IMG/VR virus record: IMGVR_UViG_3300045988_109785
Source: a virus
Reading direction: 5' to 3' (one strand)
DNA: 50,159 bases
In this document: positions 1-50,159 of the stretch, in pieces
Numbering within the stretch: the stretch's first letter is position 1
How the letters are laid out: every line of letters starts with the position of its first letter
Program-made: the position numbers and the translations under genes
The notes under the pieces: generated by a model
Seen by the model: the letters and a program-made list of their open reading frames with translations, nothing else
What the model was told of the DNA's origin: nothing
Database searches by the model: none

Positions 1-12
1 TAATCCAAGAAT

Positions 13-39
13 GACCCCCATTCCAGGGGGTCTTCTTTT
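13..39 (+). terminator. Rho-independent terminator downstream of the polymerase gene (also at 50117..50143)
   Basis: GACCCCC-attcca-GGGGGTC hairpin followed by a T-rich tail (ttcttttg). Confidence 0.7.
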
Positions 40-49
40 GTGGTATAAT
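21..49 (+). promoter_or_regulatory. Sigma-A-type promoter with extended -10 (TGTGGTATAAT) and a weak -35 (TTCCAG) lying in the terminator loop
   Basis: TATAAT at 44..49 preceded by TGnGG; 17-nt spacer; upstream of the SD GGAAGGAGGTG and ATG at 77. Confidence 0.5.
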
Positions 50-76
50 ATACACATAGGAAGGAGGTGAACCAAA

Positions 77-1048
77 ATGGCGGATATTCTCAAGATATCT
101 AATTCCAAGATTAGCACCTGGAGAAAATGCCACATGGCCTACCATTACAAGTATCATGACCACCTCAGACCCAAGAGGAAGGGTATCGCCCTCAGGAGAG
201 GCTCCATCATTCATGAGTGTATCGAAGCCTATGACTCTGGTCGGTCCTGGAGGAAACCCTATAAGGCCTTTGCTGAGCAGTTCTACAGAGAGACCTTCAA
301 GGAGGAGATTGTGGAGTTCGGAGACATCCCCCGTATGGTGGAGGAGCTGATGGAAAACTACCAAGCCCTCTACGAGGATGATGGTCTGGTCTACCTGGGC
401 AACGAGCTCCACTTTGAATTGCCCCTCATGCCTGGAGTGGTCATTGAGGGCTACCTGGATGCACTGGTCGAGGACGAGAAGGGGGCTGTCTGGCCTAAGG
501 AGACCAAGACCTACAAGAGGAACCCGGACTACGACTTCCTGCTCCTCAACACTCAGTCTGCCCTCTACACCTGGGCAGTCACCGAAATGGGGTACTCCCC
601 CAAAGGAACACTGTGGGACATCATTCGGGCCAAGGAGCCTGCCAGGCCCCAGATTCTCGCCAGTGGACAGCTCTCCAAGAGAGGCATTGACTCCACACCA
701 TATACGGTCAAGAAGGCCCTACTGGAGATGGGCAAGGACCCGAAGAACTATCAGGACCTTCTGGCCAAGGTCTCCTATGATGACTACTTTCGTCGCTATC
801 CTGTGAGGGTGAACCACACTGTAGTCAAGGGCATCATGAATGACTTCAAATCCACAGCCAAAGAAATTCTCAGGTATGGGGACAAGCTCTGTGACCGGAA
901 CCTCGGGAAGGGATGTGCCTGGTGTGACTACAAGCCCCTGTGCCAGGCTGACCTGATGGGCCTGGACACTGACTTCATCAGGAAGAAGCAATTCGAAGTA
1001 GTAGAAAAGGAGGGAAGACCTGATGGCAACGAAGAGGAAAACCCCTAA
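77..1048 (+). CDS. PD-(D/E)XK (RecB/Cas4-like) exonuclease
   Basis: 323-aa ORF with a strong SD. One N-terminal Cys (WRKC) plus a C-terminal C-x2-C-x5-C (CAWCDYKPLC), as in Cas4/AddB-type Fe-S nucleases. Sits in a recombination module. Confidence 0.7.
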   Translation: MADILKISNSKISTWRKCHMAYHYKYHDHLRPKRKGIALRRGSIIHECIEAYDSGRSWRKPYKAFAEQFYRETFKEEIVEFGDIPRMVEELMENYQALYEDDGLVYLGNELHFELPLMPGVVIEGYLDALVEDEKGAVWPKETKTYKRNPDYDFLLLNTQSALYTWAVTEMGYSPKGTLWDIIRAKEPARPQILASGQLSKRGIDSTPYTVKKALLEMGKDPKNYQDLLAKVSYDDYFRRYPVRVNHTVVKGIMNDFKSTAKEILRYGDKLCDRNLGKGCAWCDYKPLCQADLMGLDTDFIRKKQFEVVEKEGRPDGNEEENP

Positions 1049-1871
1049 GAAGTCCAGTCTGGAGGACCGCTTCCAGGACCTGCTTGACATGGACACCCCG
1101 ACCATCATCACCCTGTATGGTCGCCCGGGTACTGGCAAGACCACAATCTCCTGTACCCTGCCCAAGCCCCTGCTCCTCATCGATGTGAAGGACAAGGGTA
1201 CTGACTCGGGCAAGCGGGAGGACCTGGAGCCGGGAGACATCACTGTCTTTGAGCTGGAGTCCTTCGATGAAATCTATGACATCTATGACTACCTGGAGGA
1301 GAACCCTGACAAATTCAAGTCTGTGGTTATTGACCACATGACTGCCCTGCAGGACTTCTGTTACGAGAAGGTCATGGACGAGGAAGGCAAGAGCAAGATG
1401 TCTCAGGGTATGTACGGCACTGCTGGTGGGTACCTGAAGGAAGTCATCAACCTCTACAAGGGATTGACTGACCTGGGCATCACCCCCTGCTTCAACTGCC
1501 AGGACCGTATGGAGTCTGGGGATGGCGAGGGAGAGGACCAGCTGCTTCCTGAGGTAGGACCCAGCCTCATGCCCTCTGTGGCCCGCACCCTCTGTGCTGC
1601 CTCCCGTGTGATTGGCCACACTTACCAGTTCGAGAATGTGGAGAAGCTGGAAGGGGCCAAGGTCCGGAGAAACATCGAGTTCCGCCTGAGACTGGGGCCG
1701 AACCCCTACTACATCACGAAGGTCACCCGTCCCTTCGGCACCCCCTGCCCTCAATTCTTGGTGGATGCCAACTATAAGGACATCATGAAGGTGGTCAAGG
1801 GCAAGTGGGAGGACCCCACGGGAACCAAGAAAAAAGGTACCAGTGTCAAGAAGAAACTGGGCAGTAAGTAA
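1023..1871 (+). CDS. AAA/RecA-fold ATPase (Sak4-like recombination ATPase)
   Basis: Walker A YGRPGTGKTT followed by LLLIDVKDKG; typical neighbour of DUF669 and a PD-(D/E)XK nuclease in siphophage recombination modules. Confidence 0.7.
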   Translation: MATKRKTPKKSSLEDRFQDLLDMDTPTIITLYGRPGTGKTTISCTLPKPLLLIDVKDKGTDSGKREDLEPGDITVFELESFDEIYDIYDYLEENPDKFKSVVIDHMTALQDFCYEKVMDEEGKSKMSQGMYGTAGGYLKEVINLYKGLTDLGITPCFNCQDRMESGDGEGEDQLLPEVGPSLMPSVARTLCAASRVIGHTYQFENVEKLEGAKVRRNIEFRLRLGPNPYYITKVTRPFGTPCPQFLVDANYKDIMKVVKGKWEDPTGTKKKGTSVKKKLGSK

Positions 1872-1900
1872 TTTACAAAAGGGCCAAGTTCTGGTATAAT
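1872..1900 (+). promoter_or_regulatory. Sigma-A-type promoter TTTACA-N17-TATAAT
   Basis: tttaca 1872..1877; tataat 1895..1900 with TGG immediately upstream. Confidence 0.6.
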
Positions 1901-1935
1901 CAGAATGACCCTAAAAAATTAAGGAGGTTATTTCC

Positions 1936-2736
1936 ATGGCAACCAAAAACAAGAGAAGAGGCAGAGGGGGCTCCTCTGTCAACCTGGACCTTTCCGGAGT
2001 GGAGGTCGGCCGGAGGGCTATCCCTGAAGGCACCTATGCTGTTGTGGTCAACAAGGCTGAGCTGACCAAGTCTCGTGAGGGCAACAACATGATTAAGCTG
2101 GAGTTCGAGGTCACCGAAGGACCCCACAAGGGTGCCAAGCTGTTTGAGAACTGCTCCCTCCAGCCTCAGGCCCTGTTCAAGCTGAAGGGGGTCATGCTGG
2201 CCCTGGGCATGGACATTCCTGATGGGTCCTTCGACCTGGACACCAACGACCTGGTCGGCCTGAACTGTGAAGTTGAGGTGGGCCACGAAACCTACGAGGG
2301 CAAGAAAAGAGCCCGCATCCTGGAGTACATCAACCCTGAGGAAGCTGATGAGGACGAGGAAGACTCTGATGAATCCGAAGAGGAAGAGGACGACGAGGAT
2401 GAAGTGGACCTGGAAGAGAAGCTGGGCGAGATGTCTAAGGATGAGTTGAAGGACCTGGCCCTGGAGCTGGACATCCCCAAGAAGAAGGTCCTGGCTGCCA
2501 AGAAGGCCAAAGCCCTGATTGACCTCATCCTGGACGAGGCCGATGAGGAAGACCTGGTGGCCCTCCTGGACGGTGAGAACGACGATGAGGAAGATGAGGA
2601 CGATGAGGAGACTGACTACTCCGAAATGTCCCTCTCCGAGCTGAAGGCTGAGTGCAAGGACCGGGGCCTGAAGGTGAAGAAGGGCATGTCCAAGGAAGAC
2701 CTCATCGAAATGCTGGAAGAGGACGACGAGGAGTAA
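1936..2736 (+). CDS. DUF669-like putative ssDNA-binding protein with a polyacidic linker and two HeH/SAP-like motifs
   Basis: N-terminus (IPEGTYAVVVNKAELTKSREGNNMIKLEFEV) resembles DUF669. The C-terminus has D/E runs and LSELKAECKDRGLKVKKGMSKEDLIEML (Rho_N/SAP-like). Confidence 0.55.
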   Translation: MATKNKRRGRGGSSVNLDLSGVEVGRRAIPEGTYAVVVNKAELTKSREGNNMIKLEFEVTEGPHKGAKLFENCSLQPQALFKLKGVMLALGMDIPDGSFDLDTNDLVGLNCEVEVGHETYEGKKRARILEYINPEEADEDEEDSDESEEEEDDEDEVDLEEKLGEMSKDELKDLALELDIPKKKVLAAKKAKALIDLILDEADEEDLVALLDGENDDEEDEDDEETDYSEMSLSELKAECKDRGLKVKKGMSKEDLIEMLEEDDEE

Positions 2737-2742
2737 TCCTCA

Positions 2743-3075
2743 ATGGCCAGCAAACCAGAGACCAAGGTGGTCAAGAAAATCCTGGAGATGCTGAAGGACT
2801 CCTTCCCAGGCTTTTACTTCAAAACCCACGGAGGCCTGTACCAGAGAATAGGACTACCCGACATCCTGGGAGTCCACAGGGGGCGGTTCATAGGGATTGA
2901 GGTGAAGTGTCCTGGGAAGGAGGACACCCTCACCAAGAACCAGGAAAAGACCCTCAGGCTCATACGACTCTACGGTGGAGTGGGATTTATGTCAACCTCC
3001 CCCGAAGATACAAAATCTAAACTAAGAAAGGAAATGACACCATGGCCAATACCAAAGAAAAGCTCCAGACCCTGA
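2743..3075 (+). CDS. VRR-NUC domain nuclease
   Basis: PD-(D/E)XK core GLPDILGV...GRFIGIEVKCPG...LTKNQ in a 110-aa protein. Confidence 0.7.
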   Translation: MASKPETKVVKKILEMLKDSFPGFYFKTHGGLYQRIGLPDILGVHRGRFIGIEVKCPGKEDTLTKNQEKTLRLIRLYGGVGFMSTSPEDTKSKLRKEMTPWPIPKKSSRP

Positions 3076-3605
3076 AGACCCTGCACTCTCAGCAGCAGGC
3101 CCTCTACGCTGAGAAGAACGAGAAATACGACGATGCCTTCGCCAAGACCTACGCTGAGTACGGCCCCACTGTGGCCATCATCCGACTGGAGGACAAGCTC
3201 AACCGGGTCAAGGCCCTGGTCGCTGCCGGCCTGGATGGCTCCAATGGGGAGTCCCTGGTGGACACCCTGATGGACATGGCCTGCTACGCCAACATGTTCC
3301 TCATCGAGCTGGGGGCCAAGGCTTCCACAGTGGAGGAGAAGCCCAAGAAGAAGCGGAACCGGAAGAACAAGGAAGAGGCTGAGACTGGGGCTGCTGAGAA
3401 GGGTCCTCTGGATGACCTGACCAAGAAACAGCTGGTGGAGCTCATCTCCCAGCTGGGCGGCACCGCTTCCAAGAAGGACAACCGGAAGAAGCTGATGGGT
3501 ATCATCGAAGGCTTCCCCAAGGCCAAGGTGGCTGTGGCCATCACTTCCCTGAAGGCCCAGTCTGAGTCTGTGGAGGACGAGGATGATGGGGATGAAGAGG
3601 AATAA
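3042..3605 (+). CDS. DUF1599-like helical protein with a C-terminal HeH motif
   Basis: YAEKNEKYDDAF...YGP..AIIRLEDKLNRVKAL matches my memory of the DUF1599 pattern (which I believe is catalogued as nucleotide modification associated domain 1). C-terminal LTKKQLVELISQLGG...KKLMGIIE. Confidence 0.5.
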   Translation: MANTKEKLQTLKTLHSQQQALYAEKNEKYDDAFAKTYAEYGPTVAIIRLEDKLNRVKALVAAGLDGSNGESLVDTLMDMACYANMFLIELGAKASTVEEKPKKKRNRKNKEEAETGAAEKGPLDDLTKKQLVELISQLGGTASKKDNRKKLMGIIEGFPKAKVAVAITSLKAQSESVEDEDDGDEEE

Positions 3606-5133
3606 CCTCTACCCCCACCAGAAAGAAGGCGTAAGGAGGGCTTTAGCAGAGCCCTTCTTCGCTTTGTTTATGGACCAGGGGACGGGCAAGACAGCTGTGG
3701 CCATTCGAACCACAGTAAAAAGATTCATCAGGGAAGGCCTGCATAGGGTAGTGGTCTTTGCTCCAAACAACCTACTCTACAACTGGACTGTGGAGCTCAA
3801 GGAGTGGGCATGGCTCCCCCGGAACCGAGTGAAGGTCCTCAGGCTGAGGGGAAAGAAGAAGGACTGGATTGAGCAGCTCTCCAGCTTCATGAAGTATGAC
3901 CCTGAGCTCTGCACACTGGAAGAGCTTCGTGGACAGGGCCACAAGGGAAAGAAGAAAGACATCCTGAAGGACTGGAAGCCCCCGCTCATGATACTGCTGG
4001 TCAACTACGAGAAGGCCAGACTCTTAGAACCACAACTCCGGAGACTGAAGATACAAAGCCTGGTCATCGATGAAAGCCAACGAGTGAAGAGCAGGAATGC
4101 CCAGGTCTCTAAGGCCATCTACCGAACCACCCGGAGATGCAAGACCAGACTGCTCATGAGTGGGACTCCAGTCAGCAAGGGCTATGAAGACCTGTTCATG
4201 CAGTACAAGATTATGGACCCCACCATCTTTGGAGAGGACTATCGGGACTTCGAGAGCCAGTATATTCGCAAGGGCGGTTACATGGGCAAAGAGATTGTAG
4301 GTTACCAAAACATAGAGGAACTCCAGGACCTGGTGGCTGAGACCTCATATCGTGTGGAGATTGAGGACTGTGTGGACCTTCCCCCAATGGACTTCAAATA
4401 CCTGACCTGTGAGCTCACTGGAAAGGCGCTGAAGGCGTATCAGGAGCTCTATGAGGATTTATATACCCAGATACCATTGGAGGCCTCCAGAGGGCGTCTA
4501 AAGGCCATACTGAGGAAGAACCACATAGACTACTCCCCCGGGGAGAGCTACATCTCCCTGTTGATGAAGGCTGAGGACTACCTCAATGTCTCTTCCTGTG
4601 ATATGACCATCACCCAGATTATGAGGTTGCATCAGCTGGCAGGGGGCTTCATTCGACTGGACAGTGGGGAGCTGGTCCAACTCGGACGAGATAAACTGGA
4701 CTTGGCCATAGACTACCTCAGGGACAGAAAGAACCCAGTAGTTATCTTCTGCAACTTCGTGGAAGAAATCAGACTCTTGGAACGAGAACTCAAGAAGGAA
4801 TTTCCACAGCGAAGAGTGGAGAACTACCGAGACTCGAAGAACCGGGAGAAAATTGAGCGAGACTTCAAGCAGGGAAAGGTGAACATTATCATTCTGCAAA
4901 TTCACTCGGGAAGTACTGGCCTGAACCTTCAGAAGGCGGACCTGGTCATGCTCTACTCCACAAACAGAAACGCCGATGACTACTGGCAGGCCATAGCTCG
5001 TATCAAAAGACCTGGTCAAAAGAATCGAATGGAAGTGGTGTCCCTTCTGGCTGAGGGAACTGTGGACGAGGATGTGGATGCCAACATCAAAGCCAAGACG
5101 AAGCTGATGAAGAAGCTCTGGAGAAAATCTTGA
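3583..5133 (+). CDS. SNF2/DEAD-like superfamily 2 helicase
   Basis: Motif I DQGTGKT, motif II DESQRVK, motif III LLMSGTP, and a C-terminal helicase domain (GSTGLNLQ, QAIARIKRPGQ). The start may be ATG 3586. Confidence 0.85.
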   Translation: MMGMKRNNLYPHQKEGVRRALAEPFFALFMDQGTGKTAVAIRTTVKRFIREGLHRVVVFAPNNLLYNWTVELKEWAWLPRNRVKVLRLRGKKKDWIEQLSSFMKYDPELCTLEELRGQGHKGKKKDILKDWKPPLMILLVNYEKARLLEPQLRRLKIQSLVIDESQRVKSRNAQVSKAIYRTTRRCKTRLLMSGTPVSKGYEDLFMQYKIMDPTIFGEDYRDFESQYIRKGGYMGKEIVGYQNIEELQDLVAETSYRVEIEDCVDLPPMDFKYLTCELTGKALKAYQELYEDLYTQIPLEASRGRLKAILRKNHIDYSPGESYISLLMKAEDYLNVSSCDMTITQIMRLHQLAGGFIRLDSGELVQLGRDKLDLAIDYLRDRKNPVVIFCNFVEEIRLLERELKKEFPQRRVENYRDSKNREKIERDFKQGKVNIIILQIHSGSTGLNLQKADLVMLYSTNRNADDYWQAIARIKRPGQKNRMEVVSLLAEGTVDEDVDANIKAKTKLMKKLWRKS

Positions 5134-5141
5134 TTTACCCA

Positions 5142-5170
5142 TTTACAAACTCTTGGGAGTCTGGTATAGT
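5142..5170 (+). promoter_or_regulatory. Conserved early promoter ACCCATTTACA-N17-TATAGT with an upstream GAAAATCTT A/T element
   Basis: tttaca 5142..5147; tatagt 5165..5170; the cassette is shared with 6154, 36884, 37922 and 39465. Confidence 0.7.
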
Positions 5171-5219
5171 ATAAGCATAAACCACAACACACTCTACCAA
5201 CTAACAGGAGGAACAACAA

Positions 5220-5597
5220 ATGAAAAAGGTTTGGATTCTGGAAAAGCTGTACACCCCCGAAGAGACCAAGAAGTCCATCACTAAGATGGAGGAGATGCTG
5301 AAAGACATCCGCAACAATCCCGAGGCTACTGCAGAGGGTATCAGCTGCATGGAGAACACCCTCTCCACCCTGAAGCAGAGGCTGGCTGACTTCCCGGAAG
5401 GCTACTGGCTGGGATTCGAAGGCAAGATTATCTACAGACAGTTCTGCCAGGTAGCTAAAGCTGCTATCAATCGCAACCCTGACTGCACTTTCCGGGTAGT
5501 ATCTGCTGAAATCGCTGATGATGCCAAGTTCTGGCTGGGATACCAGAACCCCAACATCAACGAGGGAGTCCTGAGGTATCTGATGGCTACTCGCTAA
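5220..5597 (+). CDS. hypothetical protein
   Basis: 125-aa ORF; SD AGGAGGAAC 7 nt upstream; genome-typical codon bias. Confidence 0.6.
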   Translation: MKKVWILEKLYTPEETKKSITKMEEMLKDIRNNPEATAEGISCMENTLSTLKQRLADFPEGYWLGFEGKIIYRQFCQVAKAAINRNPDCTFRVVSAEIADDAKFWLGYQNPNINEGVLRYLMATR

Positions 5598-5612
5598 CCA
5601 ACTACAAGAGAG

Positions 5613-5639
5613 GCCCCCATTTACGGGGGCTTCTTCTTA
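5613..5639 (+). terminator. Rho-independent terminator
   Basis: GCCCCC-atttac-GGGGGC followed by ttcttctta. Confidence 0.7.
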
Positions 5640-5648
5640 TGATATAAT
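5620..5648 (+). promoter_or_regulatory. Promoter whose -35 (TTTACG) is the loop of the preceding terminator hairpin; extended -10 TGATATAAT
   Basis: tttacg 5620..5625; 17-nt spacer; tataat 5643..5648. Confidence 0.55.
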
Positions 5649-5671
5649 AGATACGTAAAGGAGGAACGCAA

Positions 5672-6145
5672 ATGACTGAGTACTTGAAGCATCGATACTC
5701 TAAGCGAGTGTGGAAGGTGGAGATTGACCATGGGCCAGACCATCCCTACCTCTCCCACTTCCCCTACGTGAGATACGTTCGCCAGTCCACTATGGAGAAG
5801 TTCTTCACCCCCTGCTCCGGACCCATACAGGACTCCCCCATCACTGTCCCTCAAGAGATTGACTGGGAGAAGCGCCAGCTCCGGAAGGAGGAGCCCATCG
5901 TGGTGAAGGCCCCTGCTCCCACAGAGAGGAAGCTCAAGAGAAAGGAACGAGCGGAGACCCGGAGGAGGGAGAAGGAACCTTCCACAGACTACACCCTGGC
6001 CGACCTCTGTGGAGAAATAGGGATGGACCCCGCCAAGGCCAGAAAGCTTCTCAGGGCCAAAGGCAAGAAGCCCCCAGAAGGGACATGGAAGTGGCCGAAC
6101 AAGGAAGCTGCGAAGGCCATCAGAAGATTTTTGAAAAAATCTTAA
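5672..6145 (+). CDS. hypothetical protein; its C-terminal ~45-aa domain is paralogous to that of 6247..6729
   Basis: 157-aa ORF with SD AAAGGAGGAAC. TLADLCGEIGMDPAKARKLLR...W.WP resembles TLKELAAEFGMKGTKARRLLR...WEWD in the next gene. Confidence 0.6.
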   Translation: MTEYLKHRYSKRVWKVEIDHGPDHPYLSHFPYVRYVRQSTMEKFFTPCSGPIQDSPITVPQEIDWEKRQLRKEEPIVVKAPAPTERKLKRKERAETRRREKEPSTDYTLADLCGEIGMDPAKARKLLRAKGKKPPEGTWKWPNKEAAKAIRRFLKKS

Positions 6146-6153
6146 TTTACCCA

Positions 6154-6182
6154 TTTACAAGTCTCGACTTATCTCTTATAAT
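6154..6182 (+). promoter_or_regulatory. Conserved early promoter ACCCATTTACA-N17-TATAAT
   Basis: tttaca 6154..6159; tataat 6177..6182; upstream GAAAAAATCTT. Confidence 0.7.
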
Positions 6183-6246
6183 GTAACTGTAATCAAACAA
6201 CACACCTCACCAACCAACAACATCTACATTATAGGAGGAAACGAAA

Positions 6247-6729
6247 ATGACTATCAACATCAACACCACTTCTCTGAAAGAGCTGAAGACCCTGAACCTG
6301 AAGGACCTGCAGGCTGTGGCTAAGGAAGTCAAGGTCAAGAACTGGTGGACCATGAAGAAGGCTGACCTGCTCCAGGTAGTGGCTGACACCTGCTTCACCA
6401 TCCAGGAGAACCTCAAGAAGGCTGAGGCTTCCTGCAAGGGGGCCAACGAAGAGGCCAAGAAGACTCAGAAGGCCCAGGCCAAGAAGAAGGCCAAGGCTGC
6501 CAAGGTGGAGAAGGATGAAGAGAACCTGGTGACCCTCAAGGAACTGGCTGCTGAGTTCGGCATGAAAGGTACCAAGGCCAGAAGACTCCTCCGGGATGCT
6601 GCCATCTCCCGTCCTTACGGTGGCAACCGCTGGGAGTGGGACAAGAACCTCCACATCGATGAACTGAACATGGCCCGGGAATATCTGAAGGCCCACACCA
6701 AGGCTCCCAAGAAGGAGCAGGACAAGTGA
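6247..6729 (+). CDS. hypothetical lysine-rich protein with an N-terminal HeH-like motif
   Basis: 160-aa ORF; SD TAGGAGGAAAC; LKELKTLNLKDLQAVAKEVKVKNWWTMKKADLLQVV. Confidence 0.6.
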   Translation: MTININTTSLKELKTLNLKDLQAVAKEVKVKNWWTMKKADLLQVVADTCFTIQENLKKAEASCKGANEEAKKTQKAQAKKKAKAAKVEKDEENLVTLKELAAEFGMKGTKARRLLRDAAISRPYGGNRWEWDKNLHIDELNMAREYLKAHTKAPKKEQDK

Positions 6730-6758
6730 TACTGGACAAAATCAAGAAACCCCCTAAA

Positions 6759-6803
6759 CCCCCTCCCTGAACCAAGTACAAGGAACAGGAGGGGGATTTC
6801 TTG
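6759..6803 (+). terminator. Terminator at the end of the rightward arm
   Basis: CCCCCTCCCTG...CAGGAGGGGG stem followed by atttcttgt. Confidence 0.65.
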
Positions 6804-6984
6804 TACGAGCCCAAAATAGGACCCCCAGCCAGAGGCCTCCAGCAGGCCGCTACAGGGCTTTTATACCCCCAGCGGTGTAGGTATATTCCCAGGGTGTCCA
6901 GGCTCCCACAGGCGCCCACGTGGCTGCCTACTGGCTGGGTCCAAAAAGGGCTCCTGGGAGCAGGATGTGAGGGGTCAGGTTATC

Positions 6985-7034
6985 TCAACAAGAAAGGCCC
7001 CCTACCCACTCCACAGGGAGCAGGCAGAGGGCCT
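6985..7034 (-). terminator. Terminator at the end of the leftward (late/lysis) arm
   Basis: On the minus strand, a GGCCC...GGGCC stem with an internal CTCC-ctgt-GGAG helix, followed by TTTCTTGTT. Confidence 0.5.
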
Positions 7035-7037
7035 TGT

Positions 7038-7412
7038 TCATGCGTGGTCTGTACGGAGGGAGTAGACCTTCTCAAGTCTAGCGTCCATGTCCCCGTTCCA
7101 ACCATGTGATTTGTAATTCTTGAACATCTCATCCAAGACCCGCCTCTCTGCTGGAGTGGCATAGCCCTGAGTGAGCAAGCGTTCAATTTCCTCGGACATG
7201 CGAGAGTAGGCCAGGAGACGAATGGTTTCCAGGGCAGCCTCAACTTTCTTGAAGAGCTCTCCATGCTCTTTACGTTGGGCCTCCTCTTCCCGCTTACGGG
7301 CCTGTCTTGCTTCTTCTTCCTTCTTGTCCTTCTGGTCGAAGAATCTCTTGACCAAGAAGAGAAGAAGACCATTGGAGCCGAGTACCGAAAGTACAACTGC
7401 AGCTAAATCCAT
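7038..7412 (-). CDS. membrane-anchored coiled-coil protein in the lysis cassette (function unknown)
   Basis: 124 aa; N-terminal TM (AAVVLSVLGSNGLLLFLV) followed by a K/E-rich helix; last gene of the lysis cluster. Confidence 0.5.
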   Translation of the reverse strand: MDLAAVVLSVLGSNGLLLFLVKRFFDQKDKKEEEARQARKREEEAQRKEHGELFKKVEAALETIRLLAYSRMSEEIERLLTQGYATPAERRVLDEMFKNYKSHGWNGDMDARLEKVYSLRTDHA

Positions 7413-7424
7413 GTGGTCTCCTCC

Positions 7425-7691
7425 TTAGTCTTCTCTATCAAGAACGTTCTGAACCTTCTGGGACTGGGTGCCAAAGTAGAAAGCGATGATGACTGCGTAG
7501 ATGGTCATGAAGTCCTGGGAGATTTGATTGGTGCAGGCCATGTAAGCAAACACACCAGTCAGGGCCAGGGTCACGATGCTCTTGACAGACATCAGGGCAG
7601 CCAGGCGGTTGATGATTTTAGAGTTACCCTTCGGGGTCTCCACCATCTCCCCAACCTCCAGGGTCTCCCCCTGCAGAGTTTCCCTGTCCAT
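7425..7691 (-). CDS. putative holin (two TM segments)
   Basis: ATG at 7691 preceded by GAGAAGGAGGTGAAAACA; TM segments SIVTLALTGVFAYMAC and FMTIYAVIIAFYFG; adjacent to the endolysin. Confidence 0.6.
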   Translation of the reverse strand: MDRETLQGETLEVGEMVETPKGNSKIINRLAALMSVKSIVTLALTGVFAYMACTNQISQDFMTIYAVIIAFYFGTQSQKVQNVLDRED

Positions 7692-7986
7692 TGTTTTCAC
7701 CTCCTTCTCTGTGGCTATGTCCAAAGACTACACTGTCATTGTGCTCAAAGATATTCTCCACAGTCTTGAGAATACCGACTCCCAAGATTGTGGTGATGGC
7801 CTGCTGGGAAAGCTCAACCACAGGAAACACCTGGCCCAACCTGATAGTGGAGTACAGGGCTATGATGTATGAGGTTGAGACCCAGAAGATGGCAGCTATC
7901 TGAGTGGTCAAGTAGATGAACCGGGTAGCAGATACCCAGTTCACCTTCCTTGCCACCCGTTTGCCTTTAGTCGAGAACGCCCGCAT
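7624..7986 (-). CDS. putative holin-like membrane protein
   Basis: TM segments FIYLTTQIAAIFWVSTSYIIALY and AITTILGVGILK. The start is uncertain (ATG 7986 or GTG 7953). The 3' end runs 68 nt into the next gene with a Gly-rich tail. Confidence 0.5.
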   Translation of the reverse strand: MRAFSTKGKRVARKVNWVSATRFIYLTTQIAAIFWVSTSYIIALYSTIRLGQVFPVVELSQQAITTILGVGILKTVENIFEHNDSVVFGHSHREGGENNGQGNSAGGDPGGWGDGGDPEG

Positions 7987-8704
7987 TGTCCATCACTCTC
8001 ATGATTCGACAGAAGGTCTCAGTGACATTCAGCAGGTTGTCTTCCAGAGAGTTCGGGTTGGGGTCAGAGTAGCCCCCCAGGTAGCCCTTCTTCATGGCCT
8101 TCTCCACAGAGCCCCTGTAGCTGGGAGGAACGTCCTTCAGATATGCGTAGGTTGCTTCCATGTTCTCTTCCTCCTTGTCCTCTTCCTTGGTCGCCAGGCT
8201 AGCATAGTCAGGGAGACACCAGCCACGAATGTAGCGACCGTTGACCTTGAGATTGCGGTAGGCAACGGCCTGACCCTTGTTGCCCTCAATGATGGTGATG
8301 GTGTCACCGTTGATGCCAGCCACAATGCCCACATGGTCGGGGTTGCCAGTGTTGTCTGTGGTGGCATAGTTAGTGCCATCTTGCCAGTCATACATAACAA
8401 CATCTCCGATGGAAGGCCGATAGCTGTCCTTCTCCTGCCAACGACCTTTGGCCTTGTACAGAGCAATCATGCGGGAGCAGCTACACTCAGGCAGGATGAT
8501 GTCCTTGAGACCAGCCTTGAAGCCGACAGCAGATACGTAGGTAGCACACCATTCGTCGGTGTACTTCACCTTATAGCCCACAGGAAGAGGCTTGATAGTG
8601 TTGTAGAGGTCGATGATGGGCTTGAAGGAGCCATCGGACTCCTTCGCCCCCAGCCAGGCTTTGGCAGTGTTTATTACCTTCTGGCGGAGTTCTAATTCGG
8701 TCAT
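7967..8704 (-). CDS. endolysin, CHAP/NlpC-P60-type peptidase with a C-terminal putative wall-binding domain
   Basis: Catalytic Cys context DEWCATYVS and His context PDHVGIVAG. The C-terminal ~60 aa (LKDVPPSYRGSVEKAMKKGYLGG...) is loosely SLH-like. Confidence 0.7.
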   Translation of the reverse strand: MTELELRQKVINTAKAWLGAKESDGSFKPIIDLYNTIKPLPVGYKVKYTDEWCATYVSAVGFKAGLKDIILPECSCSRMIALYKAKGRWQEKDSYRPSIGDVVMYDWQDGTNYATTDNTGNPDHVGIVAGINGDTITIIEGNKGQAVAYRNLKVNGRYIRGWCLPDYASLATKEEDKEEENMEATYAYLKDVPPSYRGSVEKAMKKGYLGGYSDPNPNSLEDNLLNVTETFCRIMRVMDNAGVLD

Positions 8705-8716
8705 GAGTATTCCTCC

Positions 8717-9181
8717 TTATTGATTCATGACTTCCTCGATGGTGCCCAGGTCAGTCCACTTTACGTTGATTGTACCAGGAGCCCATACGTTGTTGTCCTG
8801 TCCGCTTCTCCACACATGGCCTTCATGAGTACAACAGTCGTTGGTCATGTAGGGACTGGTGGAAGGGGAGAGGAAGGGCTTGGCTTCCTTCGGGTCGGTA
8901 GACCAGTAGAAGCCCCACTGAGCTACAAGCTCCTCCGGCTCCTGGGTATAGATTGTGGAGTCATAGGGCTGAAGAAGCTTGACTGCATTTCCCTGGGGGG
9001 ATTTGCAGACATACCCGGCCTTGTAATTGAGATACTGCCTCGTGGGGTCAAAGTCAGGAAGGAAGGCTCCCTCTGCCACAACCTCAGTACCAGTCATCTC
9101 AGGAGCTCTCTCTTGAAGAGACTGAGCGGCCAGCTTTCCAGCCTTACGAAGGGTAGACAGAACCAGCTCTTTGTCAGTCAT
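8717..9181 (-). CDS. hypothetical tail/lysis-associated protein
   Basis: 154-aa ORF translationally coupled to its neighbours; Trp/aromatic-rich C-terminus (possible carbohydrate binding). Confidence 0.5.
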   Translation of the reverse strand: MTDKELVLSTLRKAGKLAAQSLQERAPEMTGTEVVAEGAFLPDFDPTRQYLNYKAGYVCKSPQGNAVKLLQPYDSTIYTQEPEELVAQWGFYWSTDPKEAKPFLSPSTSPYMTNDCCTHEGHVWRSGQDNNVWAPGTINVKWTDLGTIEEVMNQ

Positions 9182-9429
9182 ACTTCGTTCACTCCTTCCC
9201 TAATGGCCTTGGCCATCTCAGCATAGGGGTCTTCCTCAGGTTCGGGCTCAGGCTCAGGTTCTGGCTGGGGGGGAACTTCTTCCCACCACAGAGAGCTTAG
9301 GTCAGTCATGAGGAGGCCTTCTCCCGGAGGTATGGTCTCCACTTCCATAGTAGGCTCCCCCGGGGGAATCTGAGAGGGGTCATAAATCAGGAGAGCCCTT
9401 CCATCATCCAGTCTTGCTACGGTTATCAT
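9178..9429 (-). CDS. hypothetical protein with a (PE)n repeat
   Basis: 83 aa; ATGA overlap with the fibre gene; PQPEPEPEPEPEEDP tract. Confidence 0.5.
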   Translation of the reverse strand: MITVARLDDGRALLIYDPSQIPPGEPTMEVETIPPGEGLLMTDLSSLWWEEVPPQPEPEPEPEPEEDPYAEMAKAIREGVNEV

Positions 9430-11255
9430 AGGGCAGGAACACCTCCAAACTCAATACAAGGACCAAAAATGAAGATACCAGAGGATATATTAAGACCTAT
9501 CCAGACCTGGTCTCTCAGGGGGATGGAAATAACCTGAGCCATACCGCTTGGGGAGAAACCATTACTGGTAAATCTCATATTTACTACTGCCAAATAACTA
9601 CCCAGGACAGATGTACTTAGATTATTGGGGTCTATCCTGCGATTGCCATCACTGGTATTATTATAGGAACCTACCAGAGTTCCCCCCAGGACAGTCAGGA
9701 CGAGATTGCCCCAACTAACCGTGGTCTCAGACACTTTACTATGGGTAGTGGTGGAGTATTTTTTGAGGCCATAAGTGCTTGGCCCTGTTTGGTTGTAGGT
9801 ATAGAGATAGTTCCCAAGAACTACCATACTGCTAGCTCCTTGTGCGTCTTGACCTGAGAAAGTGTCCATTTGAGTGGCATCTCCAGAAGAAGAGACATGA
9901 ACCAACTTCCCGGACCGAGAAATGGGGAACACATTATTCGAGCCAATGGAAACAGAGAGGAAGAAGTCATTTCCATTTTGAGCCAAACAGTAAGTGGGGT
10001 AATAAGAACCCGAGGATAATGTTGTCTCATAGCAGATGCTCAGGTCTTTAGTGGTTTTGTTGTACTTGTAAATCCAGAAAGAATTAGCTGAACTGTATGT
10101 ATTAGAGATTCTTCCGATGAAGGCCCAGTCACCCGACTGTTTGAAGGTAGGACTGCCAGGAGCCATAAAACGTTCCCCCGAGAACGAAGAGAAACTCTTC
10201 ACTTGTGTAGGGGCTCCACTGGGTTTCCACTCATAAACCAATATCTGGGAGTCTCCCGAGGAAACAATGAAGATGTCCTCATCACAATAGAGGGGGGAGT
10301 AGTTTCCACTGATTGAACCATAGCTCTTCTTCACCAGGTCGAAATAATACAACGTGTTAGATAGGTTAAAAATAGCCCTGGTACAGTCGGGGGAAAATAG
10401 GGGAAAACTACCTAAAGGAACAGAGTTAGAGCCAGATGAGGGGGGAGGAGAAGCAGCTATAAACTCCATTATAGGAGTATACAATCTAAGGTCCCCGCTG
10501 GTATTCTTGACCTTTCCAAGGTCCCCCAGCTTAGTATTGACCTGGGAGATACTCTGGTTCACCCCTTGAAAGTCTTCCTCTACCTCGGTCTTAAAACTTG
10601 AAAGGTCATTGGAGACCCCCTGGATGAGGTTGAGCAGATTGCCTGCCACATCATCCCCGAGCTGACTCTTGACATCCTCGAACCACTCATCGAAGGAAGC
10701 CTGAGCAGCCGTAAGAAACCCCGAGATGTCGAACTGGTCGATGAGACCGGTTACGATACCACAGCGGTTGGGGTCCGGCCTCATGTCTTTGATGGCCTGC
10801 TGGGTAATGTTTCCAGCACCAGCAGCCACAGTGATTTGGGCCAGCTCCAGCTCCCACACATCAGCATCTCGCTGAAGGGTAACAGCCTTGGGAGAAGCAG
10901 CAGCAGTGCCGGACCGAACATAGAGTTTCATGTCCCGGTCGGTGTTGTTCAGGGCCATGATGATAGAGTCGATACGGGGCAAAGAGGGATTGGCCACAGG
11001 AACAGCAATGACCTCATCCATGTTGTCAGGCACAGTGAGATAGTGGCCCTTAATCCACCCAGTGCCCGGGGTCACCTTAACCTTCATGGCCACAGGCTCC
11101 ATGGCCAGTACGTTGAGCGAGGTAGAAGGCTGACCAAAGACTCCATCTCCGACCAGCAGAGCCCAGTAGTGGGAGAACTCGGCCGAAGAGTAAACTCGGT
11201 CGTAGTTACCACTGCCAAGGTCTACGGCATCGAAGAAGCCATAGGTATAGCTCAT
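9426..11255 (-). CDS. tail fibre / receptor-binding protein
   Basis: 609 aa directly after Tal. The N-terminus MSYTYGFFDAVDLGSGNYDRVYSSAEF is typical of Firmicute siphophage baseplate/fibre proteins. The C-terminus is repeat-like, beta-rich and Ser/Tyr-rich. Confidence 0.65.
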   Translation of the reverse strand: MSYTYGFFDAVDLGSGNYDRVYSSAEFSHYWALLVGDGVFGQPSTSLNVLAMEPVAMKVKVTPGTGWIKGHYLTVPDNMDEVIAVPVANPSLPRIDSIIMALNNTDRDMKLYVRSGTAAASPKAVTLQRDADVWELELAQITVAAGAGNITQQAIKDMRPDPNRCGIVTGLIDQFDISGFLTAAQASFDEWFEDVKSQLGDDVAGNLLNLIQGVSNDLSSFKTEVEEDFQGVNQSISQVNTKLGDLGKVKNTSGDLRLYTPIMEFIAASPPPSSGSNSVPLGSFPLFSPDCTRAIFNLSNTLYYFDLVKKSYGSISGNYSPLYCDEDIFIVSSGDSQILVYEWKPSGAPTQVKSFSSFSGERFMAPGSPTFKQSGDWAFIGRISNTYSSANSFWIYKYNKTTKDLSICYETTLSSGSYYPTYCLAQNGNDFFLSVSIGSNNVFPISRSGKLVHVSSSGDATQMDTFSGQDAQGASSMVVLGNYLYTYNQTGPSTYGLKKYSTTTHSKVSETTVSWGNLVLTVLGGTLVGSYNNTSDGNRRIDPNNLSTSVLGSYLAVVNMRFTSNGFSPSGMAQVISIPLRDQVWIGLNISSGIFIFGPCIEFGGVPAL

Positions 11256-12373
11256 GTCAAAGTCCTCCTTTTGAGTTTATTTGCCAGGGTAGGCTGTTGG
11301 TAGCCGAAGGTCAACTGGAGAGTTTGACCATCAGTGTCATACCCCAGTTCTACAGCAGTAACTATGGCGTTGGCTCTCACCTTGAGTCTTTGGTCATATA
11401 CAGTGACCAGGTCTCCCAAGAAAAAGTCCACCCCATACTCATAGCCAGTCACTCCGAAGGTACGAATAGTAGCTGAGAAAGTTTGAATGTCCTTGTATTC
11501 CTCCAGGGAGGTCTTGCCCCGCTCCTGGAGCATAGAGGTATACTCATCAGCCGGAATAGTACCCCCGCCTTCCTTCTCAGACTGAAGGTCTCGAGCATCC
11601 ACAAAGACCTCTCTCCGGTCTAAGCCTGTGGAAGTTCCTACCTCCACGACCTTTCTGTTGGCTCCGGAGTCTTCTCCAGCCACATAGGCCACATTCCTGA
11701 AGTCTGCTTTGTTGTGAGAATAGCCAGACTCAAGGATGTCATCCAGGTCGGATGAGAAGTATACTGGGTGGACCACAGATTGGTCGATGGTTCGGTCAGT
11801 TCCTTGTAGAACTTTGAAGATTAAGGACTTGGTTCTAGGATTGAAGGAGACCTTGAAGCCCAGGCCATTAGCCTGAGCCAGCTCCGAGGACTGGCTAAGT
11901 ACATCCCCACCAGTCTTTTGGAAAGAGACCTGAGCTCCAAGGTTGTCTCCATCGGAGTCTATACTGAGGAAAGAGACCTTCCTCTTGGTGTCTGTGGGAT
12001 TGACCAGAGTAGTGTCTACCATCTTGTTGATGGCAGCTCCAGCCTTCCCAGTAAAGGTGAAAGCCGGGTACAGAGTCCTTCTCTCAAGAATACACTCGAG
12101 CAGCCTGCCCTGGACATGAATGGTCTCTGTACCCTCCTCATCGACCTCAAGCTCCTTGAACTCGATGATGCCCGCGGTGTCATGTGTTCCTCCCAGCCAC
12201 ACGAAGTAGTCCTCCCGAAGGAGTTCTGCATTCTGGTCGTTGAGAGGACACCAGAGTTCGAAGCTCCCGGCTTCCGAGAACTTCTCCCCCCAGTTGAGTC
12301 CAGTTAAAACGTCGACAGCCCCTTGAGGGGTGATGGAGCTGTCAAACACATATACAGTTATCGGCTTCATCAC
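11252..12373 (-). CDS. tail-associated protein (Tal / prophage tail endopeptidase-like)
   Basis: 373 aa; position between Dit and the fibre; resembles the siphovirus Gp37-like family. Confidence 0.6.
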   Translation of the reverse strand: MMKPITVYVFDSSITPQGAVDVLTGLNWGEKFSEAGSFELWCPLNDQNAELLREDYFVWLGGTHDTAGIIEFKELEVDEEGTETIHVQGRLLECILERRTLYPAFTFTGKAGAAINKMVDTTLVNPTDTKRKVSFLSIDSDGDNLGAQVSFQKTGGDVLSQSSELAQANGLGFKVSFNPRTKSLIFKVLQGTDRTIDQSVVHPVYFSSDLDDILESGYSHNKADFRNVAYVAGEDSGANRKVVEVGTSTGLDRREVFVDARDLQSEKEGGGTIPADEYTSMLQERGKTSLEEYKDIQTFSATIRTFGVTGYEYGVDFFLGDLVTVYDQRLKVRANAIVTAVELGYDTDGQTLQLTFGYQQPTLANKLKRRTLT

Positions 12374-13251
12374 TGCACCTCCAAGAGCTTAGGTGTAAAG
12401 GTCACACTGGCAGACAGGCCATCTACCCCTTCATCCGCGTCGTACTTCAGGACGTTGACCCCCCTGTACATCTGGAGCCAAGTGGAGTCCCAGTCCCAGT
12501 ACTTGAAGTAGTTCTCAGTCTGGCCATCGTGATAACCTCTTACGTACTTGTTACCACTCACGGTCGAGACCGTAATGGTCTCTCCCGGAGTGATGGTCTT
12601 GTTGATTTTTACGAACTCCTGAGTTCCCACATGTAGTAGGCTTGGATTGACCACAGTGGTATTGCAGGAAAACTCGATGACCATGCCAGTGTCGATGTCT
12701 CCGTCGTTGACAATCGTTGCCAGCAGGTCCGGTTGTCTCAGGCCCAGAATGATGCCCTTGCCCTGTGGAATAATCAGGGGGAAATGAAACTTGGGCAGTA
12801 TCGAGGCAATCTGAGCCAAGATGCCACTCTTAGTTGAGAACATAGGGTCTGCACAGGTCCCTTGGATGAGGAACTGACATAAGACCTCATTATTCTCCTC
12901 GTAGGGAGTTGCATACTTGATGGAATAGTCGGGCTTGAACCGAAGCACATACTGGTCGAACAGAGTGAGCTCCAGTTCATGCTGTGGGTTGACCAGGCGA
13001 TTGAGGACAGTCATATTGTCCTTCATGTCATCAAAGTTCTCTCCGATGACCCATCCAGGAATGCTCACCGCCCGCTCCTCCAGAGAGGTGCTGTCGATAT
13101 ACACTCCTACCTGGTTTACGTACTTATAGCTGTGGTGACTTCCCTCGACAGTGCCGAGGTCAATCTCACCGAGCACCCAGTCACTGGTTGTCTTGTCAAT
13201 CAGGATAGACTGATTGGTGACCAGGTTCTTGAGAGTAATGGACTCAATCAA
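12370..13251 (-). CDS. distal tail protein (Dit)
   Basis: 293 aa immediately downstream of the tape measure; sequence pattern resembles the Sipho_tail family. Confidence 0.6.
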   Translation of the reverse strand: MIESITLKNLVTNQSILIDKTTSDWVLGEIDLGTVEGSHHSYKYVNQVGVYIDSTSLEERAVSIPGWVIGENFDDMKDNMTVLNRLVNPQHELELTLFDQYVLRFKPDYSIKYATPYEENNEVLCQFLIQGTCADPMFSTKSGILAQIASILPKFHFPLIIPQGKGIILGLRQPDLLATIVNDGDIDTGMVIEFSCNTTVVNPSLLHVGTQEFVKINKTITPGETITVSTVSGNKYVRGYHDGQTENYFKYWDWDSTWLQMYRGVNVLKYDADEGVDGLSASVTFTPKLLEVQ

Positions 13252-13264
13252 GTGCTATCCCTCC

Positions 13265-16200
13265 TTAGAAGTCCAGTGCTAGTTGCTGAGCGGTCTTCTT
13301 CATCAGCTGAGCCGCCTTTGTGGGGGTGACAGCCACAGGGCTATTGAAGATGTAGGTAGCTCCAGCTGCAGCAGCACCAACGGTCTTACTGATGGCCCTA
13401 CCCACACGAGAGCCAGAAGAGGACGAGGAAGAACTAGAGCTCTCAGCACTCTTGGTCGTAATTTCCTCCTGTCGTTCCTGCTCCCTCTGCAGTTTCTTCA
13501 GGGCCTCAATGTATTCATAGATACTTTCGGCCAGGTCTTCATAAGCCTCAGCCTGCTCTCGGATAGTCTCCAGGATTTGCAGACTCTCCTTACGAATAAT
13601 CGTGAAGGACTGGGCAATGTTAGCCCACATGGAAGCCAGGTAGGCAAATGCGGTATTGATGAGTTCAACCACAGAATAGAGCTGGCTGAAAAGTGTGGTT
13701 AGATTGGAGACCATATCCGAGTAAAGGGTGATGTTGTTCTGGTCATCCTCACCCCAGATGGACAGGGCCGGAATACTGTCATTGGCAGTCTCGACCAAAG
13801 TCACGAGGGTCTGGGTAACTTCATCGAAGGTCTCCTTAATTCCACCGACTAGACCTCCACCGAGTTCGTAGGAAGCCTGTTCGGCAGCCAGCTTAGACTT
13901 CTCCCCAAACAGCTTGATGTACTCATCCAGCTCTGTATCAGTTAACTGGGTCAGGGCCTTGATGTCACCAGCTGCCTGAGGGCCGAGGTCTCTCAGTTCT
14001 TCCAGTAGGTCTCCAGATACCCCTCGCTTCTCCAGGCTCAGCATGTCCTGCTGCCATCCCTTGAAAGCCTCAACCTGACTCTTCAGGTTGTTGAGAAGGT
14101 CCTTGCCACTGTTTTCCTGTTTGACCGTAACTTTATCGAAGAGACCAGCAAAAGACCTCAGGCTCTTGGCACGAGACTCTAGGTTGGACTTGTACTCCTT
14201 AAGAGCTTGTTCCTGAGCCTTTCTCTCTTCCTCGATAGCCTTCTCTCTTGCCTTGGCCGCTTCTTCCTCAGCCTGGACCTGCTTCTTGAGCAAATCCTGC
14301 TGAGCCTTGTAAAGGTTTTTCTCCGCCTCCTGCTGTTCCTTGGCCTGGAGATTACGTCGGTTGACCACACGCTCCCAGGCCTCCACAACCTCTTCAGCAG
14401 AAAGTCTGTTGTAGTAGACCTCCTGCTCAATCCAGTTCTTGGAGTGTTCATACGCCTCCTTAGAAGCATTCTGGCGGGCCGTATAGATGTTCTTGTTGAC
14501 CTGCTCCAGTTCCTCACCAGCCAGGCCTCCGATGGACTTCAGCTGCTCCCAGAAGGCCAGCTCGTCCTTAGCTGCCAGCTGGTTGTAGAACTTCTTGTCG
14601 TTTACCCACTTAGTAGAGGTGTCCAGGATAGCCTTGGACAAATCCTCCGCAGTCTTGATGACCTGGCCTTGGCCATCCTTCAGGCCCACAGAGAGGCCCT
14701 TGGTCAGCATGAGACCCTGTTCAATCATTTCTGTGGAGGGGGAGTGGATGCCGAAGACAGACTTGAAGCCAGAGATAACACTATTGCCGAAGGACTTGAT
14801 GCCACCCAGTAGGTTACTCAGAGCCCCCATGATACCATTCTTGAGACCATTGATCAGGTTACGACCAATCTCCAGCATCTTCCCAGGGAGGGAAGTAAAG
14901 GTGTTCACTATGCCGTTGATTACGTTGGTAGCTGCGGTCTTAGCGGCACTCAACATGTTGGTGCCCCAAGTCCTGACAGAATTGATGGCGTTGGTCAAGA
15001 AGGTCTGAATACGACTCGGGAGAGTCTGGAAGAACTGAACTACACCCTTGATGAAGTTCTGTCCTGCCTGCCGAGCAGAAGTCAGCAGATTGCTTGCCCA
15101 GGTTTGGATATTGCTTAGTGCCTGGGAGATGAAGTTCCGGATATTGCCGGGGAGTTGCTGGAAGAAGTTTATGATGTTGGTGAGGAAGGTCTGTCCAGCC
15201 TCGATGGCCTTCTGCCCCAGGCTTACCACAAAGTTAGCGATATGACCCAAGACCTGGCCGATGATGAAGCCTATGTTCTCTGGTAGGTTGGAGAAGAACG
15301 AGACCACCCCATCAATGAAACTTCTGAATGCGTTGGAAATGTTGGTGCCCATTGTGGTGAAGAAGTTGAGGATATTGTTCCATGCGTTGGAGAAGAAGTC
15401 CACAACACTTTGCCACAGTTCTTGCCAGCTGGTACCAAACCAGCCGAGAATGACATTCACCAGGTTGCCCAGAGTAGTGAGCACGTTTTGAATTGTGGAG
15501 ATGATACCATTCCACAGAGAGGAGAAGATACCAGTGACCCCTTGCCAGAAGGTGTCCCAGTCTCCAGTGAACAGGCCCTTGAATGTGTCGAAGAGGCCAG
15601 TGATGACCCCGAACACAGTCTCGAGGATGATGCCTATCTGCTCGAAGGTCCCTTGGAACAGAGGTCCGAGCAGATTGCAGAACTCCGTCCAGACAGCACC
15701 AAGTACCTGAGTGAGGCTCTCGAAGTTAAATCCCAGAGAGTTGATACGCTCCAGAAGGCCATCAGCAAAGTTACTGAAGGACTCCTTGATACCGTTCCAG
15801 GCCTCAATGATACCATTCCGAAATTCCTCGTTCGTATCCCAGAGGGTCTTAAAGGCCCCTACGAGCGTCGCTATGGCCGCCACAACAGCTATGATGGGTC
15901 CTAAGACAGCCCCCACCGAAGTGCCTGCTGCAGCCAGTCCAGCGGTCCATGTAGACCAGGCACCAGCAGCCTTAGTGACAATACCCATGATGGACCCGAT
16001 AGCAGAGGACACCTTGCCCAGGATGAGCAGCAGAGGTCCAAGAGCAGCAACCACACCAGCGATTGTTACAATCATCTGGAGGGTCTCGGGACTCATGGAG
16101 GAGAGCTTGTTCACAAACTCGGTGATTTTCTCTACCACAGCAGTGATAGCCGGAGCCATGACCTGCTGTAGTCTAATTGCGAGGGTCTCGATAGAGCCCA

Positions 16201-17251
16201 TCATTTCTTCAACGGAGCCTTTGGTGTTGTCGAGCATGGTCTCTGCCATTTCAGCAGCAGCCCCATCACAGTTCTCGAAGGACCCGGTGAGGGACCTCAA
16301 CTCCTCAGGACCCCGCTCCATGAGGGCCAGCATACCAGACAGAGACTCTTGGCCGAACAGAGTAACCAGGGCATTATTTCTCTGCTCCTGGGTGAGTCCA
16401 GCCATACCGGTCTCCAGCTGTTCGATAATGCCATTCAGGGGGAGCATGTTGCCCTGAGCGTCGTAGAACGACAGGCCCAGTTCCTCCATCTTGGCCAGCA
16501 TGACATCGGTGGGTTTAGCGAGTCGGGACAAAGCACCACGTAGAGAGGTGCCTGCCTGAGAGCCCTTGATACCAGCATCGGACATAATGCCGACAGCAGC
16601 AGCGGTCTCTTCCAGGGACTGCCCCATGGCCTTGGCCACAGGAGCAATGTACTTCATCGCTTCACCCATATCCTCAGTCTGGGCGTTGGTGCGGGCAGCA
16701 GCCTCAGCAAATACATCGGCCACATGACCAGCATCGGAAGCCTCCAGGCCGAAGCCACGAATCGCCGAAGCAGCAATCTCAGAGGCCGTACCTAACTCAG
16801 CTCCCGAGGAGGCGGCCAGGTCCAGAAGACCAGGCATGGCAGACATAATCTCTTGTGTGGTAAAACCAGCACTTGCCAGGTTCTCCATGCCTTCAGCAGC
16901 TTCACCAGCCGAGAAGGCTGTGGTAGCACCGAGGTCGATAGCCTGGTCAGTCAGGGCCTTAAGCTCATCGCCTGTAGCCCCAGAAATTGCCTGGACTCTG
17001 GACATCTGAGCCTCGAAGTCACTGCCCACCTTCATGACCGCAGCTCCCACACCAACCAACGGCAGAGTTACGGACTTCGTAAGTGAGCCTCCCACAGCAG
17101 ACATTGCCGCACCTGTAGCACTGAACTTGTCAGCAGCTGTGGCAGACTCATCTCGAAAGGTTTGGAGGTCAGCCAGAGCCGACTTGAAGCCGGACTGAAA
17201 GCCACTGGTGTCGAGCATTAAGTAACCTACTGCGGTACCTACATCAACCAA
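13265..17251 (-). CDS. tail tape measure protein
   Basis: 1328 aa; TTG start after AAGGAGGTGAGG; TP901-type core (AMKYIAPVAKAMGQSLEETAAAVGIMSDAGIKGSQAGTSLRGALSRL); hydrophobic middle; long coiled-coil C-terminus. Confidence 0.9.
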   Translation of the reverse strand: MVDVGTAVGYLMLDTSGFQSGFKSALADLQTFRDESATAADKFSATGAAMSAVGGSLTKSVTLPLVGVGAAVMKVGSDFEAQMSRVQAISGATGDELKALTDQAIDLGATTAFSAGEAAEGMENLASAGFTTQEIMSAMPGLLDLAASSGAELGTASEIAASAIRGFGLEASDAGHVADVFAEAAARTNAQTEDMGEAMKYIAPVAKAMGQSLEETAAAVGIMSDAGIKGSQAGTSLRGALSRLAKPTDVMLAKMEELGLSFYDAQGNMLPLNGIIEQLETGMAGLTQEQRNNALVTLFGQESLSGMLALMERGPEELRSLTGSFENCDGAAAEMAETMLDNTKGSVEEMMGSIETLAIRLQQVMAPAITAVVEKITEFVNKLSSMSPETLQMIVTIAGVVAALGPLLLILGKVSSAIGSIMGIVTKAAGAWSTWTAGLAAAGTSVGAVLGPIIAVVAAIATLVGAFKTLWDTNEEFRNGIIEAWNGIKESFSNFADGLLERINSLGFNFESLTQVLGAVWTEFCNLLGPLFQGTFEQIGIILETVFGVITGLFDTFKGLFTGDWDTFWQGVTGIFSSLWNGIISTIQNVLTTLGNLVNVILGWFGTSWQELWQSVVDFFSNAWNNILNFFTTMGTNISNAFRSFIDGVVSFFSNLPENIGFIIGQVLGHIANFVVSLGQKAIEAGQTFLTNIINFFQQLPGNIRNFISQALSNIQTWASNLLTSARQAGQNFIKGVVQFFQTLPSRIQTFLTNAINSVRTWGTNMLSAAKTAATNVINGIVNTFTSLPGKMLEIGRNLINGLKNGIMGALSNLLGGIKSFGNSVISGFKSVFGIHSPSTEMIEQGLMLTKGLSVGLKDGQGQVIKTAEDLSKAILDTSTKWVNDKKFYNQLAAKDELAFWEQLKSIGGLAGEELEQVNKNIYTARQNASKEAYEHSKNWIEQEVYYNRLSAEEVVEAWERVVNRRNLQAKEQQEAEKNLYKAQQDLLKKQVQAEEEAAKAREKAIEEERKAQEQALKEYKSNLESRAKSLRSFAGLFDKVTVKQENSGKDLLNNLKSQVEAFKGWQQDMLSLEKRGVSGDLLEELRDLGPQAAGDIKALTQLTDTELDEYIKLFGEKSKLAAEQASYELGGGLVGGIKETFDEVTQTLVTLVETANDSIPALSIWGEDDQNNITLYSDMVSNLTTLFSQLYSVVELINTAFAYLASMWANIAQSFTIIRKESLQILETIREQAEAYEDLAESIYEYIEALKKLQREQERQEEITTKSAESSSSSSSSSGSRVGRAISKTVGAAAAGATYIFNSPVAVTPTKAAQLMKKTAQQLALDF

Positions 17252-17265
17252 AAGTCCTCACCTCC

Positions 17266-17538
17266 TTAAGTGTAGTTAGCGTAGAGCTCGGAGAAGCTGG
17301 AGAACTTCTGTTGGAAACGAATTTCCTCACCGCTCTCCAGCTTATCCAGAATGAGACCACAGGCTTCGTCGAAACAGAAGGCCGTGTACTCATCCTCTAA
17401 GTTTAGGAGCTCCGACGGGAGGCGGTTAAACCTCTTCGCCAGTTTTATCAGGCTGATAATTCTGGGGCTTCGGACGAAAGTTGTCCAGGGCCCGAACCCC
17501 TCTCTGCGTGTAGTTGAACAGGAACATGTACTGTTCAT
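17266..17538 (-). CDS. frameshift extension of the tail assembly chaperone (gpT analogue; +1/-2 frame relative to gpG)
   Basis: Open frame with no credible own start; overlaps the gpG end by 113 nt; its C-terminal sequence (ISLIKLAKRFNRLPSELLNLEDEY...) looks protein-like. Confidence 0.55.
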   Translation of the reverse strand: MNSTCSCSTTRREGFGPWTTFVRSPRIISLIKLAKRFNRLPSELLNLEDEYTAFCFDEACGLILDKLESGEEIRFQQKFSSFSELYANYT

Positions 17539-17854
17539 CAGTCAGCTCCACGCCTGCCTCACGCAGCTCCTGATAGGTCGGCTCCACGAAGCAAGCCTCG
17601 CAGATGACATCCAGGACAGAGAAGACATCCTTGAGAGCCTCAGGCTTCTTCTTGTCCACACCAGCGCCAGCGAACAGGTTGTTCGCAGTGAGCAGGAGGG
17701 AGTTCGGGATTTTGTTGGCCTTAGCCAGGGCCAGCATAGAGGGCCGCTTAATGCGAGCCACAAAAGGCTGGTCCTCAGAGAAGGCCGGGAGCTCGATAAT
17801 CTGACCGGCTGCGTACTGTCTCAGCTGGTCGAGGGAAGTGATTTTCTGTTCCAT
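17426..17854 (-). CDS. tail assembly chaperone (gpG analogue)
   Basis: 142 aa between the major tail and tape measure genes; its 3' end overlaps an open alternative frame. Confidence 0.7.
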   Translation of the reverse strand: MEQKITSLDQLRQYAAGQIIELPAFSEDQPFVARIKRPSMLALAKANKIPNSLLLTANNLFAGAGVDKKKPEALKDVFSVLDVICEACFVEPTYQELREAGVELTDEQYMFLFNYTQRGVRALDNFRPKPQNYQPDKTGEEV

Positions 17855-17868
17855 GGTTTACTCCTTCC

Positions 17869-18468
17869 TTAGCCCCCGACGGTGGGCAGCGTGTCCACAT
17901 AGGAAATGACATAGGGGGCCTCCCCGGAATTGGGGGAAGAGTTGATGACATACTCCGGGGCCCGGAAGGCACCATCCTCAGAGCTCAGAGCCACAGGGGT
18001 GCCCTGGCAGTTGGGATAGGAAATCTTCTCATAGCCAGTGATGAGGCCGGCAGCATCGTAGATGGCGGTGTAGGCGTTCAGGGTGAAGGGAGTACCCTTC
18101 TCACCGGAGCCAGCCACCGGGGGAGTGTAGGACTCCACACCAAAGCCGGCGTCTGTGGTAGTGGCCGGCTCGGAGTGCTCCTCATCGGCCCAGTACTTAA
18201 TGGTGCCGCCCTGCAGGATTTTCACCAGCTCGGGGTTGAACACGTTGTCGGTCAGAGTAATCTGGTTGCCAGTCAGGGTGGAGACAGCCGGCTTCTGAGC
18301 CCGCAGGATACCCTTGACCACCAGCTGTACGGGGTCCTCCTCGTTGACCTGAGGCTCAACGGCAATCTGGCTGGCAGTGTCGAAGGCAATCTCGTCCCCG
18401 CCTGCGACCTGGGCGGTAACCATAGCCACATCGATAGTGGGAATCTCGTGACCCTTTTTGATAGCCAT
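17869..18468 (-). CDS. major tail protein
   Basis: 199 aa; position and sequence type (MAIKKGHEIPTIDVAMVTAQVAGG...). Confidence 0.7.
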   Translation of the reverse strand: MAIKKGHEIPTIDVAMVTAQVAGGDEIAFDTASQIAVEPQVNEEDPVQLVVKGILRAQKPAVSTLTGNQITLTDNVFNPELVKILQGGTIKYWADEEHSEPATTTDAGFGVESYTPPVAGSGEKGTPFTLNAYTAIYDAAGLITGYEKISYPNCQGTPVALSSEDGAFRAPEYVINSSPNSGEAPYVISYVDTLPTVGG

Positions 18469-18480
18469 GTTTAGTCCTCC

Positions 18481-18843
18481 TTAAGAAATGATTTTCCGGT
18501 AGTTTCGGTATTGGACGCTTACCATGTGGGCCTTGACCGACTCGTCGTAGAAGGACTGGGTCTCCGTATACGTGGGCATAATCATGGGGGCCATGCCACG
18601 CATCGAAGTCTTGACCTGCTCCACAAACTCAGCGAGTGTGCTGAAGTGGTCCTTAGGCACATAGCACATGATGTCGTAGTAAGTCACTGTGCTAGAGAAG
18701 CCAGTGAGTTTTGTGGTAGTGGCATCCTTCACCACCACATAAGGGGAGGTGCACTCCCCGACCTTCTGGGCCGGGAAGTAGACCTCGAAGCCCTTATCCT
18801 TGAGAAAGACATAAATGTCTTGAATACGGGTATTCTCAGCCAC
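18481..18843 (-). CDS. tail completion / tail terminator-type protein
   Basis: GTG start at 18843, one nt after the stop of the upstream gene. The longer 160-aa ORF version overlaps the upstream gene and is unlikely. Confidence 0.55.
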   Translation of the reverse strand: MAENTRIQDIYVFLKDKGFEVYFPAQKVGECTSPYVVVKDATTTKLTGFSSTVTYYDIMCYVPKDHFSTLAEFVEQVKTSMRGMAPMIMPTYTETQSFYDESVKAHMVSVQYRNYRKIIS

Positions 18844-18844
18844 A

Positions 18845-19201
18845 CTATCCCAACCTTTCCAGGAGTCCCTGGAAGCCCTCCATAATCTCACTTGTGTTCG
18901 CCAGGATAGTGGGCTGGATGATAGCGAATCGCTTCTCATGTGCCAGCTCCAACCAGATACCATAGTTCACACCGTGGGCAAGCCTGAGCTTGTAGCCATT
19001 GGCCACGGTCAGGGCAGTGCCAGTGAGCCTCTGTCGGGCATGACCTGTTCGGTCTGTCCAGGGGGCCTTGTCTCTTGCGTAGTTCTGCAGCTTAAGGGCT
19101 GCTGTCTCAGCGTACATCCTGATGGCTGCCTGAGACCTGTTCATGAGGGAATTGAGTCCACTCTCCAAAGAGGAAGCATCCAGCTTGAAACCACTGCTCA
19201 C
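18845..19201 (-). CDS. HK97 gp10-family head-tail joining protein
   Basis: 118 aa; the YARDKAPWTDRTGHARQRL pattern resembles HK97 gp10. Confidence 0.6.
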   Translation of the reverse strand: MSSGFKLDASSLESGLNSLMNRSQAAIRMYAETAALKLQNYARDKAPWTDRTGHARQRLTGTALTVANGYKLRLAHGVNYGIWLELAHEKRFAIIQPTILANTSEIMEGFQGLLERLG

Positions 19202-19563
19202 TTGAGGACCACCTCCAGGGAGATGTCACAAGCCAGCTTCAGCTTCTCCATGTCTCTTGTCCCAGTGACCTTGTACTCCTTCCCGTCGATAGTCACAGAC
19301 ATGCCATGTTTGACTTTCTGAGCATCTTCGGTCCGACAGAAAATCCAGGTATTGAGCTTCGAGACCACAGTTCCTGCATCGGAAGCTGTTTGACTGATGT
19401 AGGAGCTATTCTCATGGTAGACCCCAGGGATGTCCACAGACTCAACTTCGCCTGTGGGTTCTCCGAACTTGTTCTCTCCAGGCTTGGTGAAGGTGTAGAC
19501 CCTACCCCACCTCTTGATGAACTGATTGATTTTGTAAATCTCCAGTCGAGCAGAGTGGTCCAT
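19198..19563 (-). CDS. head closure protein (SPP1 gp16-like)
   Basis: 121 aa; position in the connector module. Confidence 0.5.
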   Translation of the reverse strand: MDHSARLEIYKINQFIKRWGRVYTFTKPGENKFGEPTGEVESVDIPGVYHENSSYISQTASDAGTVVSKLNTWIFCRTEDAQKVKHGMSVTIDGKEYKVTGTRDMEKLKLACDISLEVVLK

Positions 19564-19826
19564 CAGCCTCCACCTCCCAGGACCCCCGAATGGAAGGGCC
19601 TGTACTGGGAGGCCAGTCTCCGGAAGTACTTGCTGGTGTCCGAGGTGTTGAGACCACTGATGGAGAGGGTGGTGTCTTCAGCCTTAATCAGCAAGCACTG
19701 ATAGGCTGCTCCTCTTACCTCACCCGAGTTCTCACTCAGGTAGAAGTTCAGCTGGTCATCCGTAAAGAAGGGAATGTCATCCTCTCGAAGAATCATCTTC
19801 AGAGTTGCCAGTGCATCCACAGTCAT
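19563..19826 (-). CDS. head-tail connector/adaptor (gp6-like)
   Basis: 87 aa; LKMILREDDIPFFTDDQLNFYL is typical of gp6-like adaptors. Confidence 0.55.
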   Translation of the reverse strand: MTVDALATLKMILREDDIPFFTDDQLNFYLSENSGEVRGAAYQCLLIKAEDTTLSISGLNTSDTSKYFRRLASQYRPFHSGVLGGGG

Positions 19827-19833
19827 CCCCTCC

Positions 19834-20172
19834 TTACTTCTGATGAGCCTTGATAGCCTCCATGAGCTTCTTCCGGCCCTTCAGGTCCTTGGTCTGAATG
19901 CCCAGCAGGGAAGCATACTGCTTCAGCTCATCATCAGACATTTTGTTGAGGGTATCTTCCTCCCCCATATTGGCCTCCTGAGGCTCCGTAGAGGCCTCCT
20001 GGCCTTCGGGGGTGGAGTTACTACCCCCCTCCCCAGAAACGTCCACAGCGGGCGCCTGAGGGGCTGCTACGGTGGTTTCCTCCACAGGAGACCAGCCAGT
20101 AGCTTTGTAGATGGCCTTATATGCCCCAGAGGTTACCTCCAGGACCCGGCCGCCTTTGGAAATCTTAACCAT
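19834..20172 (-). CDS. hypothetical head-associated protein with a C-terminal HeH motif
   Basis: 112 aa; SD GGAAGGAGGTACAC; MSDDELKQYASLLGIQTKDLKGRKKLMEAI. Confidence 0.55.
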   Translation of the reverse strand: MVKISKGGRVLEVTSGAYKAIYKATGWSPVEETTVAAPQAPAVDVSGEGGSNSTPEGQEASTEPQEANMGEEDTLNKMSDDELKQYASLLGIQTKDLKGRKKLMEAIKAHQK

Positions 20173-20200
20173 GGTGTACCTCCTTCCAGAGTAAAGTAAT

Positions 20201-20243
20201 GGTGTAGGGTGCTGATGATAGTCTCACCAGACACCACTACACC
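20201..20243 (-). terminator. stem-loop (attenuator/partial terminator) after the major capsid gene
   Basis: GGTGTAG...CTACACC extended imperfect hairpin in the capsid 3' flank. Confidence 0.4.
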
Positions 20244-20265
20244 AGTTTGAAGGTTGCTGGACCGT

Positions 20266-21288
20266 TTAAGGGTTTACATCGAGAATGTAGACCTGGTCAG
20301 CCACAGGGAAGGAGGGCAGGGAAATCATGGTGACCTTGGTCTCCACGTTCACGGGGTCGGCCTTCTGGATAGAAGTCACGGCCACGCCCACATCGGTGAT
20401 GGCCACGTTGGCAGCAGAGCCGCCCAGCAGGTCAGACTCCTCAGGAGTGGTGCCGAACCAGGTGTTGCCCAGGGCGCCGGAGGGGAACAGGACGAAGGTG
20501 TCAGCCGGCACGAAGGGAGTGGCAGCCTTGGAGTCGTTGTTGTAGCGCTTGGAGTACACCACAACCTCGATGCCATACTGGTCCATCAGGTACTGCTTCA
20601 GCTGGCGGTCGTTGAAGACCGTCTGGTCGTTGGCCTCCTTGAAGTCGTTGTTCTTCAGCATGCTGTTCCAGGTCTTGCGGTCACACAGAGCCCGGGTGGG
20701 ACGGACGCCGGTGTCGTCCTCGATGAGGTCCAGACCGGTCAGGATGTCAGCACCGATGTCAGCAGCAGGGTTGCTCCAGGCAGTGGTGACAGTCACCTTG
20801 TGAGTGGCCGGCATGCCATAGTCGAAGTCGAAGTCCTGGCCGTTGGCAGTGATGGAGATAGCGCCGGTGGTCAGGGCCATCATGCGCATCTGCTCACGAC
20901 GGGCAGCAGCACCTTCCAGCAGAACAGTGTTGTCGTTGAAGATACGGTTGAGCACAGCGTCGATGTACGCAGTGTTGCCGGTCTCCAGGACCATGTTCAG
21001 CTGCTGGCGCAGCTCCTCATCGATGTACAGAGACTCCTTGAAGAAGGGCATCTCAGCAGACAGCCGGTCGAAGCCGATGCGAGCACGGGGAACAGCACCA
21101 GCGTCGAAGGCAGAGGGCTTCAGGACCACAGGCAGACCGGCGGAGCCCTTAATCCACTTCAGGTCGAGGCCCAGCTTCTTCTGAGAAGGGAACAGGGTCT
21201 CACCCAGGTAGGGAGCACGGTCCTTGGTCAGAGTCTCCCAGTAGGAGACCATCTCTGTAGCATTGACAAAGTCGAAAATGGTAGGCAT
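20266..21288 (-). CDS. major capsid protein (lambda gpE-type)
   Basis: 340 aa; N-terminus MPTIFDFVNATEMVSYWETL...APYLGETLFP resembles the phage capsid E family; preceded by a decoration-type gene. Confidence 0.8.
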   Translation of the reverse strand: MPTIFDFVNATEMVSYWETLTKDRAPYLGETLFPSQKKLGLDLKWIKGSAGLPVVLKPSAFDAGAVPRARIGFDRLSAEMPFFKESLYIDEELRQQLNMVLETGNTAYIDAVLNRIFNDNTVLLEGAAARREQMRMMALTTGAISITANGQDFDFDYGMPATHKVTVTTAWSNPAADIGADILTGLDLIEDDTGVRPTRALCDRKTWNSMLKNNDFKEANDQTVFNDRQLKQYLMDQYGIEVVVYSKRYNNDSKAATPFVPADTFVLFPSGALGNTWFGTTPEESDLLGGSAANVAITDVGVAVTSIQKADPVNVETKVTMISLPSFPVADQVYILDVNP

Positions 21289-21324
21289 ATTCGTTCCTCC
21301 TTAGTTATTCTTGTGGTGTGGGAC

Positions 21325-21717
21325 TTAGTTGTCCTTCAGAAACCAAATCTGGCCGGCCAGCTCGGTCTTACGGGTAGCCGTAATCAGGCCCGCAGTGGCA
21401 GAGTCCAGGCGGTCCAGATTGACAAAGCCCCAGATGAGCAGGGTGCCGTTGGCGTTGCCATCGGTGATGTCCACATCATGCAGCAGAACACCCACAGCCG
21501 GAGCAGTGGTGTCAGCAGCAGCCTTGAAGGCAGTGCCACGAGTAGCCAGGTCGCCGTTCAGGGGAGTGCCGGCCTTGACCACCTTGCGGCCATCCACAGT
21601 GACAGAGGCCATGGTCGAGTCGACCAGGACGGAGACGGACATCTGATTCTGCACATTGAACAGAATCTGCTGAGGAGCCGCCAGGGTCTCCTTCTTGATA
21701 CCGGGACGATTGAACAT
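21325..21717 (-). CDS. head decoration protein (gpD-like)
   Basis: 130 aa between the scaffold and capsid genes; SD AAGAAGGAGGACAAC. Confidence 0.55.
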   Translation of the reverse strand: MFNRPGIKKETLAAPQQILFNVQNQMSVSVLVDSTMASVTVDGRKVVKAGTPLNGDLATRGTAFKAAADTTAPAVGVLLHDVDITDGNANGTLLIWGFVNLDRLDSATAGLITATRKTELAGQIWFLKDN

Positions 21718-21861
21718 AATTGTTGTCCTCCTTCTTAGTTTTCAAAGTAGGGATTCTTGGAAGTGCTCTTGGCAGTCTGAGCGCCCAGTCGAGCTCCCAG
21801 GCTACCCTTCTTGTCGGGGTCGCCCTTTCGCTTGAAGCCAGACCCGCCTCCGGTGCCCTTG

Positions 21862-22428
21862 TCACCAGAACCGGAACCACCTTCCCCGAAAAAAAGCGAA
21901 GTACTTGGTGTCTTCCTTCATCTCCTTGACCACAGCAGCCAGGTCCTTGTCATCAGAGACCTTGGTCATAGCCAGAGTGATGACATCATCCAGATACTCC
22001 GGCTTGCAGCCAGCAGACAGGACCTCCACCTTGGCCTCAGCCAGCAGAGCACGTTTCTCAGCCTCGGCCTTGGCCTTCTGCTCAGTAGCCAGGGCCTCCC
22101 CAGCCTTCTCAGCAGCGGACTTGTCCTTGTCCAGAATTTCCTTGTACTTCGCCAGGCCCTCCTTGGCAGACTTGGCATCTTCCACACCAAGCTCCTTGAG
22201 CAGGGCCTTCTTGGCCGACTCCTTCTCTGTCTTCATCAGGCGGTTGACTTCCTCCTGAGTAAAGGTCTTCCCGGACTTGCCACCGGTACCCTCACCACTG
22301 CCGCCTTCTCCGCCTTCGGAGCCGCCTTCAGAGCCTCCGGTACCAGAGTCCCCACCAGCGCCACCTTCAGCAAAGAACTGCAGGCCAATGTTCTTGAGGG
22401 TGTTCTTCTCTTCGTTGCTCAGCATCAT
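21862..22428 (-). CDS. scaffolding protein
   Basis: ATG at 22428 after GGAAAGGAG; Gly-rich N-terminal region then K/E/A-rich helices. The annotated C-terminus (FAFFRGRWFRFW) follows a T7 run; see the recoding finding. Confidence 0.7.
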   Translation of the reverse strand: MMLSNEEKNTLKNIGLQFFAEGGAGGDSGTGGSEGGSEGGEGGSGEGTGGKSGKTFTQEEVNRLMKTEKESAKKALLKELGVEDAKSAKEGLAKYKEILDKDKSAAEKAGEALATEQKAKAEAEKRALLAEAKVEVLSAGCKPEYLDDVITLAMTKVSDDKDLAAVVKEMKEDTKYFAFFRGRWFRFW

Positions 22429-22512
22429 GAGCTCCTTTCCCCAGGGAGACAGCCCTGGTCTGTAATACCTCAGTTGTTCTTTATAGCGTCTGCACCTGAG
22501 TAAAAAGACATA

Positions 22513-22539
22513 CAAAAAGAGAACCGACCTTTGCAGGTC
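22513..22539 (-). terminator. terminator after the small Cys-rich gene
   Basis: On the minus strand, GACCT-gcaa-AGGTC followed by ggttctcttttt. Confidence 0.5.
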
Positions 22540-22762
22540 AGTCCTCCTTCTTGTACTGTGGACAGCTTTCTCCCTTGGTCATAACTCCCAGAGGTTTCAT
22601 TCGGGGATACGGGAACTTTTGACAGCTTCCCTTGGTGTAGGGATTGGAGTAGATAGTCCCGTCGTCCCGGTAGATACAGTCTTTGCAGACTATGTCTTCT
22701 CCAGGGGAGATGGCCCTCCAGTCAGAGTTGTTTGCCAGGTTACCCTCTGCCATCTTCAGCAC
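22538..22762 (-). CDS. small Cys-rich (zinc-ribbon-like) protein with its own promoter and terminator
   Basis: 74 aa; CKDC...C...C; SD AATAGGAGGTG. Confidence 0.6.
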   Translation of the reverse strand: MLKMAEGNLANNSDWRAISPGEDIVCKDCIYRDDGTIYSNPYTKGSCQKFPYPRMKPLGVMTKGESCPQYKKED

Positions 22763-22784
22763 CTCCTATTCAGTTTGTACTTAC

Positions 22785-22813
22785 ATTATACCACAGGGAG
22801 GAAGGTTTGTAAA
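22785..22813 (-). promoter_or_regulatory. Sigma-A-type promoter TTTACA-N17-TATAAT inside the late operon
   Basis: Plus-strand attata 22785..22790 and tgtaaa 22808..22813. Confidence 0.6.
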
Positions 22814-22819
22814 TAGGTA

Positions 22820-24703
22820 CTACTTGCCTTTGTGGGTTTTTCCTTCGGGGAGAGGGTCCTGGCCGACTACCTCCATGTCGAAGTACCACTGGCTTCCGGA
22901 CTTCTCCACTTTGGTGATGCGGTAGGAAGTGCCCCGTTGGATAATCATCTCAGACTCACTACCGAAGGAGGACTGTTCAGAAATACCGTCCCAGTTCCTC
23001 TTGGCCCCATTTCCATAGTGGGAGAATGGTTCGGCATAGAGCATCTGAGTTCCAGCAGGAGCATACACGTTGAACACGTTTCCCCCGAAGCCTTTACCTT
23101 TGGCCGTAGCTGTGGAGGTGAAGGCATCATCAGTAAAGACCTTGCCCAGAATCTCCTTCCTGAGCTCAGCCTCACTGTAGGAAGACAGGTCCCGGGGCAG
23201 CCCCAGGAAAGCAGTAGAGCCGGAGTTATCCACACCCCTCTGCAGCCACATGTCAAAGTCGTATGTAGACTTGGAGATGAGTTCAGTCAGGCCCTGCAGC
23301 TTACCCCTATAGTCTCCTCGAGTGTTCCAGCTTCCACCACTACGCAGAGGACCATTGAAAGGACCAGAGCCCCAGGTGTAGTGGTAGGCTCCTTCTCTCT
23401 GTTCTTCTGTGGCCTCTCTCCAGACACGACCACACTGCTCACGAATCTTCTTATCAGCAGCTTTGGAAGACTTGGCCCACAGGGCCTTGTCCTTTCGTTC
23501 CTGGGAGTAGGCCCCGGTCATCATGTCTCGCTTCAGGTTGGAAGTAGGCTTGGGGATGTTCCACACCATCTGCTTCTCGATGGTAGCCAGGTTAGCTTCA
23601 TACCAGGACTGCATGAGTTGGAAAGGATGTTCCTTCCCGTGCAGGTTCAGCTGGTCGAAGAGTTCCTTCTTCTGGGCAGAGCTCAGCGAGTGAGACCACT
23701 CAGTAAAGGACTCCGGGGGCTTTTCAGGAGAGAAACCAGTACCACCCAGCCACTTGGTCTGCAGGTCGTTGAACACTGGCTTGAGTTCCTGTTTGCCCCC
23801 TATCATGGAGCCATACCAGGCATCCAACTCAGGGTCTTCTGCACCGTTGGCCCAGTCACCCAGGCGTTCGGCCACAGAGTTCATGTTGCCAGTGAGCTCA
23901 GCGATGAACGTACACATACCATTCGGATGGTCCAGGGGAAGGTCATCGGCTGAATACAGTTGACCATCACGTTCATTGCAAATTTCACAGGTACGATGAG
24001 TATGGGCCGACCTCCACCTGTAGCCCTTTACGAAGGGATTGAACTTGGTGGAGGCCAGCAGGGATTGTTGATAGGCATGGGAGACCATCGTTCTTGCCAG
24101 TCTCTGAGCATTGTAGTCCACCTTCTTCGAAGTACCAGGATAGACCTTGGACCAGTTCCACTCTTTCCTGGCAGAAGGATTGACATACTTCTCCAGGTCC
24201 TTGGCAATCTCGTAGGCAGACTTGTTCGCAGCCACACCTGCAGCCACAATCTTATCAATGTCATGGGCATGTTTCTGGGACTCCCCCCAGATGGCCTTGC
24301 TGAGTGTCCAGCCACCCCCGTACAGTTTTCCTGTGGAGAGCAGAGCCACTATGTCCTTGGGGACAAAGCTGTAGGCCCCTTCGATTTTCAGACCGACCTT
24401 CTTCAGCCAATCATCATTCGCTTGGACCACAGTGGAGGCAGTGTCCTGCATGCCCTTCTTGATTTGCTTCTCCAGTCCCTCACCCAGAGACTTGTACTCC
24501 GCCTTGAGCTGTTTGACCAGCTTGTTGAGATAGGTCTTCTTCAGGGACTGAGATGTGGTGCCTTCTCCCTGGAGGGGGAGAGACTCCATCTGTTTCTTGA
24601 GGTCCAGATATACTTGGCGATAGAGTTTCGAAATCTCTACCTCCTGCTCTTTGGTGATGGTCAGTCTGGCCTGCTCACCATCTTGCAGATTGATACTGGC
24701 CAT
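22820..24703 (-). CDS. head morphogenesis protein (SPP1 gp7 / Mu F family) fused to a C-terminal ADP-ribosyltransferase domain
   Basis: MuF-type region with CEICNERDG...DHPNGMC. The C-terminal ~190 aa carry R-S-E ART motifs: YHYTWGSGPFNGPLR, WLQRG, FTSTA and SESEMIIQRG (ExE). Confidence 0.8.
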   Translation of the reverse strand: MASINLQDGEQARLTITKEQEVEISKLYRQVYLDLKKQMESLPLQGEGTTSQSLKKTYLNKLVKQLKAEYKSLGEGLEKQIKKGMQDTASTVVQANDDWLKKVGLKIEGAYSFVPKDIVALLSTGKLYGGGWTLSKAIWGESQKHAHDIDKIVAAGVAANKSAYEIAKDLEKYVNPSARKEWNWSKVYPGTSKKVDYNAQRLARTMVSHAYQQSLLASTKFNPFVKGYRWRSAHTHRTCEICNERDGQLYSADDLPLDHPNGMCTFIAELTGNMNSVAERLGDWANGAEDPELDAWYGSMIGGKQELKPVFNDLQTKWLGGTGFSPEKPPESFTEWSHSLSSAQKKELFDQLNLHGKEHPFQLMQSWYEANLATIEKQMVWNIPKPTSNLKRDMMTGAYSQERKDKALWAKSSKAADKKIREQCGRVWREATEEQREGAYHYTWGSGPFNGPLRSGGSWNTRGDYRGKLQGLTELISKSTYDFDMWLQRGVDNSGSTAFLGLPRDLSSYSEAELRKEILGKVFTDDAFTSTATAKGKGFGGNVFNVYAPAGTQMLYAEPFSHYGNGAKRNWDGISEQSSFGSESEMIIQRGTSYRITKVEKSGSQWYFDMEVVGQDPLPEGKTHKGK

Positions 24704-24719
24704 ACTCCATCACCCCCTG

Positions 24720-24932
24720 TCACTGAGCATTTGCCACGATGTCCTTAGCGGAGCCTTCCAGGGCCACCAGGACCGTGAGGAAGTCCTCCACAGTCATACC
24801 CAGGAGAACTGCTTCTACGGCTCCAGCGGGCGTTCTAATGGCCACCAGGCCCTTTCTGATGATTTCTCTGGTGCCATCGGAGTAGTGGATGGTGAAGTCA
24901 ACCGCTTCAGGTTTCTTCCCCAGTGTCTCCAC
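24720..24932 (-). CDS. small hypothetical protein between the portal and MuF genes
   Basis: About 70 aa from GTG 24932 (or 24941). The longer 118-aa ORF overlaps the portal 3' end. Weak SD. Confidence 0.35.
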   Translation of the reverse strand: METLGKKPEAVDFTIHYSDGTREIIRKGLVAIRTPAGAVEAVLLGMTVEDFLTVLVALEGSAKDIVANAQ

Positions 24933-26469
24933 CTTCCTCACCCCCTTCGTCTCCTTCGTCTTCCTGGCCCTCATCCTGCTGGCCGAACTGTCCAGTCGGG
25001 GGAGCAGTGGAGAAGCTATCCTCCAGAAGCTCCCTCTCTCTGGCAATCTGTTCCAGCTCAGCATCGGCTTCCTCATCGTTGAGGTTACGCCACTTCTTCA
25101 TGTAGGCCTTACGAGACATGGTCTGCCCAGCCACTTCGGCCAGGTCGATGGTCTTCTCCTCAGTCTCATCCTCAGGCAGGGGGTACTGGTTCTCCACCCT
25201 GACATCGAACTCCACATCAGGGACAGGCTCCTTCACATAGTGAACAGCAGAGCCAGGGTACAGCTTGGACCCTTCAATGATAATCCGCATGATGTTCTCG
25301 ATGGCAGGCCTCCAGGCCAGCATCTTCTCATCACAGCGAACAATGAGACCCCAGTAGATAGCCTTCAGAGTCTTACCACTAGAGACCACACCCTTGAGGG
25401 CCTCAGGGGAGACATCCGGCATGTCGATACTGTCGAACATACTGGACTTGATACGGCTCAGTGTGGAGGTGATAGCAGAGGTGTAGTTCATGGAGGTCTC
25501 CAGAACACCGACCTCACCAGTCACACCATCAGCAGCAGTGTTCTGGTCTGTCTGCAGGTCCCAGAAGGCTCCAGCCGCAATGGACAGGCCCTTGGTGGAC
25601 TCAGGGTTCATGTCACGAGCCCAGCGTACCGGGTTCATGCCCTGTCTCTCAGCATCCATGTCCGCATTGGACAGGCGAGAGAACCAACCCTCGAAGCTTT
25701 CCAGGGAGGCAATCTCGGACTCGCCCAGAAGGTCACCAGTCAGGCCATCGTTCACAATCACTCCGGCAGGAATATAGGTGAACTTGGTTGCCCTGGCGGG
25801 GGTAATCTCCTCCACCAAAGTACCATGACCGTCGTAGATAGCCTCTTCAATGTGGCAGTAACCATTCTCCATCCAGTACTTCTTCTTGTAGATGCGCTGG
25901 TCGGTCTTGACCTGGTTGTCTACCACAGTATAGAAAGCCACAATCTTAGTGATGGTGTCAGTGTCATCCTCATCGGTCTCGTATACGAACTCCAGAGAGG
26001 GGATGAAGTCGACCTTGATGGTCTGCTTCTCCTCGTTGAAGTTCACGAAGTAAGCCACTCTCTTACCGATGAAGCAGTCCTTAGCCGCCTTCAGCAGCTT
26101 AGACTTGAAGTGGTTCTTCTCCATGACCCGGTCGACCAGGTTCTGGAGGATGGTGTTGGCTTCCTTAGCAGCCTCGTCGTCCCCATCCATAGGCACGTCT
26201 ACCCACAAATCAGGAGAACGAGAGAAGAGGAAGCGGGCTTCTTTGTTGACCAGGGTGGACGCCTGCTTGAAGTGAAGGTCGGAAGGAATGTAGTCCCCCT
26301 TGGAGCCTTCAGTTTTGAAGTCTGCGCCCCTCTCATAGACCCGATAGTAACCGATAATCTCCTGCATCTCAGCCAGAAGCTGGGAGCCATACAGGCCCTC
26401 GAGCTCCATTGAGATGAGACTAAAAGGTACACGCAGAGCATTTGCCACAATATCAACATTCTCGGCCAT
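24907..26469 (-). CDS. portal protein (SPP1 gp6-like)
   Basis: 520 aa; position after TerL; acidic C-terminus. Confidence 0.8.
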   Translation of the reverse strand: MAENVDIVANALRVPFSLISMELEGLYGSQLLAEMQEIIGYYRVYERGADFKTEGSKGDYIPSDLHFKQASTLVNKEARFLFSRSPDLWVDVPMDGDDEAAKEANTILQNLVDRVMEKNHFKSKLLKAAKDCFIGKRVAYFVNFNEEKQTIKVDFIPSLEFVYETDEDDTDTITKIVAFYTVVDNQVKTDQRIYKKKYWMENGYCHIEEAIYDGHGTLVEEITPARATKFTYIPAGVIVNDGLTGDLLGESEIASLESFEGWFSRLSNADMDAERQGMNPVRWARDMNPESTKGLSIAAGAFWDLQTDQNTAADGVTGEVGVLETSMNYTSAITSTLSRIKSSMFDSIDMPDVSPEALKGVVSSGKTLKAIYWGLIVRCDEKMLAWRPAIENIMRIIIEGSKLYPGSAVHYVKEPVPDVEFDVRVENQYPLPEDETEEKTIDLAEVAGQTMSRKAYMKKWRNLNDEEADAELEQIARERELLEDSFSTAPPTGQFGQQDEGQEDEGDEGGEEGGDTGEET

Positions 26470-26475
26470 TGGAAA

Positions 26476-26661
26476 TCACTCCTTTCGACTATAGATTCGC
26501 CTCAGCTTCAGGCGTCTTTGGTGGAACAAGGCCTCTTTGTCCTTCTCTGCCTTCTCAGCAGCCTTAAGTGCAGCCAGGTGCTCCTTCCAACGAAGATACC
26601 TGATGCACTCACTGTGACCGTTTAAGTGCCTGTCAGGGCAGTCTTTACAGGGAGGGTTCAT
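26476..26661 (-). CDS. small Cys/His-rich protein
   Basis: 61 aa; [15 protein letters not shown] then a basic helix; coupled to the terL stop. Confidence 0.5.
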
Positions 26662-27980
26662 GCAGCAGCCTCACCACCCTTTCGACTGTTGCGAGGCACC
26701 TTCTTCACATCAGCCACAGTGTAGTTGTCCAGGCCATACCAAATAGCAGAGAAGGTGTGGGGGTCGATGTTGAACTCGTCGTAGATGAGCTCTCCATTCT
26801 TATCCACAGCATAGGTGAGGTTCTTCAACTCCTTGATGCAGTTCCTGCACTCAGGAGAGCACACGATTTTATGGAAGCGTTTGACCTTCCTCGTGTTCTC
26901 CAGTCTGGAGCCTGCCCACTTCCTACACTTTCTCATCCGGAAGCCGGACTGCTGGTAGAAGGTAATGGCCTTCGGCTCAGCAGCATCGGCTATGATTTGT
27001 ACCTGGTCCATACCGAGTTCAGCCAGCTCCTTAGCTGTCTTGTCATCGGTCATGTGGTTTTTGTAGTACTCCCAGTAGATGTAGAGAATCTTCTTCTCAT
27101 CATCCACAGCCATACGGACCAGGGCATTGTACGAAGTCTCAAAGCCGAAGTCCATACCGTTGAACTTGAACTTATCAGGAATACCAGCCACCTTGGCAAC
27201 CACATCCAAATGGGACTTAGCCACTTCGAACTGAGGCAGGACCTTAGTGCCGTTGATACCGAAGTGACCGAGACGAGCGATTCGGTACAGGTCAGGGTCG
27301 TAGGAGTTTATCTCATCCAGCTGTTCGATATAGGAAGCCGGCAGGAAGTGATTGTCATCCACAGTTGAGTGGTGGTAGTAGGTGTCCTTGGTCCTGATGA
27401 TTCGCTTCCTGTAGAGTTCCTCATCATCCAGAATGAAGCGACCCTTATCCTCGTCCTTGAAGAACTGCTTGTAAGTCCAGTTGCTTTTGTCCACAGGGTT
27501 CTCCGAGAGGATGAAGTGGATGGACAGAGAAGGATGTCGGGCTCTGCCCAGCAGCTCCTTATAGCCGGAGTACTTAAGCTCAGAGGCCTCTTCTATCCAG
27601 ATGATGGTCACTCCGTTGATGGACTTCAGCTTGGCAGGTTTGTCCATGCCCTTGAAGATTATCTGGGAGCCGTTCTTGAAGCGTATCTTCATGGGGGACT
27701 GAACGAACCGCATCACTGGTTGACCATGATTGTCATCGGTCAGGTGGAGTTCCTCAGCCAGTTCCTCAAACAAGGAGAAGCAGGACTCCCGAATAGTTTC
27801 GTAAACCTCACGAATGACCAGGACCTTCCGCTTCTCCTTAATACACTTGAGAATGATTTTGAGGGCGATGTGGTATGACTTGGAGGAGCCGTATCCTCCC
27901 ACAAGGAAATAGAACTTGGAGTTCCAGTCCCCCACGAATTCTCGGAAGTGTTCATTGACCTCCTTGGTAATCTTGGCCAT
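26658..27980 (-). CDS. terL: terminase large subunit (PBSX-type)
   Basis: Start ATG 27980 (MAKITKE...); Walker A GGYGSSKS; C-terminal nuclease region. Confidence 0.85.
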
Positions 27981-27981
27981 G

Positions 27982-28788
27982 TCACACACCCACAATCTCA
28001 ATCTTCAGAGGTTCATCTCCAGAGTCATCATCGGCAGCCTTCTGCAGAATACGCAGCTTGGCTTCCTTGGCCTGGTCCTCAGGAAGGATACGCAGGTAGG
28101 AGGACAGCCTATCAAGGGCCTTCATCTTGTCAGCCATCTTAATAGTGATGCCGTCCTTGCCTTCCTTAATCTCAGTGATGACCTGGCCATCTGTTTGGTT
28201 GGACCCTCTGAGCATCACGCCTGCAGCAGACACGTTGACATAGTCGTTCATATCGGCGAAGGCAATCTTGGCCCACATACGAAGGATGTCGATGGTGTCC
28301 ACAAAAATCTCCTCACAGGCCTCAGCTCTCATCTCCTTCAGGAAGGCCTTGATATGGTCCTGCTTCAAGAGAGTACAGGCGGCAGTATATGCACAGCCTG
28401 GACTGTAGCCAGCCCGGATGGCTGCCTGGGTGGCATTCTTGCACTTGAAGAAGTGGTAGCAGAAGTCCTGCTCCCTGTCAGTGAGACCCAGTTCTTCAGC
28501 CCTGGTCTTCACGAACTCCTTCACCTTGGGAGAGACCTTGACCTTGTCTCCCTGGTCCTCCATCACGTACTTGTCCCAGTTCTCCTCCTTCATCCACTTA
28601 CGGATATAGGACTGAGGGACCTTGCCGTGCCGGGACAGGACCTTAGTGCTGACTTCTCCCTCGTGCTCAATATAATAGGTCAGGGCATCATCATGATGTT
28701 TCTTGAGTTCCTTGGGGGAGTACTTCTTCACATCATCATCATACTTTTTCTTTTTAGGGTTGGGCACGGTTTCACCAAGTCTGGGCAT
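27982..28788 (-). CDS. terS: terminase small subunit
   Basis: 268 aa; [24 protein letters not shown] is Terminase_2-like; N-terminal HTH-like region. Confidence 0.75.
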
Positions 28789-28827
28789 ACCTTCACCCCC
28801 TTTCTTGAAAAAAATTGTCGAGAAACA

Positions 28828-28884
28828 CCCACAAAAAGGACCCTGAACCAGGGCCTAAACCCCTGGAACAGGGCCTTTTTGGGG
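28828..28884 (-). promoter_or_regulatory. structured late-operon leader: two tandem CCCTG-nnn-CAGGG palindromes enclosed by an A5/T5 stem
   Basis: ccctgaaccaggg 28841..28853 and ccctggaacaggg 28861..28873; flanks cccacaaaaagg and cctttttgggg. Confidence 0.5.
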
Positions 28885-28919
28885 CTTACAGGAGGAAATC
28901 ACTACTTCCTGACACGTAA

Positions 28920-28948
28920 ATTCTACCACACCTATAAGAAATTGTCCA
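28920..28948 (-). promoter_or_regulatory. possible promoter TGGACA-N17-TAGAAT (extended -10) upstream of terS
   Basis: Plus-strand attcta 28920..28925 and tgtcca 28943..28948. Confidence 0.4.
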
Positions 28949-28977
28949 TGATATAAACTCTTGATTTTGTGGCAAGG

Positions 28978-29003
28978 AAAAAAGGCCACCCTTTTGGGCA
29001 GCC
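28978..29003 (-). terminator. Rho-independent terminator between the early-left genes and the late operon
   Basis: On the minus strand, GGCTGCCC-aaaa-GGGTGGCC (two G.U pairs) followed by TTTTTT. Confidence 0.65.
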
Positions 29004-29120
29004 CTTTCCCCCTCTACCAACTGAGCATCTACAGTTCAGGGAGCCTTACCTATTTAGGATATACTCCTTGGGTATGCCCACCCTATTGGCCAGGCCAGTG
29101 GAGGCAGTCACCCCCTGAAC
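28978..29120 (-). ncRNA. candidate ~140-nt non-coding leader RNA (promoter 29127..29155 to terminator 28978..29003)
   Basis: No ORF with a start codon; an internal 8-bp closing helix GTTCAGGG/CCCTGAAC; bounded by a consensus-class promoter and a T6 terminator. Confidence 0.4.
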
Positions 29121-29126
29121 ACTTAC

Positions 29127-29155
29127 AGTATACCACACCAGACAGCAGTTGTAAA
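29127..29155 (-). promoter_or_regulatory. Sigma-A-type promoter TTTACA-N17-TATACT
   Basis: Plus-strand agtata 29127..29132 and tgtaaa 29150..29155; TGG immediately upstream of the -10. Confidence 0.6.
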
Positions 29156-29171
29156 CCACAGAACTCTTGAT

Positions 29172-29354
29172 TTACCCCATCACTGTCTTCTCCAGGTCTA
29201 CCTCCCTCAGAGGGCAGTCCTTATGTCGCTTGTTCTTGTAGGCCTTCTTCATCTGTTCAGGCTGCCGGGCTTTACAGGCCAGAGAGCAACCCAGGTACTC
29301 ACACTCCCAACAGTTGTCAGGTATCTTCTCCAGATGGGTCTTGGCTATCACCAT
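29172..29354 (-). CDS. small Cys-rich protein (last gene before the late control region)
   Basis: ATG 29354 after GGAGGTGAG; 60 aa; CWECEYLGCSLAC...C. Confidence 0.5.
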   Translation of the reverse strand: MVIAKTHLEKIPDNCWECEYLGCSLACKARQPEQMKKAYKNKRHKDCPLREVDLEKTVMG

Positions 29355-29607
29355 CCATCTCACCTCCAAAGTCATACTCCTTAATTCGGTCATCCAAGAA
29401 CCGAACGTCTCTGGGATAGACCTCATGCACCTGGCCATACTCGTCCTCCACCACAGCCAGGACCATGGAGCACTGTCCACCAGCAGGGCCTCCCCTTAAG
29501 GCACTCTCTCCCACAGTCCAGGCACGATGGTCCCAACAGTGGAACAGGTGCTTCTTGCCCTTCACCAGACAGGGCCTCAGCTTCACTACCATTTCAAATC
29601 CAGCCAT
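29317..29607 (-). CDS. hypothetical protein
   Basis: 96 aa; SD GGAAAGGAGGCC. Confidence 0.55.
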   Translation of the reverse strand: MAGFEMVVKLRPCLVKGKKHLFHCWDHRAWTVGESALRGGPAGGQCSMVLAVVEDEYGQVHEVYPRDVRFLDDRIKEYDFGGEMDGDSQDPSGEDT

Positions 29608-29630
29608 ATACAGGCCTCCTTTCCAAAACT

Positions 29631-29659
29631 ATTATACCAAAAGAGAAAGGGGGAGTAAA
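29631..29659 (-). promoter_or_regulatory. Promoter with its -35 (TTTACT) in the loop of a terminator hairpin; -10 TGGTATAAT
   Basis: Plus-strand attata 29631..29636 and agtaaa 29654..29659. Confidence 0.55.
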
Positions 29660-29664
29660 CCCCC
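29641..29664 (-). terminator. terminator hairpin GGGGG-tttact-CCCCC plus a T-rich tail
   Basis: Read on the minus strand downstream of 29673..30263. Confidence 0.55.
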
Positions 29665-29672
29665 TAAACCCT

Positions 29673-30263
29673 TCAGTCCTTTTTCAAGTAAGGACAGGTT
29701 TTGCAGTCCTTGGCCAGTTTGCCAGCCCCAGTGAGTTGGCCCCTACAATACCCACCAGCATCCACGAAGCAGATAGGCTCTCCAGTGTAGGAGTTTATCT
29801 TGGAATGGGACAGACTCGTTCTACCCAGCTTCTCCATCTTCTCCCCGACCTGTTCCTCGAATTCGTGCAGGGCAGCCTTGTACTCCTCCTGCTGGGCTTT
29901 GGTAGGCTTCACTCCTACAGGACGGTTGTCCTTCATCAGCTGTTTGAGCCCGGTCTTCCGGTTAGAGTCAGACTCAGAGGCTCCACCCTTCTCTCCCCGG
30001 TGCAGGTCTTCCAGGTAGCAGGACATCCATCCCTCGAACTTTCCTTCCCTGATGGCACTCTGGGCCTTCTGGGCAATCTCCAGCTCCTCCTCCAGTTTTC
30101 GTCTGTCCTTCTTAGACTGGGCTTTGGACAGCAGGCACTGCAGAAGTTTGACCTTCTCCTCCACGTTGGCTATCCTGGCAGGACAGTGGGGGGAGCACTC
30201 TCTCTTGTTGAACGCCAGGCAGAGGCCTCGTTGGTCCCTATTAAAGCAAGTAATCTTCCCCAT
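29673..30263 (-). CDS. hypothetical protein with Cys clusters at both ends and a central coiled coil
   Basis: 196 aa; N-terminal C..C...C..HC; C-terminal C...C...CKTC. Confidence 0.55.
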   Translation of the reverse strand: MGKITCFNRDQRGLCLAFNKRECSPHCPARIANVEEKVKLLQCLLSKAQSKKDRRKLEEELEIAQKAQSAIREGKFEGWMSCYLEDLHRGEKGGASESDSNRKTGLKQLMKDNRPVGVKPTKAQQEEYKAALHEFEEQVGEKMEKLGRTSLSHSKINSYTGEPICFVDAGGYCRGQLTGAGKLAKDCKTCPYLKKD

Positions 30264-30270
30264 CGTTCAT

Positions 30271-30723
30271 TCACCTCCTTCCTTCGTCGAACGCCGTCGA
30301 ACGCACGTCATGAGACTCTTGATTTTCTTTGAAGTTGCCTTCGTCGTCGAAGAGCTCCTCGTACCAAGCTTCGACATCCACACCTTTATCCTTCAGTTTG
30401 AAGCGTTCCGGATAGAGGTCATCCAGCTCGTAGAACTCCCGCATCCGAAGATGCTCCTTCATCATAGCCACATAGAACTTCTTCAGTCGAGTAGCTCCCC
30501 AGCCGTAGCATTGATGCAGTGTCCACAGGACCATCGTATCGATGTCCAGCTGATACTCCTTGTCCTTGGCCAGAATCTGCTGATTTATCTCATGCATCAT
30601 CGCCTCCCGACCGACTCCCTGAGTGGCAGCTCTCCCTATCTCAGAAGGCTTCATCAGGAGCACTGGCTCCTTCTTCGTCTCCAGTCCCTGCTTCTTCAGC
30701 CTTCTTCGCTCCTGCCGGTTCAC
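30271..30723 (-). CDS. hypothetical protein
   Basis: GTG start 30723, 7 nt after AAGGAGGTG; 150 aa; overlaps the upstream gene by 83 nt. Confidence 0.55.
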   Translation of the reverse strand: MNRQERRRLKKQGLETKKEPVLLMKPSEIGRAATQGVGREAMMHEINQQILAKDKEYQLDIDTMVLWTLHQCYGWGATRLKKFYVAMMKEHLRMREFYELDDLYPERFKLKDKGVDVEAWYEELFDDEGNFKENQESHDVRSTAFDEGRR

Positions 30724-30901
30724 CCAGAGCCACCTCCTTGGCCTTTCTTCTCAGTTCCTCAAGCTTTCTGTCCGAATCATCGATGCAGTCCCTGCAGCAT
30801 CTCTGGACAGCCTCGTAGTAATCCCTGTTGTCGGTATAGAACTCAATCTTGTAGCTCTTCTTACCGTTCTCCATCAGGTTCTTCGTGTTAAACCCTGTCA
30901 T
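30641..30901 (-). CDS. hypothetical protein
   Basis: 86 aa; CCRDC; acidic low-complexity tail. Confidence 0.5.
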   Translation of the reverse strand: MTGFNTKNLMENGKKSYKIEFYTDNRDYYEAVQRCCRDCIDDSDRKLEELRRKAKEVALGEPAGAKKAEEAGTGDEEGASAPDEAF

Positions 30902-30905
30902 TGTC

Positions 30906-31076
30906 TCAGTCTCCTTTCATGTACTCCCAGTCCTTCAGAGAGATCATCTTCTCCCGGACGAGCTTATCAATCACTTTTCCAATGTTGTCCCCATACTTCA
31001 TCATCTTGGCCAGTTTATGCAAATTCCACAGAGTCTGGGGAGTGACCCTGCATGCCAGCCTTCTTAGACTCTTCAT
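30906..31076 (-). CDS. ribbon-helix-helix (Arc/CopG-like) DNA-binding protein
   Basis: ATG 31076 in an ATGA overlap with the deaminase stop; 56 aa; RVTPQTLWNLHKLAKMM...IGKVIDKLV fits a beta-alpha-alpha pattern. Confidence 0.5.
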   Translation of the reverse strand: MKSLRRLACRVTPQTLWNLHKLAKMMKYGDNIGKVIDKLVREKMISLKDWEYMKGD

Positions 31077-31627
31077 GTCATAACCTCCTGGTCGGTAGCA
31101 TCCAGATGAACCACAGTGATGCCGGCAGACTTCAGCAGGTCCAGTCCGGTAGTGTCCCTGTACTCCTTCATGTAGACCAGCTTCTTGATGCCACTGTTGA
31201 CAATCACCTTGGCACAATTGATGCAGGGAGACATGGTGCAGTACATGGTGCAGCCTTCCACAGCCACCCCAGCCCGGGCAGCAAAGGCGATGGCGTTAGT
31301 CTCAGCATGCAGACTCCTGGTACAGCCAGGGCCCATGCACTCAGGATGTCCCTCCTCCCCTCCAGTATACTCAGGCCAGGTTTCAGGTTCATTCGGGTAC
31401 ACCTTAAGCCAGTCTACCTCTCCCACAGGATGAAGGGGAGTAGGTGGGACCTCCTTGGAGGAGCAGGCAGGCATACCAGAGACAGGGCCGTTATACCCCA
31501 TGGAGACCACACGTCCCTCCTTGACAATCACAGCACCAACCTGAGACCTCAGGCAGGTAGACCGTTGAGCCACCACCTGACAAATCTTGATGAACATTTC
31601 ATCCCTTGAAATTCGTTCCCGTATCAC
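31073..31627 (-). CDS. dCMP deaminase (zinc-dependent cytidine/deoxycytidylate deaminase fold)
   Basis: HAETNAI and PCINCAK motifs; RSTC...VGAVIV. GTG 31627 has SD GAAAGGAG at 7 nt; ATG 31654 is an alternative start. A ~40-aa insert lies between GYNG and HAE. Confidence 0.8.
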   Translation of the reverse strand: MIRERISRDEMFIKICQVVAQRSTCLRSQVGAVIVKEGRVVSMGYNGPVSGMPACSSKEVPPTPLHPVGEVDWLKVYPNEPETWPEYTGGEEGHPECMGPGCTRSLHAETNAIAFAARAGVAVEGCTMYCTMSPCINCAKVIVNSGIKKLVYMKEYRDTTGLDLLKSAGITVVHLDATDQEVMT

Positions 31628-31695
31628 CTTGATACTCCTTTCTTGATATGACATTATGTAATCATATTTCTCTTGATTTATACAGTGTGTATATA

Positions 31696-31725
31696 TGTGG
31701 ATAACTTTGTGGAAAATGTGGATAA
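31696..31725 (-). promoter_or_regulatory. cluster of three DnaA-box-like 9-mers (TTATCCACA x2, TTTTCCACA x1)
   Basis: Plus-strand tgtggataa 31696..31704, tgtggaaaa 31708..31716 and tgtggataa 31717..31725, all in the same orientation. Confidence 0.6.
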
Positions 31726-31853
31726 CCGGGGCACCCCGTATAGGGCCGCTGGGAGCCCGCTGGGGCCATTTTACCCCCTGGGGGGTATAAACATACCAGT
31801 GACCCCCTAAAAAGCCCCCCAGGCTGGCCCTGTGCTCCCCGTGGCACCCATAT

Positions 31854-32309
31854 TTATCCCAGGCCCCCAGGGGGAGTGAATTCAGGGGGTAATTTCGTGC
31901 CTCGTACGAGTTTGACCTTATCCAACCAGACCCACAGGCAATGGCCCTCTTGACCCTCCCGGCCATGGGTCCTCAGGTTCAGGGCATGGCCGTCCAGTAC
32001 CACATCCTTGAACTCCACACCTGGGATATACCAGCCACCCACCTGGCAGGCAGCAACAATCCTCCCTTGACCTACACCCTCCACATAGACCTCCTTATCC
32101 TCCCACAGATGGAGAGGACAGGCAGGGTAGTAGCCAGGCACCTTACTCCGGACATCCCAGCAGTTCCACCCAGGGCCACAGGCCTCAGCCATTGGACTCA
32201 GTGCCTCCAGCTTCTCCCGGTACAGGTTCATCAGGTTGGCAATCTCCAGCATGACTCTCAGTGGGTTCTCCAGCTTCCTGGCCTCCGGTATTCCTCCTTG
32301 AACGTTCAT
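31854..32309 (-). CDS. hypothetical protein
   Basis: 151 aa; SD GGAAGGAGGT. Confidence 0.55.
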   Translation of the reverse strand: MNVQGGIPEARKLENPLRVMLEIANLMNLYREKLEALSPMAEACGPGWNCWDVRSKVPGYYPACPLHLWEDKEVYVEGVGQGRIVAACQVGGWYIPGVEFKDVVLDGHALNLRTHGREGQEGHCLWVWLDKVKLVRGTKLPPEFTPPGGLG

Positions 32310-32820
32310 ACCGCAGTACCTCCTTCCTCAGTCGATTGAGATTCTTCTTCCGTACTCGTTCCTTCCGATGTCCACAGAGGGAGATGACTCTCCCATCCAG
32401 ACCATAGCCTTTGGCCTTTTCCACCAGAGCTCGTTCTTCCTCCCTTTTCCTCAGCAGTTCCCGGGCAGTAGTCCCGAGCCCATACTTACCGAAAGCCTCA
32501 GCCAGCTTTCGACACTCTCTACCAAACTCCTCCATAGCCGGAGCGAGTATAGTTCTCCCCCACAGGCCTATGGCCTCCACAGCCTCAGACAGACCCCAGG
32601 ACAAAGCCCTTCCAGCTTCAGCCAACCTCCGGTTGACTTCTTCCATCGGATCAGGTTCTCCCCCAGTCACTCCCAGGAGTTCCTTACCTTCCTCCGACAG
32701 ACAGTCATTGTCTACCCTCAGCACAGTAGTCTTCTCCCCAGGCATCGGTCCATAGACTTCCAGCTTGGGAAAGTCCTTGACCTCTCGGGCCAGGTTCATG
32801 AGCTTCCTATCAATCTCCAC
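32185..32820 (-). CDS. hypothetical protein
   Basis: GTG start after GAAAGGAGGTGA; 211 aa; the last ~40 aa overlap the next gene. Confidence 0.55.
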   Translation of the reverse strand: MEIDRKLMNLAREVKDFPKLEVYGPMPGEKTTVLRVDNDCLSEEGKELLGVTGGEPDPMEEVNRRLAEAGRALSWGLSEAVEAIGLWGRTILAPAMEEFGRECRKLAEAFGKYGLGTTARELLRKREEERALVEKAKGYGLDGRVISLCGHRKERVRKKNLNRLRKEVLRYERSRRNTGGQEAGEPTESHAGDCQPDEPVPGEAGGTESNG

Positions 32821-32919
32821 GAGCTCACCTCCTTTCCTATACTTCCATTATACCACATCCCCACACAAAAAGAAATCCCCAGGACTCTTGAGGTCCCAGG
32901 GAAATTCTTGTCCATATTC

Positions 32920-33111
32920 TCAGTAACAGTAGATAGGCAGCCCCAGTACTTTAGCAGCCAGCTCCTCAGCTTCAGTAGCCCCACGATAGGAGACAGCTTC
33001 GGGAAGCTCAGTCTCCATCCACCCACGAAGCTTCTCCTCTGTAGTCCTGACCATCACGCAGTAAGTAAAACCGTTCCGAGAGCACTTGACTTTCCAGACT
33101 CTTTCGTACAT
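32920..33111 (-). CDS. hypothetical protein
   Basis: 63 aa; SD TAAGGAGGT. Confidence 0.5.
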   Translation of the reverse strand: MYERVWKVKCSRNGFTYCVMVRTTEEKLRGWMETELPEAVSYRGATEAEELAAKVLGLPIYCY

Positions 33112-33124
33112 ACCTTATACCTCC

Positions 33125-33469
33125 TTAGTTCCAGCCCAAGGCCTTACGGTCCTTTTTGGTCAGCTTCGTGATGGAGAAGCCCTTGTGGAGCTTGATGGTG
33201 TAGTGGGAAGTTTCAGCGAAGCCGGGTTCCACAGAAGATTTGAAATTAGAGAAGTCGTAGGTGTGATAGATACCGAACTCCAGGTTGTCCTTCCAGTAGT
33301 ACTCCACAGAGCAGCCACAGCAGGAGACCGTTTTAGTCAGGTCAGCCAGGGACCGAGCGATGTCCAGGCAGTCCTTCAGCGATTGAGCTTCGTTGCCCTT
33401 CTCCCAGGCAGGAGTGTAGGAGCCAGTGGTGAGCAGGGTGTTCCAGATAGCAGCGAGTTCCTTAGTCAT
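33125..33469 (-). CDS. hypothetical protein (first gene of the leftward arm)
   Basis: 114 aa; SD TGGAGGAAT. Confidence 0.55.
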   Translation of the reverse strand: MTKELAAIWNTLLTTGSYTPAWEKGNEAQSLKDCLDIARSLADLTKTVSCCGCSVEYYWKDNLEFGIYHTYDFSNFKSSVEPGFAETSHYTIKLHKGFSITKLTKKDRKALGWN

Positions 33470-33519
33470 TTTGTATTCCTCCAGTTGGTTGAGATTGAGT
33501 AGTGATTTATTACATTATT

Positions 33520-33548
33520 ATTATACCAGAGCTTCGGTCGAATGTAAA
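33520..33548 (-). promoter_or_regulatory. Conserved early promoter (CTCATTTACA-N17-TATAAT) driving the leftward arm
   Basis: Plus-strand attata 33520..33525 and tgtaaa 33543..33548; upstream AGAAAATCTTCGAG element. Confidence 0.7.
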
Positions 33549-33587
33549 TGAGTTTCTCGAAGATTTTCTAAGTTTTTTTTTTGAGAA

Positions 33588-33631
33588 GAGACCTACTGAG
33601 ACCGAAGACCTATTGGGACCAAACCGAGACC
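33588..33631. repeat. five (G)AGACC/GGACC motifs at 7-11 bp spacing
   Basis: GACC cores at about 33590, 33600, 33607, 33617 and 33628. Confidence 0.5.
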
Positions 33632-33731
33632 GGACAAATATGGCTGGGATGCTGTGTGGCCGAGGGCCTTTAGGCCCGGAGGCCCATCAGCCCCAGGCCA
33701 TTTTGGCTGGGCTATATGATAATTTGTATTT

Positions 33732-33850
33732 CATATTCTATATACGTATTGAGGGGGAGGCGGTATATATATTCTATATTCGTATTGCAGGAATGCTACA
33801 TATATATTATAATACTTATTGCATATTACGGCGTAATACGTATATAGAAT
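33732..33850. repeat. 19-bp repeat ATATTCTATAT(A/T)CGTATTG: two direct copies plus one inverted partial copy
   Basis: Copies at 33733..33751 and 33769..33787; inverted aatacgtatatagaat at 33835..33850. Confidence 0.8.
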
Positions 33851-34026
33851 CTTATAGCAGGGGTCGTAATATGCAATATGCAGGAGGCGCGTTTATATTG
33901 AGACTTTCTGCTATATGGCAATATACTTGTACAAAATAACGTGGCAGTCGTAATATGCAATATACCTTGTACAAAATAACGTGCCAAACTGCAATATGCA
34001 ATATCACTTGTACAAAATACGAGTGC
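33819..34026. repeat. iteron array: CGTAATATGCAA (2 direct, 1 inverted) and three ~40-bp tandem units GCAATAT-n-CTTGTACAAAATAACGTG
   Basis: cttgtacaaaataacgtg at 33926 and 33966, variant at 34007; cgtaatatgcaatat at 33865 and 33949; inverted copy at 33819..33830. Confidence 0.8.
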
Positions 34027-34084
34027 CAGTTTTGGGGTCGGTATTCGTATAAGTATTCTAATAATATGTCAAGAGTTTAAGCCA

Positions 34085-34113
34085 TTTACAAGGTCATATT
34101 CCTGTGGTATTAT
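34085..34113 (+). promoter_or_regulatory. Promoter GCCATTTACA-N17-TATTAT driving the rightward arm
   Basis: tttaca 34085..34090; tattat 34108..34113 with a TGTGG extended -10. Confidence 0.65.
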
Positions 34114-34146
34114 AGAACTGACACCAAAAAGAAAGGAGGGAAGCTC

Positions 34147-35166
34147 ATGAGATACTATGGAATTGAGCCCATGCTCATTGACCTCAAGAGTCGAGGGGAG
34201 CGGGTAGCCCATATTTATATTAAGGACCACAAGGCCCAGTATGACTTTGTGGGTGATGGGGTCTCTCAGGCACACCACCTGCGCAACCTGGGAGAGGCTG
34301 CCCAGTGTGTGATAGGGACTCTTGCTGACCGAGGAGAGGTGTGGATTGGGCTCGAAGGGCCTGCCATCTACAGCTATTTGCCCTCGACCGAGGCCGGACT
34401 CCTGTATTTCGGAGAGGTAAAACTGGTTACTTTGCCGAACGACCGTCGCAAAGTTCGCTATCCAGTAGTTCAATTCGAGGATGGAACGGTCTGCCAGAAG
34501 CTTTCGGACTTCCTGGAGTACTTCAAACTGGAGAATAACTACAGCAATCGAGGCAAAGTGATGAGGTGGCTGAGCTCTCTGGACGGTCCCACAACCAAAC
34601 TTCGGACCCGAAAACAGAAATTTGACCGAAAAAAGGTCATAAACTTGGAGATGGGGACCAACCGCTTTGGAAAACCCACAGCAATTCTGCACTATCGAAG
34701 ACTTCCGGCTATGGTCGGACTCAAGCCGATGCTTGATACATTCCCTGATTTGACCCCTACTCAGGTTCAAGAGCTCTACAGTGACTATGGAATTGCCCTT
34801 CCGGGTACCTTCAAGAGGGCCTTCAAGGAACGCAAACAGCCTGACCCCGACCCTGTGGACGGTGAACCTGATGGGTCCATCCCCTTGGACGAACGTCCAC
34901 TACGTATCCCAGAGCCCTACCAGCCCTTGGACGAGGAAATTCAGCCACCAGACAAGAAGGTCCTGTGGGGGTATATCCACGCAACAGGCCTTTATCCTCG
35001 TCGAGGGAAGGTCATGGGCAGCAATCCCATCCACGTGGGAGATATACCTATTAAAAATGAGAAGGAGCTGAAGAAGTTCTTGGAGCAGTGGAGGTATAGC
35101 ATCGATGACAAACTGCTCCACAAGCTGTGGAACTTCGTCTTGGAAGGGAACGGTGAACAGCAATGA
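34147..35166 (+). CDS. hypothetical protein (first rightward gene, adjacent to the iterons)
   Basis: 339 aa; SD AAAGGAGGGAAG; no motif recognised. Confidence 0.6.
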   Translation: MRYYGIEPMLIDLKSRGERVAHIYIKDHKAQYDFVGDGVSQAHHLRNLGEAAQCVIGTLADRGEVWIGLEGPAIYSYLPSTEAGLLYFGEVKLVTLPNDRRKVRYPVVQFEDGTVCQKLSDFLEYFKLENNYSNRGKVMRWLSSLDGPTTKLRTRKQKFDRKKVINLEMGTNRFGKPTAILHYRRLPAMVGLKPMLDTFPDLTPTQVQELYSDYGIALPGTFKRAFKERKQPDPDPVDGEPDGSIPLDERPLRIPEPYQPLDEEIQPPDKKVLWGYIHATGLYPRRGKVMGSNPIHVGDIPIKNEKELKKFLEQWRYSIDDKLLHKLWNFVLEGNGEQQ

Positions 35167-35714
35167 AAATCTGGGAAACGTTCACCAACCAACAGCAATG
35201 GAAGGAGTACCTTCAGAATCTCGTTCGAACCAACAAGAAGGCCCTCTACAGAGCCATAGTGGTCATCGCTGAGTACCAGACCCCAGAAGAGAAAGCCTGG
35301 GGGATGACCATCGACCACAATGGAGTTGGCTTCGGAGCTGTGGACGCAGAGATGATGACTGCTTTGGCCCTCAGGCTCAAGAATGGTGGAGAGCTGACCG
35401 AGAGGGAGTTGGCCATCTGCAGAAACAAGATGCCGAAGTACTGGAGACAACTTATGATTCTTTCGAAAAGGAGAATGGAACATGAAAGGCAAACATCAGT
35501 TGAAGGCCGAGAGGTTCGGTCAGAAGGTGGGCAAGGTCCTGGCCTGGGTAGTGATAGTCTCCCCGGTGTTCCTGCTGGCAGCCCTGCTCCTGCTCAACAG
35601 CAAAGTGGACAAGCTGGGGGAGCAGGTGTATCAGCTGCAGGGCCAGATGGCCTACCTGGAGGAGAGACTGGAGTCCCTGGAGAGAGTCGAGGCCGAGGAG
35701 GAACAGATTGTTGA
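35163..35714 (+). CDS. hypothetical protein with a long out-of-phase overlap into the next gene
   Basis: 183-aa ORF. The first ~105 aa look protein-like; the last ~77 aa (G/P/S/R-rich) overlap 35482..36159. Confidence 0.5.
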   Translation: MKIWETFTNQQQWKEYLQNLVRTNKKALYRAIVVIAEYQTPEEKAWGMTIDHNGVGFGAVDAEMMTALALRLKNGGELTERELAICRNKMPKYWRQLMILSKRRMEHERQTSVEGREVRSEGGQGPGLGSDSLPGVPAGSPAPAQQQSGQAGGAGVSAAGPDGLPGGETGVPGESRGRGGTDC

Positions 35715-36159
35715 GGGAGTAGCAAGAAACCCCCATGCTCCTGGGTCCTCTGTCACCTGGGATGACCTCTACCCACCCACAGAGGAAGAACTCACTATCC
35801 TGGCCAAGGTAGTCTACAGGGAGGCTCGGGGTATCGGGGACAAGGCCCATCAGGCAGCAGTCATCTGGTGCATTCTCAATCGAGTGGATGCAGGGCTTGG
35901 GGGAGATACAATAACCGAGGTGGCTACATACCCCAACGCATTTGCCTGGGTGCCTGATACCCCTGTGGAACAGGAGTTCCTGATGCTGGCAGCGGATGTC
36001 TGTGAGAGGTGGAACTTGGAGAAGGCTGGGCAGGACGATGTAGGGAGAGTGCTCCCCAAGGAGTACCTCTACTTCACAGGGGATGGAGAGCTCAATCACT
36101 TTACAACCGAGTGGAAAGGGACCGAGACTTGGGACTGGTCTCTCAAGAGTCCTTATTAA
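35482..36159 (+). CDS. membrane-anchored cell-wall hydrolase (SleB / Hydrolase_2-like)
   Basis: N-terminal TM (VLAWVVIVSPVFLLAALLLL), a coiled coil, then LAKVVYREARGIGDKAHQAAVIWCILNRV, typical of SleB-family hydrolases. Confidence 0.65.
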   Translation: MKGKHQLKAERFGQKVGKVLAWVVIVSPVFLLAALLLLNSKVDKLGEQVYQLQGQMAYLEERLESLERVEAEEEQIVEGVARNPHAPGSSVTWDDLYPPTEEELTILAKVVYREARGIGDKAHQAAVIWCILNRVDAGLGGDTITEVATYPNAFAWVPDTPVEQEFLMLAADVCERWNLEKAGQDDVGRVLPKEYLYFTGDGELNHFTTEWKGTETWDWSLKSPY

Positions 36160-36173
36160 GGAGGGAGGACAAG

Positions 36174-36575
36174 ATGAAGGTACAGCCTTACCTCAGGGAG
36201 TACAACTGGATTAGATGCTGTGAGGTAGGTATCGAGTACAAGAAGCTGGTGAGGTCCATCGCTGAGCTCCAGTGGGGCAGGTCCACCCTGTTCATCCACA
36301 AGACCAAAGGGAAGTCGACCTACACCATCACTGACAAGAACTCGGGCATGGCAGTCCTGGAGGGACTCAAGGAGCCCACCGTGAGAGCAGCAAGGCTCTA
36401 CCTGGCCCGTAACCTGACCGATGAGCAGGACAAGGCTTTGGACATGCTGCCCAGCCAGAGGCTGCTCAAGGCATACCACAGGAGGAGGCTTGGGGACCTT
36501 CCTTATAGAAAGGATGTGGAGCAGGATATACTCTTCGCTCTGCAGGGTATCATGACCTCCGGAGACCCATTTTGA
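36174..36575 (+). CDS. hypothetical protein
   Basis: ATG 36174 after AAGGAGGGAGG; 133 aa. Confidence 0.55.
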   Translation: MKVQPYLREYNWIRCCEVGIEYKKLVRSIAELQWGRSTLFIHKTKGKSTYTITDKNSGMAVLEGLKEPTVRAARLYLARNLTDEQDKALDMLPSQRLLKAYHRRRLGDLPYRKDVEQDILFALQGIMTSGDPF

Positions 36576-36587
36576 AAGGAGAACACC

Positions 36588-36818
36588 ATGTTTGGAAAGA
36601 AGAAGATAAAGGTTACTCTGCAGCCCCTGCCTGAGTCCACACTGAGACATGTTCAAGAACTGGACCGACTGGCAACTGAGATACAGGCTTTGACTGGTTA
36701 CTCCCTGGAAGAGCTCAAGGGCCTCTTCGCTGCTGGGTACACCCTGGAGGCTCCGAAGCAGATATCTATACAGGAGTTCCTGGGGGACCTGAAGAAAGAG
36801 ACCTATGAGAGTATGTAA
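36588..36818 (+). CDS. hypothetical protein
   Basis: 76 aa; SD AAAGGAGAAC. Confidence 0.5.
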   Translation: MFGKKKIKVTLQPLPESTLRHVQELDRLATEIQALTGYSLEELKGLFAAGYTLEAPKQISIQEFLGDLKKETYESM

Positions 36819-36827
36819 CCGACAAGA

Positions 36828-36862
36828 GTGGGAGGGTCGAGAGGCCCTCTCATTTTTTTTTT
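36828..36862 (+). terminator. Rho-independent terminator
   Basis: TGGGAGGG-tcgagag-(g)CCCTCTCA followed by T10. Confidence 0.8.
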
Positions 36863-36883
36863 GAAATTTTTCTCTCGAACCCA

Positions 36884-36912
36884 TTTACAAACTCGTACGA
36901 GAGTCTTATAAT
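36884..36912 (+). promoter_or_regulatory. Conserved early promoter ACCCATTTACA-N17-TATAAT
   Basis: tttaca 36884..36889; tataat 36907..36912; upstream TTTTTCTCTCGA. Confidence 0.7.
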
Positions 36913-36967
36913 ACAACCATACTGAACAACACCTCACCAACTCAACATCTCAAGGAGGAACTTAAAA

Positions 36968-37864
36968 ATGACTGACATCAGAACTGCTACCTGGACCAAC
37001 ATCGGCTACGACATCAAGAAGGCCAAGACTGTGGAAGAAGCCCTGAAGCTGTCCCACCTGGACTACACTGTGGAGAAGGTCCCTGTCTTCCTGGAGGACG
37101 GAACCTCCATCCCCGGGGCCTTCTGCACCAAGAAGGAAGCCTCCACCCAGACCTTCGGAGTGGTCGGCAAGGAGTTCTCCATCATCCAGAACATCGAAGG
37201 CTTCGACTTCATCAACGCTCTGGTCGGAGAGGGCCTGACCTTCCTCAAGGCTGGCGAGAACAAGAAGATGGTCTGGATTATCGGCCAGCTTCCCACCATC
37301 GACATCCTGGGCGACAAGGTTACTCCCCATGTCATCTTCCAGAACTCCCACAGTGGCAACACCACCCTGAAGGCCACCATCGCTCCCCTCCGCATCATCT
37401 GCCAGAACCAGTTCAACATCACCTTCCGGAAGGCTGATAACAAGATTAGCCTCCGGCATACCTCTTCCATCAAGGAACGTCTCCACACTGCTGAGACTGT
37501 CCTGGCTCAGAACTCCATCTACCTGGACGCCTTCAAGGCCAAGGCTGGGGAGATGGCTTCCCACAAGGTCTCCAAGAAGACTGTGGACTCCTTCCTGGAC
37601 GGAATCTTCGAAATCAAGCCTGAGTTCAACCCCACTCAGACCAAGAGAGTAGAGGAGAAGAGGGCCCGCTTCCTGGCTGCTTACCAGGCTGAGGACAACC
37701 AGAACTTCATCGGCACTCAGTGGGGCCTGGTCAACGCCTACACCGACTACGTGACCCACAGGGAGCTCAAGAAGGACACTCCCACTGCTCTGGAGAACCA
37801 CTTCATCAAGACCACTCTGAAGGGCTCGATGAACGAATTCATCCACCAGGTCTCTAAGCTCTAA
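36968..37864 (+). CDS. DUF932 / phage-plasmid TIGR03299-like protein
   Basis: 298 aa; N-terminal WTNIGYDI...TVEEALKLSHLDYTVEK, a central NSHSGNTTLKATIAPLRIICQNQ, and a C-terminal NAYTDYVTHRE pattern. Confidence 0.6.
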   Translation: MTDIRTATWTNIGYDIKKAKTVEEALKLSHLDYTVEKVPVFLEDGTSIPGAFCTKKEASTQTFGVVGKEFSIIQNIEGFDFINALVGEGLTFLKAGENKKMVWIIGQLPTIDILGDKVTPHVIFQNSHSGNTTLKATIAPLRIICQNQFNITFRKADNKISLRHTSSIKERLHTAETVLAQNSIYLDAFKAKAGEMASHKVSKKTVDSFLDGIFEIKPEFNPTQTKRVEEKRARFLAAYQAEDNQNFIGTQWGLVNAYTDYVTHRELKKDTPTALENHFIKTTLKGSMNEFIHQVSKL

Positions 37865-37874
37865 GCTGTGGAAA

Positions 37875-37909
37875 GGGATGGGGGCTTCGGCCCCCTCCCT
37901 AAAATTTTC
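37875..37909 (+). terminator. Rho-independent terminator
   Basis: GGGATGGGGGC-ttcg-GCCCCCTCCC followed by taaaatttt. Confidence 0.7.
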
Positions 37910-37921
37910 TCTTCGAACCCA

Positions 37922-37950
37922 TTTACATTCTCTCGGCCATCTCTTATAAT
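37922..37950 (+). promoter_or_regulatory. Conserved early promoter ACCCATTTACA-N17-TATAAT
   Basis: tttaca 37922..37927; tataat 37945..37950. Confidence 0.7.
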
Positions 37951-37980
37951 AGGGGTATAAACAAAAGGGAGGTCCACCTC

Positions 37981-38334
37981 ATGACTAAGCTGGAAATTTA
38001 CGACTACATTCTTCACTACGATATTCGGTCTCTGGCCGACCGACTGGAGAAGCTTCTGTCTGAGGACCGCATCACTGGTGGGGCTTGCTACTACGTGTAC
38101 AATCCCTACGAGTTCTACCCCCTAAAGCAGGTCCTGGAGCTCTCCGCTAAGGCCTGCAAGTCCAAGAACTATTTCCGGTGCATCAAGAGAGTGGATAGCA
38201 TCACCTTCAACATCTGGCTGGAAGGCTTCAAGGAGGACATCGCTAGAACCGAAGCTTTCCTGGCTGAGCAGGAGGCCCTTCCCTTCGAACAGTCCCAGAA
38301 ACAAGTGCTCATTCAGAAAGGAGAACTCAAATGA
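37981..38334 (+). CDS. hypothetical protein
   Basis: 117 aa; SD AAGGGAGGTCC. Confidence 0.55.
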   Translation: MTKLEIYDYILHYDIRSLADRLEKLLSEDRITGGACYYVYNPYEFYPLKQVLELSAKACKSKNYFRCIKRVDSITFNIWLEGFKEDIARTEAFLAEQEALPFEQSQKQVLIQKGELK

Positions 38335-38549
38335 ACAACTCTACCAACAACAAGGTCGTATCCATCTACTCCCAGGAGGATGACTTCAAGGTCCTCCATC
38401 AGATGCTTAACTCCCCTCAGCAGGAGGCTCGGAGACAGGCCCGTCGGAAGCAAAACCGAATCTATCGCCTTCGGGTTAAGGCCCTCCACATCGGAGGCAT
38501 CTTCTCTGCCGGAATGGCCTTCATGTACCTGCTCATTCACCTGGTCTAA
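38331..38549 (+). CDS. small protein with a C-terminal TM segment
   Basis: 72 aa; ATGA coupling; IGGIFSAGMAFMYLLIHLV. Confidence 0.5.
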   Translation: MNNSTNNKVVSIYSQEDDFKVLHQMLNSPQQEARRQARRKQNRIYRLRVKALHIGGIFSAGMAFMYLLIHLV

Positions 38550-38561
38550 GGAGGTGCTACC

Positions 38562-39407
38562 ATGAAACCTGAGCTTAATCGCAACAGGGTCCTCGGCTCC
38601 CTGCTTGGCTTTGCCATCGGGGATGCCATGGGGGCAACCACAGAGTTCATGTCCCAGAGGGAAATCTACCAGAAGTACGGGGAGGTCAAGGACATCATCG
38701 GAGAAGGCTGGCTGAACCTCAAGCCCGGGGAGGTCACCGACGACACTCAGATGATGACCATCGTGGCCAAGGCCCGAATGAACAGCCTGGAGACCTTCAC
38801 CAGGGATTGCTGCACTGGCTTTGTGGACTGGCTCAGCGGGGGTCCTAAGGACGTAGGAGGGGCCTGTAAGGCCGCAATCCTCCAGGGGGGTAGGAAATCC
38901 CCGGATGAGTGGATGAGGCTCTCTATGGAGCGCCAGGAGGCCAACCAGCGGCTTGACCTGGGCAACGGGGCAGTGATGAGGGCTCTGTTCCTGGCCCTGA
39001 ATGATGAGCCCAACCTGGCAGTTCACCAGGGGCGCCTGACCCACAACAACCCCACTTCGGACAGGTACATCAGAGACTACTGCTACGCTGTCTACAGGGC
39101 TCTGTTCTTCCCAACCCTGTGGGCAGGGGACGAAGACCATCTGGAACTGATGGCACCCACAGGACACGTAGAGAACTCGGTGAACAACGCCATCTACTGG
39201 AGCTTCAACGCTTTGAACTTCAGGGATGCCATCATCGGTCCGGTCAACCATGGGGGAGATGCTGACACCATCGCTGCCTTGACTGGGGGGATAGCCGGAG
39301 CTCACTTCGGGGCTAACCACATTCCCAGGAAGTGGATAGAGGCTCTCGACCCCCATGTGGTCAAAGACCTCCAGGACATGGCCGACTGGCTCATGGAAAA
39401 CCAGTAA
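38562..39407 (+). CDS. ADP-ribosylglycohydrolase (ARH/DraG family)
   Basis: LGFAIGDAMGATTEF, GEVTDDTQM and GGDADTIAALTGGIAGAHFG are family hallmark motifs. Confidence 0.85.
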   Translation: MKPELNRNRVLGSLLGFAIGDAMGATTEFMSQREIYQKYGEVKDIIGEGWLNLKPGEVTDDTQMMTIVAKARMNSLETFTRDCCTGFVDWLSGGPKDVGGACKAAILQGGRKSPDEWMRLSMERQEANQRLDLGNGAVMRALFLALNDEPNLAVHQGRLTHNNPTSDRYIRDYCYAVYRALFFPTLWAGDEDHLELMAPTGHVENSVNNAIYWSFNALNFRDAIIGPVNHGGDADTIAALTGGIAGAHFGANHIPRKWIEALDPHVVKDLQDMADWLMENQ

Positions 39408-39412
39408 GAGAA

Positions 39413-39443
39413 GGGGCTCTCGAAAGAGGGCCTCTTTTTCTTT
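39413..39443 (+). terminator. Rho-independent terminator
   Basis: GGGGCTCTC-gaaa-GAGGGCCTC followed by TTTTTCTTT. Confidence 0.7.
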
Positions 39444-39464
39444 GAGAAATTTTCGACGAACCCA

Positions 39465-39493
39465 TTTACAAACGCCAACCGTTCTCATATAAT
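39465..39493 (+). promoter_or_regulatory. Conserved early promoter ACCCATTTACA-N17-TATAAT
   Basis: tttaca 39465..39470; tataat 39488..39493. Confidence 0.7.
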
Positions 39494-39541
39494 GTAACTG
39501 TAAATAAAACCACATCCACTCTACCAACTGGAGGTTACATC

Positions 39542-40204
39542 ATGGAGAAGAACATCATTTCCAAAATCAAGAAGCTGCTGGCTCTGGCTGGCAACAACCC
39601 CTCTGAGGCTGAGGCCCAGGCTGCTATGCTGAAGGCCCAACAGCTGATGGCTCAGCACAACCTGGACATGGCTCAGTTCGAAGAGGCTGGCAAGGTCAAG
39701 AAGGAAGCTGTCAAGGATTATGTGGAAGGCTACCACAACACCAACTGGGCCATCCGCCTGGCTCAGGTCATCTGCAACAACTTCCGCTGCAATCTCCTTC
39801 GGGCTCCTCACTACGGCCTGGTCTTTGTGGGACTCAAGGAGGACGTGGCTATCTGCAAGGCTGTCTTCACCTTCGCTGCTCAGACCCTGGACAAGAACAT
39901 GAAGAAGCTCCGGAGACAGTACCGGAAGGCAGGCAAGCCCACTGATGGAATCTCTGGAGACTACTCTGCTGGCTTCATCGCTGGACTCCAGGCCAAGTAC
40001 AAGGAGCAGGTGGACAAGAACAACTGGGGCCTGGTACTGGTCAAGGACGCCCTGGTCGAACAGTTCACCAAGGACCTCATCGACCCCAAGGGCAAGAGAA
40101 CCTCTGGCAAGAAGCTGAAGCAGTCTGGAGACCCCGGCCTCTACGCCCAGGGCTACCTGGACGGCAAGTCCCTGGGGGATGACCAGAAGGCCATCACTGC
40201 TTAA
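39542..40204 (+). CDS. DUF2786-domain protein
   Basis: KIKKLLALAGNNPSEAEAQAAMLKAQQLMAQHNL is the typical DUF2786 N-terminus. Confidence 0.6.
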   Translation: MEKNIISKIKKLLALAGNNPSEAEAQAAMLKAQQLMAQHNLDMAQFEEAGKVKKEAVKDYVEGYHNTNWAIRLAQVICNNFRCNLLRAPHYGLVFVGLKEDVAICKAVFTFAAQTLDKNMKKLRRQYRKAGKPTDGISGDYSAGFIAGLQAKYKEQVDKNNWGLVLVKDALVEQFTKDLIDPKGKRTSGKKLKQSGDPGLYAQGYLDGKSLGDDQKAITA

Positions 40205-40216
40205 GGAGGAGACATC

Positions 40217-40435
40217 ATGGGAAGACACTTCTACACCAACCAGGAAGTCCTGGAAGAGGCTCGGGTCCTCATCCACACACCAGGAGCTTCCACCTACACT
40301 GTGGCTGAGAAGCTGGACAGGCCTCAGGCTACAATCTGGTGGCACCTCAACCACAGACTCCCGGAGCTTGACCTGGTCCTTTTCCATCAGGTGAGGGTCA
40401 TCCTGAGACAGAACTACAGGGGCGGGGGAAGATAA
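40217..40435 (+). CDS. SpoIIID-like HTH transcriptional regulator
   Basis: 72 aa; TVAEKLDRPQATIWWHLNHRLPELDLVLFHQVRVIL parallels B. subtilis SpoIIID (...VSKSTVHKDLTERLPEINPDLANEVKEIL). Confidence 0.6.
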   Translation: MGRHFYTNQEVLEEARVLIHTPGASTYTVAEKLDRPQATIWWHLNHRLPELDLVLFHQVRVILRQNYRGGGR

Positions 40436-40441
40436 TCAAGG

Positions 40442-40470
40442 GGGGGGCCTTCGGGCCCTCCAAGAGTTTT
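40442..40470 (+). terminator. hairpin terminator (weak T tail)
   Basis: GGGGGGCC-ttcg-GGCCCTCC followed by aagagtttt. Confidence 0.5.
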
Positions 40471-40474
40471 AGTG

Positions 40475-40503
40475 TGGACAAAATCCAAGTCTTGATATAT
40501 AAT
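40475..40503 (+). promoter_or_regulatory. Promoter TGGACA-N17-TATAAT
   Basis: tggaca 40475..40480; tataat 40498..40503. Confidence 0.55.
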
Positions 40504-40523
40504 AGGGATTAAGGAGGAAAACC

Positions 40524-40961
40524 ATGAGCAAGAAACGTAAAATCCCAGTAAAGCCCAGTCTCATTCGAGGTACCCACTACCTTACCGAGGCCGGAGTGGA
40601 GGCTGATGAAATAAGGACTCTCATCCTCAGGAGAAGGCTGCAGGTCCTCGTTCATTCCTGCATCTACTATGTGTTCAACGAGAACATCATCCCTGACTCC
40701 ACATGGAGTGCTTGGGCGAGGGAGCTGGCTGAGCTTCAGGAGAAGTACCCTTCCATCGCTGCCCGAGTGGACTACGCCAAGGAGTTCCAAGGCTTTGATG
40801 GCAGTACTGGCTTCCACCTTCCTACCCGCAATCTTGAGATTATGGCCAAGGCTCAGTACCTCCTAAAAATCAGAAAGGAGAAAGCCAATGTTAGAGACTC
40901 TGGACACCAAGCTCATCGAGCAGACACTCCAAGTACTGTCGTTCGAATCTGCTTTCCATGA
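40524..40961 (+). CDS. hypothetical protein
   Basis: 145 aa. IYYVFNENIIPDSTWSAWARELAELQEKYP is reminiscent of the LigA Ia-type helical motif. The 3' end overlaps the next gene by 74 nt. Confidence 0.5.
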   Translation: MSKKRKIPVKPSLIRGTHYLTEAGVEADEIRTLILRRRLQVLVHSCIYYVFNENIIPDSTWSAWARELAELQEKYPSIAARVDYAKEFQGFDGSTGFHLPTRNLEIMAKAQYLLKIRKEKANVRDSGHQAHRADTPSTVVRICFP

Positions 40962-41439
40962 CCCACACTGGAGGGAGTTCGTCGAGACAGCCTACAGGGT
41001 ATGTGTTCCTCTGGACTTCTACCTCATGCCTGCCAGTATGTCGGGGAAGCATCACCAGGGGTATGAGCTTGGAGTTGGGGGACTGGTGAGACACACCAAG
41101 GCGGCCATGATTGTGGCCAAGACCCTGTTCCCCCTGTACCACTATCAGGACCACGAGCAGGACCTTCTCATGGCTGCCTTGGCCCTGCACGACATTGCCA
41201 AGCCCAGCAAGACCCACCCTGTGGAAGTGAGACCCTTGCTTGAGCCCATCGAGAACGACTACTACAACGAGATTGAGAAGGTAGTCCCCCTCATCGAGAC
41301 CCATCATGGACAATGGGACTGCTTTGGCAAACTGCCCAGACCCAAGTCCTCCAAGCAGAACTTCGTCCATCTCTGCGACTACATCGCCTCTCGCAAGAAC
41401 ATTGCGATTGACATCAACTATCAGGAGGAGAACACATGA
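40888..41439 (+). CDS. HD-domain phosphohydrolase
   Basis: SGKHH...LVRH...ALHDIAKP...ETHHG pattern (H..HD..H). Confidence 0.7.
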   Translation: MLETLDTKLIEQTLQVLSFESAFHDPHWREFVETAYRVCVPLDFYLMPASMSGKHHQGYELGVGGLVRHTKAAMIVAKTLFPLYHYQDHEQDLLMAALALHDIAKPSKTHPVEVRPLLEPIENDYYNEIEKVVPLIETHHGQWDCFGKLPRPKSSKQNFVHLCDYIASRKNIAIDINYQEENT

Positions 41440-42104
41440 AAGTCATCCATCCCTATGTCAACCCCCAGATGCTCCCTCCCCGAAAGGTCCTGTATGGCCT
41501 TCTGGAGGCCGCAGGGAGAACCTGCTACCTGTCTGAGAGAGTGGAGGGGGACACCACAGAAAAGTTCATCCAGCGGCTCATGAAGCGCAAGCACTGGTCT
41601 GTTCTGGAGCACGGGAACCTCTCCGTTCGTATTGTCTGCGACCGTGGTGTAACCCATGAACTGGTCCGCCACAGAATCGCCTCCTACTCCCAGGAGAGCA
41701 CCCGGTACTGCAACTACTCCGGGGACAAGTTCGGTGGGGAGATTAAGGTCATTGACCTGGCTACTGGCTTCAAGTACGACCTGGACAATCCTCAGGACCG
41801 GGCCAAGTATGAGGAGTGGATGGCCGCTATGAAGGACGCGGAGAGGCACTACATGAAGATGCTGGAGCTGGGGGCTACTCCTCAGGAAGCCCGCTCTGTG
41901 CTGCCCACAAGCACCAAGACTGAGATTGTGGTCACGATGAACGTACGGGAGTGGAGACACTTCCTGGAGATGCGTTGGGTCGGTGTGGCAGGAACCCCCC
42001 ACCCTCAGATGCGGGAGATTGCCGAACAGGTCTATGACCTGCTGGCTCTGCACTATCCCATCCTCTTTGAGGACCTGAAGGGCTCTATCAAGAGAGCTCA
42101 GTAA
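41436..42104 (+). CDS. thyX: flavin-dependent thymidylate synthase ThyX
   Basis: ThyX signature RHRIASYSQESTRY. Confidence 0.85.
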   Translation: MKVIHPYVNPQMLPPRKVLYGLLEAAGRTCYLSERVEGDTTEKFIQRLMKRKHWSVLEHGNLSVRIVCDRGVTHELVRHRIASYSQESTRYCNYSGDKFGGEIKVIDLATGFKYDLDNPQDRAKYEEWMAAMKDAERHYMKMLELGATPQEARSVLPTSTKTEIVVTMNVREWRHFLEMRWVGVAGTPHPQMREIAEQVYDLLALHYPILFEDLKGSIKRAQ

Positions 42105-42123
42105 ACCTCAAGAGTTTAGCTCA

Positions 42124-42152
42124 TTTACAACCCCATTTTCTTATGGTATTAT
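42124..42152 (+). promoter_or_regulatory. Promoter CTCATTTACA-N17-TATTAT
   Basis: tttaca 42124..42129; tattat 42147..42152. Confidence 0.6.
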
Positions 42153-42209
42153 ATAAGCATCCCACAAGGGAGTAAATTACCTACTCAACATAATAAGGAG
42201 GAAAACACA

Positions 42210-42782
42210 ATGGCGAAGAACAAGAAGCCCAAGTTCCTGGAGAAGGAGACCCCCGACCTGCTGGCTCTGCTGAAGGAGACCCTGGCTGAGGAGGAGGCCG
42301 ACACCAGGAAGGCCCTGAAGATTACGGAGGAGCTCATCTCCCGCCTGCCTCAGGACGAGGGCCCGATGTCTGTGGATGAGGCTCTGAAGGCTGCCGCTGA
42401 CCAGATGACCGCTGCTCTGAACAACATCAAGGGCGCCTACGACAACGAGGTCTCCATGATGGAGGACTCCCAGGAGGAGCCTGAGGAAGAGGCTGAGGAG
42501 GAGGAAGAGACCCCCAAGGCCAAGAAGGGCAAGAAGGACAAGAAGTCCAAGAAGGCCAAGAAGGAAGAGCCCGAGGAGGATGAGGACGACTCCGATGAGG
42601 AGGAGGACTCCGAGGACGATGAGGACTCCGAGGACGATGAGGACGAGGACGACGGTGAGGACTACACTGACTGGTCCACCAAGGACCTGAAGAAGGAGTG
42701 CCGGACCCGTGGCATCAAGGTCACCAAGGGCATGGGCAAGGCTGAGATGGTCAAGGCTCTGGAAGCCGATGACAAGGAGTAA
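42210..42782 (+). CDS. polyacidic protein with a C-terminal HeH/SAP-like motif
   Basis: 190 aa; a D/E tract of about 60 aa; WSTKDLKKECRTRGIKVTKGMGKAEMVKALE. Confidence 0.6.
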   Translation: MAKNKKPKFLEKETPDLLALLKETLAEEEADTRKALKITEELISRLPQDEGPMSVDEALKAAADQMTAALNNIKGAYDNEVSMMEDSQEEPEEEAEEEEETPKAKKGKKDKKSKKAKKEEPEEDEDDSDEEEDSEDDEDSEDDEDEDDGEDYTDWSTKDLKKECRTRGIKVTKGMGKAEMVKALEADDKE

Positions 42783-42817
42783 GACCCACTCCTTCACAGC
42801 CGCATAGACCAAGAGGA

Positions 42818-42851
42818 GGGGGTGGACACAAAGTCCACCCCCTTTCTTTTT
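42818..42851 (+). terminator. Rho-independent terminator
   Basis: GGGGGTGGAC-acaaa-GTCCACCCCC followed by TTTCTTTTT. Confidence 0.8.
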
Positions 42852-42870
42852 CATCAAGGAGAAGTAACTT

Positions 42871-44835
42871 ATGAAAGAGACTATCAAGTTTCTGGTGCAA
42901 ATCTTCTCCCAACAGTGCGAACGTGGTGACTATGTTATCTTGGCAGCTAAGGACGGGAAGTTCTGGAAGGATGTCCCCATCAAGTATGGAAAGAACCTCA
43001 GTGAAAAGCTCAAGGAATTCTTCCAAGCATACCCACCTGAGAAATATGACCTGTACTGGTCTCCCATGCCCTACACTCAGCCCAAGAGACAAAACCGGTT
43101 CTCGGTAGATACCAAGTTCATGGCTCAGGACATAGATGAGTGTGAGGACCCCTCCTCCATCAGTCCCAAGCCAAGCTACATCTGGGAGAGCTCACCGAAC
43201 AAATACCAGGGCCTATGGGAGTTGGACCGGTACATCAACGAGCAGGAATACACTCCCCTCAACAAAGCCCTGGCTGCACACATAGGCTGCGATGACTGCT
43301 TCGACTTCGCCCATGTCTACCGTATCCCTGGCACCATCAACCACAAGTACAAGAACCTCCCCCCTGTGGGGCGGGTGAAGCCCACAAAGGCCCTTTATAA
43401 GCCGCGTGACATCCGGAAGGCTGTGGGGGGTGTAACTACTACCCCTAAGAAGGAAAAAGCCCCCAGCGCCTCTCCAGAGGCCTCTGAGCAGGATATGCTG
43501 GCTGAGCGGAGAATATACGCTAAGTACTCCATCCCCAAAAAGGTACGAGACACCCTGGCCCTCCAGTCCCTGAATGGGGTAGACCGGTCAAGTACTATCT
43601 GGTACGTAGAGAAGTCCCTGCATGAGCTGGGCATGACCCCACAGGAAATCATCCTGCTCATCAAGAACAGTGTCTTCAACAAGTACAGGGGGAGAGCTGA
43701 TGAGGACGCCCGACTCCACAGGGAGCTGGAGAAAATCATCGGAGACTCTATCCCTGACCCTGAGGACTCGGCAGCAGGAGCCCTGACTACCTCCACCTAT
43801 GGAGAGGTCATGGGTAACTGCAACACCTTCGAAGGATGGCTGGTACGTGGCTTCTGGGGCCGGAGGTCTCATGGAATTGTGGCCGGCATGCCTAAGTGCT
43901 TCAAGTCCACTCTGGTCCATGACCTCATCATCTCTGTAGCCAGTGGCACCAAGTTCCTTGGTCGCTTCCCTGTGGAAGAGCCCGGTCCTGTTCTGGTCAT
44001 TCAGAACGAGAACGCTGACTATATCATGAAGGACCGTACGGAGAAGATTATCCTCGACCGTGGACTGGTAGGAGAGGCTCACAGAATAAACCGGAGACAT
44101 GTTCAAGTGGAGTTCCCCCCGGACCTGCCCATCACCTTCATCAATCAGCAGGGCTTCACCCTCAGCAATGAGGACCACAGAAGACAGATTGAACTCCTTG
44201 TTCAGGAACTCAAACCCGTGCTTGTGGTATTCGACCCCCTGTACCTTATGTTCGAGGGAGACCTCAATTCATCCAAAGACTTGAACCCCGTGTTGAACTG
44301 GTTGCTCAGTCTCAAGACCGACTACCATACCAGTGTCTTGGTTGTCCATCACTACAACAAGGGAAGTCAGCAGGGGCAGCTTAAGGGCGGTGCCCGAATG
44401 GCTGGCTCGGTCATGTTATATGGTTGGGTTGAGTCTGCCTGGTACATCACCAAAGTGGAGGAGGAAGAGGAGCCCATTCCTAACCAGGCCGTAGACTATG
44501 CCGAAGCCTCAGGAAGTGCCACTGTGACACTCTCCAGGGAGTTTCGTATGGCCGGTCATTTCTCTGACTTGGATGTCCACTTCGACATGGGAGAGATTGG
44601 CAATCCACAGTACAACGTGACCCTGGGAGGCCCAGGCTCTGGACATGTAACCATCAAGACTCTTGAGGGAGAGATACTCAACTTCCTGGCCAACTCCACA
44701 GTACCCCTCTCCAAGGGAACGATACAGGATAACCTGGGCGTTGAAAGCAAGGTCCTCAGTAAGGCCTTGAATGAACTGGTCAAATCCAAGAAAGTTGTTA
44801 CAATAAACGGTGGGTACACCATTTCCAAACGCTAA
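42871..44835 (+). CDS. primase-helicase fusion (RepB'-type primase N-terminus, RepA/AAA_25 RecA-fold helicase, C-terminal wHTH)
   Basis: N-terminus: MAQDIDE, PSYIWESSPNKYQGLWEL, VYRIPGTINHKY. Centre: Walker A GMPKCFKST, Walker B VLVVFDPL, VVHHYNKG. Confidence 0.7.
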   Translation: MKETIKFLVQIFSQQCERGDYVILAAKDGKFWKDVPIKYGKNLSEKLKEFFQAYPPEKYDLYWSPMPYTQPKRQNRFSVDTKFMAQDIDECEDPSSISPKPSYIWESSPNKYQGLWELDRYINEQEYTPLNKALAAHIGCDDCFDFAHVYRIPGTINHKYKNLPPVGRVKPTKALYKPRDIRKAVGGVTTTPKKEKAPSASPEASEQDMLAERRIYAKYSIPKKVRDTLALQSLNGVDRSSTIWYVEKSLHELGMTPQEIILLIKNSVFNKYRGRADEDARLHRELEKIIGDSIPDPEDSAAGALTTSTYGEVMGNCNTFEGWLVRGFWGRRSHGIVAGMPKCFKSTLVHDLIISVASGTKFLGRFPVEEPGPVLVIQNENADYIMKDRTEKIILDRGLVGEAHRINRRHVQVEFPPDLPITFINQQGFTLSNEDHRRQIELLVQELKPVLVVFDPLYLMFEGDLNSSKDLNPVLNWLLSLKTDYHTSVLVVHHYNKGSQQGQLKGGARMAGSVMLYGWVESAWYITKVEEEEEPIPNQAVDYAEASGSATVTLSREFRMAGHFSDLDVHFDMGEIGNPQYNVTLGGPGSGHVTIKTLEGEILNFLANSTVPLSKGTIQDNLGVESKVLSKALNELVKSKKVVTINGGYTISKR

Positions 44836-44850
44836 AAGTTGTGATATAAT
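44822..44850 (+). promoter_or_regulatory. possible promoter TTTCCA-N17-TATAAT (extended -10 TGTGATATAAT)
   Basis: Overlaps the 3' end of the primase-helicase gene. Confidence 0.4.
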
Positions 44851-44883
44851 GTACCTATCCAAACAAAAGGAGGTAACCTCAAA

Positions 44884-45504
44884 ATGATGATTTTTACTGG
44901 CATGGACAACTCGGGCAAGACCACGATAGTCCAGAAGACTGCTAAGAAGCTTGGCCTTCCTGTGGTCAAGTCCCTGGGTCCGGCCCACCCTGTGGACGAG
45001 AAGCACATCTGGCTGCTTGACCAGATGACCCGGGAGAAGGCTTTCCCTGGCTCTGTTATCTTCGACCGCTTCCTCCCCTTTGAGGAGATGGTCTATGGCA
45101 AGGTCCTGCGGGGAGACCCCATCTATTCCCTGGATGACCCCTACATGAAGTCCCTCAAGGACTTGAACCCCACCATCGTCTACACCCGTCCTCACTCCTC
45201 TACCATCTTCAACTGGGATGGCCGGGAGCAGATGGACGGAGTGATTGAGCAGAAGGAGAAGCTCCTGGCTGCCTGGGATGACCTGATGTGGGGCCTGATG
45301 GCCAGAGGCTGGGACGTCCAGGTCTATGACTACGAGGCTGAGAATGAGGGCGAACAGGTCTCCGGCCTGGAAGAGTTCGCCAAGTTTCTGAACGACCTGG
45401 TCAAGACCACCTATCCCCCCCATCCGAAGGATGGTCAGCCCCTGCAGTGGAAGAAGCATAAGCCCCTGGAGAACATCGACGAAGATGAGGAGGACGAAGA
45501 CTAA
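44884..45504 (+). CDS. P-loop (deoxy)nucleotide kinase, thymidylate-kinase-like
   Basis: GMDNSGKTT P-loop and a DRFLPFEEMVYG (DRY-like) motif; acidic C-terminus. Confidence 0.6.
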   Translation: MMIFTGMDNSGKTTIVQKTAKKLGLPVVKSLGPAHPVDEKHIWLLDQMTREKAFPGSVIFDRFLPFEEMVYGKVLRGDPIYSLDDPYMKSLKDLNPTIVYTRPHSSTIFNWDGREQMDGVIEQKEKLLAAWDDLMWGLMARGWDVQVYDYEAENEGEQVSGLEEFAKFLNDLVKTTYPPHPKDGQPLQWKKHKPLENIDEDEEDED

Positions 45505-46175
45505 TGAACATCAATCATGCAACTGTGGAAGAGGTCACTGGCGACAAGCTTCAGGCCATCTTCACCCGCCAGAAGTCCCTGATGGACAAATACCACGACA
45601 TCGAGCTTCGGTCTGGGCTGCTTCAGACTGAGGACTGCCCGGTCAACCTGGATGACAAGAGAGGCCAGGCCCGTATCAAGGACTTCTCCTGGAGAGTCAC
45701 CGAGGAACTGGGAGAGGCCCTGGACGCCCGGTCCAATAAGGACCACTACCAGGAGGAGCTCATCGATGGACTTCACTTCCTGACCGAGCTCACCATCCTG
45801 GCTGGAAAGGACTATGACTCCATCCTCCCCCAGGGGACTCCGCTCTATGACAGTGACCATCTGGAGGACCTGGTGGAGAATGCCAAAGAGGTAATCTCCC
45901 GAAGAGCTTCCCAGGGCGAGAATGGGTATAGCCTGGAGTACTGGGTCTCCAAGTTCATCGAGAATCTGGGCATGATGTGCAACTGCCTGAAGAACAAGCC
46001 CTGGAAGCAGTCCATGATGAAGACCGACCATGAGGCCTTCTACAGCCGACTGTCTGAGGTCTGGGTCATCTATATCACTATCCTGGTGGTCTCCGGAATG
46101 AATGCCCAGGACATCGCCAACATCTACCTGAAGAAGTCTCAGGTAAACCAGTTCCGGCAGAGAAGCAACTACTAA
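45504..46175 (+). CDS. all-alpha NTP pyrophosphohydrolase (dimeric dUTPase / MazG-like)
   Basis: WRVTEELGEALDA...EELIDGLHFLTEL...KNKPWKQ pattern. Confidence 0.55.
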   Translation: MNINHATVEEVTGDKLQAIFTRQKSLMDKYHDIELRSGLLQTEDCPVNLDDKRGQARIKDFSWRVTEELGEALDARSNKDHYQEELIDGLHFLTELTILAGKDYDSILPQGTPLYDSDHLEDLVENAKEVISRRASQGENGYSLEYWVSKFIENLGMMCNCLKNKPWKQSMMKTDHEAFYSRLSEVWVIYITILVVSGMNAQDIANIYLKKSQVNQFRQRSNY

Positions 46176-46187
46176 GGAGAAGGCCCC

Positions 46188-46931
46188 ATGCTGAAGAAAC
46201 ACTACAAGGACTTCAGTGAGGCCTACTTCGGGGTCAATCGGGAAATCCTGCTGCATCCACAGCATCTGGACTACCTGGAGAACACCAGGGGAGTCGTAGA
46301 AGACCTCTTCCTCACTCTCGACAGCATTGACTGTGAGAAGGTTGACTTAGCTCCCCTGGGGTACTCCCCCCGGAAGTGGGGACACCTGGTCAAGACCTAC
46401 ATTGACCTGGATAAACTCAGGGAGTTCTTCCACCTCTGTGAAATCTCAAAGGGCATCTCCATTGGGTATGACTTCAAGAGAAAGGATACGGGCAATGGGT
46501 CCTGCATGAGGGAAGTTATCCTCACCCGCCACAGCAGGAAGAAGCCCTGGACCAAGGCCACAGTTATCTGGAGGGCCACAGAGCTACAGAAGAGATGGGC
46601 AGCTGACCTCATCCTTCTGCACCACCTGCTCTCCAAGGTCCCCAACTCCCAGTTCACCGAGATTGAGTTCTTCATCACAAGTGCTTACCAGTCAGGCATG
46701 TATGTCATTCCTTTGGTGGAGCCAGTGTTCGGAGTGAAGATGAAGGACTTGGACCCTACAGCTCATCCTTACTGGAAGATTATCCGGTACCGGAATGACA
46801 AGTACTATCAGGAGGACTCCCCCAGGCAGAAGCTCAGTCCTGCTCAAAGAATGCAGGATGTGGCCAATGCCCTCCGGGAAGGGAAAACCTTCGAACCTAT
46901 CACCTACAAAGACTTTGAATTGGAGGTATGA
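46188..46931 (+). CDS. divergent ThyA-fold protein (paralogue of the next gene)
   Basis: GSCMREV...ATVIWRATELQKRWAADLILLHHLL aligns loosely with VPCSLGY...LHYVMRSCDFVTHFRNDVYLAIKFL in 46935..47666. Confidence 0.4.
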   Translation: MLKKHYKDFSEAYFGVNREILLHPQHLDYLENTRGVVEDLFLTLDSIDCEKVDLAPLGYSPRKWGHLVKTYIDLDKLREFFHLCEISKGISIGYDFKRKDTGNGSCMREVILTRHSRKKPWTKATVIWRATELQKRWAADLILLHHLLSKVPNSQFTEIEFFITSAYQSGMYVIPLVEPVFGVKMKDLDPTAHPYWKIIRYRNDKYYQEDSPRQKLSPAQRMQDVANALREGKTFEPITYKDFELEV

Positions 46932-46934
46932 CAA

Positions 46935-47666
46935 ATGAGAATCTACACCAACGCCCAGGAGATGGTCGAGGAGGTCAAGAGGGACCTGGCCGAGATGGGA
47001 ATTGTGGTACGGCCTGCGACCATGCAGGACAAGTATGTCAAGGGCAATCCTGACTACGAGACCAAGGAGCTGCAGAACTACAGCTACTGCCTGCTTAATG
47101 CCCGGAGCCAGGACATCCCGGGAGTCATTCAGCCCTGGGCTGATGCTGAGTTCAAGGAGCGGGTCACTGACCCCTGGGAAAGGGACTGGGAAGGGAAGAG
47201 AACCCTGTTCCAAGTTCCTGAGTTCATCAACCCCGGTGAGGCCTGGAAGCTCCGGGAGGAGGTATGGTCTGAGTATATGCACGACGGGAAGCTGGCCTAC
47301 ACCTACAACGAGCTCCTGTGGAACAATGACCAGCTGACCAAAATCATGAACCGCCTGAAGGAGGACCCGGACTCCCGGCAGCTGTGGATTAGCCTTTGGA
47401 ACCCGGACAAGGACCCCGACTTCCTGGGGGGTGTCTCCCGAGTTCCCTGCTCCCTGGGCTATGGTCTCCAGGTTCGGGATGGCAAGCTCAACCTGCACTA
47501 CGTGATGAGGTCCTGTGACTTCGTGACCCATTTCCGGAACGATGTCTATCTGGCCATCAAGTTCCTGGAGTGGGTAGCTGAGAAGACTGGCTATCCTGTG
47601 GGAGACTTTACCCACACCATGTTCTCCTGCCACGTATACAACAAAGACATCCAGGGGGTATTCTGA
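46935..47666 (+). CDS. ThyA-family pyrimidine-5 methylase/hydroxymethylase (thymidylate-synthase fold)
   Basis: Aligns by eye to E. coli ThyA: LKEDPDSRQLWISLWNP / LKNDPDSRRIIVSAWN; VPC (catalytic Cys); DGKLNLHYVMRSCD / DGKLSCQLYQRSCD; GDFTHTMFSCHVY / GDFVWTGGDTHLY. Confidence 0.75.
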   Translation: MRIYTNAQEMVEEVKRDLAEMGIVVRPATMQDKYVKGNPDYETKELQNYSYCLLNARSQDIPGVIQPWADAEFKERVTDPWERDWEGKRTLFQVPEFINPGEAWKLREEVWSEYMHDGKLAYTYNELLWNNDQLTKIMNRLKEDPDSRQLWISLWNPDKDPDFLGGVSRVPCSLGYGLQVRDGKLNLHYVMRSCDFVTHFRNDVYLAIKFLEWVAEKTGYPVGDFTHTMFSCHVYNKDIQGVF

Positions 47667-50107
47667 TGGCCTGTCATGACTGCAACCTTTGTGCCTTCTC
47701 CAGTCCTACGTGTATCTGGGGAGCCGGCCCCCCCAAGGCCAAGGTCATGGTAGTCAACAGCTATGCCACAGAACAAGATGAACAGGAGGGGGCGGCAGTC
47801 ATGCCGTCCTCCCTTGTTGAAAGACTGAGGGCCATAGGACTTGACCCTGAGAAGGTCTACTATACCAACGCCATTAAGTGTGCCTGCCCAAGAGGAACCA
47901 AGTACAAAGTGGGGGACATCAAGAAGTGCAAGCAGCACCTGGACAAGGAGATTGCTGCAGTCCAACCTACCTACGTTCTGGTCCTGGGTGCTCAGGCTCT
48001 GAAGGCCACAGTAGATGGCTCCATCACTGAACTCAACGGAGTGATGGTGGAGAAGGATGGGATTAAGTACATGCCCTCCTACAGTCCTGGCATAGTTTAC
48101 CGTGACCCCGGGAAGGCCCCCTTTGTGGAGAAAGCCATGAACAACTTCAAGGCCATGATGGAAGGAAGCCTGGAGGGACTTCCAGAACTGGACATCAGGC
48201 TCATCACTAATATGAGGGAACTCAAAAGGGCCTTTCACCATCTGAAGGACAACAACTATCTGCACCTGAGCTATGATATTGAGACCACTGGACTGGTGAG
48301 GTTTGAGGATGAAGTGAACCTGTTTGGCTTTGGCAATGACCAGGTCCAATATATCATCCCGCTGGAGGCCCGCTACAGCCCGCTGAAGGGCGCCAGGCTG
48401 GCCCAAAGGAAACTCATTAGGACATGTGTGAACTGGCTAAATAGGAACGCTAAAGCCCTCGTGGCGGGCAATGGAAAGTTCGATGACCTGTTCCTGAAGT
48501 ATCGCTTTGGGGTAAAGCCCAACATCACCTTCGACGTAGTGCTGGCCTCCCACATACTCAATGAGAATACTCCCAACGGTGTGAAGGAGAATGCAGTGCT
48601 GGAGTGCAATGCTCCGGAGTGGGATGTGGACAAGGACCTCAAGACAGGCAAGTACAAGACCCGGGAGGAGTATCAGGAATACTTGACCTACCTGGGGTAC
48701 GACATCTACTATGAGTATAAGCTCTATAGAGTGTTCCACAAGAAGCTCAAGCAGGACCGAGCCCTGATGAAGCTCTTCTACCATCTCTACATGCCCGGCA
48801 TCATTTCCTACGAGACTGTGGAAGAACACGGGGTGTTCATTTATCCACAGCAGTTCAAAAAGGTCCGAAAGCACTTGGAGTCTGAGAGAGAAGCCATTGA
48901 GAAGCAACTCCTGAAGATGGCCAAGCACGAGGTCAACTGGAACTCCCCGGCCCAGATACAGAAGCTGCTGTATGAAGAGCTCAAGCTTCCAGTGATTGAG
49001 ACCACGGAGTCTGGCTCTCCCTCCACAAGTGAGGCTACCCTGATGCAGCTGAGGGACAAACACCCCATTGTAGAACTCATCCTGAAGTACCGGGGTGTCA
49101 ACATTCAAATCTCTCACTTCATCGATGGCTGGATTAACCGAATGTGGGGGAGAAGACTGTTCCCCAACTTCAAGCTACATGGGACTGTCACGGGAAGAAC
49201 CTCCTGCACTGACCCCAACCTTCAGCAGGTACCTCGAGACCCCATCATCCGAAATCTGGTGGGAGCTCCGGAAGGCTGGTCTGTGGTGGAGATTGACTAC
49301 TCCCAGGCAGAGCTCCGCATAGCAGCCATCATGTCTGGGGATGAGACCATGAAGCGTATCTACCAGACCGGGGGAGACATCCACACTCACACGTACGAGA
49401 TGATAACCGGAGAGAAGGTCTCCGATGACAAGTACATCAAGAAGGAACAACGCAAAAAGGCGAAGGCTGTAAACTTCGGATTTGTCTACGGCATGGGCTG
49501 GAGGAAGTTCAAGATTTACGCTCGAGACAATTATGGGGTGGACCTCACAGACAAAGAGGCTGAGCAGTGGAGAGAGAGATTCTTCCAGGCCTACCACTCC
49601 CTTCCCAAGTGGCACTCCAAGCAGAGAAGAATTGTCCAGTCTATGGGCCAGGTTAGGTCTCCCATTGGAAGACTCCGGAGGCTCCCTGACATTTACTCCA
49701 CAGACAAGTCAAAGAAAGCTGAAGCTGAGAGACAGAGTATCAACTCCCCAGTGCAGGGCTTTGGCTCTGACCTGACTATCTTGGGAATGTCTGAGATTAT
49801 GGGCAATGCCCAGTACTATGACCCTGACTACGTACTGGACAAGGACAAGTTCTTTGTCATAGGTACAGTCCACGATGCTACCCTGTTCGAAGTGAGAAAC
49901 GACTACCTGATGGAGTTTTGTCCCCGGGCCAAGCATATCTTGGAACACCCAAAGGCTCTTGAGGATGTATTCCACTTTGACACTGATGTGCCGATTGTGG
50001 CTGATGTGGCAGTAGGCAAGTCTTGGGGTGCAGGCATAGAGCTCCACATGGAAGAGGGTGGAGACTGGCAAGACCAACTCAAGACTTACCTGGATGGCCT
50101 GAAATAA
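47666..50107 (+). CDS. UDG-family-4-like domain fused to a family A DNA polymerase with 3'-5' exonuclease (SPO1-type)
   Basis: N-terminus: CHDCNLC...NAIKCACP (Fe-S UDG-like). Exo motifs: YDIETTG, NGKFDD, YLGYDIYY. Pol motif A DYSQAELRIAA, motif B KAKAVNFGFVYGM, motif C TVHDATLFE. Confidence 0.85.
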   Translation: MACHDCNLCAFSSPTCIWGAGPPKAKVMVVNSYATEQDEQEGAAVMPSSLVERLRAIGLDPEKVYYTNAIKCACPRGTKYKVGDIKKCKQHLDKEIAAVQPTYVLVLGAQALKATVDGSITELNGVMVEKDGIKYMPSYSPGIVYRDPGKAPFVEKAMNNFKAMMEGSLEGLPELDIRLITNMRELKRAFHHLKDNNYLHLSYDIETTGLVRFEDEVNLFGFGNDQVQYIIPLEARYSPLKGARLAQRKLIRTCVNWLNRNAKALVAGNGKFDDLFLKYRFGVKPNITFDVVLASHILNENTPNGVKENAVLECNAPEWDVDKDLKTGKYKTREEYQEYLTYLGYDIYYEYKLYRVFHKKLKQDRALMKLFYHLYMPGIISYETVEEHGVFIYPQQFKKVRKHLESEREAIEKQLLKMAKHEVNWNSPAQIQKLLYEELKLPVIETTESGSPSTSEATLMQLRDKHPIVELILKYRGVNIQISHFIDGWINRMWGRRLFPNFKLHGTVTGRTSCTDPNLQQVPRDPIIRNLVGAPEGWSVVEIDYSQAELRIAAIMSGDETMKRIYQTGGDIHTHTYEMITGEKVSDDKYIKKEQRKKAKAVNFGFVYGMGWRKFKIYARDNYGVDLTDKEAEQWRERFFQAYHSLPKWHSKQRRIVQSMGQVRSPIGRLRRLPDIYSTDKSKKAEAERQSINSPVQGFGSDLTILGMSEIMGNAQYYDPDYVLDKDKFFVIGTVHDATLFEVRNDYLMEFCPRAKHILEHPKALEDVFHFDTDVPIVADVAVGKSWGAGIELHMEEGGDWQDQLKTYLDGLK

Positions 50108-50159
50108 TCCAAGAATGACCCCCATTCCAGGGGGTCTTCTTTTGTGGTATAATATACAC
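50105..50159. repeat. Second copy of the 55-bp terminal overlap
   Basis: Identical to 1..55. Confidence 0.9.

Follow-up and report, generated by a model that had tools for sequence, protein, structure and literature searches.

A co-oriented block of genes in the 50,159-nt viral stretch analyzed here (IMG/VR record IMGVR_UViG_3300045988_109785, referred to as the window) reads, on balance, as the nucleotide-reprogramming part of a phage replication module, predicted from sequence and structure models to follow a T4-like scheme aimed at cytosine. Genomic cytosine would most likely be replaced by a 5-substituted form through a T4-style enzyme set, and we favor 5-hydroxymethylcytosine over 5-methylcytosine as the phage base. 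The novel part is Protein B, a putative second ThyA-fold enzyme without annotation, which is usually found beside a short ThyA homologue, here called Protein A.

The two ends of the window share the same 55-bp sequence, and it is thus a circular assembly, probably representing the genome (~50.1 kb) of a lytic phage that probably infects a gut-dwelling member of the Clostridia. All genes that the initial annotation had assigned to the block are real, co-oriented open reading frames at their coordinates, and the deaminase gene, on the minus strand, and a DUF1599-like gene are likewise present at theirs. Its reading of the block as a base-modification pathway is upheld at the nucleotide level, over plain dTMP supply, and so is the underlying toolkit logic of a ThyA-like transferase, a dNMP kinase, an NTPase removing the canonical dNTP, and a deaminase.

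Protein A, a short ThyA homologue with cytosine-type residues

Protein A (46935..47666, plus strand; PF00303, E 1.3e-19), whose end shares 1 nt with the start of the polymerase gene, scores 69 bits against NCBIfam thymidylate synthase cut-offs of 108 to 576 and fails every equivalog cut-off. In an alignment with T4 gp42 and E. coli ThyA, whose position numbers are used throughout, it retains Cys146, Arg166, Ser167, Asp169, His207, Tyr209, Trp80, and Tyr94 and carries the substitutions Asn177 to Asp, His147 to Ser, and Leu143 to Arg. Residue 177 is the established dUMP-to-dCMP switch, and the same work is the source for what positions 177, 147, 143, and 169 signify (PMC13326640; PMC8670742). 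The C-terminal lid is missing, the chain stopping 8 residues past the HVY motif, and of the arginine pair supplied by one ThyA subunit to the other only one member is kept, as DSRQ. The diagnostic residues, including Asp177 and Arg143, recur in 74 to 76 of 79 homologues. The earlier suspicion that neither ThyA-fold protein is a plain thymidylate synthase is supported; for Protein A, scores far below the cut-offs, cytosine-type residues, and the missing lid all point this way. We put Protein A forward as a dCMP C5-transferase that most likely makes 5-hydroxymethyl-dCMP. Public records label it "thymidylate synthase."

Asp or Glu at position 143 has been tied to hydroxymethylation (PMC13326640; PMC8670742), a rule that appears loose since the PaMx74 homologue has Asn there. 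With Arg143, Protein A is an exact fit neither to the T4 pattern nor to that of the methylases. The initial annotation had proposed a 5-substituted pyrimidine as product, which is still the best reading, with synthesis at the mononucleotide level, but the Asp at 177 narrows the target to cytosine; its statement that the exact base is beyond deduction from sequence continues to hold.

Protein B, a divergent ThyA-fold family

Protein B (46188..46931, plus strand) is a divergent ThyA-fold family member without annotation, recognized with AlphaFold and Foldseek. It has no Pfam, NCBIfam, or PDB sequence match and no similarity to Protein A by BLASTP, and the earlier claim of two ThyA-fold proteins is upheld for it by the structure model, not by sequence. 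Structure prediction, which had been suggested for 46188..47666, gives Protein B a ThyA fold with high confidence (pLDDT 90, pTM 0.89), and the model matches ThyA-fold structures only, including the HY126 dCMP hydroxylase (E 3e-7), T4 dCMP hydroxymethylase, MilA, and thymidylate synthases.

The family comprises 278 clusters among 1.84 billion representatives. Across sets of 50 and 82 divergent members, Cys106, Arg129, and Asp140 are invariant and Glu132 is near-invariant, the invariant residues holding in members 18 to 25% identical to the window protein. A profile-profile alignment (E 1e-4 to 7e-4) lines up the Cys, the Arg, the Glu/Asp, and the Asp with those of Protein A, such that the Cys, Arg, and Asp correspond to ThyA Cys146, Arg166, and position 177, with Glu at position 169; these equivalences come from an alignment probability of ~30% together with secondary-structure order, not from superposition. 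With Asp at the Asn177 position in both ThyA-fold proteins, the analogue would be T4 and not SPO1. In ThyA, each subunit contributes two arginines to the active site of the other; Protein B has no equivalent of either, and its substrate may therefore be other than a 5'-monophosphate. A GGAGG at 46922-46926 lies within its last codons and the junction to Protein A reads TGA-CAA-ATG, so the two are, judging from these signals, translationally coupled. The residue pattern and the model suggest that Protein B is most likely a second cysteine-dependent enzyme, acting on dCMP or on the product of Protein A.

Kinase, pyrophosphatase, and thymidylate supply

Genes overlapping by 1 nt encode a P-loop kinase of the Tmk/dNK fold (44884..45504, plus strand) and an all-alpha NTP pyrophosphatase of the dimeric-dUTPase/MazG type (45504..46175, plus strand). 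The kinase has no Pfam family over cut-off and matches PHROG 761 "thymidylate kinase" (E 3.5e-12); its translation shows the P-loop GMDNSGKTT, a DRF motif, and a disordered acidic C-terminal tail. Its AlphaFold model (pLDDT 81), likewise suggested beforehand, matches prophage YorR (3kb2; E 6.5e-8), deoxyadenosine kinase, other deoxynucleoside kinases, and thymidylate kinases in Foldseek, and both PHROG 761 and the model are in keeping with the Tmk-like assignment. We propose that it could act as a dNMP kinase for modified dCMP. The pyrophosphatase (PF08761, E 6.8e-11; PHROG 12184 "nucleotide pyrophosphohydrolase," E 1e-47) shows EExxE and ExxD motifs in its translation and is proposed to be a dCTPase/dUTPase that would exclude dCTP and supply dCMP, its specificity being a guess.

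ThyX, the flavin-dependent thymidylate synthase (41436..42104, plus strand; PF02511, E 2.4e-48), shows the RHRxxSxxxxSxR motif (RHRIASYSQESTR); it appears intact and would make dTMP, the task of td in T4. To the initial annotation, ThyX together with two ThyA-fold genes had seemed unusual; ThyX plus one of them matches T4 td plus gp42, and it is the second ThyA-fold protein that departs from the usual. The stop of the gene for an HD-domain phosphohydrolase (40888..41439, plus strand; PF01966, E 1.4e-7, over the gathering score; PHROG 5889, E 5.5e-38) shares 4 nt with the start of ThyX. Homologues of this protein occur in C. perfringens phages, phage c-st, SPO1 (gp32.6), and other SPO1-like phages, and it is possibly a dNTP or dNMP hydrolase, with a guessed substrate. 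A dCMP deaminase of the ComEB/T4 cd type (31073..31627, minus strand; PF00383, E 7.8e-25; TIGR02571, E 1.3e-31) has the motifs HAE and PCxxC, and in 19 related loci its gene lies between those for Protein A and the polymerase. The presence of a dCMP deaminase beside ThyA homologues has been described as a hallmark of modified-cytosine contigs (bioRxiv 10.1101/2024.12.05.627091).

Replication genes and conservation of the cassette

The upstream neighbor of the cassette, conserved by synteny in L001, in L013, and in the viral loci, is a fusion of a RepB-type primase and an AAA_25 (RepA-like) helicase (42871..44835, plus strand; PF13481, E 3.8e-28; PF16793, E 6.9e-7). The family A DNA polymerase (47666..50107, plus strand) combines an N-terminal UDG-like domain (PF03167, E 2e-13), a 3'-5' exonuclease (PF01612, E 9.5e-8), and PolA (PF00476, E 1.3e-82). 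Aligned to the T. thermophilus UDG 1UI0, the family-4 UDG-like domain keeps the four Fe-S cysteines and has lost both catalytic motifs (GEGPG to NSYAT, HPA to SPG). The domain noted in the initial annotation is thus present but catalytically degenerate, and is no evidence for modification. The DUF1599-like ("nucleotide modification associated domain 1") protein (3042..3605, plus strand; PF07659, E 1.9e-4) has an acidic tail and is a weak assignment, at 22.1 bits against a Pfam cut-off of 25. It had been taken to lie elsewhere in the genome; in gene-order comparison, however, the polymerase of relatives is followed directly by the genes of the window start, which together with the circular assembly makes the DUF1599-like gene part of the same module, ~3 kb downstream from the polymerase gene.

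Among 79 independent viral loci, Protein B adjoins Protein A in 70, the pyrophosphatase lies within 5 kb of Protein A in 77, and the kinase does so in 50. The order pyrophosphatase-Protein B-Protein A recurs, which over 70 independent loci is more than chance. The loci with adjoining Proteins A and B include those of cultured Clostridium, Pseudomonas, and Gordonia phages; carriers of the module include C. perfringens phages such as the cultured CPD4 and P21, Pseudomonas phage PMBT14, Gordonia phage CherryonLim, and the gut phage MT121960. Some phages have two Protein B paralogues and others Protein A without Protein B, and another lineage has a Protein A-kinase-pyrophosphatase trio that lacks Protein B. 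The catalytic-type residues of both proteins are conserved in phages of Firmicutes, Actinobacteria, and Proteobacteria.

Proposed scheme and alternative explanations

We infer each step of the following scheme from sequence and fold. The pyrophosphatase would convert dCTP, and probably dUTP, to the monophosphate, keeping dCTP from the polymerase and feeding dCMP onward. The cysteine of Protein A would attack C6 of dCMP, and a one-carbon unit from methylene-tetrahydrofolate would be transferred to C5; because Protein A lacks the lid needed for hydride transfer, the product is most likely 5-hydroxymethyl-dCMP, with 5-methyl-dCMP as second choice. The kinase would then yield the diphosphate and the host nucleoside-diphosphate kinase the triphosphate, for incorporation by the phage PolA. 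The deaminase, supplying dUMP, and ThyX would provide dTMP, as do T4 cd and td; ThyX would operate independently of dihydrofolate reductase (DHFR), for which a homologue search finds none in the window. Protein B, co-translated with Protein A, would most likely carry out its second cysteine-dependent reaction or, alternatively, form a heterodimer with Protein A, and the HD protein, coupled to ThyX, would act as a phosphohydrolase.

A different base is conceivable. That Protein A is a reductive dCMP methylase and the phage DNA contains 5-methylcytosine, like that of Xanthomonas phage XP12 and Pseudomonas phage PaMx74, seems to us unlikely. Asp177 is common to 5mdCMP synthases, the single exchange N177D is enough to convert thymidylate synthase to a dCMP methylase (PMC8670742; bioRxiv 10.1101/2024.12.05.627091), five of the seven deaminase-linked ThyA homologues assayed gave 5mdCMP (bioRxiv 10.1101/2024.12.05.627091), and position 143 of Protein A is Arg, not acidic. 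However, the PaMx74 enzyme, of 298 aa, keeps a long C terminus of the thymidylate synthase type and has an adjacent DHFR, whereas Protein A is short and the window is without DHFR; XP12, moreover, derives dTTP from 5mdCTP deamination and needs no extra thymidylate synthase (bioRxiv 10.1101/2024.12.05.627091), whereas ThyX is kept here. An SPO1-like replacement of thymine by 5-hydroxymethyluracil or a derivative, made directly from dUMP or through deamination of 5-hydroxymethyl-dCMP, would account for the HD family shared with SPO1 gp32.6 and other SPO1-like phages and for the UDG-like PolA N terminus, also found in SPO1, and some phage deaminases do turn 5hmdC nucleotides into 5hmdU (bioRxiv 10.1101/2024.12.05.627091). 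It is nevertheless highly improbable, given Asp and not Asn at 177 in both ThyA-fold proteins, an intact ThyX yielding ordinary dTMP, a catalytically degenerate UDG-like domain, and no 5-hmU DNA kinase or aGPT-Pplase family member detected among the proteins scanned.

Restriction sites bear on whether the DNA is modified at all. GGCC, CCGG, and GCGC show no avoidance in the window, which we count on the side of cytosine modification, and GATC is nearly missing (3 sites against ~173 expected), such that any modification present leaves the lineage exposed to GATC-directed restriction. Strong GATC avoidance is also what unprotected genomes display, and ThyX, Tmk, dUTPase, and dCMP deaminase serve nucleotide supply alone in many phages; the DNA could then be unmodified, the genes boosting or buffering dNTP pools, and Proteins A and B divergent thymidylate synthases, as the public label of Protein A has it, or inactive relics. 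We judge this quite improbable: Protein A falls under every thymidylate synthase cut-off, has cytosine-type residues at 177 and 147, and misses the lid, the conservation of catalytic-type residues across phages of three bacterial phyla argues against relics, and dTMP synthesis is already covered by ThyX. ThyA-fold enzymes are obligate dimers sharing active sites. Protein B might accordingly be a non-catalytic or half-site partner that replaces the ThyA homodimer and tunes the activity or product of Protein A, an option favored by translational coupling suited to 1:1 expression, by the loss of the donated paired arginines in Protein B with one left in Protein A, and by co-occurrence at 70 of the 79 loci. 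We consider it rather unlikely, since Cys106, Arg129, and Asp140, invariant at 18 to 25% identity, form an active-site pattern, and an obligate 1:1 partner leaves unexplained the phages with two Protein B paralogues or with Protein A alone.

Comparison with known systems

The 5-hydroxy-dCMP synthases RB69 gp48, DLP3 gp80, and HY126 AfhB (PDB 9iqu, 9iqc), short ThyA-fold enzymes with dCMP as substrate, are the best PDB sequence matches to Protein A (E 4e-14) and the best PDB fold matches to Protein B. Their diagnostic Asp169-to-Asn change (RSQN) is missing from both, Protein A having RSCD and Protein B Glu at that position, and a flavin-dependent hydroxylase reading is thus unsupported. The 5-methyl-dCMP synthases of XP12 and of the 5mC phage PaMx74 (bioRxiv 10.1101/2024.12.05.627091) are likewise ThyA homologues with Asp177, whose genes lie in a cluster with those for an NTP pyrophosphatase and a dCMP deaminase; the full-length PaMx74 enzyme has a thymidylate synthase C terminus and comes with DHFR, whereas here a truncated Protein A is accompanied by ThyX.

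The SPO1 5hmU pathway follows the same concept, in which a ThyA-like hydroxymethylase and a kinase work alongside the removal of the canonical nucleotide, and it shares the HD family (gp32.6) and the N-terminal UDG-like domain on PolA; it differs in the residue at 177, the intact ThyX here, and the state of the UDG-like domain. The UDG domain of the SPO1-like polymerase class is described as active and that of the N4-like class as without its catalytic residues (bioRxiv 10.1101/2025.03.26.645540). The window polymerase, with a motif-less UDG-like domain, exonuclease, and PolA, resembles the N4-like family A polymerases of the Czernecki classification as cited there, a likeness drawn from loss of the UDG catalytic motifs.

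The T4 5hmC set comprises gp56 dCTPase, gp42 dCMP hydroxymethylase, gp1 dNMP kinase, cd, and td. In the window the thymidylate synthase is ThyX and not ThyA, DHFR is missing, Protein A has Arg where gp42 has Asp145, Protein B is additional, and the genes belong to a 50-kb phage whose replication module is of the primase-helicase/PolA kind, not to a T4-like myovirus. No glycosyltransferase, such as the T4 glucosyltransferase, or other post-replicative modifier is recognized in the window, in which several open reading frames are without annotation. T4 gp42 is absent from the top 60 PDB sequence matches to Protein A, indicating a distant relation. Both are nonetheless ThyA-fold proteins with Asp at 177 and a short C terminus, and the window shares with T4 an NTP pyrophosphatase, a dNMP kinase, a dCMP deaminase, and a separate thymidylate synthase, all of which would act at the mononucleotide level before replication.

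Genome organization and the replication module

The window represents an entire phage genome in circular assembly: a 55-bp direct repeat is identical at its two ends (1-55 and 50105-50159), the unique length is 50,104 bp, and contigs nearly identical to it place the polymerase gene of the window end directly before the genes of the window start. Since the terminal repeat marks a circular assembly, the replication module crosses the window ends and continues beyond the polymerase with genes for a PD-(D/E)XK nuclease, an AAA_24 ATPase, DUF669, a VRR-NUC-like protein, a DUF1599-like protein (3042-3605, matched under the Pfam cut-off), and an SNF2 helicase. The nucleotide cassette sits within this single long co-oriented module, and translations and family searches recover all ORFs that the initial annotation had described for 40888-50107. 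These encode an HD phosphohydrolase (40888-41439; PF01966), ThyX (41436-42104; PF02511, E 2.4e-48), an acidic SAP protein (42210-42782; 23.2 bits, slightly under the SAP cut-off of 23.9), a RepB-primase/AAA_25 helicase (42871-44835; PF13481, PF16793), a P-loop kinase (44884-45504; PHROG 761), an all-alpha NTP pyrophosphatase (PPase, 45504-46175; PF08761), a 247-aa protein assigned by fold only (here B, 46188-46931), a short ThyA homolog (here A, 46935-47666; PF00303), and a UDG-like/exonuclease/PolA polymerase (47666-50107; PF03167, PF01612, PF00476).

The genes are packed in a manner suited to coupled translation, with overlaps of 4 nt between the HD and ThyX genes and of 1 nt each between the kinase and PPase genes and between A and the polymerase gene. 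The 3' end of B reads ...GGAGGTATGACAAATG, which places the ribosome-binding site of A within the last codons of B. A and B also share a reading frame with only TGA-CAA between them (46929-46937), and a single stop-codon read-through would fuse both proteins. Several proteins of the module carry acidic tails or runs, including the kinase (...DEDEEDED, 45420-45504, disordered in the model), the DUF1599-like protein (...EDEDDGDEEE, 3540-3605), and two SAP-domain proteins (42210-42782 and 1936-2736), and these may be docking sites for a common partner. In addition, the ORF at 40524-40961 (+) encodes a lone NAD-binding Ia domain of NAD+-dependent ligases (PF22745, E 5e-29), overlaps the start of the HD ORF by 74 nt, and is uncalled in public contigs that are almost identical to the window. 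Just upstream is a gene for an ADP-ribosylglycohydrolase (38562-39407), and the two may form a counter-defense pair related to NAD+/ADP-ribose.

Protein A reads as a folate-type dCMP C5-transferase

Protein A matches PF00303 (E 1.3e-19), and its best NCBIfam score is 69 bits, compared with cut-offs of 108 to 576 for the curated thymidylate synthase equivalogs. In an alignment with E. coli ThyA, whose numbering we use, and T4 dCMP hydroxymethylase (gp42, sequence verified against PDB 1B49), A retains Cys146, Arg166, Ser167, Asp169, His207, Tyr209, Trp80, Tyr94, and Arg126, carries the substitutions Asn177 to Asp, His147 to Ser, Leu143 to Arg, and Arg127 to Gln, and ends 8 residues past the HVY motif. 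The suspicion that the ThyA-fold proteins are probably not plain thymidylate synthases is thus borne out for A, which is without Asn177, His147, and the C-terminal folate-closing segment and falls under all of the cut-offs. Asp177, which stands in an FRND motif common to T4 gp42, is found in 76 of 79 A homologs, and Arg143 in at least 74 of them.

Previous work on ThyA homologs has shown that the change of Asn177 to Asp converts dUMP specificity into dCMP specificity, that positions 177 and 147 best separate the homologs of modified-cytosine contigs from others, that Asp169 to Asn marks flavin-dependent 5-hydroxy-dCMP synthases, and that an acidic residue at 143 accompanies hydroxymethylation (PMC13326640; PMC8670742). 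Read with these rules, residues 177, 147, and 169 make A a predicted folate-type dCMP C5-transferase. A 5-hydroxy-dCMP synthase of the RB69 gp48/AfhB kind is excluded by the retained Asp169, which lies in RSCD in A as against RSQN in the HY126 enzyme (PDB 9iqu). The SPO1-type hydroxymethyluracil pathway, initially offered as a model alongside T4, is likewise rejected, as both Asp177 and the presence of ThyX point away from it.

Two outcomes, reductive methylation and hydroxymethylation of dCMP, have Asp177 in common. PaMx74, a phage said to replace cytosine with 5-methylcytosine (bioRxiv 10.1101/2024.12.05.627091), encodes a ThyA homolog with Asp177 that is a full 298 aa long, contains the thymidylate synthase C-terminal region, and adjoins a DHFR gene. 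A thus shares Asp177 with 5-methyl-dCMP synthases of the XP12/PaMx74 type, whereas the C-terminal region seen in PaMx74 is absent from it. ThyX works without DHFR, and a search of the window for a DHFR homolog found none. T4 gp42, on the other hand, resembles A in its Cys nucleophile, Asp177 (T4 Asp179), retained Asp169, and short C terminus, but has the acidic Asp145 where ThyA has Leu143 and A has Arg. Given the gp42-like C terminus, the presence of ThyX, and the lack of DHFR, hydroxymethylation appears more likely for A than reductive methylation. The conserved Arg143 matches neither the hydroxymethylase nor the methylase pattern, so hydroxymethylation is a tentative prediction.

Protein B is a highly divergent second protein with the ThyA fold

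Sequence searches with B return no Pfam, NCBIfam, or PDB match, and BLASTP detects no similarity to A; ten distant members of its family are likewise without a Pfam or NCBIfam match. Profile comparison by hhalign of B with the ThyA side is negative with small alignments and, with large profiles of B and A, gives E values of 1e-4 (global) and 7e-4 (local) at a probability of only ~30%. It is structure prediction that confirms the ThyA fold initially ascribed to this second protein. The AlphaFold model, built from an alignment of seventeen homologs, has a pLDDT of 90 and a pTM of 0.89, and Foldseek against the PDB yields ThyA-fold enzymes throughout the 50 matches listed, one of which is a designed protein on that scaffold. 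The best of these are the HY126 dCMP hydroxylase (E 3e-7), T4 dCMP hydroxymethylase, and MilA, with TM scores of ~0.5. Among predicted viral structures, the top matches are uncharacterized phage proteins (TM 0.69 to 0.79), one of them from Pseudomonas phage PMBT14, followed by annotated thymidylate synthases and dCMP hydroxymethylases.

B belongs to a family of 278 clusters, found by searching 1.84 billion representative proteins with a profile. Across 50 members whose identities to the B of this window go down to 18 to 25%, Lys63, Tyr71, Cys106, Arg129, and Asp140 (B numbering) are invariant and Glu132 is nearly so, and the equivalents of Cys106, Arg129, and Asp140 are 100% conserved in 82 further hits. 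Aligned with A by secondary-structure order and the weak profile alignment, Cys106 would correspond to Cys146, Arg129 to Arg166, Glu132 to Asp169, and Asp140 to position 177. Because its invariant residues fall in this putative register with the catalytic ones of A, B appears to be catalytically active through its cysteine and to recognize a cytosine ring as well. We consider it conceivable, yet rather improbable, that B represents a ThyA-fold enzyme family not described before, with a new mononucleotide-level reaction on cytosine nucleotides; it might, for example, re-open 5-hydroxymethyl-dCMP through a Cys-C6 adduct and add another group to the exocyclic methylene. If so, phages carrying both A and B, including the cultured ones of Clostridium, Pseudomonas, Serratia, and Gordonia, would hold an undescribed cytosine derivative. 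In our literature search, neither B nor modified DNA in a B-carrying phage was the subject of any paper.

Accessory enzymes and the polymerase UDG-like domain

The remaining enzymes of the cassette show the expected family signatures. ThyX contains the RHRxxSxxxxSxR motif, present as RHRIASYSQESTR in translation, and the PPase (PF08761, E 6.8e-11) shows the EExxE/ExxD metal-binding motifs of all-alpha NTP pyrophosphatases as TEELGEA and EELIDG. The structural model of the kinase (pLDDT 81) matches SPbeta prophage YorR, deoxynucleoside kinases, and thymidylate kinases, in agreement with its initial description as Tmk-like. Together with a Tmk-like P-loop and a DRF motif, this Tmk/dNK fold identifies it as a predicted nucleotide kinase, not a DNA kinase, and a DNA-level 5-hydroxymethyluracil kinase is rejected on the same grounds and by the cytosine-type substrate base. 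The dCMP deaminase is encoded elsewhere on the opposite strand (31073-31627) with its HAE and PCxxC motifs intact. An upstream extension of its ORF would give 297 aa (31073-31966, -), with the domain beginning near Met105, and an insert of ~45 residues separates the two zinc motifs. Homologs of the HD protein occur in C. perfringens phages, Clostridium phage c-st, SPO1 (gp32.6), and other SPO1-like phages, with a function assigned in none of the family's records; this distribution is suggestive but names no substrate. No glycosyltransferase or other 5-hydroxymethyl decorator was recognized among the proteins scanned with Pfam and PHROGs, several ORFs being without annotation.

The UDG-family-4-like domain reported at the polymerase N terminus is indeed present (PF03167, E 2e-13; T. 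thermophilus family 4 UDG 1UI0, E 7e-16) and keeps its four Fe-S cysteines, but its use as evidence of base modification does not hold, since both catalytic motifs are lost: motif A, GE(A/G)PG (GEGPG), is replaced by NSYAT, and motif B, HP(S/A) (HPA), by SPG. SPO1-like polymerases with an active UDG domain have been distinguished from N4-like polymerases without the catalytic residues (bioRxiv 10.1101/2025.03.26.645540). The polymerase studied here resembles the N4-like class in this loss, and its UDG domain is thus uninformative on base modification.

The cassette is conserved among cultured and uncultured relatives

At the nucleotide level, megablast matches the block to none of 50,697 phage records, and relatives are detectable at the protein level only. 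The closest cultured ones are the C. perfringens phages CPD4, CP3, P21, Clo-PEP-1, and CPAS-15, which have the same gene order and share 64% (A), 33% (B), 64% (PPase), and 44% (kinase) identity with the proteins described here. The order helicase, kinase, PPase, B, A, (dCMP deaminase), PolA recurs in three more settings: Pseudomonas phage PMBT14 (gp51 to gp45), Gordonia phage CherryonLim (gp57 to gp46, with gp51 matching the B profile at 96.8% probability), and gut phage MT121960, which in addition encodes ThyX and two B paralogs. Our literature search turned up no account of DNA modification for the relatives in C. perfringens and Gordonia or for PMBT14. MT121960 also encodes an AAA+ ATPase with a sigma-54 interaction domain (350-1264; PF00158, E 4e-52), which is unusual in a phage.

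To compare gene neighborhoods, the ORFs of 79 viral loci with homologs of A (clade A, 37 to 98% identity) were scanned with HMMs. B lies within 5 kb of A in 70 of the 79 loci, nearly always directly upstream on the same strand. The corresponding counts are 77 for the PPase, 50 for the kinase, and 19 for the dCMP deaminase, which in those loci falls between A and the polymerase. Two B genes are seen in at least 12 loci. MT121960 (locus L012; 6843-7835 and 8705-9442) and loci L026, L033, L035, L043, L051, and L091 to L097 each have a pair of B paralogs beside a single A. Seven loci (L048 to L050 and L053 to L056) encode A, kinase, and PPase without B within 5 kb; one (L053) has further genes for an anaerobic ribonucleotide reductase and for an SSB of the gp32 kind, and two more come from ~245 kb contigs. 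As the B-less loci keep the other three genes, A, kinase, and PPase look like the minimal set, with B as a frequent add-on.

A is highly frequent in metagenomes, where 1,187 related proteins are found at E <= 1e-10, many from contigs of ~50 kb. Among 185,579 reference species genomes of bacteria and archaea, B is absent, and clade A is represented by only four phage-sized MAG contigs (7.5 to 62 kb, three of 54 to 62 kb), binned with Lachnospiraceae, Bacilli, Dysosmobacter, and Clostridium. These bins and the absence of B from the species genomes weakly suggest that the phage is lytic and infects Firmicutes of the gut.

Site and dinucleotide frequencies fit the proposed cytosine modification without deciding it

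Over the whole window we observe 3 GATC sites (14852, 30942, and 32649) where ~173 are expected (z -17.7), and CTAG is also depleted, with 11 sites against 93 expected. GGCC, CCGG, and GCGC are not avoided in the window. With 53% G+C in the genome, the relative abundance of CpG is 0.44, a strong depletion, and that of TpA is 0.65. GATC counts vary from 0 to normal among close relatives with the same cassette, so its avoidance is specific to lineages and is probably due to restriction systems of particular hosts, against which the proposed modification would give no protection. Taken together, these statistics are compatible with the cytosine modification scheme without deciding it.

Proposed pathway and comparison with known systems

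In the pathway that we propose, the PPase would convert dCTP (and dUTP) to the monophosphate, and A would convert dCMP to a 5-substituted dCMP, most likely 5-hydroxymethyl-dCMP. The kinase and then the host NDP kinase would raise the modified dCMP to the triphosphate, which the phage PolA would incorporate, while dCMP deaminase and ThyX would provide dTMP, paralleling T4 cd and td. B may add a further Cys-dependent step, acting on dCMP or on what A produces, or may pair with A.

If this scheme is correct, an abundant group of ~50-kb gut phages swaps cytosine for a 5-substituted form, and their relatives in culture, which grow on Clostridium perfringens, Pseudomonas, Serratia, and Gordonia, would be likewise modified. 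This would be relevant to sequencing and amplification bias in virome studies, to restriction sensitivity and modification-dependent defense systems, to the finding of enzymes for epigenetic sequencing, and to the choice and behavior of therapeutic phages. C. perfringens phages are under development for poultry. The B family, with 278 unannotated clusters, an invariant Cys/Arg/Asp set, and carriers already cultured, is a tangible candidate for novel chemistry at the C5 position of pyrimidines.

The combination of a ThyA homolog with Asp177, an NTP pyrophosphatase, a kinase, and a deaminase is an established indicator of modified cytosine, and the scheme as such is already known. New here are the distinct clade of short ThyA homologs with a conserved Arg143, the pairing of these homologs with ThyX, and, above all, the conserved ThyA-fold partner B, which carries no annotation.

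Follow-up and report, generated by a model that had tools for sequence, protein, structure and literature searches.

Two adjacent phage genes, found within a 50,159-nucleotide stretch of viral DNA (IMG/VR record IMGVR_UViG_3300045988_109785; termed here the window), define an unnamed protein family that is predicted to have the thymidylate synthase (ThyA) fold and that has no Pfam or NCBIfam model, together with a companion clade of ThyA homologues having an active-site signature of its own. The first gene, ORF1 (46188..46931, + strand), encodes a 247-residue member of the unnamed family (termed here ORF1fam), and the second, ORF2 (46935..47666, + strand), a 243-residue, short ThyA homologue belonging to the companion, 'paired' clade. 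It is considered about evenly balanced whether these two proteins are the ThyA-fold parts of a deoxynucleotide-precursor cassette that converts dCMP not into dTMP but into a pyrimidine dNMP modified at C5, for use by the phage polymerase. An initial annotation, made from the sequence alone, had proposed a tandem ThyA-fold pair at this locus, and this proposal held up: ORF2 matches the Pfam Thymidylat_synt family (PF00303) with an E-value of 1.3e-19 (70.9 bits; cut-off 24.3), while an AlphaFold2 model of ORF1 matches only proteins of the ThyA superfamily. The same annotation could not place the pair in any characterised system; likewise, no description of it was found in the literature on AfhB, on thymidylate synthase paralogues, and on PMBT14, Muddy and the C. 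perfringens phages that carry the cassette. The 'two thymidylate synthases' of KlebPhaCol, considered as a possible instance of the pair, were rejected as such: they are an ordinary T4-like td and gp42.

ORF1 and ORF2 are separated by the stop codon plus one codon, and the GGAGG Shine-Dalgarno sequence of ORF2 is located within the 3' end of ORF1; the two genes are translationally coupled. Programmed read-through from ORF1 into ORF2 was rejected, since a common reading frame is absent in related loci (L011, L023 and others). Antisense open reading frames at 46692-47633 and 45501-46265 were rejected as genes, being read-through shadows of homology-bearing genes on the + strand.

The pair is embedded in a cassette with the order kinase, NTP pyrophosphatase, ORF1-family protein, short ThyA, (dCMP deaminase) and PolA. 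In the window the kinase gene (44884..45504, + strand) encodes a P-loop (d)NMP kinase (PHROG 761, 3.5e-12, with weak P-loop Pfam matches) that is syntenic in Clostridium perfringens phage P21, PMBT14, Opt-155, Muddy and Cleo, and that is annotated as 'thymidylate kinase' in relatives. The next gene (45504..46175, + strand) encodes an all-alpha NTP pyrophosphohydrolase of the dimeric-dUTPase/MazG type (dUTPase_2, 6.8e-11; PHROG 12184, labelled 'nucleotide pyrophosphohydrolase', 1e-47), and a gene of this kind lies directly upstream of the ORF1-family gene in all loci. Because 60-83 kb gut phages also encode a trimeric dUTPase, in a gene beside the dUTPase_2-like one, the dUTPase_2-like enzyme probably has a role beyond that of a dUTPase; within the window it could simply be the phage dUTPase. 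The last gene of the operon (47666..50107, + strand), whose start shares 1 nt with the ORF2 stop, encodes a fusion of a UDG domain, a 3'-5' exonuclease and a family A DNA polymerase (Pfam UDG, 2e-13; DNA_pol_A_exo1, 9.5e-8; DNA_pol_A, 1.3e-82). A dCMP deaminase homologue (31073..31966, - strand; dCMP_cyt_deam_1, 7.8e-25), the true start of which is probably an internal Met at 31654, is homologous to Muddy gp45, PMBT14 gp46, Opt-155 gp48 and Cleo gp39, and represents a cassette member out of its usual place, being encoded in other phages between the short ThyA and PolA. The window contains no recognisable glycosyl- or other group-transferase for a modified base.

An ORF1-family gene adjoins a short ThyA gene in every locus examined, these loci coming from gut, freshwater, C. 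perfringens, Serratia, Pseudomonas and Gordonia phages and from mycobacteriophage Muddy. Annotated as 'hypothetical', the ORF1-family gene occurs in more than 100 (about 115) cultured phage genomes. A related-locus search with alignment A1 returned only close relatives in IMG/VR and no match in genome contigs. No report of modified DNA in the Muddy, Gordonia, C. perfringens, Serratia or Pseudomonas phages that carry the cassette was found in the literature. Many cassette-bearing phages are in routine handling, which counts against a modification.

The motifs attributed to ORF2 by the initial annotation are all present within 46935..47666--namely, VPC (Cys172), DPDSR with a following Gln (DPDSRQ; Arg148, Gln149), RSCD (Arg192, Ser193, Asp195) and H-x-Y (HVY; His233, Tyr235)--and, as it had reported, the second Arg of DSRR is replaced by Gln (Gln149). 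Relative to E. coli ThyA (whose numbering is used below for alignment positions), Tyr124 corresponds to Tyr94, Arg148/Gln149 to Arg126/Arg127, Arg169 to Leu143, Cys172 to Cys146, Ser173 to His147, Arg192/Ser193/Asp195 to Arg166/Ser167/Asp169, His199 to Gly173, Asp203 (within FRND) to Asn177, and His233/Tyr235 to His207/Tyr209. Hence the catalytic Cys146 and the equivalents of Arg166, Ser167 and Asp169 are all retained, and 8 residues follow the Tyr209 equivalent, versus 55 in E. coli ThyA. Whether the FRNDVY stretch places Asn or Asp at position 177 had seemed ambiguous, but that ambiguity disappears: HMMER alignments with ThyAs in the PDB and with AfhB (a phage enzyme considered below), a MAFFT alignment with E. 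coli ThyA and T4 gp42, and a clade profile all put Asp203 at Asn177, with no gap from Arg166 to position 177.

The T4 dCMP hydroxymethylase (gp42) has the very same FRND motif, the Asp of which is Asp179 (T4 numbering verified). An N177D substitution confers specificity for dCMP, and homologues of the Asp177 type go along with cytosine-modified contigs (PMC13326640, PMC8670742). Judged from these residues, with Asp203 lying within FRND as Asp179 does in T4, ORF2 is of the cytosine type and not the conventional dUMP methylase that the initial annotation had held out as the alternative. ORF2 also falls below every NCBIfam thymidylate-synthase equivalog cut-off, its best score being 69.2 bits (TIGR03283, cut-off 174.55) and the remaining ones 18-59 bits against cut-offs of 108-576, and it fits neither published product signature, that is, neither Asp/Glu143 (hydroxymethyl) nor Asn169 (hydroxyl). 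The structural model of ORF2 is poor (pLDDT 60), because the homologues used were all at least 82% identical to ORF2, and its Foldseek matches served as a consistency check only.

ThyA acts as an obligate homodimer, whereas in these phages one ThyA-fold gene is invariably accompanied by a second, different one. Canonical ThyA (E. coli, PDB 2TSC and others) shares with ORF2 the fold and the Cys146/Arg166/Ser167/Asp169/His207/Tyr209 core, but ORF2 lacks its Asn177, Leu143, Arg127 and Gly173, as well as its C-terminal segment, which is about 55 residues long. T4 gp42 (PDB 1B5D, 6A9A) resembles ORF2 in its ThyA fold, its short length (246 aa), its catalytic Cys and Arg166/Ser167/Asp169 equivalents, and its FRND helix motif with Asp179 at the Asn177 position; moreover, like the window pair, it belongs to a gene set that includes an all-alpha NTP pyrophosphatase, a dNMP kinase and a dCMP deaminase. 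It differs in that the residue at the Leu143 position is Asp, and in having Gly173, both Arg residues of DSRR and 28 residues past Tyr209 (versus Arg143, His173, DSRQ and 8 residues in ORF2) and, unlike ORF2, it has no ORF1-family neighbour. AfhB of phage HY126, RB69 gp48 and DLP3 gp80 are flavin-dependent 5-hydroxy-dCMP synthases (PDB 9IQU, 9IQC, 9IR2; PMC13326640). AfhB is the top PDB match of ORF2 by phmmer, clade profile and Foldseek; it has Asp177 and a C-terminus truncated at the same point, the alignment with ORF2 stopping no more than 3 residues short of the AfhB C-terminus. Enzymes of the AfhB type, however, carry a diagnostic Asn169 and both DSRR Arg residues, where ORF2 has Asp169, Arg143 and Gln127 (position 143 is Glu in RB69 gp48 and DLP3 gp80; PMC13326640), and they partner with arabinosyl-/hexosyl-transferase clusters, whereas the window is without glycosylation genes. 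The CMP hydroxymethylase MilA (PDB 5JNH, 5B6D), which is cytosine-specific and has a ThyA fold, comes from a bacterial antibiotic pathway, is about 318 residues long, acts on a ribonucleotide and has no paired paralogue in its context; it carries Asp143 (PMC13326640).

The paired ThyA clade has a signature consisting of Arg143, His173, Asp177, Gln or Lys at position 127, and a truncated C-terminus. The Arg143, His173, Gln-or-Lys127 and short-tail features were seen only in ThyAs with an ORF1-family neighbour: all 19 paired homologues tabulated (ORF2 included) have Arg at the Leu143 position, and all keep Asp169. The unpaired Asp177 enzymes T4 gp42 and Bacteroides phage BF486P2_00032 have Asp143, Gly173 and Arg127, and the two homologues from Bacteroides phage BF486P2 both have Asp at position 143.

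ORF1 matches no Pfam or NCBIfam model, and PF00303 matches none of 40 members of its family, which comprises 278 clusters at 50% identity; PHROG 34294 ('unknown function') matches it with an E-value of 1.9e-39. Its AlphaFold2 model (pLDDT 90.7, pTM 0.89) yields, in a Foldseek search of the PDB, 21 matches at E ≤ 1e-3, all of them ThyA-superfamily chains (best 9.6e-7, TM about 0.5), with AfhB first, MilA second and the T4 dCMP hydroxymethylase also among the top matches. A search of BFVD returned uncharacterised phage proteins followed by thymidylate synthases and dCMP hydroxymethylases, again of the ThyA superfamily only. Going by this model, ORF1 has a ThyA fold, contrary to the possibility, which the initial annotation had entertained, that it does not. 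Alignments of ORF1 to ThyA alignments by hhalign are weak (26% probability, E 7e-4, for A3; 5%, E 7.6e-3, for A6), and both pair Cys106 of ORF1 with Cys172 of ORF2, Arg129 with Arg192, Glu132 with Asp195, and Asp140 with Asp203.

These residues lie within the skeleton of motifs reported for ORF1, each of which is present: GNGSC (Cys106, codon 46503-46505), WRATEL (Arg129, 46572-46574; Glu132, 46581-46583) and ADLILLHHLL (Asp140, 46605-46607). The conserved core consists of Tyr59, Lys63, Trp64, Tyr71, Cys106, Arg129, Glu132, Arg136 and Asp140, among which Cys106, Arg129 and Asp140 are invariant in 40 relatives, with identities down to about 20%, and are kept as well in 21 further orthologues and paralogues. 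The Arg+3 and Arg+11 spacing is that of ThyA Arg166, Asp169 and Asn177, and this residue pattern is far beyond chance; ORF1 retains the equivalents of Cys146, Arg166 and (as Glu) Asp169 in register, and is without most of the folate-binding helical insert of ThyA, which bears Glu58, Trp80 and Trp83. ORF1 and ORF2 both keep a nucleophilic Cys, the equivalent of the phosphate-binding Arg166 and a cytosine-selecting Asp at position 177. Some phages carry a duplicated ORF1-family gene, with the Cys, Arg and Asp present in both copies, and the dN/dS of the family (0.03-0.13) indicates purifying selection. ORF1 had been described as apparently degenerate, a description that did not survive: as a member of a large and conserved family in which Cys, Arg and Asp are invariant, and with a low dN/dS, it has the appearance of an enzyme, or of an obligate partner bearing an active site, rather than of a decayed copy. 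Assignment of ORF1 as an aGPT-pyrophosphorylase or another thymidine-hypermodification enzyme was rejected for want of a Pfam match.

In the window's lineage dTMP is made by a separate enzyme, either ThyX or a canonical ThyA. The window encodes a flavin-dependent thymidylate synthase, ThyX (41436..42104, + strand; Thy1, 2.4e-48; NCBIfam thyX, 142 bits against a cut-off of 87.9), the genomic slot of which holds, in relative L010, a canonical Asn177 ThyA; the canonical ThyAs of L010 and of a second relative, L017, have Asn177, Leu143 and full length.

In the proposed cassette, the pyrophosphatase would convert dUTP and/or dCTP back into monophosphates, thereby supplying the dNMP; Cys172 of ORF2 would then attack C6 while Asp203 protonates N3, and a one-carbon or other group would be added onto C5. 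Hydroxymethyl is the default guess for the ORF2 product; a plain methyl seems not to be the product, because Leu143 is replaced by Arg and the C-terminal lid is absent. ORF1 might carry the same nucleotide, or the ORF2 product, through a second Cys-C6 step that needs no cofactor or, alternatively, might serve as a partner subunit, bearing an active site, of ORF2, in which the trans-acting Arg127 is replaced. The kinase would re-phosphorylate the product, and the dCMP deaminase would either provide dUMP for ThyX or deaminate the modified dCMP. Several observations count against this scheme: ORF2 fits neither published product signature, group-transferase genes for a modified base are not recognisable in the window, the pyrophosphatase there could be just the phage's dUTPase, the ThyA homology of ORF1 depends on a predicted structure with weak profile-profile scores, and the model of ORF2 is poor.

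An unlikely alternative is that the cassette is another route to dTMP: ORF2, with ORF1 as its partner, would convert dCMP into 5-methyl-dCMP, the deaminase would convert this into dTMP, and the 'thymidylate kinase' would carry it onward, so that no modified base arises. The Asp177 agrees with a dCMP substrate, and the deaminase is a near-constant component (its gene comes directly after the short-ThyA gene in Muddy, PMBT14, Opt-155, Cleo and MW202455, and the window encodes one too); DNA modification is unreported for many cultured cassette phages, and annotators consistently take the cassette as dTTP supply. Yet the C-terminal segment that closes the active site of ThyA is missing from ORF2, no role is left for ORF1, and the route would be redundant in a lineage that has ThyX or a canonical ThyA plus a deaminase. 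Moreover, Leu143, which is thought to keep water out and thereby to permit the hydride transfer leading to a methyl product (PMC13326640), is replaced in ORF2 by Arg.

The structural relationship to AfhB raises another alternative, in which ORF2 would be a dCMP 5-hydroxylase that depends on flavin, like AfhB and RB69 gp48, and would yield 5-hydroxy-dCMP, with ORF1 as an accessory: among solved relatives, AfhB (9iqu/9iqc) stands closest to ORF2 in sequence (3.7e-14), in clade-profile score (84.8 bits, versus 67.7 for the best canonical ThyA) and in fold, is also the top structural match of ORF1, and shares with ORF2 both Asp177 and a C-terminus a few residues past H-x-Y/F. This is nevertheless improbable, since D169N, which occurs in every verified 5-hydroxy-dCMP synthase and which has worked as a predictor (Lee et al. 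2026), is absent, Asp169 being kept by all paired ThyAs; since position 143 is Arg rather than Glu; and since the window is without arabinosyl-/hexosyl-transferase and sugar-nucleotide genes. Very improbable, finally, is the ordinary reading of ORF2 as a phage dUMP thymidylate synthase and of ORF1 as a decayed, non-functional or purely structural duplicate. It accords with the PF00303 match, with the annotation of ORF2 orthologues as 'thymidylate synthase' in all public annotations, and with ORF1 being the fastest-diverging cassette gene (33% identity, versus 67% for ORF2, in a comparison of C. perfringens phages), but not with Asp instead of Asn at position 177, Arg143 and the absent C-terminal segment of ORF2, its scores of at most 69 bits against equivalog cut-offs of 108-576, or the additional presence of ThyX or canonical ThyA; nor does it accord with the invariant Cys, Arg and Asp of ORF1 and its strong purifying selection, retention across huge phylogenetic distances and even duplication.

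Returning to the preferred reading, of a cassette that modifies dCMP at C5, a more specific proposal may be put forward tentatively: the ORF1 family and the Arg143/His173/Asp177 short ThyAs might constitute an unrecognised two-component, possibly heteromeric, pyrimidine-C5 system with a cytosine product new to DNA precursors. In one route, once ORF2 had installed a group at C5, one or two paralogues of the ORF1 family would exchange or elaborate it through folate-free Cys-C6 chemistry. To our knowledge, ThyA-fold enzymes are the entry to nearly all known pre-replicative pyrimidine modifications in phages--hmC, hmU, 5mC and, since 2025-26, 5-hydroxy-C--and every new ThyA-fold active-site signature has so far been the mark of a new chemistry. 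If the two-component system is real, more than 100 cultured phages would bear an unnoticed non-canonical base or nucleotide-pool trick, among them Muddy, many Gordonia phages and C. perfringens phages. Well-studied phages, among them the therapeutic phage Muddy, carry the cassette, which makes it directly testable. The outcome would bear on annotation, in that an ORF2-type gene would not be a 'thymidylate synthase', on the restriction and type IV defences that cassette phages evade or trigger, and on the behaviour of the DNA of these phages in sequencing and engineering.

At ~50 kb, the window is in essence a complete phage genome; gut and other metagenomes contain contigs nearly identical to it, 50-51 kb long. 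The minus strand carries a siphovirus-type structural module and the plus strand a replication and nucleotide-metabolism module, where ORF calling and Pfam/PHROG matches place, all on the plus strand, a primase-helicase (42871-44835), a P-loop kinase (44884-45504), a dUTPase_2/MazG-type pyrophosphatase (45504-46175), ORF1 (46188-46931; PHROG 34294), ORF2 (46935-47666; Pfam PF00303) and a UDG-exonuclease-PolA fusion (47666-50107). The operon is tightly packed, adjacent genes overlapping by 1 nt or lying 3-12 nt apart. ORF1 and ORF2 are translationally coupled: the ribosome-binding site of ORF2 (GGAGG) is located within the 3' end of ORF1. The two share a frame, with TGA and one codon between them (…ELEV*QMRIY…), as they do in close relatives (contigs L003-L008 and L010); programmed read-through from ORF1 into ORF2 is unlikely, because in contigs L011 and L023 the two genes overlap in different frames.

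Within the same operon, the PolA gene (47666-50107, plus strand) encodes, at the protein's N-terminus, a domain of the uracil-DNA-glycosylase superfamily (Pfam UDG, 2e-13), a fusion that also appears in the Pfam listing of L023. Over 44 nt (~45986-46029), the pyrophosphatase gene shares 91% DNA identity with its counterparts, annotated 'dUTPase', in mycobacteriophages Muddy, FF47 and Maco; overall protein identity is just ~30%, so these 44 nt code for a strongly conserved motif. Three long antisense ORFs (254-313 aa; 45501-46265, 46692-47633 and 47591-48406, minus strand) lie over the cassette; homology gives them no support, and they are most probably coding-strand shadows.

ORF2 belongs to the ThyA family (PF00303, 1.3e-19; residues 109-241 align with profile positions 78-217 of 266) and lacks ~50 C-terminal profile positions. 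All of the motifs that the initial annotation listed for both ORFs were found, but the ambiguity it saw between Asn and Asp at the specificity position (Asn177 of E. coli ThyA, whose numbering is used below) is not real: the stretch from Arg166 to position 177 is gap-free, and position 177 is Asp203, in HMMER alignments of ORF2 with the phage HY126 dCMP hydroxylase AfhB and with canonical ThyA, in MAFFT alignments with E. coli ThyA and T4 gp42, and in an alignment of the clade profile with PDB. The T4 gp42 sequence here is RSNDVVFGFRND and its ORF2 counterpart RSCDFVTHFRND; the last Asp of the T4 motif is Asp179 and its Cys is Cys148 (numbering verified), residues that, going by the reference list of PMC8670742, have been probed by mutagenesis. 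In ThyA, N177D confers dCMP specificity, and among metagenomic contigs those with modified cytosine are enriched in Asp177 homologues (PMC13326640; PMC8670742); because of this and of Asp203, ORF2 is, as judged from its sequence, of the cytosine type.

By profile score and gene content, ORF2 is not the phage's dTMP synthase: it scores far below every NCBIfam thymidylate-synthase equivalog cut-off, and the genome encodes a separate, bona fide ThyX (41436-42104, plus strand). In L010 the ThyX slot is filled by a canonical ThyA (Asn177, Leu143, complete PVAI C-terminus), and L017, a phage of 83 kb, has a canonical ThyA next to the pair. ThyX is the third of three small nucleotide-related genes upstream of the primase (40524-42104, plus strand), the first being a stand-alone 145-aa protein consisting solely of a DNA-ligase N-terminal NAD+-binding Ia domain (Nlig-Ia, 5e-29) and the second an HD-domain phosphohydrolase (40888-41439). 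MetaGPA reported three domain hubs for cytosine-modified contigs, and DNA-ligase domains make up one of them.

ORF1 matched nothing in Pfam or NCBIfam, and its sole PHROG match (34294) has no known function. Its AlphaFold2 model, built with 17 homologues, is nevertheless confident (pLDDT 90.7, pTM 0.89), and Foldseek against PDB returned ThyA-superfamily chains only, in the order AfhB (9iqu, E 9.6e-7), MilA, T4 dCMP hydroxymethylase and canonical ThyAs; against BFVD, uncharacterised phage proteins came top (including Pseudomonas phage PMBT14 gp48), followed by viral thymidylate synthases and dCMP hydroxymethylases. With the PF00303 match of ORF2, these predicted-structure matches bear out the proposal of tandem ThyA-fold paralogues. 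Profile-profile comparison of the two is weak (26% and 5% probability), both alignments having the same register: Cys106-Cys172, Arg129-Arg192, Glu132-Asp195 and Asp140-Asp203. In ORF1, Arg, Arg+3 (Glu) and Arg+11 (Asp) reproduce the spacing of ThyA Arg166/Asp169/Asn177, so that a cytosine-type Asp is present in both proteins, and Cys106 begins a predicted strand, like ThyA Cys146. Secondary-structure layout suggests that ORF1 retains the nucleotide-binding core and would lack most of the ThyA helical insert, which bears the folate contacts Glu58, Trp80 and Trp83.

An exhaustive ORF1 profile search found 278 clusters (50% identity) at E<=1e-3, 99 of them at E<=1e-10; the proteins, all of ~220-350 aa, have neither a Pfam domain nor a name, and their genes are on phage-sized contigs. 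Across 40 members (down to ~20% identity) Lys63, Tyr71, Cys106 and Asp140 are invariant, and Tyr59, Leu67 and Arg129 at least 90% conserved; Cys106, Arg129 and Asp140 are invariant also in 21 further orthologues or paralogues, in which position 132 is Glu or Asp, Muddy excepted. ORF1 diverges faster overall despite a similar dN/dS among close relatives (0.03-0.13, against 0.04-0.15 for ORF2). The invariant Cys106 and Asp140, the conserved Arg129 and the low dN/dS argue against the earlier description of ORF1 as degenerate.

Co-occurrence is strict: at all loci examined an ORF1-family gene lies directly upstream of a short ThyA homologue (240-290 aa). Such loci occur in metagenomic IMG/VR relatives (L003-L011) and contigs (L017-L023), Clostridium perfringens phage P21 and nine relatives, human gut phages MT121960 and MT836181, MW202455 from a freshwater spring, and phages of Pseudomonas (PMBT14 gp48/gp47), Serratia (Opt-155 gp50/gp49), Gordonia (Cleo gp42/gp41) and Mycobacterium (Muddy gp47/gp46); tblastn detected the ORF1 family in ~85 actinophage and 17 proteobacterial phage records. 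An automatic pipeline had labelled the ORF1 homologue of MW202455 'pyrimidine hmase synthase'. Neighbour order is constant: kinase, dUTPase_2-type pyrophosphatase, ORF1-family gene, short ThyA, usually a dCMP deaminase (Muddy gp45, annotated hypothetical, is a homologue), and PolA. In the window the deaminase is displaced (31073-31966, minus strand); the listed ORF has 297 aa, the domain match covers only residues ~121-266, residues 1-104 resemble translated non-coding sequence (read-through), and translation probably begins at the internal Met at 31654.

Gut phages of 60-83 kb have two ORF1-family paralogues, long and short, both retaining Cys/Arg/Asp. Their contigs (L002, L016, L017 and L019-L022) contain three or four consecutive ThyA-fold genes (long paralogue, sometimes canonical ThyA or ThyX, short paralogue, short ThyA), encode a trimeric dUTPase and a dUTPase_2-like enzyme, and in several cases have inteins in the genes for PolA, helicase or RecA. 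Bacteroides phage BF486P2 has a second ThyA homologue with Asp177 (BF486P2_00027; 979-1785 of L027), which matches the ThyA profile at 1.3e-17 and, weakly, that of the ORF1 family at 1.9e-4, and thus may stand between the two families in evolution.

All ThyA homologues with an ORF1-family neighbour retain Arg126 and Asp169, share the substitutions Arg127 to Gln/Lys, Leu143 to Arg, His147 to Ser/Thr, Gly173 to His and Asn177 to Asp, and have just 8-19 residues beyond Tyr209; unpaired Asp177 enzymes (T4 gp42, BF486P2_00032), in contrast, have Asp143, Gly173 and Arg127. ThyA Arg127 reaches over the dimer interface from the partner subunit. Residues 143 and 173 are no more than 6 Å away from the C5 atom of the bound nucleotide (PMC13326640). 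The paired-clade substitutions at these three positions therefore suggest an altered C5 chemistry and subunit arrangement.

On the best-supported reading, the cassette would modify cytosine at the precursor level, by analogy with T4 gp56/gp42/gp1/cd but with two ThyA-fold components rather than one. Its substrate would be dCMP; a C5 substituent, of conjectural nature, would be added to the cytosine nucleotide, ORF1 acting perhaps as a second catalytic step or as a partner subunit, and the modified product may enter DNA. The ordinary reading, a thymidylate synthase with a decayed copy, failed several tests. Neither of the published product signatures (Asp/Glu143 for hydroxymethyl, Asn169 for hydroxyl) fits ORF2; although its nearest solved relative is the flavin-dependent AfhB, an AfhB-like hydroxylase fails the Asn169 diagnostic. 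The main rival is a route leaving DNA unmodified, from dCMP through 5-methyl-dCMP to dTMP by way of the cassette deaminase: it would explain why modification is unreported in the many cultured cassette phages, but it clashes with Arg143 and with the missing ORF2 C-terminus, and would be redundant with ThyX.

Elsewhere, a 187-aa protein (3042-3605, plus strand) matches PHROG 1485, of unknown function, and scores 22.1 bits, below the cut-off of 25, with PF07659 ('Nucleotide modification associated domain 1'); its gene has a VRR-NUC-like gene on one side and an SNF2 helicase on the other. The early region (36968-39407, plus strand) encodes a DUF932 protein (1e-35) and an ADP-ribosylglycohydrolase (7e-44), which may serve counter-defence and appear unrelated to the ORF1/ORF2 pair.

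Neither the superfamily nor the general strategy is new; the searchable literature contained no description of the ORF1 family, of the paired ThyA clade and its signature, or of their obligate association. The pair is widespread, and is carried by tractable and clinically used phages.
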